Of a stretch of 32,000 bases of DNA, positions 1 through 32,000 are shown piece by piece. The stretch is taken from assembly GCF_000698785.1 (NCBI RefSeq), contig NZ_CP007536.1, forward strand, positions 1,170,001 through 1,202,000, given 5' to 3'. The position numbers were made by a program, and so were the translations under genes. This DNA is from Nitrososphaera viennensis EN76 (lineage in GTDB: Archaea > Thermoproteota > Nitrososphaeria > Nitrososphaerales > Nitrososphaeraceae). Under the pieces are notes generated by a model. The model saw nothing but the letters and a program-made list of their open reading frames with translations. It did not search any database and was not told where the DNA came from. Each line of letters begins with the position of its first letter. The stretch's first letter is position 1.

Positions 1-397
1 CGTCCAGTACGAACACAGACCTCTTTGCAGCGTTGTAGTCGGGCATGCTTGCCAGCTTTTTCATGACGATGCCGTACTTTTTGATGACCTTTCTCCCATA
101 GTCGGAAAGCACGGGGAAGTTCAGGTGATGGTTGTTGGCAAAGGCCTTGTTGACGAACGGCCCGTCGACAGAGATACCAAGCACGTTTGCGCCATAGTCC
201 CGGAGCTCGTCAAGCGAGTCGCGGATTACGCACATTTCCGCCGTGCAGACCGGCGACTCGGCTGCAGGAAAGAATGCAAGTATTGTCTTTTTGCCTCTGA
301 ATTCGCTCAGCTTGCGGTTCTTCATATCCTGGTCCGGGAGTTCAAAGTCAGGGGCCTTTTGGCCTATCTTAACAGATGATGACTTGGCTGCTGCCAT
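1..397 (-). CDS. Peroxiredoxin of the Bcp/AhpC-TSA thioredoxin-fold family (C-terminal part runs off the window)
   Basis: I translated the minus strand from the ATG at complement 395-397: MAAAKSSSVKIGQKAPDFELPDQDMKNRKLSEFRGKKTILAFFPAAESPVCTAEMCVIRD... It has the PDFxL and FFPaa-SPVCT peroxidatic-Cys motifs. It is missing from the ORF track because no stop codon lies inside the window. Confidence 0.8.
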   Translation of the reverse strand, partial: MAAAKSSSVKIGQKAPDFELPDQDMKNRKLSEFRGKKTILAFFPAAESPVCTAEMCVIRDSLDELRDYGANVLGISVDGPFVNKAFANNHHLNFPVLSDYGRKVIKKYGIVMKKLASMPDYNAAKRSVFVLD

Positions 398-420
398 ATG
401 CATGAATGCGGCCGAGCTTG

Positions 421-430
421 CCATAAAAAG
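421..430 (-). promoter_or_regulatory. TATA-box candidate for the peroxiredoxin gene (minus-strand reading CTTTTTATGG)
   Basis: The A/T-rich element is centred about 30 nt upstream of the ATG at 397. The same T-run could terminate the upstream iscS-like operon. Confidence 0.4.
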
Positions 431-445
431 ATTTTCAACCGCGTG

Positions 446-1633
446 TCAGGTGTAGTATTTGGATTTAAAGGGCGAAAGCGAGCGCAGTTCCTTTACCACG
501 CCTGCAAGCGCAGACACCGTCCTGTCCATCTCCTCTTTCGTGTTCTGCATCGACAGGCTGATGCGAAGCGAGCCGGTTATCTCCTCGTAGGAAAAGCCCA
601 TCGCCTTCAGCACGTGCGACGGCTTTTGCTTCTTGACCGAGCAGGCCGAGCCTGTGGACGCGGCAATCCCGTCTTCGTCCAGCTTTATTATCAGGTCCTC
701 CCCGTTTACCCCAAAGAAAGTGAAATGCGCGTTTGGAGCAAGCCGGTTTGTTTTAGAGCCGTTGAGCCTGCTGTGCGGGATTTCCGACAGGACCTTTTCA
801 ATCAGGTAGTCGCGGAGCGCTGACACCTGCCTCTGGTACTCTGGCAGCCGGCCCCCGGCAAGCTCGCACGCCTTTCCAAAGCCGACGATGCCCGGGACGT
901 TTTCGGTGCCCGAGCGCATGGCAGATTCCTGCCCGCCGCCGTGGATTATCGGCATTATCTCCAGCCCGTCGCGGATGTACAGCGCCCCGACGCCTTTGGG
1001 CCCGTTTATCTTGTGCGACGACATTGAAAGCAGGTCGACTCCAAGGTCCCTGACGTCAACCGGCATCTTGCCGGCGGCCTGCACCGCGTCGGTGTGAAAG
1101 AGGGCGCCGGCGTCGTGCGCAATCCGGGCAAGCTCCTTTACCGGCTGGATGGTGCCCACCTCGTTGTTTGCGTGCATGATGCTGACAAGCGCTGTCGAGG
1201 GCGTGATCGCCCCCTTGAGGTCCTCCGGCCTCACCAGCCCTTCCTGAGTGACCGGCAGAAACGTCACGCTGTAGCCCAGCCTTTCAAGGTCGCGGCATGG
1301 CTCTAGCACGGCGTCGTGCTCGATGTAGCTTGTTATCACGTGGTTTTTTGACGGGTCCTTGCTTCTCGCATAGTCGGCTGTCCCCTTGATCGCAAGGTTG
1401 TCGGCCTCTGTGCCGCCCGACGTGAACGTTATCTCTTGCGGCTTTGCAGCGCCCACAAGGCCGGCGACGCGCTTTCTTGCAAGCTGTATCGCCCGCGTCG
1501 CCTCCCTGCCAAAGTAGTGTATTGAAGAGGGATTGCCAAACTGCTGTTTCAGGTACGGGATCATTTCCTGTATCACCTCGTCTGCGACGGGAGTCGACGC
1601 CGCGCTGTCAAGGTAGATTCGTTGTTCTGTCAA
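446..1633 (-). CDS. iscS: Cysteine desulfurase, class V aminotransferase (NifS/IscS type)
   Basis: 395-aa ORF. It has the PLP-lysine motif SSHKINGPKG, the active-site loop STGSACS, and a GGTEADN region. Its TTG start (1631-1633) overlaps the stop of the upstream larE-like gene. Confidence 0.9.
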   Translation of the reverse strand: MTEQRIYLDSAASTPVADEVIQEMIPYLKQQFGNPSSIHYFGREATRAIQLARKRVAGLVGAAKPQEITFTSGGTEADNLAIKGTADYARSKDPSKNHVITSYIEHDAVLEPCRDLERLGYSVTFLPVTQEGLVRPEDLKGAITPSTALVSIMHANNEVGTIQPVKELARIAHDAGALFHTDAVQAAGKMPVDVRDLGVDLLSMSSHKINGPKGVGALYIRDGLEIMPIIHGGGQESAMRSGTENVPGIVGFGKACELAGGRLPEYQRQVSALRDYLIEKVLSEIPHSRLNGSKTNRLAPNAHFTFFGVNGEDLIIKLDEDGIAASTGSACSVKKQKPSHVLKAMGFSYEEITGSLRISLSMQNTKEEMDRTVSALAGVVKELRSLSPFKSKYYT

Positions 1634-2442
1634 TCGACCACCGCCAGCTTGCCGCTCTTGCCATATCCGGAAGCGTCTATCGTCACAAAGCGGAACCCCA
1701 GCTCCTTCAGCTTCTTGTCCAGCAATTCCAGTTTTTCAGGGTCAAACATCCTGCCCAGCTCATCCCTTCCCACCTCGATCCTTGCGATCTCGCCGTGGTC
1801 CCTGACCCGCACCTGCCTGACCCCGAATATCGACTTGACTATTATCTCCGAGCTCTCTATCTTGCGCAGCTTTTCGTACGTGACTTCCATGCCCGTCGGT
1901 ATCCTTGACGCGAGGCACGCGTTTGACGGCTTGTCGTACACGGACAGCCCGAACTCTTTTGCCATCCTGCGGATCTCGGCCTTGTCGATGCCAAGCTCCA
2001 CCATCGGGCTTTTCACGCCGTTTTCGCGAAGCGCCCTGATGCCGGGCCGGTAGTCAGACAGGTCGTCGACATTCGTGCCGTCCACTATCAGCTGTGCGCC
2101 GGTTCTTTTCGCCTCGTCTGCGAGGTGCTGGCCAAGCTCTGTACGGCAGTGGTAGCAGCGCAGATTGTCGTTTTTCACGAATTCAGGGTTTTCAAGCTCG
2201 TCGTACTCTATTACCAGATGCTTGATGCCGATCTCGTGCGCGACCCTCCGGGCAGTGGCAAGCTCCTCGTCCGCAAGCGTCTTGTAGTCTGCCGTTATTG
2301 CAATGGCGTTGTCGCCGAGCGCCTTTTTTGCGGCAAGCGCGACCACCGCGCTGTCGACGCCGCCTGACAGGGCGACAATCGCTCTGCTGCCTGCGGGGAA
2401 CCACGAAACCAGCCGGTCAAATGAAGTTGTTGTCGCCGTCAT
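1630..2442 (-). CDS. larE: LarE-like PP-loop ATP-dependent sulfur transferase (nickel-pincer cofactor biosynthesis), Cys-triad (probable Fe-S) subtype
   Basis: 270-aa ORF. It has the PP-loop SGGVDS at residues 26-31, CYHC at Cys96/Cys99, and SNACLASRIP at Cys176. The start/stop overlaps are ATGA with larC and TTGA with the desulfurase. Confidence 0.8.
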   Translation of the reverse strand: MTATTTSFDRLVSWFPAGSRAIVALSGGVDSAVVALAAKKALGDNAIAITADYKTLADEELATARRVAHEIGIKHLVIEYDELENPEFVKNDNLRCYHCRTELGQHLADEAKRTGAQLIVDGTNVDDLSDYRPGIRALRENGVKSPMVELGIDKAEIRRMAKEFGLSVYDKPSNACLASRIPTGMEVTYEKLRKIESSEIIVKSIFGVRQVRVRDHGEIARIEVGRDELGRMFDPEKLELLDKKLKELGFRFVTIDASGYGKSGKLAVVD

Positions 2443-3674
2443 GTCTTGGACGCCACCTGCGCGTTTACGATCTCCAGCACGCGCCTTGCAGGCATATCAA
2501 GCCTTGCGGCGATTATCTTGATGTCCTCAAACTCGGGCTTGGCCCCAATGGTGTTTCCCTGCGCGTCCTTGGCCACCTTCACGTGCACGTTAAAGGTGTT
2601 ATCGCCTATTGTCACGGGCACCGTCACCACGGCCCGCGGGAGGATGTAGCGCTCCACCTGCTGTACGCGCGCGCCGAGCGTGCCCGACTCTGAAAACAGG
2701 ATGGAAAGCACCGCGTTCAGCAGGGAATTGTCTGCGATTACCCTGACAAGGTACGTGGGCCTGCTCTTTTTCGTGATGCCGGGTATTATTGTCACGTCCT
2801 TGGCGCCGGCGTCCGTCAGCCTGTCGACAAGGTTGCCCATCACCTCGCCTGTTGTGTCGTCGACGTTTGTTTCCACGACGCAGACGGCGTCCTTCTCAAG
2901 TGCCACCGGCGAATCGCCTACAAGGACGCGGACGACGTTGGCAAAACCTGTAAACTTTTTGCTGCCTGCGCCATAGCCGATTTTTTCCGGCACGATTGAC
3001 GGGTAATAGTCGACGCTTCCCTCTGCCAGGTTTGCAAGTAGCGCCGCTCCCGTGGGCGTCGTCAGCTCCTCCTTTGCCTGGCCGCCGGCAAGCGCAAAGC
3101 GCCTGCCCTGAAATATGTGCAGAATAGCGTCGGCAGGGTTTGGCACGGTGCCGTGCGAAAACGTCAGCTTGCCCCCGCCCACCGCCACCTGCGTAGACAC
3201 TATTTTCGAGCCAAGAAGAGAAAGGTCCTGAAGGGCAGTGGCGCAACCTACGATATCTGCAAGCGTGTCCACGCTGGACGCCTCGTGCAGGTGCACGTTG
3301 TTGAAATCCTCGCCGTGGATCTTGGCCTCGGCCGAGATTATCGTCTTTATGGTGTCAAGCGCAAACGCCTTTGCCCTCTGCTCAAGGCCGAGCGCGTCGC
3401 AGGTTTTTGTGAGCGCGCGCACCATCTCTGCGCCCTTGCGCTCGTGCGCGCCGTCCTTGTACTCCAGCTTTAGCTGCGTCGCCGAAAAGCCGTGTGTCAC
3501 TATTTTTTCAAAAGAGGCATTGCTTATCCTGCTGCCCTTCAGGCTGTCCTGGCATGCAAATATGGCGTCCTGCACCTTTTTTGCGCTGGCGCCGGCGTCC
3601 ACCAGCGCGGACGTCAGCATGTCCCCTGCGATGCCTGCCACCTGGCAGTCAATGACAGCTAGCTTCCTTGCCAT
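2439..3674 (-). CDS. larC: LarC-like nickel insertion protein (DUF111 family, NPN cofactor cyclometallase)
   Basis: 411-aa ORF. The N-terminus, LAVIDCQVAGIAGDMLTSALVDAGA, matches the characteristic DUF111/LarC opening (D-x-x-x-G-x-x-GDM). The length is typical. It is coupled to larE by a 4-nt overlap. Confidence 0.85.
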   Translation of the reverse strand: MARKLAVIDCQVAGIAGDMLTSALVDAGASAKKVQDAIFACQDSLKGSRISNASFEKIVTHGFSATQLKLEYKDGAHERKGAEMVRALTKTCDALGLEQRAKAFALDTIKTIISAEAKIHGEDFNNVHLHEASSVDTLADIVGCATALQDLSLLGSKIVSTQVAVGGGKLTFSHGTVPNPADAILHIFQGRRFALAGGQAKEELTTPTGAALLANLAEGSVDYYPSIVPEKIGYGAGSKKFTGFANVVRVLVGDSPVALEKDAVCVVETNVDDTTGEVMGNLVDRLTDAGAKDVTIIPGITKKSRPTYLVRVIADNSLLNAVLSILFSESGTLGARVQQVERYILPRAVVTVPVTIGDNTFNVHVKVAKDAQGNTIGAKPEFEDIKIIAARLDMPARRVLEIVNAQVASKT

Positions 3675-3703
3675 TTGAGAGACGAAACATAATCAGTGCG
3701 GCG

Positions 3704-3714
3704 CTTTATAATAT
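3704..3714 (-). promoter_or_regulatory. TATA-box candidate for the larC-larE-iscS operon (minus-strand ATATTATAAAG)
   Basis: The A/T-rich element is centred about 34 nt upstream of the larC ATG (3674). Confidence 0.45.
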
Positions 3715-3730
3715 CGTTTATTCCGGACGA

Positions 3731-3865
3731 CTATTCGACTACCATGCACCGGCCGTCGGGCCCCTTCTGGTGCTTTAGCCGGTGGGTGTGGCATCCTATG
3801 AGCCTGTGCTCTGTGCAGCCGCAGATAGGACAGCGCTTTATTATCATCCCGCCCTTTTCTCCCAT
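3731..3865 (-). CDS. 44-aa Cys/His-rich putative zinc-binding micro-protein
   Basis: My own translation gives MGEKGGMIIKRCPICGCTEHRLIGCHTHRLKHQKGPDGRCMVVE, running from ATG to TAG. It has a CPICGC knuckle, and third codon positions are C/G-biased like the neighbouring genes. It is below the ORF-track cutoff. Confidence 0.4.
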   Translation of the reverse strand: MGEKGGMIIKRCPICGCTEHRLIGCHTHRLKHQKGPDGRCMVVE

Positions 3866-3915
3866 GATCCAACTAGCCACGACGGGCTTATGTATGTTGT
3901 AGGCTTGCAATATCG

Positions 3916-3923
3916 TTTTTATT
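3916..3923 (+). promoter_or_regulatory. TATA-box candidate (TTTTTATT) for the 3949 gene, implying a leaderless or short-leader mRNA
   Basis: It is centred about 29 nt upstream of the ATG at 3949. Confidence 0.45.
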
Positions 3924-3948
3924 CATCATCGCACACAAGAGGCTTCAT

Positions 3949-4305
3949 ATGGACACGCCAAGGGAGCTTGAATGGTACCTGCGCGACCACTTTTTCAGGC
4001 AGGCAGGAAAGGGCAGGACGCAGTTCCAGAGGAGCGCCATTGCCGGCGAGATGACAAGCCTGTACCTGCGCTATCGCGGATATGACCCGCAGCAGCTCGA
4101 AGAAAGCATGTCCCCTGTGATAGACGACCTTGTGTCGATGCAGATATTGAGACAGTCAGGGGACAGCCTGGAGGTCGCAGGCGCCCTTGTACGCATGCAG
4201 TGCGCAAAGTGCTTTTACGTCAGCTACCTCCTTGCAGAAAAAGAGCCAAAGACGTGCCAGCGCTGTTCAGGGACGGAACTTCACGAGTTCCCAAAGCGCA
4301 AGTAG
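3949..4305 (+). CDS. Hypothetical protein with a C-terminal CxxC...CxxC zinc ribbon (possible small DNA-binding regulator)
   Basis: 118-aa ORF whose C-terminus has CAKC-x19-CQRC. The N-terminal helical part could be wHTH-like, which is inference. Confidence 0.7.
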   Translation: MDTPRELEWYLRDHFFRQAGKGRTQFQRSAIAGEMTSLYLRYRGYDPQQLEESMSPVIDDLVSMQILRQSGDSLEVAGALVRMQCAKCFYVSYLLAEKEPKTCQRCSGTELHEFPKRK

Positions 4306-4377
4306 GTAAATGAGCGAATGAACCAAGCTTATTAAGCAAGTTTTCCCCTTACCCGGGCGTTGCCCGGCCTCGACGAG

Positions 4378-4719
4378 ATGTGCAAAAAGGTGTTTGCTGT
4401 GGACCCTGCCATCAGGTTTGCCGGCGTGATAGACAGGATGGGCAAGCTTGTGGCAGGAGGCATGCGCGACGGGGTAAGCCCGCTAGAATCCATAAAGGAC
4501 ATGGACAAGCTGTACATCGAGTTTGCGCTCCGAAACGCCATGCGTAAAGAGTTCAACGTGGACTTTGGCAAGACCATTTTCACGTTTTCTGAAAGGGAGC
4601 GGATAAAGCTGGCGACGTTTCCGCTGAAAGACGACGATGACAGCCTTTTGCTCGTCTCCATCGAAAAGGACAAGCCCCACGACAAAATAATAAGCGGGAT
4701 ACTGGCAGTCGTACGCTGA
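4378..4719 (+). CDS. Hypothetical protein, tentatively Roadblock/LC7-like fold
   Basis: The ORF-track entry 4360..4719 starts at a TTG, and the first in-frame ATG is at 4378. The pattern IRFAGVIDRMGKLVAGG...LLLVSIEKD resembles Roadblock/MglB-type small domains. This is a weak call. Confidence 0.6.
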   Translation: MCKKVFAVDPAIRFAGVIDRMGKLVAGGMRDGVSPLESIKDMDKLYIEFALRNAMRKEFNVDFGKTIFTFSERERIKLATFPLKDDDDSLLLVSIEKDKPHDKIISGILAVVR

Positions 4720-4970
4720 TGCCCGGCACCAGCAGAAGAAGAAGAAAACGCTCGCGAAGAGGAGAAGACGACGACCTTGTCCCGCCGCGTAAGATAACCG
4801 GCAAAGAGCTGACAGAGCTTGAAGAGCTGAGCGCAAGGCTCACCGCGCTCGTGGAGATGCTTGACGAAAAGGGCGTCATCAACAAAAAAGAGTACGGCCG
4901 CACCGTGGCGATGCGCCTGCACGAAATATCCAAGGCAGCGGCGATTGAAGAGCTGGACGAGGAACTCTAA
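4719..4970 (+). CDS. Small (83 aa) protein with an Arg-rich N-terminus and an acidic helical C-terminus
   Basis: Its ATG overlaps the upstream stop (ATGA at 4716-4721). The sequence is MPGTSRRRRKRSRRGEDDD...LTELEELSARLTALVEMLDEKG. The next gene follows after 2 nt. Confidence 0.6.
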   Translation: MPGTSRRRRKRSRRGEDDDLVPPRKITGKELTELEELSARLTALVEMLDEKGVINKKEYGRTVAMRLHEISKAAAIEELDEEL

Positions 4971-4972
4971 CC

Positions 4973-5674
4973 ATGCAGGCGCAAAAGGCGTTTTCCCTTG
5001 CCATCATCGCAGGGATTATTGGCGGCGCGCTCATGGCGGCGATCAATTTTACCATAGTGCAGGCCCGGCAGAGCGAGATCGCGGATTTCTATGCCGACGA
5101 GTTTGTCGCGCCGGGCATAATTGACGAGGGCGAATTTGACCAAAAGCTGCAAGAGCTGCAGCTGCAGAACGTCGCGCTGCCGGTTGCAACAGGCGTGGCG
5201 GGAGGCGCGCTTGTCGCCGCGGTGTACCTGAGGGCTGGCGCCGGCGCCTTCAAGGTGGCCCTTGCGGTTGCCGGCGCGGCGTGGCTTGCGCTCTATGTCA
5301 TGCCGGCAATAAAGTACCCGGCAAACCCGGACACTGTCTTTAACCCGGAAGGCGACGGCGGGTATTCCATGCTCTACACAGGCTACGCCGCCGCGTCCGG
5401 GCTTGCCGCCCTTGGCTCGGCAATAGCGTTTTCAAGGACTGGCAGAAAGAACTGGTACTTTGGGGCCGCTGGCCTGTACGTCGGCATAATAGCCGCGCTC
5501 TATGTCGCATTCCCGGCCTTTTCCGGCCTGGAATTTGTGCCCCAGCAGTTGCTTGCAGGGTGGCGCTCTTCGATGGCCGCAGGCACGACCGCGCTGTGGT
5601 TTGCGCTTGGAATAATCGCAGGCGCCCTGCTGGAGCGCGAAGAAAAGAAGAAAATTGCCGGGAGAGGGATTTGA
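4973..5674 (+). CDS. Multi-pass membrane protein (about 6 hydrophobic segments), function unknown
   Basis: 233-aa Ala/Gly-rich ORF with repeated hydrophobic stretches of about 20 aa. It has a faint resemblance to CbtA-type metal transporter subunits but no His-rich loop, so I do not assert that assignment. Confidence 0.75.
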   Translation: MQAQKAFSLAIIAGIIGGALMAAINFTIVQARQSEIADFYADEFVAPGIIDEGEFDQKLQELQLQNVALPVATGVAGGALVAAVYLRAGAGAFKVALAVAGAAWLALYVMPAIKYPANPDTVFNPEGDGGYSMLYTGYAAASGLAALGSAIAFSRTGRKNWYFGAAGLYVGIIAALYVAFPAFSGLEFVPQQLLAGWRSSMAAGTTALWFALGIIAGALLEREEKKKIAGRGI

Positions 5675-5887
5675 AGCCTTTTACGGCATTTGCGGATTCC
5701 CAGCTTAAGCGTTGCCATTCTCTCATCCTTGCAGGCGTACCAATAGCTCCTCAAGCTCAATCCTAGTCTCTCTCGGTCAAAAGTTTGCAGAAAGGACGCC
5801 ATCCATCCGGGGACATCCCGCAGGCAATCATAATTAACTCACACGGTGCATATCTGTTGGTGGTGACCAAACCTGCCTAGCGAGGAT

Positions 5888-6073
5888 TTGGAACGATTGA
5901 GACAGATAGTGCAGCAAGAGATCAATGACATAAGGAAGACTATAGAGGATAACCAGCGACATGATTTTGAAGAGCTGGGCGGCACATTCTCCCGTACAGC
6001 AGACAGAAATGACTTGATCAGGATAAACACTTTGAGATGGGTACTGGACATAATAGAGACGCTGAATAGTTAG
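5888..6073 (+). CDS. Hypothetical small helical protein (61 aa, TTG start)
   Basis: The ORF-track entry has a protein-like charged helical sequence. It has a non-ATG start, lower GC and weak codon bias. Confidence 0.35.
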   Translation: MERLRQIVQQEINDIRKTIEDNQRHDFEELGGTFSRTADRNDLIRINTLRWVLDIIETLNS

Positions 6074-6130
6074 GGCTCCTGAAAAAAGTGTGCGTATCGT
6101 TCTTAAGGGCCAACCGGCCAGTTTTCCGCT

Positions 6131-6160
6131 ATTCTTTTTGATTCAAGCAATTCTTTTTCA
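6131..6160 (+). terminator. Two T5 runs in a short direct repeat (ATTCTTTTTG / TTCTTTTTCA), candidate archaeal oligo-T terminators
   Basis: The T5 runs lie at 6135-6139 and 6154-6158, downstream of the 5888-6073 ORF. Confidence 0.3.
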
Positions 6161-6210
6161 AGTTGACAGCATGTCCGGCACCGGTTCCCAAGAAAAACTA
6201 TCCAGCAGGA

Positions 6211-6223
6211 ATCCAAAAGTAAA
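6211..6223 (-). terminator. Oligo-T stretch directly after the tRNA 3' end (minus-strand TTTACTTTTGGAT)
   Basis: The T-rich tract begins immediately downstream of the encoded CCA. Confidence 0.4.
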
Positions 6224-6326
6224 TGGCGCCGGGAGAGGGATTTGAACCCTCGGGACCCTTACGGGTCACAAGCTGGCTGGATGAATTTTTCCAGGCTTGC
6301 GCCCTCCCGGGCTAGGCGACCCCGGC
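6224..6326 (-). tRNA. tRNA-Ser (anticodon GGA) with a 14-nt intron at the canonical 37/38 position and an encoded CCA
   Basis: I folded it by hand from the minus strand. The parts are acceptor GCCGGGG/TCCCGGC (one G-U), D arm GCCT-AGCCCGGGA-GGGC, and anticodon stem CAAGC/GCTTG with loop CTGGAA[AAATTCATCCAGCC]A. There is a long variable arm GACCC-GTAA-GGGTC (class II), T arm GAGGG-TTCAAAT-CCCTC, discriminator G, then CCA. Confidence 0.9.
6275..6288 (-). other. tRNA-Ser intron (about 14 nt; boundaries ambiguous by 1-3 nt because of an A-run)
   Basis: The intron contains TCCAG, complementary to CTGGA of the anticodon loop. A splicing-endonuclease bulge-helix-bulge-type helix is expected to have this pairing. 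Confidence 0.75.
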
Positions 6327-6351
6327 AACCAAGCACCGTTTTGGCCCCTTC

Positions 6352-6360
6352 ACTATATAA
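6352..6360 (-). promoter_or_regulatory. TATA box for the tRNA-Ser gene (ACTATATAA, near-palindromic)
   Basis: It is centred about 30 nt upstream of the tRNA 5' end at 6326. Confidence 0.55.
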
Positions 6361-6421
6361 TTCAATCAAAGAGAAGGTGGCAAAGATAAAAATTGAGGAA
6401 CGCTGATTGTTACTTGTTCTT

Positions 6422-6580
6422 TTGAGCAACCAAGGACTTTCAGACAACTGCAAGGGCGGAAACCACGTCGACTGCAGCGACTGCATGTGCAAGTGCCACA
6501 TACCCGGCACTATTGAGAACCTGTCAAGGAACATTGCCAGGCTTGACCGCAAGCGCCCGGGAATTGGCGAGACGATCTAG
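6422..6580 (+). CDS. 52-aa Cys-rich micro-ORF (TTG start; internal ATG at 6485)
   Basis: My own translation gives (M)SNQGLSDNCKGGNHVDCSDCMCKCHIPGTIENLSRNIARLDRKRPGIGETI. Third-position C/G bias is strong, like real genes here. Its stop overlaps the convergent cbf5 stop by 4 nt. Confidence 0.35.
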   Translation: MSNQGLSDNCKGGNHVDCSDCMCKCHIPGTIENLSRNIARLDRKRPGIGETI

Positions 6581-7632
6581 ACATCGTCGCTTTCCAGCTT
6601 GCCCAGGTCCACTTCCGGGCGTACGGCTACATCCGGGGCTGCGGCGTGCTCGCCCCTTGAGCGCCACGCCTTGGGGTAGGTGTCCGGCCTCATTATCAGG
6701 CGCTTCATGACAAACGCGACTCCCCTTGCGCTTTCCTCTATCTGCTCTTTTGTCATTGCAGCCTCTGCAAGGCCGACTATCTCGCCCTTGAGAGTGTAGA
6801 CACCGACAAGCTCGCCTGCGCGCAGGTCCTTTGGCACCGCGATTACCCCGGGCACGGCAAGAGGAGCGCCGTGGCACAGCGCGTCCACCGCCGTATCGCG
6901 CACGGTTATGCCGCGGATTCCTTCAAGGCAGTGCTCTATCGGCCGGATGAGCCGGCGCAGCTTTTCCTCGTCGCCGGTTTCCTTGTAGCGCTGGTACGCG
7001 TCAGCAAGGTCGTGCAGGCGCACGAGGCCGTCCTTTTCATACAGGTTGCTCACCTGCGTGCGGCGCAGCTCCACCATCGTTGCGCCCGGCGACAGGACCT
7101 CGCCAATGTCATAGATTATCTTGCGGATGTACGTGCCGGCCTGGCAGAGCACGCGCATCAGTATCAGCCGGTCGTAATCCTCGATGTAGTCAAACGCGTA
7201 CACGGTGCGGACGCGGGTGACCCTCTTTACAGAAGAGCGCTGCGGCGGCCGCTGGTATATCTCGCCCGTGAATTCTTGCATTACCCGCCTTATCTTGTCT
7301 GCCGGCGCGTGCGCGTGCAGGCGCGCAAGGGCGTAGTATTCCTTTGGCCCGAGCAAGAGCACGCCAAGGGCTTTTGTCCCTTCGCCAAGGCCGATCGGCA
7401 AAAGCCCGGTCGCTCCAGGGTCAAGCGTCCCCGAGTGGCCGGCCTTTTCTATCTCCAGTATCCTCTTTACCCACGCCACGACCTCGTGGCTGGTCGGGCC
7501 CGCGGGCTTGTCCGCCAGTATCAGGCCATAATACAATAGCTCGCTTATCGGCCTCCTGTCGGGGTAGTGGCCGTAGCGCTCGTCTGTCACGTCCTCGTCC
7601 ACGTTGACGAGGTTTTCTAGTTGAGGGAACAT
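6577..7632 (-). CDS. cbf5: Cbf5, the H/ACA RNP pseudouridine synthase (TruB family with PUA domain)
   Basis: 351-aa ORF with the catalytic motif HSGTLDPGATG. The archaeal Cbf5 N-terminus has PISELLYYGLI-DKPAGPTSHEV, and the C-terminal region is PUA-like. Confidence 0.9.
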   Translation of the reverse strand: MFPQLENLVNVDEDVTDERYGHYPDRRPISELLYYGLILADKPAGPTSHEVVAWVKRILEIEKAGHSGTLDPGATGLLPIGLGEGTKALGVLLLGPKEYYALARLHAHAPADKIRRVMQEFTGEIYQRPPQRSSVKRVTRVRTVYAFDYIEDYDRLILMRVLCQAGTYIRKIIYDIGEVLSPGATMVELRRTQVSNLYEKDGLVRLHDLADAYQRYKETGDEEKLRRLIRPIEHCLEGIRGITVRDTAVDALCHGAPLAVPGVIAVPKDLRAGELVGVYTLKGEIVGLAEAAMTKEQIEESARGVAFVMKRLIMRPDTYPKAWRSRGEHAAAPDVAVRPEVDLGKLESDDV

Positions 7633-7639
7633 AATAATT

Positions 7640-8233
7640 TCACCGGCCCACCTGGCGCCTTACTATGAGCTTGGCGACTTCAATCAGCGCGTCCAGGCTC
7701 AAGAGGTCGGTGTTGAGCGCATAGTCGAACACCGAAAGGTCCTCCCCAAACGTAAAGCCATAGAGGTTCTTGTATATCTTGATGTTTTCGTTGTCGCGAA
7801 GGTTCACTATCTTCTCCGCCTCGGCCACCGCTATCCCGTCGCGGTTTGCCATGCGCTTTGCGCGGCTGTGCGCCGAGCCCTTGAGCCAGAACTTTATTAT
7901 CCTGCCGTCATTGACGAGCCACGGCAGGGTGTAGCTTGTTATCACGGCGCTTTCCGTTTTCAGTATCTCTTCCAGCTTTTTGTCGACGCGCTTGTCAAAG
8001 GTCGGGTCGCGCTTGCGCTCTTGCATGAACATCTTGGCTTCAGGCGTGTCCCACCAGTCGCTCTTTGCAGTGTCTGTAGAGTATCCTTTTTCCCGGGCAA
8101 GCATCTTCAGTATGTCGCCGCCGTTGTACATAGTCAGCCCGAATTCCTTGGCAAGCTCGCCGGCAATCGTGGTCTTGCCCACTGCCGGCCAGCCGGAGAT
8201 CACTATGCTCGGTTTTTTTGCTGTCGTGGCCAT
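7640..8233 (-). CDS. cmk: Archaeal-type cytidylate (CMP) kinase
   Basis: 197-aa ORF with the P-loop ISGWPAVGKTT. It occupies the conserved archaeal position after adk and the DUF106 gene. Confidence 0.8.
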   Translation of the reverse strand: MATTAKKPSIVISGWPAVGKTTIAGELAKEFGLTMYNGGDILKMLAREKGYSTDTAKSDWWDTPEAKMFMQERKRDPTFDKRVDKKLEEILKTESAVITSYTLPWLVNDGRIIKFWLKGSAHSRAKRMANRDGIAVAEAEKIVNLRDNENIKIYKNLYGFTFGEDLSVFDYALNTDLLSLDALIEVAKLIVRRQVGR

Positions 8234-8236
8234 GTC

Positions 8237-8848
8237 TCAGATGCTCGGCATGCTTGTCTTGGTGACCTTGCCCACAATGCCGGAAAAGGCAAACGACGTG
8301 AGCAGGAACCATCCCCACAGGTAGACCTCGCCGGGCACCTGGCACGCCCCCTTGGGGTTGCCCTGGTCGTCCAGCTGCTGGTGGTTCTGGACGTCCTGGT
8401 CGCTGCACATTATCCAGGGAATGTGTATCGGCGACAGGGCCACTACCTGGCCGAATATCGACGGAAAGACGAATATCCATATCAGAAACGACGGGAGCAT
8501 GTAGATGAGCATGGGGCGCATCTGCTGCTGTTGCACTTCAAGGGCCATCTTGTTGACGTAGGCCTGCTTTTTCTTCAGCTCTTCAATCTCGGCCTTGTTG
8601 CCTTTTTTCACGGCGGCGGTATAGGCCTTGCGCCAGTCGTTTGTCTCCTTCATTATCCTGTTGACGCGCTCGATGTCGGTCGTTTTCCGGCGCAGCATGG
8701 CAAACGCAAAGCTCATGGCGACAGATATCACCATCGCGACAATCGTCGCGGTGAGAAAGTCAGGGAATATCGGGTGCCTCGTGTACTGCGGCGAGAACAG
8801 CTGCAGTATCAGGCTGCCAAAGTCCAACATAGTTATCATCGTCATCAT
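8237..8848 (-). CDS. DUF106 / EMC3-TMCO1-like membrane protein (archaeal Oxa1/YidC-superfamily candidate)
   Basis: 203-aa ORF with TM segments flanking a basic coiled region (KETNDWRKAYTAAVKKGNKAEIEELKKKQAYVNK). It sits at the canonical archaeal position between adk and cmk. Confidence 0.75.
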   Translation of the reverse strand: MMTMITMLDFGSLILQLFSPQYTRHPIFPDFLTATIVAMVISVAMSFAFAMLRRKTTDIERVNRIMKETNDWRKAYTAAVKKGNKAEIEELKKKQAYVNKMALEVQQQQMRPMLIYMLPSFLIWIFVFPSIFGQVVALSPIHIPWIMCSDQDVQNHQQLDDQGNPKGACQVPGEVYLWGWFLLTSFAFSGIVGKVTKTSMPSI

Positions 8849-9450
8849 TTCAGCGGTTCTCCCCCTCCTGCAAGGATGTCGGCCACGCCTGCGGCCGCGT
8901 CGTCAACTTCGCCGTCGCCGTTTATCACGATTGCAAACGGCGCGCCGGTCAGGATAGAGCATGATGCCAGCATCATCTTGGAAAAGTCAAGGTCGTTTTT
9001 AATGGCTTCGGGCGAGGCCTCGTCGCGCTGGCGGGTCGGGTCGTTCTTCCTGCGCTCGGCAATTTCATGCGGGTCTGCTGCCACCATTATCAGGTTTGTC
9101 GGGTTCATGATGGTAATGAGTCTCATGGGAAGGCCGGGGTAATAGCCTTCGCGCGTGCTTATGAACAGGTGCGTGTCGACGATCACCACGTCGTCCTGCA
9201 TCTCGGCGATGCGGCGCGCCGCGGTCTCTTGCAGCTTTTTCTGCTGCTCGACAGGGAGCCGGCGCATCTCGTCACGGTTTTTCACGCCTATTTTTTGCGC
9301 CTCCTCAAACATCAGCGTCCCGTAGGTGACGACGGTTGCCTTGCGCTTTTGTGGCGACTGCGACAGCAGCTCCGCCGCGCGGGTGATGACCGTAGTCTTG
9401 CCCACGCCGGGGATGCCGACTATAATAGCGCGCTTGTTATTTCCTGCCAA
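8845..9450 (-). CDS. adkA: Archaeal adenylate kinase (AdkA type)
   Basis: 201-aa ORF with the P-loop GIPGVGKTT. It follows secY as in archaeal spc-like clusters and overlaps the secY 3' end by 14 nt. Confidence 0.9.
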   Translation of the reverse strand: MAGNNKRAIIVGIPGVGKTTVITRAAELLSQSPQKRKATVVTYGTLMFEEAQKIGVKNRDEMRRLPVEQQKKLQETAARRIAEMQDDVVIVDTHLFISTREGYYPGLPMRLITIMNPTNLIMVAADPHEIAERRKNDPTRQRDEASPEAIKNDLDFSKMMLASCSILTGAPFAIVINGDGEVDDAAAGVADILAGGGEPLK

Positions 9451-10870
9451 GGAGAGCCGCCAGTTTGGGCATGTATGTGTCGACCTGCTCTTTGACCAGC
9501 GTCTGGTAGTAGCTGACCATGATGTTCACCATCAGGAGTATGCCTGTGCCGGAGCCAAAGACGTTCAGGATATCAGATAGCGACGCAAGGAGGCCGATGA
9601 TGACGCCGCTGATTATCGTAAGCGACGGTATGTACCTGTTTAGCAGCGACTCGACCGAGTTCTCGGAGCGCCTGAAGCCGGGCACCTGCACGTCGGCGTC
9701 AAGCAGGTTCTTTGCGGCCGTCCTGGCCGAAAGCCCGCCCAGCTCCACCCAGAGCCTGGAAAAGACGGTCACGATGGCTGTAAAGAATATGACGTATATT
9801 ATCGCCCGCACAGGGTCCGCGGCCACGTGGTCAAGGCTCCTTGGAGACGTGATATAGTACAATATGCCGCCCGTTGGCGTCTGTTGGGAGCTTGGGTCAA
9901 ACTGCGCTATCCAGTTGAACGCAGGGTTTGCGTTGTTAGGGTTGTAGTTGGCCCACATCATCTGCCCCATGAACACCGCATTTGCGATGAGCGCTGACGA
10001 CAGGATGACGGGAATGACCGACGTGTACAGCAGCTTGATCGGATAGACTGCCGTAAAGCCCCTGTACTTTGTAGAGACTATGGGTATGTCGACGTGTATC
10101 CCCTCGATATACACGAGCACGAGTATGACTCCGACTGTGAGCCCGAGGGCGAACAGGCTTGGGAGCTGGCCCTGGCGGAAGAAGGCGTCCTGCCCGTGGC
10201 CGTCGATCGTGGATTGTATCGTAAACGGCAGTATGCCCGTGGGCCCGTCCTGCGCGGGGAATGGGCTGAACACGCTCCACAGAATCGTCTGGGCGATGCC
10301 GGCCATGATGAACAGCGAGAGGCCAGAACCTACGCCCCAGCCTTTTTGCACGAGCTCGTCAAGCAGCATGACCAGTACAGAGGCGCCGATGAGCTGCGCG
10401 ACTACGACCCCGATTATATGCGGGCCTGCGACGAGCGGGCCGTAGACGCTGACGCCGTACAGCGCGCCCTCTGCCACGATTACTATTATAGTCACTATCT
10501 TGGTCGCCGACGTAAAGAGCGACCTGTCGTCCGGGTTCTTGAAGTCAAGGCGGATGAGGTCCGAGCCCTTGAGCAGCTGCATCAAGAGCCCTGCCGTGAC
10601 TATGGGCCCGATGCCGAGCTCCATCAGCGTTCCCTGCTGCGCCGCAAAAATCACCCTTGCAAACGCAAGGAAGTCGAACTTGGGGTCGCTTGTCACTCCG
10701 TAGAGCGGGATCTGCCCCATGACGAGATAGAGGAGTAGTGCAATGCCCGTCCAGGCAAACTTTTCAGTCAGCGTGATCTTTTTCTTGGGCTTTGGGACCT
10801 GCGGGACATATGCCGACGCCGACCTTATAACGCGGCGAAGGATATTCTCATTCTGAGTCGTGCTGCTCAT
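9437..10870 (-). CDS. secY: Preprotein translocase subunit SecY
   Basis: 477-aa ORF with 10-TM-type hydrophobicity and conserved SecY stretches (GIGPIVTAGLLMQLL, GSGLSLFI). Its position after uL15 is typical. Confidence 0.95.
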   Translation of the reverse strand: MSSTTQNENILRRVIRSASAYVPQVPKPKKKITLTEKFAWTGIALLLYLVMGQIPLYGVTSDPKFDFLAFARVIFAAQQGTLMELGIGPIVTAGLLMQLLKGSDLIRLDFKNPDDRSLFTSATKIVTIIVIVAEGALYGVSVYGPLVAGPHIIGVVVAQLIGASVLVMLLDELVQKGWGVGSGLSLFIMAGIAQTILWSVFSPFPAQDGPTGILPFTIQSTIDGHGQDAFFRQGQLPSLFALGLTVGVILVLVYIEGIHVDIPIVSTKYRGFTAVYPIKLLYTSVIPVILSSALIANAVFMGQMMWANYNPNNANPAFNWIAQFDPSSQQTPTGGILYYITSPRSLDHVAADPVRAIIYVIFFTAIVTVFSRLWVELGGLSARTAAKNLLDADVQVPGFRRSENSVESLLNRYIPSLTIISGVIIGLLASLSDILNVFGSGTGILLMVNIMVSYYQTLVKEQVDTYMPKLAALLGRK

Positions 10871-11288
10871 CGGCTATAACCTCGCCACCTGCTGCCGTGA
10901 TCTTGGCTCTGGCTCCCTCTGACACTTTTGCAACCTTGATAGTGTAAGCGCCGCTGATCTTGCCTCCGCCCAGCAGCTTGTCATAGCCAAGCGCGGTCAG
11001 GTCGAGGACGACCTTTCCCTTTTCGTCGGCCTTGCCGTGCTTGGCAAAGACCGCGTCGAGGTCGCGGACGTTGAGCCACGTGTTCACGACGTTGCGGTTA
11101 AAAGAGTTGAACGCGTCGTGACCAAAGTGGTTTGGTTCTTCGATTACTGTCCTTATAAAGAAGTGCTTGTGCTTGCCAGCGCCGCCAATGCCTCCACGGC
11201 TTCCTGCCTGCCTGTGCTGGCCAATCTGTCCCCAGCCGCAGTACCTGCTTCCACGCTGCCTTCTGCTTTTTCGGAATCTAGTAGCCAT
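10848..11288 (-). CDS. rpl15: Ribosomal protein uL15
   Basis: 146-aa ORF with the basic Gly-rich N-terminus RKSRRQRGSRYCGWGQIGQHRQAGSRGGIGGAG. Synteny is uL30-uL15-SecY. Confidence 0.9.
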   Translation of the reverse strand: MATRFRKSRRQRGSRYCGWGQIGQHRQAGSRGGIGGAGKHKHFFIRTVIEEPNHFGHDAFNSFNRNVVNTWLNVRDLDAVFAKHGKADEKGKVVLDLTALGYDKLLGGGKISGAYTIKVAKVSEGARAKITAAGGEVIADEQHDSE

Positions 11289-11363
11289 AATTAATCACAT
11301 CATCATCCTGTTGCTATTATGCTGGAGTTGTTTCAATTTCATATTCACCTTAATTAAGTCTTA

Positions 11364-11822
11364 CTAGAGCATCCTCTTTACGATCTCGGCAAGCTCCTCG
11401 TCGTCGCCAAGCACGCCTGCCTGCGAGTACTGCTGCTTTGTCTTTCTCTTGAATCCACCCTTTGGCGGCGAAAGTGCAAACCACGGCTTGATGCCCTCCA
11501 CCTTGGACATTGCGATTTTGTTGTCTGCAATTGCCGCCGCAAGCTCGTCGATGCTCTTGTATTCCTTTGGCAGGTCCGCCTTGGTTATCGGCTTGTAGCC
11601 GGCCTTCCTGCCCCTCTTCTCAAGAAGCTCCTTTACCGTGGCCGCGTCGGCCTTGGTCCAGGCGACTACTTCCTTGACCTTGCGGAGCATGCCAAGCGAC
11701 TCGTCCGACTCGGGGACCAGGGTCGCGCGAAAACGCCTGTCTAGGTTGAGGTTGTCAAGCGTGGTCCTTGCCCACGTCGGTATGTTTACCGTGCCCTTGA
11801 TTCTAACAACGAGATATGCCAT
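11364..11822 (-). CDS. rpl30: Ribosomal protein uL30
   Basis: It begins MAYLVVRIKGTVNIPTWARTTLDNLNL, typical of uL30. The ORF track extends it to 11837 through MMMIIM, and I prefer the ATG at 11822. The start is uncertain by up to 15 nt. Confidence 0.9.
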   Translation of the reverse strand: MAYLVVRIKGTVNIPTWARTTLDNLNLDRRFRATLVPESDESLGMLRKVKEVVAWTKADAATVKELLEKRGRKAGYKPITKADLPKEYKSIDELAAAIADNKIAMSKVEGIKPWFALSPPKGGFKRKTKQQYSQAGVLGDDEELAEIVKRML

Positions 11823-11833
11823 GATTATCATCA

Positions 11834-12454
11834 TCAACCTACGCTGTACGTGCTTCTCAGCGCGTTAAAGACTGCCTTCGTCGTCGAGGACATTGTGTTT
11901 GTAGAGCCAAACGTCTTGGTCCACGAGTCTTTCAGGCCTGCAAGCTTTAGCAGGTTCTTGATGTTCTCGCCTGCCACCAGGCCAAGCCCTCTTGGACCGG
12001 GGATGATTTCGAGTGTGACGCTTCCGCCCTTGCCCCTCACCTTGAACGGCACAGAGTGGAGCTGCGTGCACTTGCACTCCCAGCTTCCGCACCCGAGCTT
12101 TACCGGGATGACGTTGAGGTACGCTGCATTAGTAGCCTTGTCTATTGCAAGACGCATCTGCGAGGCCTTGCCCTTGCCGATGCCGAACCAGCCTGCCTCG
12201 TTTCCTACCGCCACGAGGGCGTTGAAGCGGGTCATCTCGCCAGCGTCCGTCTGCTTTTGCACGATGCCGACGTGCACAACCTGGCTCTTGATGTCAGGCA
12301 ACAGGTGCTTGACTATCTCGGATTCCTGGATGCGAAGGCCATTCTCGTATATCTGGTCCATCGAGGTTATCTTGCCTGCCAGCACATCACGCCCTAGCGT
12401 GGTGCGTGGCTTCCATTCTGCCTGCTGCTGTTGGGATGAAAACATGCTGCTCAT
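11834..12454 (-). CDS. rps5: Ribosomal protein uS5
   Basis: 206-aa ORF with the dsRBD-like and S5 C-terminal signatures VGNEAGWFGIGKGKA and GPRGLGLVAG. It has an ATGA overlap with uL18. Confidence 0.95.
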   Translation of the reverse strand: MSSMFSSQQQQAEWKPRTTLGRDVLAGKITSMDQIYENGLRIQESEIVKHLLPDIKSQVVHVGIVQKQTDAGEMTRFNALVAVGNEAGWFGIGKGKASQMRLAIDKATNAAYLNVIPVKLGCGSWECKCTQLHSVPFKVRGKGGSVTLEIIPGPRGLGLVAGENIKNLLKLAGLKDSWTKTFGSTNTMSSTTKAVFNALRSTYSVG

Positions 12455-13164
12455 TCTTTCTTCTTACCTGCCTTTTCTGATTTCTTGGGTTTTTCTTCCT
12501 TCTTTTGAGAAGAAGCCTTCTTGTCCTTTGAAGATTTTTCTTCCATTGCCGGCGCCGCTGCCTCCTTCTTTTCCTTCTTTGGTTTGGGTGCTTCCGCAGC
12601 CTTGCCGGAGATCTTGAACCTGACCTCCTCAAAGTGCGCGGGGTAGTCTTCCGGCTTTAGCCCGTTCTTCAAAAGCGCTGAAAATCGTGATTTGTATTCT
12701 TCCTCGTTTGCCTTGAGGCTTGACGCGTAGTCGGCGATGTGCTGGCCGGAGATCCTCTCGGCGTCCGGGAGCGACTCTTCCGATATCGGGATGTTGACGC
12801 CCGAGTCGGCAATGCCCTTTGCGCAGGTCGCCACACGAGTGGTGAAGTGGTCCTTGCCGATGTAGAGGACTGCCTTGTTCGTGCCATTCTCAAGCGCCTT
12901 CTTGCCGAGGAGCAGGCCCGTCAGGTAGCACGCCGGCAGGCTGTTTGTAGAGCCCTTCCAGCCATGCTTGGTAACCAGCTCGTGGCTGTGCGCTGACGCG
13001 ATGACCAGATCGCCTGTCGGGGTCGGCTTTAGGATCTGGGCGGCCACGTTCTGGTCGGTAACTTTGACAGTGGCAAACGAGTGCCTGCCGACAATGACGG
13101 CGGCCCTCTTGCGATAATTAGTCTTGTCAAGACGGATTCTCTTGAGAGTACGGACATAAGTCAA
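12451..13164 (-). CDS. rpl18: Ribosomal protein uL18 (L18P/L5e) with a Lys-rich C-terminal tail of about 51 aa
   Basis: 237-aa ORF. The N-terminal roughly 185 aa are uL18-like (RLDKTNYRKR...HGWKGSTNSLPACYLTGLLLGKKA). The tail is GKAAEAPKPKKEKKE...KPKKSEKAGKKKE. Confidence 0.9.
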   Translation of the reverse strand: MTYVRTLKRIRLDKTNYRKRAAVIVGRHSFATVKVTDQNVAAQILKPTPTGDLVIASAHSHELVTKHGWKGSTNSLPACYLTGLLLGKKALENGTNKAVLYIGKDHFTTRVATCAKGIADSGVNIPISEESLPDAERISGQHIADYASSLKANEEEYKSRFSALLKNGLKPEDYPAHFEEVRFKISGKAAEAPKPKKEKKEAAAPAMEEKSSKDKKASSQKKEEKPKKSEKAGKKKE

Positions 13165-13214
13165 TGAGTGCCATTCACTTCCTGTTTGATTAGAGATGCA
13201 AAAATTCTATAGCA

Positions 13215-13223
13215 CTTATAAAC
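13215..13223 (-). promoter_or_regulatory. TATA-box candidate (minus-strand GTTTATAAG) for the uL18-led ribosomal/secY cluster
   Basis: It lies in the 60-nt spacer between the larB stop (13225) and the uL18 start (13164), about 55 nt upstream of the start codon. Confidence 0.35.
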
Positions 13224-13224
13224 G

Positions 13225-14016
13225 TTAACGGGTCTGCCTCGTCGCAGACTTGGCAACAGACGCTGCAAACGCGCCGGCGCCCACTCCGTTGTCGATGTTG
13301 ACCACCGCAAGGCCAAGCGTGCAGCTCTGCAGCATCGACGCAAGCGCTGCGATGCCGTCCGCGCCAAAGCCATAGCCCACCGACGTCGGGACGCCCACCA
13401 CCGGGACGTCAACCATCGACGCGACCACCGACGCAAGCGCCCCTTCCATGCCTGCCACCACCACTATTGCACCCACCTTTTTTGCGAGCATCTCCTTGAG
13501 AGATGGAAACACCCTGTGCATGCCGGCTATCCCGATGTCATAGCTTGTGATGGTGTCGCAGCCCATCGCCTCTGCCACCAGCCGCGCCTCTTCTGCTACG
13601 CCAATGTCAGAAGTGCCGGCGGCCATTATCCCCACCCTGCCGAGCGCCTTCTCCTTTTGTTGTTTTTGCGACTTGGTATTTGCAACAATGATCGTGGTGC
13701 TGTTCCTGCCCACCTCTACTGAAAGGCCCTTTTTCTTTAGTGCAGAGACGAGTTTTGCCAGATCCTTCTTTTTCACCCTGCTCACCACCACCCGGCCGTT
13801 GCGCTTGACTGCTGCCTGCGCGATCCGGAGCGTGTCGGCGTACTCCTTTCTCTCTGCAAAGACTATCTCGGGCAGGCCCTTTCTCATCTCCCGGCCTACG
13901 TCCAGCTTGGCAATGTTGTCGACGTGCTCTATTGCATGGATAGAGATCTCTTTCTGCGCCTCCTCCGCGGTTATCGCTCCCTTGGCGAATTTCTCAAGGA
14001 TGGTGCGCAGATCCAA
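13225..14016 (-). CDS. larB: LarB-like NaAD carboxylase/hydrolase (PurE/AIR-carboxylase fold; NPN cofactor biosynthesis)
   Basis: 263-aa ORF with the N-terminal helical domain ILEKFAKGAITAEEAQKEI. The PurE-like core has GRVGIMAAGTSDIGVAEEA and VVVAGMEGALASVVA. It has a TTG start. Confidence 0.85.
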   Translation of the reverse strand: MDLRTILEKFAKGAITAEEAQKEISIHAIEHVDNIAKLDVGREMRKGLPEIVFAERKEYADTLRIAQAAVKRNGRVVVSRVKKKDLAKLVSALKKKGLSVEVGRNSTTIIVANTKSQKQQKEKALGRVGIMAAGTSDIGVAEEARLVAEAMGCDTITSYDIGIAGMHRVFPSLKEMLAKKVGAIVVVAGMEGALASVVASMVDVPVVGVPTSVGYGFGADGIAALASMLQSCTLGLAVVNIDNGVGAGAFAASVAKSATRQTR

Positions 14017-14357
14017 CGCTTCAGGGTTTGGACAAAAAGGGATAAAAGGTTTCCAGGAGCCGCGGCTATAACGCCCACCCCGGCGTTTGTAAAGAAGAAC
14101 GTTATCTGGTTAAAGACGCCGGCGCGGGAGAGAAAATAATTGTGCATATCAATGAATCTCAGAAATAAAGAGCGCCGTGAGATCGGCTCCTGCAGTTCGG
14201 CAGGGGACAGACAAAAACTCAACCTCAAATTAGTTCCTTAATACCGGACAGTCCAACAACAATACATATGATGATGCCAGCTAGCGCAGGCTGCGCCCAA
14301 AAGGGACACCGTCGCATCTCTTTTGTGCGCATTTCACGCGATAGTGTGATCAGGAGT

Positions 14358-14418
14358 TTATGCACGTACGTGCTCATTTTATGCATTTATGCACGCTCAA
14401 AATTTGGCCTTATGCACG
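14358..14418. repeat. Three direct copies of TTATGCACG (14358-66, 14387-95, 14410-18) plus degenerate copies, including the 12-nt palindrome GCACGTACGTGC (14362-73)
   Basis: I read these directly in the 470-nt non-coding spacer between mdh and larB. Confidence 0.7.
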
Positions 14419-14437
14419 CGCCTTGTATGCTGCGCAC

Positions 14438-14444
14438 AAAAAAA
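14438..14444 (-). terminator. T7 run (minus strand) about 45 nt downstream of the mdh stop; candidate archaeal terminator
   Basis: The plus strand shows GCGCACAAAAAAAGAGA, so the minus-strand transcript would read UCUCUUUUUUUGUGCGC. Confidence 0.45.
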
Positions 14445-14486
14445 GAGACATGCAATGTCCCAGTCGTTCCAGAAAAAGAAGTAAAG

Positions 14487-15401
14487 TCAGAGCGGGAGCG
14501 CCTTTATCGCTTCCCTGACGCTTGCCACGCCCTTGTCAAAGACGCCCTGCTCAAAGCTGTCAAGCTTGAGCTCGACTATCTTCTCCACGCCGCCTGCGCC
14601 AATGACTGCCGGCACGCCGATGCACAGGTCAGAGACTCCGTACTGGCCGTCAAGGTACGCGGACACTGGTATCACCATTTTCTTGTCCTTTGCCATCGAC
14701 TCGATCATGGTGGCGACCGCGTTGCCCGGCGCGTACACTGTCGCGCCCTTTAGCGCGATTACCTCTGCGGCAACTTTTTTCGTCTTTTCAAAAATGTCTG
14801 TCGCCTGCTCTTTTGTGATAAAGTCGTGCAGCGGGATTCCGCCCAGCGAGGAAAATCGGGTGAGCGGGAGCATGTTCTCGCCGTGCTCTGATATGACCAT
14901 CGCCTGTATCGAGTCGCGAGAGACGCCCGTTGCCTCCTGTATGTAGCTCTTGAACCTCGACAGGTCGAGCATGCCCCCCATGCCCATCACCTTGCTCTTT
15001 TGCGCGCCGATGGTCTTGAGCGCAAGGTAGGTCATCGGGTCAAGCGGGTTGGTAACGACAATGACAGTCGCGTCCTTGGCGTACGTCGCTATTTTCGACG
15101 CGACGTCTTTTACAATGCCGGCGTTTATCTTTAGCAAGTCCATGCGGGTCATGCCCGGCTTTCTGCCGACGCCGGCGACAAGCACGACATAGTCAGAGCC
15201 GCGCATGTCCTCGTAGTTGTTAGAGCCCCGGGCGACAGAGTCAGAGCCCCGCTCCGACAGCTGGTGGTTGATGTCCATTGCCTCGCCCTGCGGAAGGCCC
15301 TGCACTATATCCAGAAGAAGAATGTCGTCAAGCTCTCTCAGGCCGCAGTTCAGTGCGGCCGAGGCGCCCACTTTGCCTGATCCGATTACGGTTATTGTCA
15401 T
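14487..15401 (-). CDS. mdh: Malate dehydrogenase (LDH-like MDH family)
   Basis: 304-aa ORF with the Rossmann motif [10 protein letters not shown]. The substrate-loop [10 protein letters not shown] carries Arg where LDHs have Gln. The catalytic region is SEHGENM. Confidence 0.9.
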
Positions 15402-15427
15402 TTGGAGGTGCTAGCGAGCTGGATTAC

Positions 15428-15435
15428 TTATAAAT
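15428..15435 (-). promoter_or_regulatory. TATA box (TTATAAAT, near-palindromic) about 30 nt upstream of the mdh ATG, implying a leaderless mRNA
   Basis: The position is measured relative to the start at 15401. Confidence 0.5.
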
Positions 15436-15462
15436 CTACAAAGTACAAGATTCCCGATCACC

Positions 15463-15470
15463 TTAAATTA
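15463..15470 (+). promoter_or_regulatory. TATA-box candidate (TTAAATTA) about 33 nt upstream of the 15499 ATG
   Basis: It lies in a divergent promoter region shared with mdh. Confidence 0.45.
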
Positions 15471-15498
15471 AGCGCCTGTCGTCTTTTACCAGAGAGAG

Positions 15499-16071
15499 AT
15501 GTCTGGCAAGGGAGGCAAGCGCGACGACAGCTATTTTGCTGCAGACCGCCGCAAAAGGAAAAAGTACATGATGATAATAGTTCCGATTATCGCCGCGGTG
15601 GTGGCAATAGGCGCGGTTTCAGCCCTTTTGTACAAGCCCCCAGAGGTACAGGCAATAAGCGGAGTGGAATGCCACCCCGCAGAGGTCACGAACTACCACG
15701 TCCACTCTCACCTCGACGTGTTTGTAGACGGGAAGAATCAAACGGTTCCAGCTAACATAGGGATAATGTCGTCCCCACGCTGCCTTTTCTGGCTCCACAC
15801 TCATGATACGACAGGCACCATACATGTAGAGGCGCCGCAGCAAAGGGCATTCACATTAGGCCAGTTCATGGACATCTGGAGCCAGACGCACAGTGGCTCA
15901 AAGTCGTTCTTTGACTCTGTGGCAGGCAAGCCGTTAAAGGCGTATGACAATGGCACCGAGTTCCAAGGAGACTATAGGAACATACAGCTGGAATCTCGCA
16001 AGCAAATAGTCCTTGCGTATGGCAACCCTCCGGCGGAAATCCCGACCCACGACTTTGGCAGCCTGCGCTAG
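15499..16071 (+). CDS. Membrane-anchored extracytoplasmic protein with conserved His/Cys motifs (function unknown)
   Basis: 190-aa ORF with a basic N-terminus and one TM segment (IIVPIIAAVVAIGAVSALL). The ectodomain carries CH, HVHSH, C, LHTHD and IHVE motifs. I recognise the pattern from uncharacterised actinobacterial and archaeal exported proteins. Confidence 0.75.
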   Translation: MSGKGGKRDDSYFAADRRKRKKYMMIIVPIIAAVVAIGAVSALLYKPPEVQAISGVECHPAEVTNYHVHSHLDVFVDGKNQTVPANIGIMSSPRCLFWLHTHDTTGTIHVEAPQQRAFTLGQFMDIWSQTHSGSKSFFDSVAGKPLKAYDNGTEFQGDYRNIQLESRKQIVLAYGNPPAEIPTHDFGSLR

Positions 16072-16121
16072 CAACAGCAAAAGCTTGATATGAACTTGTC
16101 AGGCGCTTCTTTCTAGCAAGC

Positions 16122-17456
16122 GTGCCTCCCCGGATAGAGCTGCAGAGCAGGAAAAAGTGGACCGTAAACGGCACCTCAAGGATAAGGCCGGCCCAGGAAA
16201 CCCTGCAAAAGGTCGTTCCGCTCTCCAAAAAGATAGGGGTCACCAGGCTTGCAGACATTACGGACATGGACGTGCTCCGGATACCAAACTATTCGGCAGT
16301 CCTGCCCGGCACCGAGGACTACATCTGGGTGTACAGCGGCAAGGGCCCAACGAGGGAGCACGCGATGGCAAGCGCGCTGATGGAGAGCATCGAGCGCTAT
16401 TCCTCACTGCCTGCAGGAGGCCCGCGGAACTTTGTCAGGGCAAGCTATGCAGAGCTGTCAAAATCCCGCAAAGTATTGCACCCTGACGAGATCGTCGAGC
16501 CGATGCGCTTTGAGTACCGCGACGACATGCCGATGGACTTTCTCCCCGGCTTTGACATCGCCAACGATAATGAAGAGGTTATGGTTCCGGCATCAATCGC
16601 GCTTTTCCGCTACAACCCGCCGGCGCCGGCGGTAAACCCGTTTTCATACTTTCACACAAACGGCCTTGCGTCCGGCAACGTTATAGAAGAAGCCATATGC
16701 CATTCGCTCTGCGAGGTTATAGAGCGCGACGCAATGAGCGTGGCGGAACTGCGCGCAAGCGCGATTCCCTTCCACGTGCTCCGGAGCATCATCCACTCGC
16801 TCAACGCGGCAGGCATGCACACAAGGCCGGTGCAGGCCGACAGGTTCGTCGACGATCCTGGCGTTTTTCCGGACGTCGACATTTCCGAAGTCGAGTTTGA
16901 GCCCGTCAGAAAACTTGTCAAGAAATTCGAGAAAGCAGGCATCCCGCTCATAATAAAGGACATCACGTCTGACATTGGCGTCCCCACTTTCAATGCAAGC
17001 AGCATCGAGTGGGTCACGCACGACTATGGCTACCTTGCAGAAGGCCATGGCACGCACCCCGACGCAAGGATTGCCCTTTTGAGGGCGATAACGGAGGTGT
17101 CGCAGACTCGCGCCGCCAACATCCAGGGAGCGCGAGACGACCTGCGCAAGATAAGGTACGGCGAGAACAACACTGACGACAAGAGGGCGTGGCAGTTCAT
17201 GCCATCGACCAGGAAAATAAAGTTCTCAGATGTAAAAACGTACTTTCACGAGGACATACTTGACGACATCAGGTTCATACTTGGCAGGCTAGGAAACGCC
17301 GGCCTTGACAGGGCGATAATCGTCGACCTGACAAACCCGGACCTTGCGATCCCGGTCGTCAGGGCTATTGTGCCGGGGCTGGAGACGTTCAAGATAACAA
17401 AGTCGGTGATGGGAATGAGAGCGAGGGCGCTTTTCAGGCAATGGCAAAGCCAATAA
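16122..17456 (+). CDS. ycaO: YcaO-domain protein (ATP-dependent peptide backbone amide activation; TfuA-associated thioamidation subtype)
   Basis: 444-aa ORF with a GTG start. It has SYFHTNGLASGN and the ATP/Mg-binding SLCEVIERDAMS motif. Its end overlaps the tfuA start by 16 nt. Confidence 0.9.
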   Translation: MPPRIELQSRKKWTVNGTSRIRPAQETLQKVVPLSKKIGVTRLADITDMDVLRIPNYSAVLPGTEDYIWVYSGKGPTREHAMASALMESIERYSSLPAGGPRNFVRASYAELSKSRKVLHPDEIVEPMRFEYRDDMPMDFLPGFDIANDNEEVMVPASIALFRYNPPAPAVNPFSYFHTNGLASGNVIEEAICHSLCEVIERDAMSVAELRASAIPFHVLRSIIHSLNAAGMHTRPVQADRFVDDPGVFPDVDISEVEFEPVRKLVKKFEKAGIPLIIKDITSDIGVPTFNASSIEWVTHDYGYLAEGHGTHPDARIALLRAITEVSQTRAANIQGARDDLRKIRYGENNTDDKRAWQFMPSTRKIKFSDVKTYFHEDILDDIRFILGRLGNAGLDRAIIVDLTNPDLAIPVVRAIVPGLETFKITKSVMGMRARALFRQWQSQ

Positions 17457-18124
17457 TAATATTCCTCGGCCCAAGCCTGAGCCACGAAAAGGCAAGAAAG
17501 ATTCTGCCGGAAGCCGAGTTTCGGCCGCCGGCCAAAAAGGGCGACCTTCTGAGGCTGGCTGCAAGCCCTGACGTCTCGATGGTCGGGCTTGTGGACGGCG
17601 TGTTCCTGCAGGACTACCCTCCCACGCCGATCGAAGTCTATCAGTTAGCAAGGCGAGAAGGCGTCCTTTTAGCAGGGGCGGCAAGCCTCGGCGCGCTGCG
17701 CGCAGTCGAACTGGAAAAGTTTGGCATGGTAGGCATCGGCAGGGTGTTTGAGCTGTACAAGAGCGGCAAGATAGACGCCGACGACGAGGTCGCAGTCACG
17801 TTTGCAGACGGCGATTTTCATCTCCAGTCAGAGGCGATGGTGGACATACGCTACAACCTGTTCCTTGCGCACAAAAGAGGCATCATCGGCAAGGACACGA
17901 AAAAAGTGCTGGCAAAAGTCGCAAAGGGCACCTATTTCCCGCACCGCAACTACCCGGACATCATCGAGGCGGCGAGGCAGAAATACCGCGATGACAGCCT
18001 GCATGATGACATCGACGCCTTCCAGGCCTACATCGAGAAAAACAGAAAGAGCCTGAAGGAGATGGACGCAATCAAGCTGGTCGAGTTTTTCAGGGCCCGC
18101 CTTGAAGCAACAGAAAAGAAATGA
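17441..18124 (+). CDS. tfuA: TfuA-like protein (partner of thioamide-forming YcaO)
   Basis: 227-aa ORF. The sequence IIIFLGPSL...FRPPAKKGDLLRL...VGLVDGVFLQDYPPTPIEV...GAASLGALRA is the typical TfuA domain signature. Confidence 0.9.
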   Translation: MAKPIIIFLGPSLSHEKARKILPEAEFRPPAKKGDLLRLAASPDVSMVGLVDGVFLQDYPPTPIEVYQLARREGVLLAGAASLGALRAVELEKFGMVGIGRVFELYKSGKIDADDEVAVTFADGDFHLQSEAMVDIRYNLFLAHKRGIIGKDTKKVLAKVAKGTYFPHRNYPDIIEAARQKYRDDSLHDDIDAFQAYIEKNRKSLKEMDAIKLVEFFRARLEATEKK

Positions 18125-18170
18125 TAATCTTAAATCACCTGCTCGTCTTTTGAAGGGCGTCATAATCATC

Positions 18171-18746
18171 ATGAAGATATACACCAGGACGGGCGACAAG
18201 GGCGAGACCGGCCTTATTGGTGGCAGGCGCGTCAGCAAGGCAGACCTGCGGATAGTGGCCTATGGCGCAGTCGACGAGCTGAACTCAAACATCGGCCTTG
18301 CAGTGTCGTCGCTCCACGGAAAAGAAAAAAAGATGTTTTCCGACCTGGCGGATGTCTTGACGCAGGTGCAGAACGACCTTTTTATAGTCGGCTCGGACCT
18401 TGCTGACCCTGACTACCCAAAGAGCCAATACAACACCCCGCGCACCGACGAAAAGATGGCCTCTGCGCTTGAGCCGGTTATTGACAGGTTTGAATCCGAG
18501 CTAGAACCGATAACGTTTTTCATCCTGCCAGGCGGAAGCGCCGAAGCGTCAATGCTGCATGTGTGCAGGGGGGTTGCAAGGCGCGCAGAAACGGCGGCAG
18601 TCGCGCTTTCCAAGGCCGAGAGCATAAACCCTGCAGTGGTAGTGTACCTGAACAGGCTTGCAGACCTGCTGTTTGTGGCTGCAAGGCTTGCAAACAAGAG
18701 ACAGGGCGTGCCCGACGTGGCGTGGAAGAAAAAGCCACCGCAATAA
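18171..18746 (+). CDS. PduO-type ATP:cob(I)alamin adenosyltransferase
   Basis: It begins MKIYTRTGDKGETGLIGGRRVSKADLRIVAYGAVDELNS, the hallmark PduO/MMAB N-terminus. The ORF-track start at 18102 is an upstream in-frame extension, and I prefer the ATG at 18171. Confidence 0.9.
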   Translation: MKIYTRTGDKGETGLIGGRRVSKADLRIVAYGAVDELNSNIGLAVSSLHGKEKKMFSDLADVLTQVQNDLFIVGSDLADPDYPKSQYNTPRTDEKMASALEPVIDRFESELEPITFFILPGGSAEASMLHVCRGVARRAETAAVALSKAESINPAVVVYLNRLADLLFVAARLANKRQGVPDVAWKKKPPQ

Positions 18747-18791
18747 AACCTTAAATGCTGCATCTGGTCATCACTACGGCATAGCTGTCCG

Positions 18792-18974
18792 TTGGACCAC
18801 ATCAAAAACGTCACCCTCATTATCGTGATAACAACGCTCATGGCGTTTGGCCTGATAGGCGTGACTCTTCTTATCGACCTCCTCCCGATACCAGCAATGC
18901 ACGCCCCCACCACTACTACTGCTGCTGCCAACGCTATCGACCAAGTAGCTTTAAAATCGGGTTTTGCCAATTGA
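18792..18974 (+). CDS. Possible 60-aa single-TM protein (TTG start)
   Basis: It has a hydrophobic core LIIVITTLMAFGLIGVTLLIDLL. The antisense frame is also open, the start is non-ATG, and a TATA box lies inside its 3' end. Confidence 0.2.
   Translation: MDHIKNVTLIIVITTLMAFGLIGVTLLIDLLPIPAMHAPTTTTAAANAIDQVALKSGFAN
18950..18957 (+). promoter_or_regulatory. TATA box (TTTAAAAT) about 25 nt upstream of the C2H2 micro-ORF ATG
   Basis: The spacing fits a leaderless transcript starting at about 18979. Confidence 0.5.
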
Positions 18975-18978
18975 CAGC

Positions 18979-19107
18979 ATGGAAGAAGAAAAAGTCAGCT
19001 GCCCTTATTGCGGCTCCACCTTCAACGACAAGGAACAACTTTCAAAGCACATCGACAGGATCCACCACGGTTCTGGCCTGCTTGAAGGCGACTCTACTAA
19101 ATGGTGA
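18979..19107 (+). CDS. 42-aa single C2H2 zinc-finger protein
   Basis: My own translation gives MEEEKVSCPYCGSTFNDKEQLSKHIDRIHHGSGLLEGDSTKW. This is a textbook C-x2-C-x12-H-x4-H finger with F and L at the hydrophobic core positions. Its stop overlaps the next gene's ATG (ATGGTGA). It is below the ORF-track cutoff. Confidence 0.6.
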   Translation: MEEEKVSCPYCGSTFNDKEQLSKHIDRIHHGSGLLEGDSTKW

Positions 19108-19676
19108 AAAGAGACCTCACCCCGTTTTTTGACGCTGTCATTGGGTTAAAGTACGTCAGGCGCGCGGGGTGGGCTGCAAAGGTAGGCATCAAGAACCCGG
19201 AGTCGGTCGCAGATCACTCGTATGCAATGTGCGCAGTCGGCATGGCGCTTTCAGACGTCCTGAGCCTTGACACCCACAAGGTGCTAAAGATGATAGTGCT
19301 GCACGATCTGGCAGAGTCTGCAGTGGGCGATTACATGCCCGGCGAGGTCAGCATAAGGCAAAAGCGGCAGGAAGAAAATGGCGCGATGAAAAATATCCTT
19401 GCGTGTCTGCCTGCAAAGGTAAGGTCGGATTATGCAAAAATCTGGCGCGAATATCTGCAGGACAAGACAAAAGAGGCAAGGTTTGTGCACAGGATTGACA
19501 AATTAGAAATGGCCCTGCAGGCGGCAAGGTATGCAAGGGACGGCTACTCTGCGGAACTTTTGACGCAGTTTTTCGAGTCGGCACACAAGGCAGTAGATAT
19601 TGATGAGGATGGCAAAGCCGACATGCTGACAGAAACCCTAAAGTCTTTAAGCCCGGCTCCGCGCATGAAAAACTGA
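19101..19676 (+). CDS. HD-domain phosphohydrolase, YfbR/HDDC2-like 5'-nucleotidase family
   Basis: 191-aa ORF with RRAGW, ESVADHSY, VLHDLAESAVGDYMP and HRIDKLE, which give the H...HD...D metal ligands. Confidence 0.85.
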   Translation: MVKRDLTPFFDAVIGLKYVRRAGWAAKVGIKNPESVADHSYAMCAVGMALSDVLSLDTHKVLKMIVLHDLAESAVGDYMPGEVSIRQKRQEENGAMKNILACLPAKVRSDYAKIWREYLQDKTKEARFVHRIDKLEMALQAARYARDGYSAELLTQFFESAHKAVDIDEDGKADMLTETLKSLSPAPRMKN

Positions 19677-19677
19677 G

Positions 19678-20001
19678 ATGCAGTATTTCACGGCTCTCAA
19701 GATAGGCGAAAAGAGGGTCAAAGTCGCGCAGGACCTTTTGGCAAGGTACACGGGGACTGCGATGCCGGCGCTTGCGCTCAAGGACAACAAGGACAACAAG
19801 TGGGAGCCGGTGGGCGAGGAAAACCTCTATGCAGTGGTGAAAGAGCCGGGCGGATACATGATAGCGCTGTGCGACAGCAAGGGAGTCGCAAAGGCAATCG
19901 CGCAGTGGTTTGCCGAGGACACCAAGAACCAGATTATTGAAAAGATAAAGTCAGAGCAGAACATGCAGGAATATTTCGGCAAGCTTTCGCTTCCGATATA
20001 A
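19678..20001 (+). CDS. Hypothetical protein (107 aa)
   Basis: It starts 1 nt after the HD-gene stop and has coding-like composition. I recognise no motif. Confidence 0.65.
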   Translation: MQYFTALKIGEKRVKVAQDLLARYTGTAMPALALKDNKDNKWEPVGEENLYAVVKEPGGYMIALCDSKGVAKAIAQWFAEDTKNQIIEKIKSEQNMQEYFGKLSLPI

Positions 20002-20002
20002 C

Positions 20003-20011
20003 TTTATTATA
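20003..20011 (+). promoter_or_regulatory. TATA-box candidate (TTTATTATA) about 31 nt upstream of the TTG start at 20038
   Basis: No other in-frame start lies between the TATA and 20038, which suggests a leaderless mRNA. Confidence 0.4.
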
Positions 20012-20037
20012 GCTGAAAAGGATTATCGTGAGTTGCT

Positions 20038-21285
20038 TTGGCAGCAGGCAAACATGAGCAAGAGATCGAGGTCAGGGGACACCTCATCGACTCGATGATA
20101 CTAACAAGGATATTTGACCACGTCATGGACCTAAAAGGCGACTTTCAGGTTCTCGAGTTCACGGTAGGCAAGAAAAAGAAAGACCCAAGCTACGCCCGCC
20201 TGCTCGTGCGCGGCAAGGACGAAGAGCACCTTGAGCGCATAATAGAGGCCGTGTACCGCGAGGGCGCGCAGCCCGTCTCGGTGCAGGAGGCAATGCTCGT
20301 CCCCGCAAGCAGCGACTGCGTAATGCCCGACGACTTTTACAGCACGACCAACAACCCCACTCAGGTCTTTTACGCAGGCCAGTGGATACAGGTCCAGAAC
20401 ATGATGATGGACAAGTGCATAGTTGTCGACACAAGGAGCAAGACCGCAGAATGCAAGATGATCCGCGACCTGAAAAAAGGCGACATGATAGTCGTGGGCG
20501 AGCGCGGCGTGAAAATAACGCCGCAGGAGCGCCCGAGAGAAGGGGTCGACATTTTCCAGTTCATGTCAAGCTCCAGTTCCAGCGAGCGCCCCACGCAGCA
20601 TATCGCCCGCAAGGTTGCAGACGACATCTACAACACCAAAAAACAAGGCGGCAAGATAATCGTGGTTTCAGGCCCCGTGCTCGTGCATTCCGGCGCGTCG
20701 GAAGCGCTTGCGCGCCTTATCAGGATGGGCTACATCGACGGCCTGCTAGCAGGAAACGCCATTGCTGTCCACGATGTTGAGAACGCACTCCTTGGCACAT
20801 CGCTTGGCATGCACGTCAGGGACGGCACGCTTGCAGTCAGGGGCCACCGCAACCACATGCAGGCCATAAACGAGGTGTTCAAGGCGGGCGGCCTGAGGGC
20901 GATGGTCGAGAAAAAGATCCTGAAAAGCGGCGTGATGTACGAGTGCATAAAAAACGACGTCCCGTTCGTACTTGCAGGCTCTATACGTGACGATGGCCCG
21001 ATACCCGACGTCGTGACTGACGTGGTGGAGGCGCAGCGCAGGTACAAAAAGGTGCTAAAGGGCGCAAGGATGGTGCTGATGTTCTCGACTATGCTCCACT
21101 CTATCGCGGTGGGCAACATGCTTCCCTCGTCGGTAAAGGTGGTGGCAGTCGACATCAGCCAACCCGTCGTGACAAAGCTGGTGGACAGGGGGACGGCGCA
21201 GGCAGTCGGCATCGTGACGGACGTCGGCGCGTTCTTGCCCATAGTCGCGGACCACCTTGAAAAGATGGCAAGGCACAGGCAGTAG
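20038..21285 (+). CDS. TIGR00300-type protein (LOR/SDH conserved-region family; some members are annotated as archaeal ornithine cyclodeaminase)
   Basis: 415-aa ORF. The opening EIEVRGHLIDSMILTRIFDHVMDLKGDFQVLEFTVGK is as I remember for this archaeal family. The functional label is from memory and uncertain. Confidence 0.75.
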   Translation: MAAGKHEQEIEVRGHLIDSMILTRIFDHVMDLKGDFQVLEFTVGKKKKDPSYARLLVRGKDEEHLERIIEAVYREGAQPVSVQEAMLVPASSDCVMPDDFYSTTNNPTQVFYAGQWIQVQNMMMDKCIVVDTRSKTAECKMIRDLKKGDMIVVGERGVKITPQERPREGVDIFQFMSSSSSSERPTQHIARKVADDIYNTKKQGGKIIVVSGPVLVHSGASEALARLIRMGYIDGLLAGNAIAVHDVENALLGTSLGMHVRDGTLAVRGHRNHMQAINEVFKAGGLRAMVEKKILKSGVMYECIKNDVPFVLAGSIRDDGPIPDVVTDVVEAQRRYKKVLKGARMVLMFSTMLHSIAVGNMLPSSVKVVAVDISQPVVTKLVDRGTAQAVGIVTDVGAFLPIVADHLEKMARHRQ

Positions 21286-21344
21286 GAAACTATACGAACT
21301 ACATATAGAATCCCTAAATCTTTGTTTGACTATATTGTACTTGT

Positions 21345-22301
21345 ATGTCTACCAGAACATTCTTCAATTTCGACAGGCTAGTCAGCCAGAAAGGTTCAGG
21401 AGCGCACGTCGTCGCAGGAGTCATCGTTCTCGTGGTCGGGCTGGCAGTCGCCAGCGCGGTAGGAAGCGTAGAACTTGCCTATGCGGTAACAGCCATAGGA
21501 ATCGCCGTCATAATCTCGGCGTTTCTCATGATAATCAAGCAGTACGAAAGGGCCGTGATACTGAGGTTGGGCAGGTTCCACAAGCAGGTCGGGCCAGGCG
21601 TGCAGACCAGGATCCCGTTCGTGGACAATGTGCTGGTTATCGACATACGCGAAAAGGTGCGTGAGTTCACGGCAGAGAGGATGCTGACAAAGGACAACGT
21701 GCCGGTCACCATAGACGCGATCCTCAGGTACAGGATAATAGAGGACAGGGCAAGAGACGCGATACTGAACGTCGAGAACTTTAACGACATGATCCAGCAG
21801 GTCTCCCAGACTACTCTCCGCAACAACATCGGCGCGTCGCAGTTCCAGGACATACTCTCCAAGAGGGAGGACGTCAACAAGCACATCAAGGAAGTCATTG
21901 CAGAAGAATCGAGAAGCTGGGGAATCGAAGTGAGAGGGGTAGAGATCCGCCAGGTCGCCATACCAAAAGAACTAGAAGACGCCATGTCGATGCAGGCGCA
22001 GGCCGAGCGTGAAAAGAATGCAAGGGTGACGTATGGCGAGTCGGAGGTCCTTGTTGCAAAGCAGTTTGAGGAGGCAGCCAGGGTGTACACCGACAACCCG
22101 GTCGCGTACGCGCTCAGGCAGTCCAACATGCTGTACGAGTCGATAAAGGTGCAGGGCAACACGATAGTGATGGTGCCCTCAGAGTCTCTCAACTCGATTG
22201 GCTTTGGCAACCTTGCGCTGACAGAGGCGTACCTTGAGAACGTAAAGAACGCGGCAGCCAAGTCCGCGGAAAAGGGAAGAGGAGAAGAAAAGAAGAGCTA
22301 A
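21345..22301 (+). CDS. SPFH/band-7 (stomatin/prohibitin-like) membrane protein
   Basis: 318-aa ORF with an N-terminal TM region, then [12 protein letters not shown]...[17 protein letters not shown]...AQAEREKNA. Confidence 0.9.
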
Positions 22302-22326
22302 TACGCAGGTCCTGCGGATAACCGGC

Positions 22327-22740
22327 ATGGGCAACAAAAAGCCAGCCGACAACGATGATAACAACAATAATAATAATTTCAACCATCTTTCTCAGGAGCA
22401 GAGGGAAGTGTGCTGGAACAAGGGCACCGAGGCCCCGTTCACTGGCAAGTACTTGAACTGCCACGACGAGGGCACGTACCGCTGCGCCGCGTGCGGAGCA
22501 GAACTTTTCAGTTCCGACACAAAATTTGATTCAGGCACCGGCTGGCCCAGCTTTTACAAGCCCGTCAAGGACGCAAACGTGAAAGAAGAAGTCGATACCA
22601 GCTATGGCATGGTGAGGACAGAAGTCATGTGCGGCAAGTGCGGCGCGCACCTTGGCCACGTGTTTGACGACGGTCCAAACCCCACGGGCCTGCGATACTG
22701 CATCAACTCGCTTTCGCTTGATCTGGAGAAGGAGAAATGA
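22327..22740 (+). CDS. msrB: Peptide-methionine (R)-S-oxide reductase MsrB with an Asn-rich N-terminal extension
   Basis: 137-aa ORF with [10 protein letters not shown], zinc CxxC pairs (CAACG, CGKCG), GHVFDDGP and the catalytic RYCINS. Confidence 0.9.
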
Positions 22741-23036
22741 GCGAAGAGCAGCAACAGCAGTGGTCAGAGTGGCTCGACTTTGACAGGGCGCATGTCGACT
22801 CTGTCCCAGAGGCTGCAGGCGTGTACCTGATGCACGCAAGCATGAAGGTGATGCGCATCGGCGGAAGCGACAACGTCAGGAAATCCCTGTACGAGCTGCT
22901 TGCAGACCCGTGCGCAAGCAAGGCCAAGAGGTTCCACTACATGCTGACACAGTCTCATGCGTCGGTGGCAGAGCAGTTGCTGCAAGACTATAAAGAAAAA
23001 CATCAGGGCAAGCTGCCGGCGTGCATGGAAAAATAG
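22737..23036 (+). CDS. Hypothetical 99-aa protein with a degenerate GIY-YIG-like spacing (GVY-x9-RIG)
   Basis: It has an ATGA overlap with the msrB stop. The sequence [26 protein letters not shown] resembles the GIY-x9-11-YIG-...-R layout. This is a weak call. Confidence 0.6.
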
Positions 23037-23040
23037 AGAG

Positions 23041-23163
23041 ATGATGCTTGTACGCTGCTACACATGCAACCGCATCTTTGACATGGACAAGCCTGCCGAG
23101 CGCAAGGAAGCGATAAAGCACAGTCAGGCGTGCCACGAGATGACCCGCGGTTTCAAGGCTTGA
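23041..23163 (+). CDS. 40-aa CxxC...H-x3-CH micro-protein (zinc-finger-like)
   Basis: The translation is MMLVRCYTCNRIFDMDKPAERKEAIKHSQACHEMTRGFKA. It starts 4 nt after the previous stop and has C/G-rich third positions. The ORF-track entry 22957..23163 is the same frame extended upstream into the preceding gene. Confidence 0.45.
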   Translation: MMLVRCYTCNRIFDMDKPAERKEAIKHSQACHEMTRGFKA

Positions 23164-23224
23164 CACAATTGTAAAGTGCGATTGTTAAATATCCATCGTC
23201 CACAGGTACATACCAGAAAGAGAG

Positions 23225-23362
23225 CTGCCAAAAGATCCTGTTTGCGGAATGGAAGTGAGCGAAGACTCGAAATTCAGGTCCAGAAAGGGCGGCCAGACGA
23301 TCTACTTTTGCTGCCCGCACTGCAAGTCCAAGTTTGACAGTGACCCGGCAAAGTTCGGGTGA
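23225..23362 (+). CDS. YHS/TRASH-type metal-binding domain micro-protein with no canonical start codon covering the domain
   Basis: The frame opens after the TAA at 23186-88 and reads ...ELPKDPVCGMEVSEDSKFRSRKGGQTIYFCCPHCKSKFDSDPAKFG*. DPVCGM-x-V...YFC-x-x-x-C...F...P is the YHS signature. The only ATG (23249) lies inside the motif, and CTG at 23225 would give (M)PKDPVCGM. Confidence 0.5.
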   Translation: MPKDPVCGMEVSEDSKFRSRKGGQTIYFCCPHCKSKFDSDPAKFG

Positions 23363-23369
23363 GAAAGGC

Positions 23370-23378
23370 ATATATTTT
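23370..23378 (+). promoter_or_regulatory. TATA box (ATATATTTT) for padR
   Basis: It is centred about 36 nt upstream of the ATG at 23410. Confidence 0.5.
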
Positions 23379-23382
23379 CGTA

Positions 23383-23408
23383 TCGAGTAATCGATATCGA
23401 TAATTCGA
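23383..23408. promoter_or_regulatory. Imperfect 26-nt palindrome TCGAGTAATCGATATCGATAATTCGA with the perfect 12-nt core ATCGATATCGAT (23390-23401); operator candidate
   Basis: I read it directly. 22 of 26 positions are symmetric. It sits between the TATA box and the padR start codon, over the expected transcription start. Confidence 0.55.
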
Positions 23409-23409
23409 T

Positions 23410-23835
23410 ATGGGAATGTGGGCGTTTGGTGAAATGAGAAAAAGACGCGGATTGAGGATGTGGGTGCTCACTCTTTTGGAGCGCTCGCCTAGAAATGGCG
23501 CAGAGATAATGGACGAGATGGAGATGATGACCAAGGGCTGGTGGAGGCCCTCACCGGGGTCGGTCTACCCCCTGCTCGAAAGCCTGGTACAGGAAGGGTT
23601 CATCAAAAAGAGGGAGGATGGCAAGTACGAGCTAACACAGAAGACAAAGGAAGACATGGGATGGCCCTACGGGTTCCACGCAGGCCAGCCAAGGACCGTC
23701 GAGGACATGCTGAAGGAGATAAGCGGCTATGTCTCTTATTTTGAAGATCTAGTCAAGTCGGACAAGTCAAGGATAGAGCCGCACAAGGAAAAGATAAAGG
23801 AAATATCCGGTCGATTGTCTGCCCTATTCCCTTAA
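23410..23835 (+). CDS. PadR-family transcriptional regulator
   Basis: 141-aa ORF. LRMWVLTLLERSPRNGAEIMDEM...WRPSPGSVYPLLESLVQEGFI is the PadR wHTH signature. Confidence 0.85.
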   Translation: MGMWAFGEMRKRRGLRMWVLTLLERSPRNGAEIMDEMEMMTKGWWRPSPGSVYPLLESLVQEGFIKKREDGKYELTQKTKEDMGWPYGFHAGQPRTVEDMLKEISGYVSYFEDLVKSDKSRIEPHKEKIKEISGRLSALFP

Positions 23836-25263
23836 TTTTTTCTGTATGAGTTCAAGTGCGGTTTTCGGGTCTGCGCGGCCCCTTGTATGCTGCATCACCT
23901 TTCCAAGCAAAAAGTTTGCTGCCGCAGGGTTCTTTTTTGCGTCTGCAACTGCCGCCGCTTCTGCAGAAAACACGGCGTCTATAGCCTGGGCAAGCGCGCC
24001 GGCGTCGTCTATCTTGGACGCCTGAGTCTTTTTTGCCACCTGTGAGGGCATCTCGCCGGTCTTTATCACCTGGCCCAGGATTTGCTTTGCAGTCGCGCGG
24101 TTTATCGTGTTCTGCTCTACCAGTTTAGCAAGGTCGGCAATGTGCTCGGGACCCACCTTCAGGCCGGCGAGCATCGCATGCTGCTCCTCCTTGGCCTTTT
24201 CGTCTACAAAGCCCATGAGGTCCGTCACTATCCAGTTTGCAATCTCTTTTGGCGAGTCGTAGATCTTGATGGCCGACTCGAAAAAGTCGGCAAGCTCCTT
24301 GTTGTGTATTAGCACCTGCGCGACGTGCGGGGTCAAGCCAAGCGACGAGACGAACCTTGCCTTGCGCGCGTCCGGAAGCTCGGGCATCGACTTTTCAAGC
24401 GACGAAATGAATCCTGCGCCCAGCTCTATGGAAGGTATGTCCGGCTCTGGGAAGTAGCGGTAATCTTGTTCTTCTTCCTTTGACCTAGACTCTTTTGTCA
24501 CCTTGCGCGCGTCATCCCAGTGCCGCGTTTCTGCCTTCACCTCGATGTCACGGGACACCATCGTCTTTTGCCTTGCCATCTCGTAGCGGAGCGCCTTTTC
24601 CACCTCGGAAAACGACCCGACGTTCTTTATCTCGACACGGTGGCCGCCGGCGACTGAAACGTTTGCGTCGCAGCGCACCGACCCTTCAAGCCTCGTGTCG
24701 CAGACGCCAAGGTGTTCTATTATCGACGTTATCTTGTTCAGGAATTCTCTTACATCTTTTGGGTCCGAAAAGTCCGGCTCTGTCACTATCTCTACAAGTG
24801 GTACGCCGGCACGGTTGTAGTCGACAAGAGTGTAGGTGCTCTTTTCCATGCTGCCACCTTCGTAGACCAGCCTGCCGGGATCCTCTTCCAGTTGCACGCG
24901 GCGCATGCGCACCGATTTTCCATTTCCATAATCCAGCTTGCCGTCTACGCCTATACTTGTAATGCCGTAGGCGTTGTACTGTGTGAGCTGGAAATTCTTT
25001 GGGAGGTCGGGGTAAAAGTAGTTCTTGCGGTAGAACATTATCTCCTCAGGCACCTTGCAGCCAAGCGCAAGCGATATCATGCCGGCAAATTCAACTGCCT
25101 TTTTGTTCAAGAGGGGCAAGGTGCCGGGCAGGCCGGTGCAGGTCGGGCAGATGTTGGCGTTTGGCTCTTTACCGCGATAGTCGCAGCTGCACGGGCAGAA
25201 CAACTTGCTCCTTGCGCCGGTGAGCTGGCAGTGGATTTCAAGGCCTATCTTGTATTCCATCAT
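23824..25263 (-). CDS. gatB: Asp/Glu-tRNA amidotransferase subunit B
   Basis: It begins MMEYKIGLEIHCQL, the classic GatB start, and has a C-terminal YqeY-like tail. The ORF-track start at 25323 would overlap gatA by 59 nt, so I prefer the ATG at 25263, 1 nt after the gatA stop. Confidence 0.95.
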   Translation of the reverse strand: MMEYKIGLEIHCQLTGARSKLFCPCSCDYRGKEPNANICPTCTGLPGTLPLLNKKAVEFAGMISLALGCKVPEEIMFYRKNYFYPDLPKNFQLTQYNAYGITSIGVDGKLDYGNGKSVRMRRVQLEEDPGRLVYEGGSMEKSTYTLVDYNRAGVPLVEIVTEPDFSDPKDVREFLNKITSIIEHLGVCDTRLEGSVRCDANVSVAGGHRVEIKNVGSFSEVEKALRYEMARQKTMVSRDIEVKAETRHWDDARKVTKESRSKEEEQDYRYFPEPDIPSIELGAGFISSLEKSMPELPDARKARFVSSLGLTPHVAQVLIHNKELADFFESAIKIYDSPKEIANWIVTDLMGFVDEKAKEEQHAMLAGLKVGPEHIADLAKLVEQNTINRATAKQILGQVIKTGEMPSQVAKKTQASKIDDAGALAQAIDAVFSAEAAAVADAKKNPAAANFLLGKVMQHTRGRADPKTALELIQKKLRE

Positions 25264-25264
25264 G

Positions 25265-26701
25265 TTACAGGTCAGGGCTCCTTTGCACCTTGGCAGCGCT
25301 TTCAAACGTGTAGGCGGCATCAAGCATCACCTGCTCGGAAAACTCGTCAGCCATGATCTGCAGGCCCACCGGCAGGTTATCGCCGGAAAAGCCGGCCGGC
25401 ACCGAAATCGCCGGGATGCCTGCGAGGTTTGCCACAACAGTATCAACGTCAACTAGGTACATCTTTAGCGGGTCGTCGACCTTTTCGCCTATTGGAAACG
25501 GCAGGATCGGCATCGTCGGCCCAATCAGAACATCAAACTGCCTGAACAGGGATTTCAGCTCGCGCCTCAAAAGCGAGCGCACCTGCTGCGCCTTTAGGTA
25601 ATACTTGCCGTAATAGCCGGACGAGAGCACATACGAGCCGGTGATTATCCTGCGCTTGACCTCCTCGCCAAAGTTGCTTCTGCCCTTTGCGAAATACGAG
25701 TTCCACTCGTAGCCGTCCGGGCTCATGTCAAAGCCGTAGCGGACGTTGTCGTAGCGTGCAAGGTTGCTTGACGCCTCGGCCATCGCTATCGTGTAGTACG
25801 ACGCCAGCGCGTATTGCGCCGATGGCATCGAGACCTCGGCGCAGCGGCAGCCTTCTTTTTCAAGAGTGTCATAGGCTCGATAGATTATCCTTGACACCTC
25901 CGGGTCTGCGCCCTCGATGAACTCCTTGACGAGGCCGACGCGCAGCGGCATCTTGCTGACAAGGTACGACGGCTTGCCGGGCGCCGTAGTGTGATCGTTT
26001 TCATCCTGACCCACTATAGCGTTGAGCGCTGCCGCAACGTCTGCGACGGTCCTTCCCGCCGGCCCGACCTGCTCCAGGCTGTTTGCGTATGATATCAGGC
26101 CGTACCTGCTGACAAGGCCGTACGTCGGCTTTAGCCCGACCACAGAGCAAAAGCTTGCCGGGCACCTCACCGAGCCTCCGGTGTCAGAGCCAAGCGATAT
26201 CGCGCATTCCATCGCCGCGACGCTTGCCGCGCTCCCGCCCGACGATCCCCCCGGCACACGGCTGATGTCCCAGGGGTTTCGCGTCGGCCCGTTCCTGCTG
26301 AACTCTGTGGTGGAGCCCATTGCAAACTCGTCGAGGTTTGCCTTGCCGATGATAATCGCGCCGGCGTCCTGCAACCGCTTGACAACGGTCGCGTCGTACG
26401 GCGGCACGTAACTGTCAAGCATCTTTGAGGCGCACGTCGTCCTGATGCCTTTTGTAGAAATGTTGTCCTTGACACTTATCGCGACGCCGGAAAGCGGGCC
26501 GGCGGCTTTTCCATCGCGGATCTTTTTGTCAAGGGCGCGCGCCTGCTCTATTGCGCCCTTGTTGTTCACAGTGACAAGCGCGTTTATCTTTGGCTCGACA
26601 ACCTCTATGCGCTCAAGCACCTGATGGATGTACTCCTCGGCTGAAAACTCGCGGTTTTTCACGCCATTTGCGACCTGCGACGCGTCGAGCCTATAGAGCA
26701 T
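25265..26701 (-). CDS. gatA: Asp/Glu-tRNA amidotransferase subunit A (amidase signature family)
   Basis: 478-aa ORF with the amidase signature GGSSGGSAASVA and the Ser-cisSer-Lys context KDNISTKG. Confidence 0.95.
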   Translation of the reverse strand: MLYRLDASQVANGVKNREFSAEEYIHQVLERIEVVEPKINALVTVNNKGAIEQARALDKKIRDGKAAGPLSGVAISVKDNISTKGIRTTCASKMLDSYVPPYDATVVKRLQDAGAIIIGKANLDEFAMGSTTEFSRNGPTRNPWDISRVPGGSSGGSAASVAAMECAISLGSDTGGSVRCPASFCSVVGLKPTYGLVSRYGLISYANSLEQVGPAGRTVADVAAALNAIVGQDENDHTTAPGKPSYLVSKMPLRVGLVKEFIEGADPEVSRIIYRAYDTLEKEGCRCAEVSMPSAQYALASYYTIAMAEASSNLARYDNVRYGFDMSPDGYEWNSYFAKGRSNFGEEVKRRIITGSYVLSSGYYGKYYLKAQQVRSLLRRELKSLFRQFDVLIGPTMPILPFPIGEKVDDPLKMYLVDVDTVVANLAGIPAISVPAGFSGDNLPVGLQIMADEFSEQVMLDAAYTFESAAKVQRSPDL

Positions 26702-26708
26702 TTTTTCC

Positions 26709-26981
26709 TCAAACCATCCTCGGGCCCTTTACAAAGCCGTCCTTGCGGTATTTCGTTCCAAGCGTGTCGGCGCCAAACGCGCGCTCCACATCGTCGCGCA
26801 ATTCAGAGAATTTTTTCTTTGACTTTATGACCTCGGCTTTTTCAAGCGGTATGGTGTCCAGCTTGTCCAGGTACGCGATTATCTGCTCTATCTGGGACGT
26901 GTACTTGGCAAGCTCCTCGTCTGACAGCTCGATCCTGGAGAGCCAGCCAAGATGCCTTACCTCTTCCTTTGTCACCACCAT
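26709..26981 (-). CDS. gatC: Asp/Glu-tRNA amidotransferase subunit C
   Basis: 90-aa ORF reading EEVRHLGWLSRIELSDEELAKYTSQIEQIIAYLDKL. Synteny is gatC-gatA-gatB. Confidence 0.85.
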   Translation of the reverse strand: MVVTKEEVRHLGWLSRIELSDEELAKYTSQIEQIIAYLDKLDTIPLEKAEVIKSKKKFSELRDDVERAFGADTLGTKYRKDGFVKGPRMV

Positions 26982-26983
26982 CT

Positions 26984-28327
26984 TTAGGGCGCCAGCCTGT
27001 CAATGTCGCGCGGGTAGAACGTCGCGTCGCGTATGTTCTCTATTTTTGCCAGTGCCATCAGCAGCCTCTCAAGGCCCATGCCAAAGCCGGCGTGGGGCGG
27101 GACTCCAAAGTCAAAGACGCGCAGGTGGTAGTCAAAGGCGTCCGGCTTTAGCCCCTGCTTTTGCATTCTTTCTATCAGCTGGTCCTTGCGGTTGATTCTC
27201 GTGCTTCCAGACGACATTTCAAGCGGTCCGTACATCAGGTCAAACGACTCGCACACCTTTGGATCGTCAGCCTTTGGCTTGACGTAGAATGGCTTTGTCG
27301 ATGTCGGCCAGTCGACGATAAAGTAGAACCCGTTGAGGCGCTCGTCCTGCAGGCTCTTCATCACCTGGGGCGAGATGTCGTCGCCCCACGGGATGCGCTC
27401 GCCGGCCTCCTGCAGCTTGTCGATGAGGTCAGAGTACGAGTATTTTGGGAACGGCAGCTCCAGCGCGGGCATCGCGATTTCCAAGAACTCTAGGTCGGCC
27501 TTGTTGCGGTCCTTGACAGAGTCGATGATGTGGATTATCATGCGCTCAAGGAGCGCCATGACGTCTCCATAGTCGGCAAAGGCGCGCTCGACATCCACCG
27601 ATGTTGCTTCCGAGAGGTGGCGGTTTGTCCGCGACGGCTCTGCCCGGAATATCGGGCCTATCTCAAAGACGCTCTCAAAGGCCATTGTCAACTGCTCCTT
27701 GTAGAGCTGAGGGCTCTGGGCAAGAAAAGCCTCGCGGTCATAGTAGAATATCGGGAACAATGCTGCCCCGCCTTCCGTCGCTGTCGCTATCATTTTCGGC
27801 GTGCTGACCTCGATGAAATCCTGTCGCGATAGGAACTCGCGTATGGCGTTTACCACGGTCTGCCGGATGCGAAATATCGAGCCAAGCTGCTGCCTCCTCA
27901 GGTCGACTGCGCGGAGGTCAAGCCTGGTGTCAATGCCGACCGGCGACGACTTGCCCGTGGTCATGAAAGGTGCGGCCTTTTTTGCCACCGAGAACGCCTT
28001 TATCTCTGCCGGCACGACCTCGGCACCGTTTGGAGCCTTTTCCTGCGGCCTCACCTTTCCCCGGACGCCAAGCGACGTGTGTTCCTTGACTTCCTTGGCA
28101 AGCGCAAACAGCTGCTCGCCCACCTCGCTTTTCTTGGCAGTCACCTGGACCTCGCCGTGCATGTCCTTGATTATGATGAATGAGATGTTGCCGTGGTCGC
28201 GCACGCTGGACACCCAGCCCATTATCACGACCTCCCGGTCTGCCATTGCGGGACCCACCTCCTTTGAGTAGTGGGTGCGCCTCCACTGGCCCAGATCTTC
28301 TTCTTTTAGCAGTCCTTCTTCTTCCAA
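26984..28327 (-). CDS. aspS: Aspartyl-tRNA synthetase (archaeal type; probably non-discriminating given the gatCAB linkage)
   Basis: It has class II motifs FRAEPSRTNRHLSE and GFGMGLERL, and an OB-fold N-terminus WRRTHYSKEV...VIMGWV. The ORF track extends it to 28435 across a T-rich terminator. I prefer the TTG at 28327 (MEEEGLLKEEDL...). The start is uncertain. Confidence 0.9.
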   Translation of the reverse strand: MEEEGLLKEEDLGQWRRTHYSKEVGPAMADREVVIMGWVSSVRDHGNISFIIIKDMHGEVQVTAKKSEVGEQLFALAKEVKEHTSLGVRGKVRPQEKAPNGAEVVPAEIKAFSVAKKAAPFMTTGKSSPVGIDTRLDLRAVDLRRQQLGSIFRIRQTVVNAIREFLSRQDFIEVSTPKMIATATEGGAALFPIFYYDREAFLAQSPQLYKEQLTMAFESVFEIGPIFRAEPSRTNRHLSEATSVDVERAFADYGDVMALLERMIIHIIDSVKDRNKADLEFLEIAMPALELPFPKYSYSDLIDKLQEAGERIPWGDDISPQVMKSLQDERLNGFYFIVDWPTSTKPFYVKPKADDPKVCESFDLMYGPLEMSSGSTRINRKDQLIERMQKQGLKPDAFDYHLRVFDFGVPPHAGFGMGLERLLMALAKIENIRDATFYPRDIDRLAP

Positions 28328-28356
28328 ATTAAATAGGCGTGTTTGTACTGTAGAGG

Positions 28357-28368
28357 TTATTAATTTAA
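28357..28368 (-). promoter_or_regulatory. TATA-box candidate (minus-strand TTAAATTAATAA) for the aspS-gatCAB operon
   Basis: It is centred about 35 nt upstream of the proposed TTG start at 28327. Confidence 0.4.
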
Positions 28369-28421
28369 CCGAAAGCCGCGAGCCAAGAGACAGACAAGAG
28401 AAGAGCGGTTTGCAAGTATCG

Positions 28422-28444
28422 CCAAAAAACAACAAAAAGAAATG
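28422..28444 (-). terminator. T-rich tract (minus-strand CATTTCTTTTTGTTGTTTTTTGG) downstream of the 28479 gene
   Basis: Oligo-T runs lie about 35-55 nt after the stop codon. Confidence 0.45.
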
Positions 28445-28478
28445 AGGCGGAGGGGAGAAGAAGGGAGTTTTTCGCCTG

Positions 28479-29081
28479 TCAGGGCGTCATACCTTGCATG
28501 CTGCCGCCTTCAGTCATGTTCCCGGCAGCATTTTCTCCTCCCGCAGGATTTGGCATGATTTCATTGATGCCTACGAACACCGTGCTAGTGCCGGTCAGCT
28601 CCACGTCCTCATCACCCATGTTTTGAACTGCAACGTCGGTGATTAACGGATTGTCGGGATCGACGTGGGATTCAATGTGTACGTGGTACATGCATTGCTG
28701 TCCGGGTGTCGACAATTCTGAAATCAACGTCACGTTGTTCGCTGGCGCGAGGTTTGGCGCTTGTCCAATCAATACCTGCAGTGAAGGATTAGAGTCATCA
28801 TCGCACGGGATTTTCAGGGCTACATGACCTACCATTATATGGTCTGGCGTGGCATCGTAGAGGTGTACAAAGTCCCCTTCGGCAATAGTTCTTGGCCCAA
28901 CTAGCAAGACCGAATCCCTTACGACTGTGCTTGGCCCTGTTTCTTCCTGTGCGCTGGCCGTCGTCCCTGCTAACCAGACGGCTGAAAATGCCGCTGCCAG
29001 CACCCCAGCCATCGTTATCGCCAAAAATCTGTTCTTGGCAGGTAATGTTTTAATTTTGATACCGTTGTTGTCTTGCGACAT
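28479..29081 (-). CDS. Exported or membrane-anchored hypothetical protein with a Met-rich C-terminal tail
   Basis: 200-aa ORF with the signal-like FLAITMAGVLAAAFSAVWLAGTTASAQEE. The mature part has two Cys and several His. The C-terminus is NAAGNMTEGGSMQGMTP. Confidence 0.7.
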   Translation of the reverse strand: MSQDNNGIKIKTLPAKNRFLAITMAGVLAAAFSAVWLAGTTASAQEETGPSTVVRDSVLLVGPRTIAEGDFVHLYDATPDHIMVGHVALKIPCDDDSNPSLQVLIGQAPNLAPANNVTLISELSTPGQQCMYHVHIESHVDPDNPLITDVAVQNMGDEDVELTGTSTVFVGINEIMPNPAGGENAAGNMTEGGSMQGMTP

Positions 29082-29120
29082 ATATTTTTCAACGCTACAA
29101 TCTTGTTTAAGGATATCTCA

Positions 29121-29141
29121 CATATTTTCCTATGAAATATG
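29121..29141. promoter_or_regulatory. Inverted repeat CATATTT-N7-AAATATG in an AT-rich intergenic region; operator or hairpin candidate
   Basis: I read it directly. It lies 40-60 nt upstream of the start codon at 29081. Confidence 0.35.
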
Positions 29142-29289
29142 AGGTAATTACTTGGATTGGCTGCGAATGTAGCAAATTTATGCTATATGGCTATGCATTA
29201 ATTTGTTCCTTAATGCTGCCAGTAGTCTTTGACTAGTATTGTAATTGGCAGAGTTTCTTTCAAATGTTCCACCTAGTATATGCGAGTGT

Positions 29290-30666
29290 TTACGTGCCGG
29301 GAACTACCACTTCAAGACCGCCAAAGGTTCCTGAAAGGAGGGCAAGCGATCCCGTGACAAGCAGGATGCCAAGCGCTATCAAGAGTATCCCGCTCGTGCG
29401 ATTGACCCAAGGGATCCATTTGCGGAACTTTTGAAATGCCCTGAGGAACCTGTCCAGTGCTACGGTCGATACCATGAACGGTATAGCAAGGCCGGCGGAG
29501 TATATGGCAAGCAAAGCAGTGCCCTGAGTCACAGAGCTTGTGGTAGCGGCAAGTGTGAGGATACTTGCAAGTATCGGGCCTATGCACGGCGTCCATCCTG
29601 CCCCAAAGCCCATCCCAACAAGAAATGCGCCGGCGTGCCCCACCGGTTTTTTGGAGAAGCGCATCTTCAGGTATTCCTTCTCCACGCCAGGTATGCGCAG
29701 CAGGCCAAGGAGGTGGAGGCCAAATACCATCAGCATTATCCCCCCTATCCTGCCTATCCAGACGGCGTAATCGCCGAAAAAGAACCCAAAAGTCGATATC
29801 GTGGCACCAAGTGCTACGAAAACTATGGAGAACCCGAGCACAAAGAGTCCGCCGCGGGCGATTATGGTGTTGCGCGCAGTGCGGGTTTGCTGGCTGGATG
29901 ACGAAGCATTTTCAGAGCGCGCGTTTCCGGTCAGCTGGTCCATGCTCATCCCGGTGATGAATGCCGCGTAGCTTGGGATGAGCGGCAGGACGCAGGGCGA
30001 GAGAAAGCTCAAGAGTCCTGCAGAAAAGGCCACGCCGGCGCTTACAGTTGGGGCTTCGATTGCGGCAGCAGCGCCTCCTGCCGGGGCGGGCTTGCCGTCT
30101 TTGCCGACAACGATGCTGCTCATGGTCAGCGCGGCCTGCACCCGGGATCGGGTGTCTTCAGACATCGGGTCAAACGCGCCCTTCCACTGGTGCAGCACAT
30201 AGCCGTCCTTGCTTATCAGGAACGACTCCGGGACCCCGATTGTCCGGAAGGTGGACGCAAACCGGTCGCTCGGGTCACGCCAGATGGTATAGGTTATCCC
30301 CTTTGACTTTAGAAAGCTGTTTATCCTGTCGTCGGCGCCGGCATCATCGATGCTGACTCCAACCACCTTGAAATCAGAGCCGGCAAAGTCCTGCTGCAGC
30401 GCCTCCAGCCCGGGCATCTCTGTCCTGCAGGGGACACACCAGGTCGCCCAGACGTTAAGGACGACTACCTGTCCGCGCAAGTCTTCCAGCGACACCTGCT
30501 TTCCGTCAAGCGTTGTTGCCTGGTACGCGGGGGCGGGCTTCAGACTCTGGGCAAGCGCGGCGCCTCCGCCAATTGAAAAAAGGCTTGGAAAGACAAGGAG
30601 CAGGACTGCGCCCACTGCAATGAGGGCGATTCCCTTTGATATCGGCGGCCTGAACGATATTCTCAT
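29290..30666 (-). CDS. Fusion of a TlpA/ResA-like periplasmic thioredoxin domain with a CcdA/DsbD-type transmembrane electron-transfer domain
   Basis: 458-aa ORF with an N-terminal anchor and a Trx fold with WATWCVPC. It is followed by a multi-TM domain with LSFLSPCVLPLIPSY and GWTPCIGPIL, the two CcdA cysteines. Confidence 0.85.
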   Translation of the reverse strand: MRISFRPPISKGIALIAVGAVLLLVFPSLFSIGGGAALAQSLKPAPAYQATTLDGKQVSLEDLRGQVVVLNVWATWCVPCRTEMPGLEALQQDFAGSDFKVVGVSIDDAGADDRINSFLKSKGITYTIWRDPSDRFASTFRTIGVPESFLISKDGYVLHQWKGAFDPMSEDTRSRVQAALTMSSIVVGKDGKPAPAGGAAAAIEAPTVSAGVAFSAGLLSFLSPCVLPLIPSYAAFITGMSMDQLTGNARSENASSSSQQTRTARNTIIARGGLFVLGFSIVFVALGATISTFGFFFGDYAVWIGRIGGIMLMVFGLHLLGLLRIPGVEKEYLKMRFSKKPVGHAGAFLVGMGFGAGWTPCIGPILASILTLAATTSSVTQGTALLAIYSAGLAIPFMVSTVALDRFLRAFQKFRKWIPWVNRTSGILLIALGILLVTGSLALLSGTFGGLEVVVPGT

Positions 30667-30681
30667 TTTCCTGGCCCTGCT

Positions 30682-32000
30682 CTAGGCGGCAGTGTCGATG
30701 ACGGCCAATTTTACGTCGTCTCCTTCTATCCAGGAAATCACTATCTTGCCATCGGCGCCAGTCGTGTACGGGTAGTGCTTGGTTATGTCCCCCTTTGCAA
30801 ACGCGCCGTTATGGAGTATGTTGCCATCCCTGTCGACCACGGCCAGAGTTACGCTCCCGTCACCGACGTAGGAGTGGTCTTCGTCATAGGTCGGGCTTTT
30901 CTTGAGCCCTTCAGAGTTCACGAATGTTATCCAGGCGTTGTCGTTCTTGTCCACCGCAAGGTACTGGGTAGTCGGCGGTATCCATTTCTCTGACAGGAGG
31001 TGTATCGGCACGGGCTTGCTGAACGTGGCGCCCTTGTCGTCAGAGTGCGTGTAATAGAATCCCTGACCCTGCGACGCGGTTTCGCTCCCCGTGAACCAGG
31101 CTACGTGCATGCGCCCCTTGCTGTCAAACGCCATGCCCGGGCCGGCGTCAGGGCAGCCGTTCATGAACCAGCTGTCGTTGCCAACTTTTGAAGGCTCGGA
31201 AAAGCTCTGCGCCATGCCGCTGTCGGTAGAGTGTTCCACGGTTATGTCACGGATTATCGCCATGTCGTTGTGGTGGCCCATGTAGTCTGTCCTTGTTTCA
31301 TTGGTAATTTTTTCTGCCGTACCTTGGAAGGTAGAGCGCGACGATATGTACAATTCATTGTCAGGGCCCATCGTGGCAACGGTTGCGCAGCACTGGCATG
31401 CAGATTTGTCAGCAATCTTGCTTTTGCCAAAGGTCTTGCCGCCGTCTGCAGAACTGACGACGCGCAGCACCGTCGGAGTGCCAGACACGTCGTCTTCCTT
31501 GGAGTAATCCAGGTTCAGGTACGAGATATAGACGTGGTTGTCCTTTGAAACCGCCATGTACGGGTACGATCGCTCGCCCACGGGGTCGTCGGGCGATGGA
31601 TCTCTGGCAGGCTCGAAGGTCTTGCCGCCGTCAAGCGACCGTGTAAAGCGCAATGAAGTTATCCCCCACGGATATTTCTCCGGGTCCGGATTCTCGTTGT
31701 GGTACCAGACTGCATAGACCTCACCGTTCTGGCCCACTGCCAAGGCAGGGGCACTCCACTGGGCGCTGAGGATCACGTCGCCTTCCTTGTCGTTCACCCT
31801 CACAGGCGCAGAGAAAGTCTTGCCGCCGTCATCTGACCTCTGCATGTACATGTTGCCGCCGCTGCCATTTTCGGCCCTGAAAAACGCCACATACACCGCG
31901 CCAGACTTGGGGTCTATTGCAGTAGATGGTGTGGTCGCGTTGGCAACGGTATAGTATGCTGCCTTTTGAATAGAATCTTGGACTTTTGATTTGGCCGCGG
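30682..32000 (-). CDS. BNR/Asp-box repeat (sialidase-like beta-propeller) protein; N-terminus lies beyond the window
   Basis: It has repeated S-x-D-x-G-x-T-F boxes (SDDGGKTF, SLDGGKTF, SADGGKTF, SDDKGATF). The ORF track starts it at a GTG (31896), but my translation shows the frame stays open to position 32000. Confidence 0.8.
   Translation of the reverse strand, partial: AAKSKVQDSIQKAAYYTVANATTPSTAIDPKSGAVYVAFFRAENGSGGNMYMQRSDDGGKTFSAPVRVNDKEGDVILSAQWSAPALAVGQNGEVYAVWYHNENPDPEKYPWGITSLRFTRSLDGGKTFEPARDPSPDDPVGERSYPYMAVSKDNHVYISYLNLDYSKEDDVSGTPTVLRVVSSADGGKTFGKSKIADKSACQCCATVATMGPDNELYISSRSTFQGTAEKITNETRTDYMGHHNDMAIIRDITVEHSTDSGMAQSFSEPSKVGNDSWFMNGCPDAGPGMAFDSKGRMHVAWFTGSETASQGQGFYYTHSDDKGATFSKPVPIHLLSEKWIPPTTQYLAVDKNDNAWITFVNSEGLKKSPTYDEDHSYVGDGSVTLAVVDRDGNILHNGAFAKGDITKHYPYTTGADGKIVISWIEGDDVKLAVIDTAA

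Follow-up and report, generated by a model that had tools for sequence, protein, structure and literature searches.

The locus and the question it raises

In Thermotoga maritima LarE, three conserved cysteines bind a [4Fe-4S] cluster (Chatterjee et al. 2022, PMC9283937). The enzyme is catalytic when supplied with L-cysteine and Escherichia coli IscS, whose persulfide is accepted only by LarE that carries the cluster (PMC9283937). So far, the in vivo sulfur donor of the [4Fe-4S]-type LarE has been modelled only with this heterologous IscS. In the window (the whole stretch of 32,000 nucleotides analyzed here), a cysteine desulfurase gene directly follows larE, which raises the question of whether this archaeal LarE is reloaded by a donor encoded in its own operon. 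The source organism is an aerobic soil ammonia oxidizer of the Nitrososphaera type, and the ammonia-oxidizing archaea (AOA) are among the most abundant archaea on Earth.

The larC-larE-desulfurase arrangement, which joins the final two genes of nickel-pincer cofactor synthesis to a desulfurase gene, is conserved across AOA and rare elsewhere. Its makeup points to a built-in sulfur supply for a LarE of the iron-sulfur type. Judging from the sequence, it is reasonably probable that the three genes form a larC-larE-iscS operon with stop/start-coupled translation, in which the desulfurase would reload a catalytic [4Fe-4S] LarE.

Organization of the operon

The three genes lie on the minus strand. 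The first, larC (2439-3674), and the second, larE (1630-2442), start with ATG and encode proteins of 411 and 270 amino acids, respectively. The last gene (446-1633) starts with TTG and encodes a class I (IscS/NifS-type) PLP-dependent cysteine desulfurase of 395 amino acids. The stop codon of larC (TGA) and the start codon of larE (ATG) overlap as ATGA at 2439-2442 (TCAT on the plus strand), and the stop codon of larE (TGA) overlaps the start codon of the desulfurase as TTGA at 1630-1633 (TCAA on the plus strand). Both overlaps had been described in an earlier note on this DNA, and the open reading frame coordinates and the sequence bear them out. Upstream of the invariant N-terminal motif IYLDxAA, the open frame offers no start codon other than this TTG, and the motif would be lost if the next methionine, M24, were the start. 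The marks of translational coupling are all found here: a single strand, stop/start overlaps, zero internal intergenic space and a gene order kept in relatives. Overlaps of 4 nt are commonplace within the window, where EMC3/adk, L30/S5 and S5/L18 likewise have them. A TATA-like element read from the sequence, ATATTATAAA (minus strand, 3705-3714, 31-40 nt upstream of the larC ATG), is a candidate archaeal promoter, from which the three genes would probably be co-transcribed and which would leave larC with a very short leader.

The assignment of LarC was made with the models PF01969/TIGR00299 plus NF052512. The protein matches PF01969 with 360.9 bits over residues 7-399 and the NCBIfam models LarC1 with 157.5 bits (residues 88-252) and LarC2 with 120.1 bits (residues 264-386), all above cut-off. 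It is thus predicted to be a full-length CTP-dependent nickel insertase, with the LarC1 (nickel) and LarC2 (CTP) domains in one polypeptide.

LarE has the cysteine triad of the [4Fe-4S] type

LarE scores 283 bits with the TIGR00268 profile, above the curated equivalog cut-off of 150, and matches 5udq (2e-35) and 8cnz (7e-27) in the PDB, with the motifs aligned. The molecule name of PDB entry 8CNZ is generic, and in the light of PMC8961635 we take this entry to be the Methanococcus maripaludis LarE. Entries 8CP3 and 8CP4 are assigned to the same protein.

The PP-loop, SGGxDS, is S26-G-G-V-D-S31, and its residues S26, G27, G28, D30 and S31 are invariant in an alignment of five sequences that includes 5udq and 8cnz (alignment A1). 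The protein contains exactly three cysteines, C96 and C99 in RCYHCR and C176 in NACLASR, so that the motifs named in the earlier note, a PP-loop, Cys96-x2-Cys99 and Cys176, are confirmed. RCYHCR aligns with RCYNCK of 8cnz, and NACLASR aligns with DTCMATR; the first CxxC site in Lactobacillus plantarum LarE is SWYYAK. The idea that Cys96 and Cys99 occupy cluster-ligand positions is upheld by the alignment with the [4Fe-4S]-type M. maripaludis LarE, which matches all three cysteines. In the sequence alignment, the third cysteine coincides exactly with the M. maripaludis residue and is one residue off L. plantarum Cys176, and the same one-residue shift has been reported for T. maritima LarE (PMC9283937). 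The positions that bind the phosphate of P2CMN in L. plantarum LarE are Ser180, Arg212 and Arg214 (PMC9283937). In alignment A1, both arginines (R212 and R214) are invariant, and S179, at the Ser180 position, is shared by four of the five sequences, with Thr in M. maripaludis.

The best 120 LarE homologues in the protein database all come from Nitrososphaera and are 74-95% identical. These are too alike to give breadth, and the broad samples of both LarE and the desulfurase were therefore drawn from two collection scans. Among the matches listed, the CxxC...C triad is present in all 81 diverse LarEs that have a locatable PP-loop. The triad is thus the majority state of LarE, ordinary rather than special, as was also concluded in PMC9283937. 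The larE product is assigned as a PP-loop ATP-dependent sulfur insertase of the CxxC...C type, which is presumed to carry a [4Fe-4S] cluster.

The desulfurase is a class I enzyme

The desulfurase matches PF00266 with 307.7 bits and passes the broad IscS subfamily model NF002806 (329.7 bits against a cut-off of 304). It falls just short of the NifS equivalog cut-off (TIGR03402, 514.3 against 530.75) and well below that of IscS (TIGR02006, 393 against 643), while the SufS models give 209 bits against 514 for NifS. Because only the broad model is passed, the protein is filed as class I and not as NifS or IscS proper. Its top PDB matches are IscS/NifS-type enzymes. The PLP-binding lysine lies in an SxHK motif, S205-S-H-K208, in which H207 and K208 do not vary among 12 sequences. 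The catalytic cysteine lies in A-S-T-G-S-A-C331-S, which is the class I loop SxGSAC(T/S) and not the class II RxGHHCA, and C331 is invariant as well. SSHK208 and STGSAC331 are both unchanged among the AOA orthologues.

The LarE-linked desulfurases (n=15) form one clade in 40 of 40 neighbor-joining bootstraps. Their nearest outgroups sit next to NifU (NifU_N) or MnmA; a NifU_N gene adjoins the desulfurase in the outgroup loci L089, L093 and L097. No NifU_N gene, which would indicate an IscU/NifU scaffold, lies next to the desulfurase in the window, nor in any of the AOA loci examined.

Conservation of the linkage

The LarE loci compared are those among the matches listed, taken from the first 600 pattern matches of the collection. 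The desulfurase directly follows larE in 8 of 10 AOA loci from GTDB, against 1 of 61 other LarE loci, the latter being the non-AOA loci with both flanks available (Fisher p = 3.7e-8, among the matches listed). The window and loci L001 and L002, which are additional to these ten, have the same order. Gene adjacency across genomes is therefore strongly non-random, and the question of whether it is conserved in other genomes can be answered in the affirmative across the AOA orders. The trio is kept in Nitrososphaeraceae, Nitrosotalea and Nitrosopumilaceae. Approached from the desulfurase, the result is similar: all five metagenome matches with at least 57% identity have larE directly upstream, against only 2 of 75 more distant NifS/IscS matches with larE nearby.

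The overlaps themselves are retained. The 4-nt larC/larE overlap is also found in L001, L003, L005, L008, L010 and L012. The TTGA overlap between larE and the desulfurase recurs in L009, L010 (Nitrosotalea), L011 (Nitrosopumilus) and L012, and is GTGA in L013; in L005, L001 and L006 the two genes abut or are separated by 2 nt. The TTGA/GTGA stop/start overlap is thus kept in most linked loci from Nitrosopumilaceae to Nitrososphaera. In Nitrososphaeraceae, the gene after the operon encodes a peroxiredoxin.

Two Nitrososphaeraceae lineages (L004 and L008) have no desulfurase gene after larE, but keep larC-larE-peroxiredoxin; either the gene has been relocated in these, or its place next to larE can be given up. 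Gene order around the archaeal ribosomal-protein cluster decays slowly, so that part of the conservation may be inertia. Across AOA, synteny extends from the ribosomal proteins to larB and mdh. Among the matches listed, a desulfurase adjoining larE is absent from most organisms whose LarE has the Cys triad. Independent larE-desulfurase pairs are found in the bacterial loci L053, L081, L098 and L151; in L053 the two genes overlap by 4 nt and the desulfurase is of a different Aminotran_5 subfamily.

Other lar genes and the malate dehydrogenase

The gene for LarB, the first enzyme of the nickel-pincer pathway, lies on the minus strand at 13225-14016 (NF033503 LarB, 234.7 bits against 175). It is about 10 kb away in this genome and adjoins larC in most relatives. 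A layout in which mdh-larB diverges from larC-larE-iscS is found in L006, L007, L009-L013, L085 and L087, and is ancestral. A rearrangement in the lineage of the window split the trio from mdh-larB, and larC-larE-desulfurase stayed together.

There is no larA in the window, and a LarA homologue is present in only 3 of the 13 Nitrososphaerota of the COG survey. The malate dehydrogenase (MDH) beside larB passes the MDH subfamily model and has a canonical GSGKVG, Asp31, Arg80/Arg86 and the catalytic His. No evidence marks it as a nickel-pincer enzyme; its motifs would still be compatible with an adenine-dinucleotide pincer. The open reading frame at 20038-21285 was considered as a nickel-pincer client, which is not supported, as no homologue of it lies within 6 kb of larE in any of 163 loci; it is a homologue of the C-terminal, ornithine-cyclodeaminase-type domain of Alr4995. 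A YcaO-TfuA pair is also present in the window.

Proposed mechanism of sulfur supply

For AOA, Abby et al. (2020, PMC7554672 supplement) list a SUF system, in which group II sufS/csd is multicopy, along with just one group I iscS family, the latter gained in the last common ancestor of AOA (PMC7554672 supplement). As these published reconstructions list separate SufS enzymes, the window desulfurase is not the only one of AOA, and it is not merely the sole general IscS/SufS of the organism, an objection that the earlier note had raised against its own reading. Class II desulfurases have specific acceptors, whereas those of class I serve several partners by means of a flexible catalytic loop (PMC8300815).

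By combining this information with the properties of the operon, it is possible to propose how the pathway might proceed. LarB would make P2CMN from NaAD. LarE would carry a [4Fe-4S] cluster on Cys96, Cys99 and Cys176 and adenylate the carboxylate of its substrate at the PP-loop, and a non-core sulfide on the open iron of the cluster would then attack the activated carboxylate. The co-translated class I desulfurase would move sulfur from free L-cysteine to a persulfide on Cys331 and from there reload the LarE cluster, so that LarE would turn over catalytically without the sacrifice of a cysteine; the desulfurase would probably also help in the assembly or repair of the cluster. Two rounds would yield P2TMN, into which LarC would insert nickel using CTP. 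As to the origin of the arrangement, AOA would make their Fe-S clusters with SUF, and since group II SufS would give sulfur to its own acceptor alone, a flexible-loop group I enzyme is proposed to have been recruited for LarE.

A wider reading can be imagined, which appears quite doubtful. AOA would have had a self-contained lar module (mdh-larB and larC-larE-iscS) from the origin of the clade, the desulfurase would be specific to LarE and form with it a two-component catalytic sulfur insertase, and the pincer, or an adenine-dinucleotide form of it, would serve a non-LarA enzyme of core metabolism, the candidate being the co-transcribed, LDH-like 'malate dehydrogenase'.

Alternative roles of the desulfurase

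The desulfurase represents the sole group I family of AOA, so other clients are possible: tRNA thiolation, the thiamine or molybdopterin pathway, or the YcaO-TfuA pair of the window may also draw sulfur from it. The enzyme could then be an all-round group I sulfur mobilizer, engaged in tRNA thiolation, thiamine, molybdopterin and thioamidation, and its position after larE could reflect joint acquisition or fixation near the ribosomal-protein cluster with no special tie to LarE. That only one group I family is listed for AOA (PMC7554672 supplement), that class I enzymes typically have several acceptors (PMC8300815), that the gene is missing after larE in L004 and L008, and that the whole stretch of ribosomal-protein, larB and mdh genes is syntenic would all fit such a role. 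It fits poorly, however, with a larE/desulfurase stop/start overlap kept across orders, with the trio having moved as one unit in the lineage of the window, with the position of every sampled AOA-type orthologue downstream of larE, and with the independent pairs in unrelated bacteria; an enzyme without a LarE tie is considered unlikely. Of the earlier proposal that a dedicated desulfurase is hard-wired to LarE, the conserved linkage across AOA stands, but exclusivity may not hold, as the enzyme is of the only group I family and two lineages are without the gene at this position.

The desulfurase might instead mainly assemble or repair the oxygen-labile three-Cys cluster of LarE, with the cofactor sulfur coming from another source. 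The hosts are aerobic, one iron of the cluster is open, M. maripaludis LarE as purified has less than 5% cluster (PMC8961635), Nitrososphaeraceae have the peroxiredoxin gene after the operon, and in the nearest outgroups the NifS genes have NifU scaffolds as partners. Yet no scaffold gene adjoins in any AOA locus, and the cluster-loaded T. maritima LarE takes up the IscS persulfide with an increased yield of P2TMN, sulfide and iron being ineffective (PMC9283937). Cluster building as the main role seems improbable, but the cluster-building and substrate-sulfur roles are compatible and not mutually exclusive. It is far less likely that LarE, despite its triad, is sacrificial and donates its own Cys176 sulfur in the manner of the Lactobacillus enzyme, with the desulfurase re-sulfurating the protein or being unrelated. 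The fold, the PP-loop and a cysteine near position 176 are common to the window and L. plantarum proteins, but the CxxC partners missing in L. plantarum are present here, there are no further cysteines, and T. maritima LarE, with the same motif, keeps all its side-chain sulfur (PMC9283937). Reloading of a catalytic LarE by the desulfurase is the reading retained here.

Significance

The non-sacrificial LarE-desulfurase mechanism is already known from Thermotoga, while a conserved, operon-encoded donor in AOA appears to be undescribed; the literature search found no paper linking lar genes to AOA. AOA would provide a donor-acceptor pair that occurs naturally, is linked genetically and is directly testable, and their single group I desulfurase, gained at their origin and previously read only as an aid in Fe-S repair, would acquire a concrete role. 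As abundant archaea carry a conserved nickel-pincer biosynthesis locus though most are without LarA, the role of the cofactor in nitrifiers becomes approachable by experiment.

Comparison with known systems

The canonical lar operons (larA-E of Lactobacillus; larB, larC and larE in bacteria and Bathyarchaeia) likewise have larC and larE adjacent and larB divergent, as in the Bathyarchaeia loci L022, L025, L026 and L079, where larB diverges from larC-larE. Compared with these, the AOA cluster is larger by two genes, with mdh placed before larB and the desulfurase gene placed after larE. L. plantarum LarE (PDB 5UDQ) belongs to the same family (E = 2e-35) and shares the PP-loop and the phosphate-binding Ser/Arg residues, but has W97 and A100 where the window protein has C96 and C99. 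It has one catalytic cysteine, which is consumed (sacrificial), and no cluster.

M. maripaludis LarE is likewise archaeal, is about 30% identical over its full length (E = 7e-27), and has all three cysteines exactly aligned. Its host is a strict anaerobe, whereas the organism of the window is aerobic and has a desulfurase gene in the operon. M. maripaludis is not known to have a cysteine desulfurase and uses sulfide instead. Its LarE has been treated as a [4Fe-4S]-dependent enzyme, which provides an archaeal precedent (PMC8961635).

Bacillus subtilis, in a SUF-only background, has partner-specific class I desulfurases, YrvO for s2U/MnmA and NifZ paired with ThiI (PMC8300815). As in AOA, SUF/SufS serves Fe-S clusters there and each extra class I desulfurase is paired with a thiolation enzyme; MnmA and ThiI are, like LarE, PP-loop ATPases. 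MnmA or NifU also adjoins the closest relatives of the window desulfurase outside AOA. The acceptor LarE, however, works in cofactor and not in tRNA biosynthesis, and the specificity of the pairing here is putative.

A further close parallel is T. maritima, whose LarE has the same SGGxDS PP-loop and CxxC...C triad, with the third cysteine one residue off L. plantarum Cys176. The Thermotoga protein has a fourth, adjacent cysteine where the window LarE has Ala175. In both, sulfur is expected to come from L-cysteine by way of a class I desulfurase persulfide delivered onto the cluster. The two desulfurase genes of T. maritima lie far from larE, and E. coli IscS was used as the donor (PMC9283937), whereas in the window the donor gene is part of the operon and overlaps larE, and its product falls in a clade-specific subfamily.

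The larC-larE-desulfurase operon

The minus strand of the window carries three overlapping genes: larC (2439-3674; 411 amino acids, ATG start; PF01969, 361 bits), larE (1630-2442; 270 amino acids, ATG start; TIGR00268, 283 bits against 150) and a class I cysteine desulfurase gene (446-1633; 395 amino acids, TTG start; PF00266, 308 bits). The larC stop and the larE start share the plus-strand TCAT at 2439-2442, which is ATGA on the coding strand, and the larE stop and the desulfurase start share TCAA at 1630-1633, which is TTGA; coordinates and sequence exactly match the coupled unit described in the earlier note. The TTG is the sole start codon in the open frame before the conserved N-terminus, and starting at the next methionine would lose the invariant IYLDxAA motif. 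In profile searches LarC is full length, with the LarC1 and LarC2 models each exceeding the cut-off. The desulfurase has the class V aminotransferase fold and passes NF002806, a model of the broad IscS subfamily (330 against 304), but misses the NifS equivalog narrowly (514 against 531) and the IscS equivalog by far. A TATA-like element, ATATTATAAA, can be read upstream of larC, 31-40 nt before the ATG.

A partial AhpC/TSA peroxiredoxin gene (1-397, minus strand; PF00578, 1e-35) lies downstream of the desulfurase gene. The gap between the two is 48 nt, a TATA-like TTTTTAT is found about 29 nt before the peroxiredoxin ATG, and a separate promoter for this gene is probable. In every Nitrososphaeraceae locus the peroxiredoxin gene comes after the lar operon, and it is absent from this place in Nitrosopumilales, where the gene past the desulfurase is convergent. 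The probable separate promoter and the convergent gene delimit the operon to three genes.

The cysteine triad of LarE

The PP-loop of LarE reads S26-GGVDS31, and its only cysteines are 96, 99 and 176, the three residues noted earlier from the sequence. Among solved structures, phmmer matches it to L. plantarum LarE (5udq, 2e-35) and to 8cnz (7e-27), which we take to be the methanococcal (M. maripaludis) LarE. In the alignment, RC96YHC99R pairs with RCYNCK in 8cnz and SWYYAK in the Lactobacillus enzyme, and NAC176LASR pairs with DTCMATR in 8cnz, so that all three cysteines match the CxxC...C positions of that structure. The third cysteine sits one residue off Lactobacillus Cys176, and T. maritima LarE has the same shift (PMC9283937). 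The motif alignment and this shared shift show that the triad is real and correctly placed. At the proposed substrate-phosphate sites both arginines are invariant in the alignment, and the serine is present in four of the five sequences, being threonine in that of M. maripaludis.

Among the matches listed, the triad is present in all 81 LarEs with a readable motif, from diverse bacteria and archaea. Judging from these sequences, it is therefore not unusual among LarEs; the majority of LarE homologues have it (PMC9283937).

Linkage of larE and the desulfurase gene

Two sets of 80 loci from other genomes and metagenomes were drawn from the first 600 pattern matches listed: a LarE set spanning many phyla, for which a single genome of each GTDB species was scanned with a pattern, and a desulfurase set, for which metagenomes were scanned with an alignment of the archaeal desulfurases. 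The window proteins were placed on the loci of the LarE set by tblastn. The order larC, larE, desulfurase on one strand occurs in all lineages of ammonia-oxidising archaea (AOA) sampled, namely Nitrososphaeraceae, Nitrosotalea, Nitrosopumilus and two Nitrosopumilaceae, and on two contigs from a relative at 85% identity. When the count is restricted to loci that extend 1.5 kb or more to both sides of larE, the adjacency is kept in 8 of 10 AOA loci against 1 of 61 others among the matches listed (Fisher p = 3.7e-8). In Bathyarchaeia and in one non-AOA Nitrososphaeria genome larE is present, in many cases accompanied by larB and larC but not by a desulfurase gene. Two Nitrososphaeraceae loci, L004 (4770-6182) and L008 (2641-4040), read larC-larE-peroxiredoxin-acetyl/propionyl-CoA carboxylase without the desulfurase there, in a neighbourhood otherwise identical to that of L001.

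Seen from the desulfurase, larE is directly upstream in 5 of 5 listed matches of at least 57% identity, and nearby in 2 of 75 listed matches of 47-55% identity. Neighbour joining of 92 desulfurases places the 15 archaeal enzymes linked to LarE in an exclusive clade (40/40 bootstraps), their closest non-archaeal relatives among the matches listed being 51-55% identical. The nearest outgroup desulfurase genes are followed by a NifU_N scaffold gene in L089 (4980-5396) and L097 (5178-5570), by mnmA in L094 (4966-6027), and by both in L093 (5302-6855); no scaffold gene stands beside the clade's desulfurases in the AOA loci examined. The archaeal clade has the appearance of a NifS/IscS enzyme that has switched partners.

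The lar region is syntenic throughout the AOA, and part of the conservation of the linkage may thus be inertia. Pure inertia, however, is argued against by the conserved overlap of larE and the desulfurase gene, which is TTGA in the window and four other loci (L009-L012) and GTGA in L013; in L001, L005 and L006 the genes abut or are 2 nt apart. The trio has also relocated jointly. In the ancestral layout mdh, larB and the ribosomal protein genes run in this order away from the divergent larC, larE and desulfurase genes, and in the window lineage the trio has shifted by about 10 kb to the opposite end of the ribosomal block, still intact. The independent bacterial pairs, too, speak against pure inertia. 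In an uncultured bacterium (L053, 1026-2965) the gene order is reversed, and an Aminotran_5 gene from another subfamily overlaps the start of larE by 4 nt; in an Isosphaeraceae locus (L081, 4632-6813) the desulfurase gene lies upstream of larE at a distance of 88-166 nt, the value varying with the larE start chosen; in L098 (17-2050) the two are divergent; and L151 is a further pairing outside archaea.

The earlier reading of a desulfurase dedicated to LarE also faces the objection that the enzyme might be the only general desulfurase. This objection fails, as ancestral reconstruction gives AOA a SUF system whose group II sufS/csd genes are multicopy and, apart from it, a single group I iscS family (arCOG00066) that was acquired in the clade's last common ancestor (PMC7554672 supplement). 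The SSHK and STGSAC motifs and the profile scores place the window desulfurase in group I, and hence in the iscS family rather than with the general SUF desulfurase. As the sole group I enzyme, it may serve other clients too.

A possible route of sulfur transfer

In T. maritima LarE, three cysteines bind a [4Fe-4S] cluster and the protein retains its own sulfur; it is catalytic with E. coli IscS and cysteine, the persulfide going to the cluster-loaded protein, and sulfide plus iron does not make it so (PMC9283937). For the AOA operon we infer a comparable route throughout. The co-translated desulfurase would charge its Cys331 from free cysteine and then recharge the LarE cluster. LarE would adenylate and thiolate P2CMN in two rounds, after which LarC would put in the nickel. 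Class II SufS passes sulfur to its own acceptors only, and class I enzymes serve varied partners via a flexible loop; B. subtilis pairs NifZ with ThiI and employs YrvO in forming s2U (PMC8300815). This restriction of SufS would plausibly explain why a class I enzyme was recruited: a SUF-only organism would require one to serve LarE, in the way that B. subtilis relies on YrvO and NifZ.

Other genes in the window

The LarE sequences closest to that of the window share 93-95% identity with it and carry the label Nitrososphaera sp., and the window contains an archaeal ribosomal-protein/SecY/adenylate kinase/Cbf5 block. LarB (13225-14016, minus; NF033503, 235 bits against 175) adjoins an LDH-like malate dehydrogenase gene, mdh (14487-15401, minus). 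In every AOA locus where this side was recovered (L005-L007, L009-L013, L085, L087), mdh immediately precedes larB in the same orientation; in L005 mdh alone was detected, and in L004 and L008 neither. The gap is 470 nt in the window against 16-55 nt elsewhere, the pair is divergent from larC, and the two genes are probably co-transcribed. The NAD-binding and catalytic motifs of the enzyme are canonical, and it belongs to the clade's single mdh family. Bathyarchaeia have larB divergent from larC-larE, without mdh.

Adjoining mdh-larB is a YcaO-TfuA pair (16122-17456 and 17441-18124, plus), overlapping by 16 nt and followed by a PduO-type cobalamin adenosyltransferase gene. Its best models, McrA-glycine thioamidation proteins, score below their cut-offs, and N. 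viennensis is not known to have a methyl-coenzyme M reductase. The two genes are predicted to form a second sulfur-inserting system. Divergent from larC, in the window and in L001, is a block with a CbtA-like membrane protein, a predicted cobalt transporter subunit (4973-5674, plus), preceded on the same strand by ORFs for a Zn-ribbon-like protein of 118 amino acids (3949-4305), a DUF6659 protein (4360-4719) and an acidic protein of 83 amino acids (4719-4970). This block may conceivably have a role in supplying nickel or cobalt. At 6227-6326 (minus), a complete Rfam tRNA match of 100 nt (39 bits), in which ARAGORN finds no tRNA, is probably an intron-containing archaeal tRNA.

The cofactor in AOA

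The lar locus raises the larger question of the cofactor's role in AOA. No larA is found among the window's main ORFs, and a COG survey reports a LarA homologue in 3 of 13 Nitrososphaerota (PMC11770544 Table S1). A 415-aa ORF (20038-21285, plus) matches 3c2q and the C-terminal domain of Anabaena Alr4995 (6lrh, E = 5e-115), presumably of ornithine-cyclodeaminase type; none of 163 loci has a homologue near larE. Non-LarA pincer enzymes have lately been found by neighbourhood analysis (PMC13524815), and work cited there reports ornithine cyclodeaminases that use a nickel-pincer cofactor of the adenine-dinucleotide form.

The searchable library yielded no literature linking lar genes to AOA. Both the mechanism of sulfur transfer and the types of enzyme involved are known from earlier work, as is an archaeal [4Fe-4S] LarE; the clade-wide, translationally coupled larC-larE-desulfurase operon of AOA, with a desulfurase subfamily of its own, appears to be undescribed.

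What the first reader, a model, noticed from the sequence alone, without database searches (positions are those of the whole stretch)
16122..18124. Orphan YcaO-TfuA thioamidation pair in a non-methanogen context
Seen in sequence: a YcaO-domain ORF (TNGLASGN, CEVIERD) is followed by a TfuA-domain ORF whose start overlaps it by 16 nt, which suggests co-translation. Established knowledge: TfuA-associated YcaO enzymes install backbone thioamides. The only characterised archaeal substrate is the thioglycine of methyl-CoM reductase McrA, and bacterial examples act on RiPP precursors. Nothing in this window looks methanogenic, and the gene content looks like an ammonia oxidiser. To my recollection, such pairs in MCR-less archaea have been noted, but no substrate has been established. 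Inference: the target is an unknown protein or peptide. I found no obvious short precursor ORF between 16072 and 16121 or after 18124. The co-directional His/Cys-rich exported protein 50 nt upstream is one candidate partner.
Basis: partly seen in the sequence, partly recalled or inferred. Interest (0 to 1): 0.8.

Follow-up and report, generated by a model that had tools for sequence, protein, structure and literature searches.

The report
Archaeal thioamide enzyme pair, target unknown

Summary
ORF 16122-17456 is a full-length YcaO (Pfam 1.1e-76) and ORF 17441-18124 a TfuA (5e-35), overlapping by 16 nt. The window is Nitrososphaera viennensis EN76. The pair belongs to an AOA-specific clade (100% bootstrap), about 40% identical to the McrA-thioglycine enzymes and below both NCBIfam equivalog cut-offs. 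The best structural match is M. jannaschii YcaO (6PE3/6PEU).

The presence of this pair in AOA is already published (eLife 2017; Front Microbiol 2021). I found no reported substrate.

The upstream 190-aa protein is not a conserved partner. It is adjacent only in N. viennensis and N. evergladensis, and it is membrane-anchored with its domain probably outside the cell.

The new lead is a conserved 55-62 aa gene. In 26 of 30 AOA loci outside the Nitrososphaera-like group it lies divergently, usually 64-104 bp, from ycaO. It is clearly coding, folds as a four-helix domain, and belongs to the nitrile-hydratase/NHLP RiPP-precursor clan (profile E = 1e-8). It is absent from this window. In Nitrososphaera-labelled MAGs it sits unlinked, next to a Na+/H+ exchanger.

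Most likely function: ATP-dependent backbone thioamidation of a non-McrA polypeptide, with this small protein the leading but unproven candidate.

The parts
16122..17456 (+). ycaO: ATP-dependent amide-activating enzyme of the AOA-specific clade (444 aa; AIC15636.1)
   Evidence: Pfam YcaO 1.1e-76, full length. Best NCBIfam hit is TIGR03266 at 281.5 bits, below the 365 cut-off. PDB sequence match to MJ1094 (6PE3) at 8e-40. AF2 model pLDDT 86; Foldseek best hits 6PE3/6PEU at E = 2e-29, TM 0.86 on the target. Residues invariant across AOA, bacterial and methanogen relatives include E88, E91, N186, E198, E201, R202, R321 and E325. NJ tree: AOA clade at 100% bootstrap.
17441..18124 (+). tfuA: partner protein of thioamide-forming YcaOs (227 aa; AIC15637.1)
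   Evidence: Pfam TfuA 5e-35. NF033432 at 202.1 bits, below the 235.2 cut-off. PDB TfuA 6XP8 at 1.7e-29. tfuA directly follows ycaO in nearly all of the 80 loci from archaea and bacteria.
17441..17456 (+). 16-nt overlap of the ycaO 3' end with the tfuA start (translational coupling)
   Evidence: Sequence read directly. Other AOA loci have a 4-nt ATGA overlap, e.g. L012.
16767..16904 (+). Segment of ycaO (about residues 216-261) absent from the methanogen enzymes MJ1094 and Methanonatronarchaeum YcaO but present in AOA and bacterial TfuA-associated YcaOs
   Evidence: The HMMER alignment to 6PE3 breaks between query residues 216 and 262. Alignment A1 shows the gap in P0126 only. In the AF2 model it extends helix 188-229 and adds a structured loop, with pLDDT 84-92. 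Its role is not known; substrate recognition is an inference.
16072..16121 (+). 50-nt gap upstream of ycaO with no ORF; presumed own promoter region
   Evidence: Read directly. No function was tested, because archaeal promoters are not covered by the scan tool.
15499..16071 (+). Upstream 190-aa membrane-anchored His/Cys-containing protein (AIC15635.1).
   Evidence: No Pfam or NCBIfam family. Not adjacent to ycaO in any of 80 genome loci. Adjacent only in N. viennensis and N. evergladensis (NTE_02801/NTE_02802).

Best explanation
The two genes encode a working thioamide synthase of a clade specific to ammonia-oxidising archaea. YcaO binds ATP/Mg2+ and activates a backbone amide of a ribosomally made polypeptide by O-phosphorylation. 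TfuA supplies sulfide by hydrolysing a ThiS-like protein thiocarboxylate. Sulfide attack and loss of phosphate then leave C=S in place of C=O. The target cannot be McrA, which AOA lack. The most likely target is a conserved 55-62 aa four-helix protein of the nitrile-hydratase/NHLP clan. That gene is divergently paired with ycaO in most other AOA lineages. It is not in this window and, if N. viennensis has it, it lies elsewhere in the genome.

Shown here: family membership, clade placement, conserved catalytic-type residues, gene coupling, and conserved linkage to the small gene in relatives. Inferred: the chemistry (by homology), the sulfur donor, and the identity of the substrate. I put about 0.75 on thioamidation of some non-McrA polypeptide and about 0.35 on the small NHLP-like protein being that substrate.
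For: Both proteins are full-length family members. The nearest solved relatives are the McrA-thioamidating YcaO of M. jannaschii and a TfuA. Acidic and Arg residues invariant across all three clades are retained. tfuA follows ycaO in nearly all of the 80 loci.

The pair is under strong purifying selection and looks vertically inherited: 80-94% identity among the top 120 clusters, and an AOA clade at 100% bootstrap with Nitrosocaldales basal. The methanogen-type clade tracks MCR even within a 'Nitrososphaerota' MAG. L065 has mcrA with LGFYGYDCQDQCG 4.8 kb from its ycaO-tfuA. The AOA clade is separate and fails both McrA-equivalog cut-offs.

Small gene: it is present divergently beside ycaO in 26 of 30 non-Nitrososphaera-like AOA loci, including Nitrosocaldus and Nitrosothermus. 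The gap to ycaO is 64-104 bp in most. Substitution differences at codon positions 1/2/3 are 0.33/0.25/0.63. Three of the four exceptions also lack an adjacent tfuA. Its profile hits nitrile hydratase alpha at 9.8e-9 and solved NHLP precursors at 8e-4. It gives weak but consistent hits to NHLP RiPP-precursor models. NHLP-type peptides are classical YcaO substrates (established knowledge: Haft, Basu and Mitchell 2010). TfuA as a ThiS-thiocarboxylate hydrolase is as stated in PMC13063428.
Against: No thioamide has been demonstrated in any AOA. The small gene is absent from this window and from all 10 Nitrososphaera-like loci. I could not show that N. viennensis has it at all.

The small protein is predicted to be folded along its whole length, with no disordered core, no Gly-Gly cleavage motif and no hypervariable tail. 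It could therefore be a partner or regulator rather than a substrate. All its hits to curated NHLP models are below cut-off. The fold search was not significant.

No ThiS-like carrier is in the window or conserved beside the AOA pair, unlike in methanogen loci. The genome scan was truncated at 600 candidate rows, so the linkage percentages come from a sample.
Confidence: 0.55

Rival explanations
1. The pair thioamidates a large housekeeping or core metabolic protein of AOA, by analogy with McrA in methanogens and uL16 in Pseudomonadota. Examples would be a ribosomal protein, a subunit of ammonia monooxygenase, or another metalloenzyme. On this view the small NHLP-like protein is an accessory factor or is unrelated.
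For: The only two proven protein substrates of YcaO thioamidation are large proteins (PMC13063428). The AOA clade groups with the McrA-modifying archaeal clade rather than with bacteria (86% bootstrap for the split), and its best structural match is 6PEU. It shows housekeeping-level conservation and housekeeping neighbours, with no protease, transporter or tailoring genes. The Nitrososphaera-like group keeps the pair without the small gene next to it.
Against: No candidate protein is indicated by any conserved linkage. The ribosomal-protein cluster 3 kb away in this window is not near ycaO in other loci. Conserved divergent pairing with the small gene across deep AOA lineages is hard to explain if the two are unrelated.
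Confidence: 0.3
2. It is a conventional RiPP natural-product cluster. The NHLP-like peptide would be a leader-bearing precursor that is thioamidated, cleaved and exported as a bioactive or metal-binding peptide.
For: The small protein shows NHLP-clan similarity. antiSMASH-based mining already labels thaumarchaeal pairs as TfuA-related BGCs (PMC8120280). The closest bacterial relatives (Acidobacteria) have a ~90-aa ORF directly upstream, typical of a precursor.
Against: The protein is only 55-62 aa, conserved and predicted helical to its last residues, with no core region and no Gly-Gly site. No protease, transporter or further tailoring enzyme is conserved nearby. The gene is vertically conserved across orders, unlike typical patchy RiPP clusters.
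Confidence: 0.1
3. The YcaO carries out different chemistry, such as azoline or amidine formation, ATP-dependent peptide cleavage as in MusD, or an accessory role like the old E. coli 'S12 methylthiotransferase accessory factor' annotation. TfuA would then have another role.
For: JGI names many homologs 'ribosomal protein S12 methylthiotransferase accessory factor'. LynD and MusD are also strong structural matches.
Against: TfuA association is the recognised signature of thioamide-forming YcaOs (PMC5589413, PMC8120280). No E1-like, RRE or dehydrogenase partner is present. The NCBIfam YcaO_for_S12 model scores only 36 bits against a cut-off of 700. The nearest relatives by sequence and structure are thioamide formers. 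The JGI names are automated transfers.
Confidence: 0.05

Closest known systems
YcaO/TfuA McrA-glycine thioamidation system of methanogens and ANME (TIGR03266 / NF033432; M. acetivorans MA0165-MA0164; structures 6PE3/6PEU, 6CI7, 6XP8)
   Same: Same two-gene architecture with tfuA directly after ycaO. Best sequence and structural match. Same invariant catalytic-type residues. Archaeal sister clade. The presumed ATP-dependent O-to-S chemistry is the same.
   Different: Only about 40% identity. Both equivalog cut-offs are missed. It forms a separate clade with 100% support. YcaO has an extra segment of about 45 residues (216-261). The host has no MCR. No ThiF/ThiS/MoaE genes lie beside it, unlike in methanogen loci. 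Most AOA have an NHLP-like small gene beside it, which methanogen loci lack.
Bacterial TfuA-associated YcaO RiPP clusters (thioamitides such as thioviridamide, thiovarsolins, and uncharacterised acidobacterial/actinobacterial clusters)
   Same: The YcaO-TfuA pair. They share the YcaO insertion that methanogen enzymes lack. A small gene lies next to ycaO.
   Different: 34-40% identity and a separate clade. Bacterial precursors lie co-directionally upstream and are longer (about 90 aa in Acidobacteria). The AOA small gene is divergent, 58 aa and fully folded, and is not accompanied by tailoring, protease or export genes.
E. coli YcaO thioamidating ribosomal protein uL16 (Rice et al. 2026, PMC13063428)
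   Same: YcaO-catalysed thioamidation of a cellular protein rather than a secreted peptide. It is a precedent that undiscovered protein substrates exist.
   Different: E. coli YcaO has no TfuA partner and carries a C-terminal TPR-like domain. It is a distant structural match (E = 5e-15, TM about 0.5). The NCBIfam S12/YcaO model scores 36 bits against 700.
NHLP / proteusin RiPP precursor peptides and the nitrile hydratase alpha N-terminal domain (TIGR03793, NF038399, PF14407; structures 8TB1, 9CJX)
   Same: The AOA 58-aa protein shares the A-x3-P-x-F-[RK]-x2-L helical motif. Its profile hits NHase alpha at 1e-8 and NHLP precursors at 8e-4. The family is classically linked with YcaO enzymes.
   Different: All curated cut-offs are missed (best 26 bits against 40; 20.6 against 50.9). 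It has no C-terminal core peptide and no Gly-Gly cleavage site, so it consists of the leader-like domain only. It is not encoded in this window.

Membership tests
YcaO superfamily (PF02624) | Full-length match to the YcaO ATP/Mg2+-binding domain above the gathering threshold | tested here: met
   258.7 bits against a 25.7 cut-off, profile positions 1-325 of 325. The fold matches 6PE3 at E = 2e-29.
YcaO superfamily (PF02624) | Conservation of the acidic/Arg residues that bind ATP and Mg2+ | tested here: met
   E88, E91, N186, E198, E201, R202, R321 and E325 are invariant across AOA, bacterial and methanogen relatives and align with MJ1094. Their mapping to the ATP site of E. coli YcaO is from my recollection of Dunbar et al. 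2014 and was not re-derived here.
TfuA-associated (thioamide-forming) YcaO | A TfuA gene (PF07812) immediately adjacent and co-directional | tested here: met
   TfuA at 120.3 bits against a cut-off of 30. 16-nt overlap. The adjacency is conserved in nearly all of the 80 loci.
TfuA-associated (thioamide-forming) YcaO | Demonstrated O-to-S exchange (+15.977 Da) on a substrate | not testable with these tools
   Requires mass spectrometry or reconstitution.
McrA-glycine thioamidation YcaO (TIGR03266, equivalog) | Score at or above the curated equivalog cut-off | tested here: not met
   281.5 bits against a cut-off of 365.
McrA-glycine thioamidation TfuA (NF033432, equivalog) | Score at or above the curated equivalog cut-off | tested here: not met
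   202.1 bits against a cut-off of 235.2.
McrA-glycine thioamidation system | Placement inside the methanogen/ANME clade | tested here: not met
   The AOA form their own clade (100% bootstrap). The methanogen+L065 clade is separate (100%).
McrA-glycine thioamidation system | Presence of the substrate McrA with the G-[FY]-[FY]-G-[FY]-D motif in the genome | tested here: inconclusive
   No such motif occurs in the 32-kb window. The whole genome could not be scanned. Absence of MCR from AOA is established knowledge. As a positive control, L065 has mcrA 4.8 kb from its methanogen-type pair.
RiPP biosynthetic gene cluster (thioamidated RiPP) | A precursor peptide gene next to the modifying enzymes | tested here: not met
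   There is none in the window. In 26 of 30 other AOA loci an NHLP-like small gene is adjacent.
RiPP biosynthetic gene cluster (thioamidated RiPP) | Leader-core organisation, a cleavage site, and protease/export genes | tested here: not met
   The small protein is folded end to end and has no Gly-Gly site. No conserved protease or transporter lies nearby.
NHLP leader peptide family (TIGR03793), applied to the AOA small protein; not in this window | Score at or above the curated cut-off | tested here: not met
   Best 20.6 bits against 50.9; NF038399 best 26.3 against 40. Clan-level homology is nevertheless supported by profile hits to NHase alpha (9.8e-9) and to 9CJX (8e-4).

The most novel reading that the evidence does not exclude
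Ammonia-oxidising archaea use an ancient, vertically inherited YcaO-TfuA pair to thioamidate a dedicated 58-residue NHLP-fold protein that stays intracellular and intact. This would be a third class of thioamidated cellular protein, after McrA and uL16. It would also be the first case in which a free-standing 'leader-only' NHLP domain is itself the end product. Its thioamide might serve as a soft ligand (for example for copper, on which AOA metabolism depends) or as a stabilising element. The copper idea is pure speculation.
Probability: 0.25. Interest if true: 0.8.

Novelty: new variant of a known kind. Interest (0 to 1): 0.5.

Why it matters
Backbone thioamides in proteins are extremely rare. 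Only McrA and uL16 are established, and each sits at the heart of a key machine. AOA are among the most abundant archaea on Earth and drive nitrification. A conserved thioamide synthase in them implies an unrecognised modified protein or peptide.

The existence of the pair in AOA is already on record, so the window's finding alone is not a discovery. What is useful is that the question now becomes directly testable. N. viennensis and Nitrosocosmicus are cultured. A specific 58-aa candidate has been identified from conserved gene linkage. A +15.977 Da search of existing proteomes, or co-expression in E. coli, would settle it. It also warns against the automated annotations 'thioglycine synthase' and 'S12 methylthiotransferase accessory factor' on these genes.

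Tried and rejected
1. Upstream 190-aa protein as partner. Rejected: it is not adjacent in any of 80 loci, is adjacent only in two sister species, and is membrane-anchored.

2. Link to the nearby ribosomal-protein/SecY cluster, by analogy with uL16. The cluster is not near ycaO in other genomes.

3. Link to the LarB/LarC/LarE and cysteine desulfurase genes in the window as a sulfur supply. No conserved proximity: only one methanogen locus had LarE and a desulfurase within 7 kb.

4. Search for a ThiS/MoaD carrier or an McrA-like motif in the window. None found.

5. Search for the NHLP-like gene in the window and in Nitrososphaera-like loci with an HMM on six-frame translations. None found.

6. 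Attempt to prove that N. viennensis has the small gene elsewhere. Two large protein searches and cluster look-ups found many 'Nitrososphaera sp.' MAG copies but no named isolate. The gene usually starts with TTG and may be uncalled. This stays unresolved.

7. Fold search with the small-protein model. No significant hit; it is only qualitatively consistent with NHLP/NHase.

8. Reading Liu et al. 2021 on TfuA catalytic residues. The paper is not held, so TfuA active-site residues were not checked.

9. Absence of the pair from marine Nitrosopumilales. This cannot be concluded, because the genome scan stopped at 600 candidate rows.

10. One literature query was too loose and returned only general AOA papers.
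Full report
OBSERVATION. ORF 16122..17456 (+) is 444 aa with a GTG start. ORF 17441..18124 (+) is 227 aa with an ATG start. They overlap by 16 nt. The first is a full-length YcaO domain (Pfam PF02624, E = 1.1e-76, profile 1-325/325). The second is a TfuA (PF07812, E = 5e-35). The 50-nt gap upstream (16072-16121) and the roughly 47 nt between the tfuA stop and the likely start of the next gene contain no ORF. That next gene is a PduO-type cob(I)alamin adenosyltransferase (Pfam 4.5e-57).

ORGANISM AND CONTEXT. Exact-sequence look-up identifies the window as Nitrososphaera viennensis EN76. YcaO is AIC15636.1, TfuA is AIC15637.1 and the upstream 190-aa protein is AIC15635.1; the genome is 2,527,938 bp. 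The window is ordinary AOA chromosome. It holds:
- a cysteine desulfurase, a LarE-like PP-loop protein and a LarC-type nickel-insertion protein;
- CbtA, Cbf5, kinases and SecY;
- ribosomal proteins L15, L30, S5 and L18;
- a LarB-like AIRC protein and malate dehydrogenase;
- then the 190-aa protein, ycaO, tfuA and pduO;
- a small C2H2 zinc finger, an HD phosphohydrolase and a 107-aa unknown protein;
- an ArgZ/LOR-SDH-like enzyme, a Band-7 protein, MsrB and PadR;
- GatB, GatA and AspRS.
The window has no McrA-like thioglycine motif and no Gly-Gly-ending ThiS-like ORF.

WHAT THE ENZYMES ARE. The best NCBIfam models are the methanogen 'McrA-glycine thioamidation' equivalogs, but both proteins score below the curated cut-offs. 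YcaO scores 281.5 against 365 for TIGR03266. TfuA scores 202.1 against 235.2 for NF033432. The nearest solved structures by sequence are the M. jannaschii McrA-thioamidating YcaO (6PE3/6PEU, 8e-40) and a TfuA (6XP8, 1.7e-29). An AlphaFold2 model of the window's YcaO (pLDDT 86, pTM 0.89) matches 6PE3/6PEU best (Foldseek E = 2e-29, TM 0.86 on the target). Next come LynD, MusD and M. kandleri YcaO, with E. coli YcaO much further away.

Residues invariant across AOA, bacterial and methanogen relatives include E88, E91, N186, E198, E201, R202, R321 and E325. From memory of the E. coli YcaO work, these correspond to the ATP/Mg2+ site. Compared with the methanogen enzymes, the AOA YcaO has an extra segment at about residues 216-261. 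This segment is shared with bacterial TfuA-associated YcaOs. It is modelled as an extension of a long helix plus a structured loop.

PHYLOGENY AND DISTRIBUTION. More than 5,000 homologs were found. The 120 best clusters are all 80-94% identical and come from Nitrososphaera. In a library clustered at 50% identity, identity falls from 63% and 52% straight to about 42%. The nearest named out-group is a Methanonatronarchaeum McrA-glycine thioamidation protein.

A scan of one genome per species returned 80 loci. About 45 are from Nitrososphaerales: Nitrososphaera, other Nitrososphaeraceae, Nitrosocosmicus, Nitrosocaldus, Nitrosothermus and one Nitrosopumilales MAG. The rest are Acidobacteria, Actinobacteria and Sorangium (34-40% identity) and methanogens/ANME (36-40%). 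This scan was cut at 600 candidate rows, so the absence of any taxon cannot be interpreted.

A neighbour-joining tree (85 sequences, 420 columns, 200 bootstraps) gives three clades: AOA (100%), methanogens plus L065 (100%), and bacteria (86%). The window sits in a genus-level clade next to L001. [quoted passage not shown]

L065 provides a useful control. It is a 'Nitrososphaerota' MAG whose YcaO groups with methanogens. It encodes an McrA-like protein with LGFYGYDCQDQCG 4.8 kb from its ycaO-tfuA. So the methanogen-type clade tracks MCR even in that phylum, and the AOA clade is something else.

LITERATURE. The presence of the pair in AOA is already published: PMC5589413, and PMC8120280, which reports eight 'TfuA-related' clusters in Thaumarchaeota. 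A March 2026 paper states that MCR and uL16 are the only characterised thioamidated proteins. It describes TfuA as the hydrolase that releases sulfide equivalents from a ThiS-like thiocarboxylate (PMC13063428). I found no paper linking thioamides to Nitrosopumilus, YcaO to N. viennensis, or NHLP peptides to AOA.

SYNTENY. tfuA follows ycaO in nearly all of the 80 loci. That includes nine other Nitrososphaera-like loci with upstream sequence, which instead carry a ~120-aa CxxC...CxxC protein. It is adjacent only in N. viennensis and N. evergladensis (NTE_02801/NTE_02802). It has an N-terminal membrane anchor preceded by basic residues, so its domain is probably extracytoplasmic (inference from the sequence). 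I reject it as a partner. The downstream block (pduO, zinc finger, HD, 107-aa protein, ArgZ-like) is conserved only within the genus.

A CONSERVED SMALL GENE IN OTHER AOA. Unbiased clustering of all ORFs of at least 30 codons around ycaO in the AOA loci revealed a 55-62 aa ORF on the opposite strand just upstream of ycaO in 26 loci. An example is L012 9740-9916(-): MSSRQKEAEIISEILLKAASEPEFRNILIKDSSSILEKYDISNEAKYIIKKSINDLTQ.

Among AOA loci outside the Nitrososphaera-like group that have at least 600 bp of upstream sequence, 26 of 30 carry it. These include Nitrosocaldus and Nitrosothermus. The four exceptions are L031, L033, L035 and L036. Three of them also lack an adjacent tfuA and form their own sub-clade.

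The gene is clearly coding. Across 29 copies, mean pairwise differences at codon positions 1/2/3 are 0.33/0.25/0.63, and 40% of differing codon pairs are synonymous. It starts with TTG in most loci. Its start lies 64-104 bp from ycaO in most loci. In L012 the surrounding genes are housekeeping ones (PheRS alpha and beta, L15e, RidA), with no protease, transporter or tailoring enzyme.

WHAT THE SMALL PROTEIN IS. Six divergent members all give weak hits to NHLP-clan RiPP-precursor models: TIGR03793, NF038399 (best E = 5.6e-6), TIGR04509, PF14407 and NHase_alpha. All are below curated cut-offs. A profile of 17 members hits nitrile hydratase alpha subunits at 9.8e-9 to 1e-3. It also hits the solved 'NHLP leader peptide family natural product' chains 9CJX (8e-4) and 8TB1 (0.18). 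So clan-level homology is supported while family membership is not.

AlphaFold2 with 35 homologs gives pLDDT 87.9 and four helices spanning residues 2-57 with no disordered tail. Foldseek finds nothing significant. Its better hits are the LigA-like domain of DesB, the proteusin precursor 8TB1 (TM 0.55, 1.9 Å over 40 columns) and a nitrile hydratase. The family has about 800 members, all annotated 'hypothetical protein', from Nitrososphaeraceae, Nitrosocosmicus (including two complete genomes) and Nitrosopolaris.

THE WINDOW'S OWN LINEAGE. A profile HMM of the small protein finds nothing in the six-frame translation of the window or in any Nitrososphaera-like locus: 0 of 10. Many MAGs labelled 'Nitrososphaera sp.' do encode it, but unlinked from ycaO. 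There it is always divergent from a 388-aa Na+/H+ exchanger. On long contigs it also lies near an ammonium transporter, with no ycaO within 10 kb.

These contigs have GC of 0.48-0.53. That is within the range of the Nitrososphaera-like ycaO loci (0.43-0.58; window 0.556) and above that of other Nitrososphaeraceae (0.27-0.42). It is therefore likely, but not shown, that the linkage was broken in this genus and that N. viennensis has the gene elsewhere. No named isolate appeared in the searches or cluster look-ups. A TTG-start 58-codon gene may simply be uncalled.

COMPARISON WITH OTHER CLADES. Methanogen loci carry ThiF/MoeB-like, ThiS/MoaD-like and MoaE-like genes beside ycaO-tfuA, which fits a sulfur relay. 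Eight acidobacterial loci carry a ~90-aa ORF directly upstream, which looks like a precursor. The AOA loci have neither. The AOA system thus combines an enzyme closest to the protein-modifying archaeal clade with a small neighbouring gene reminiscent of RiPP clusters.

MECHANISM AND VERDICT. The best-supported reading is a functional thioamide synthase. YcaO activates a backbone amide with ATP. TfuA delivers sulfide from a ThiS-like thiocarboxylate. The result is C=S (chemistry inferred by homology; PMC5589413, PMC13063428). The target is not McrA.

The leading candidate is the NHLP-like 58-aa protein, at about 0.35. Against it: it is fully folded, has no core or cleavage site, and is unlinked in the window's genus. 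The main rival is an unidentified large cellular protein, as in the McrA and uL16 precedents, at about 0.3. A classical secreted RiPP (about 0.1) and non-thioamide chemistry (about 0.05) are less likely.

The finding is real but not new as an observation. Its proposed partner is wrong. The useful outcome is a concrete, testable candidate substrate in a cultivable organism. I rate it a new variant of a known kind, with interest 0.5.

Noticed in passing
L012 9740-9916 (-) and 25 other AOA loci (L009-L023, L025, L027-L029, L032, L038, L040, L041, L043, L044, L056); unlinked copies at L081 2919-3095, L082 1609-1785, L097 10001-10180: A conserved, unannotated ('hypothetical') 55-62 aa TTG-start gene of the nitrile-hydratase/NHLP clan. 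It is divergently paired with ycaO in most AOA. In Nitrososphaera-labelled MAGs it has moved next to a Na+/H+ exchanger. It is not present in the window.
   Followed up: yes
L065 15965-17632 (-), with ycaO-tfuA at 9995-11832 (+): A low-GC (0.28) MAG labelled 'Nitrososphaerota' encodes an McrA-like protein (LGFYGYDCQDQCG, with Cys where methanogens have Leu). It lies 4.8 kb from a methanogen-type ycaO-tfuA, next to an ABC-ATPase resembling MCR component A2. This looks like an MCR-bearing lineage outside the classical methanogens.
   Followed up: partly
window 446-3674 (-) and 13225-14016 (-): Genes resembling the nickel-pincer cofactor pathway: a cysteine desulfurase (446-1633), a LarE-like PP-loop sulfur transferase (1630-2442), a LarC nickel-insertion protein (2439-3674) and a LarB-like AIR-carboxylase-family protein (13225-14016). 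No LarA-type user enzyme is in the window. Their proximity to ycaO is not conserved elsewhere.
   Followed up: partly
window 19678-20001 (+): A 107-aa protein with no Pfam family is 79-84% identical across the genus. Its HD-domain neighbour is much less conserved (55-60%). Function unknown.
   Followed up: no
window 18964-19107 (+): A tiny C2H2 zinc-finger ORF (47 aa here, called as 42 aa in public gene calls), conserved downstream of pduO within the genus. C2H2 fingers are unusual in archaea.
   Followed up: no
window 6227-6326 (-): A tRNA detected by Rfam (39.1 bits) but missed by ARAGORN. It spans 100 nt, so it probably contains an archaeal intron.
   Followed up: no
window about 22737-23036 (+) and 23249-23362 (+), from public gene calls on the identical contig L090: A DUF7508 protein and a 37-aa YHS-domain ORF lie between msrB and a PadR regulator. 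YHS domains are a putative metal-binding motif often linked to copper.
   Followed up: no
L002-L008, L030, L039, immediately upstream of ycaO (e.g. L008 7567-7929 +): In other Nitrososphaera-like genomes the gene upstream of ycaO is a conserved ~120-aa protein with a C-terminal CxxC...CxxC zinc-ribbon-like motif (RELDWYLRDHLFRQS...). It has no family match. In N. viennensis it is replaced by the 190-aa membrane protein.
   Followed up: partly
L031 7883-9271, L035, L036 (with P0121, P0122): An AOA sub-clade whose YcaO (52-63% identical to the window's) lacks an adjacent tfuA and lacks the small gene. It may be a degenerating or re-purposed version of the system.
   Followed up: partly
L063 9633-9905 (+) and seven other acidobacterial loci: A conserved ~90-aa ORF directly upstream of the bacterial ycaO-tfuA pairs closest to the AOA clade. 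It is probably an uncharacterised thioamidated-RiPP precursor family.
   Followed up: no
one search hit table: JGI annotates AOA homologs as 'thioglycine synthase' or 'ribosomal protein S12 methylthiotransferase accessory factor YcaO'. Neither name is supported for these organisms; they are annotation transfers.
   Followed up: yes
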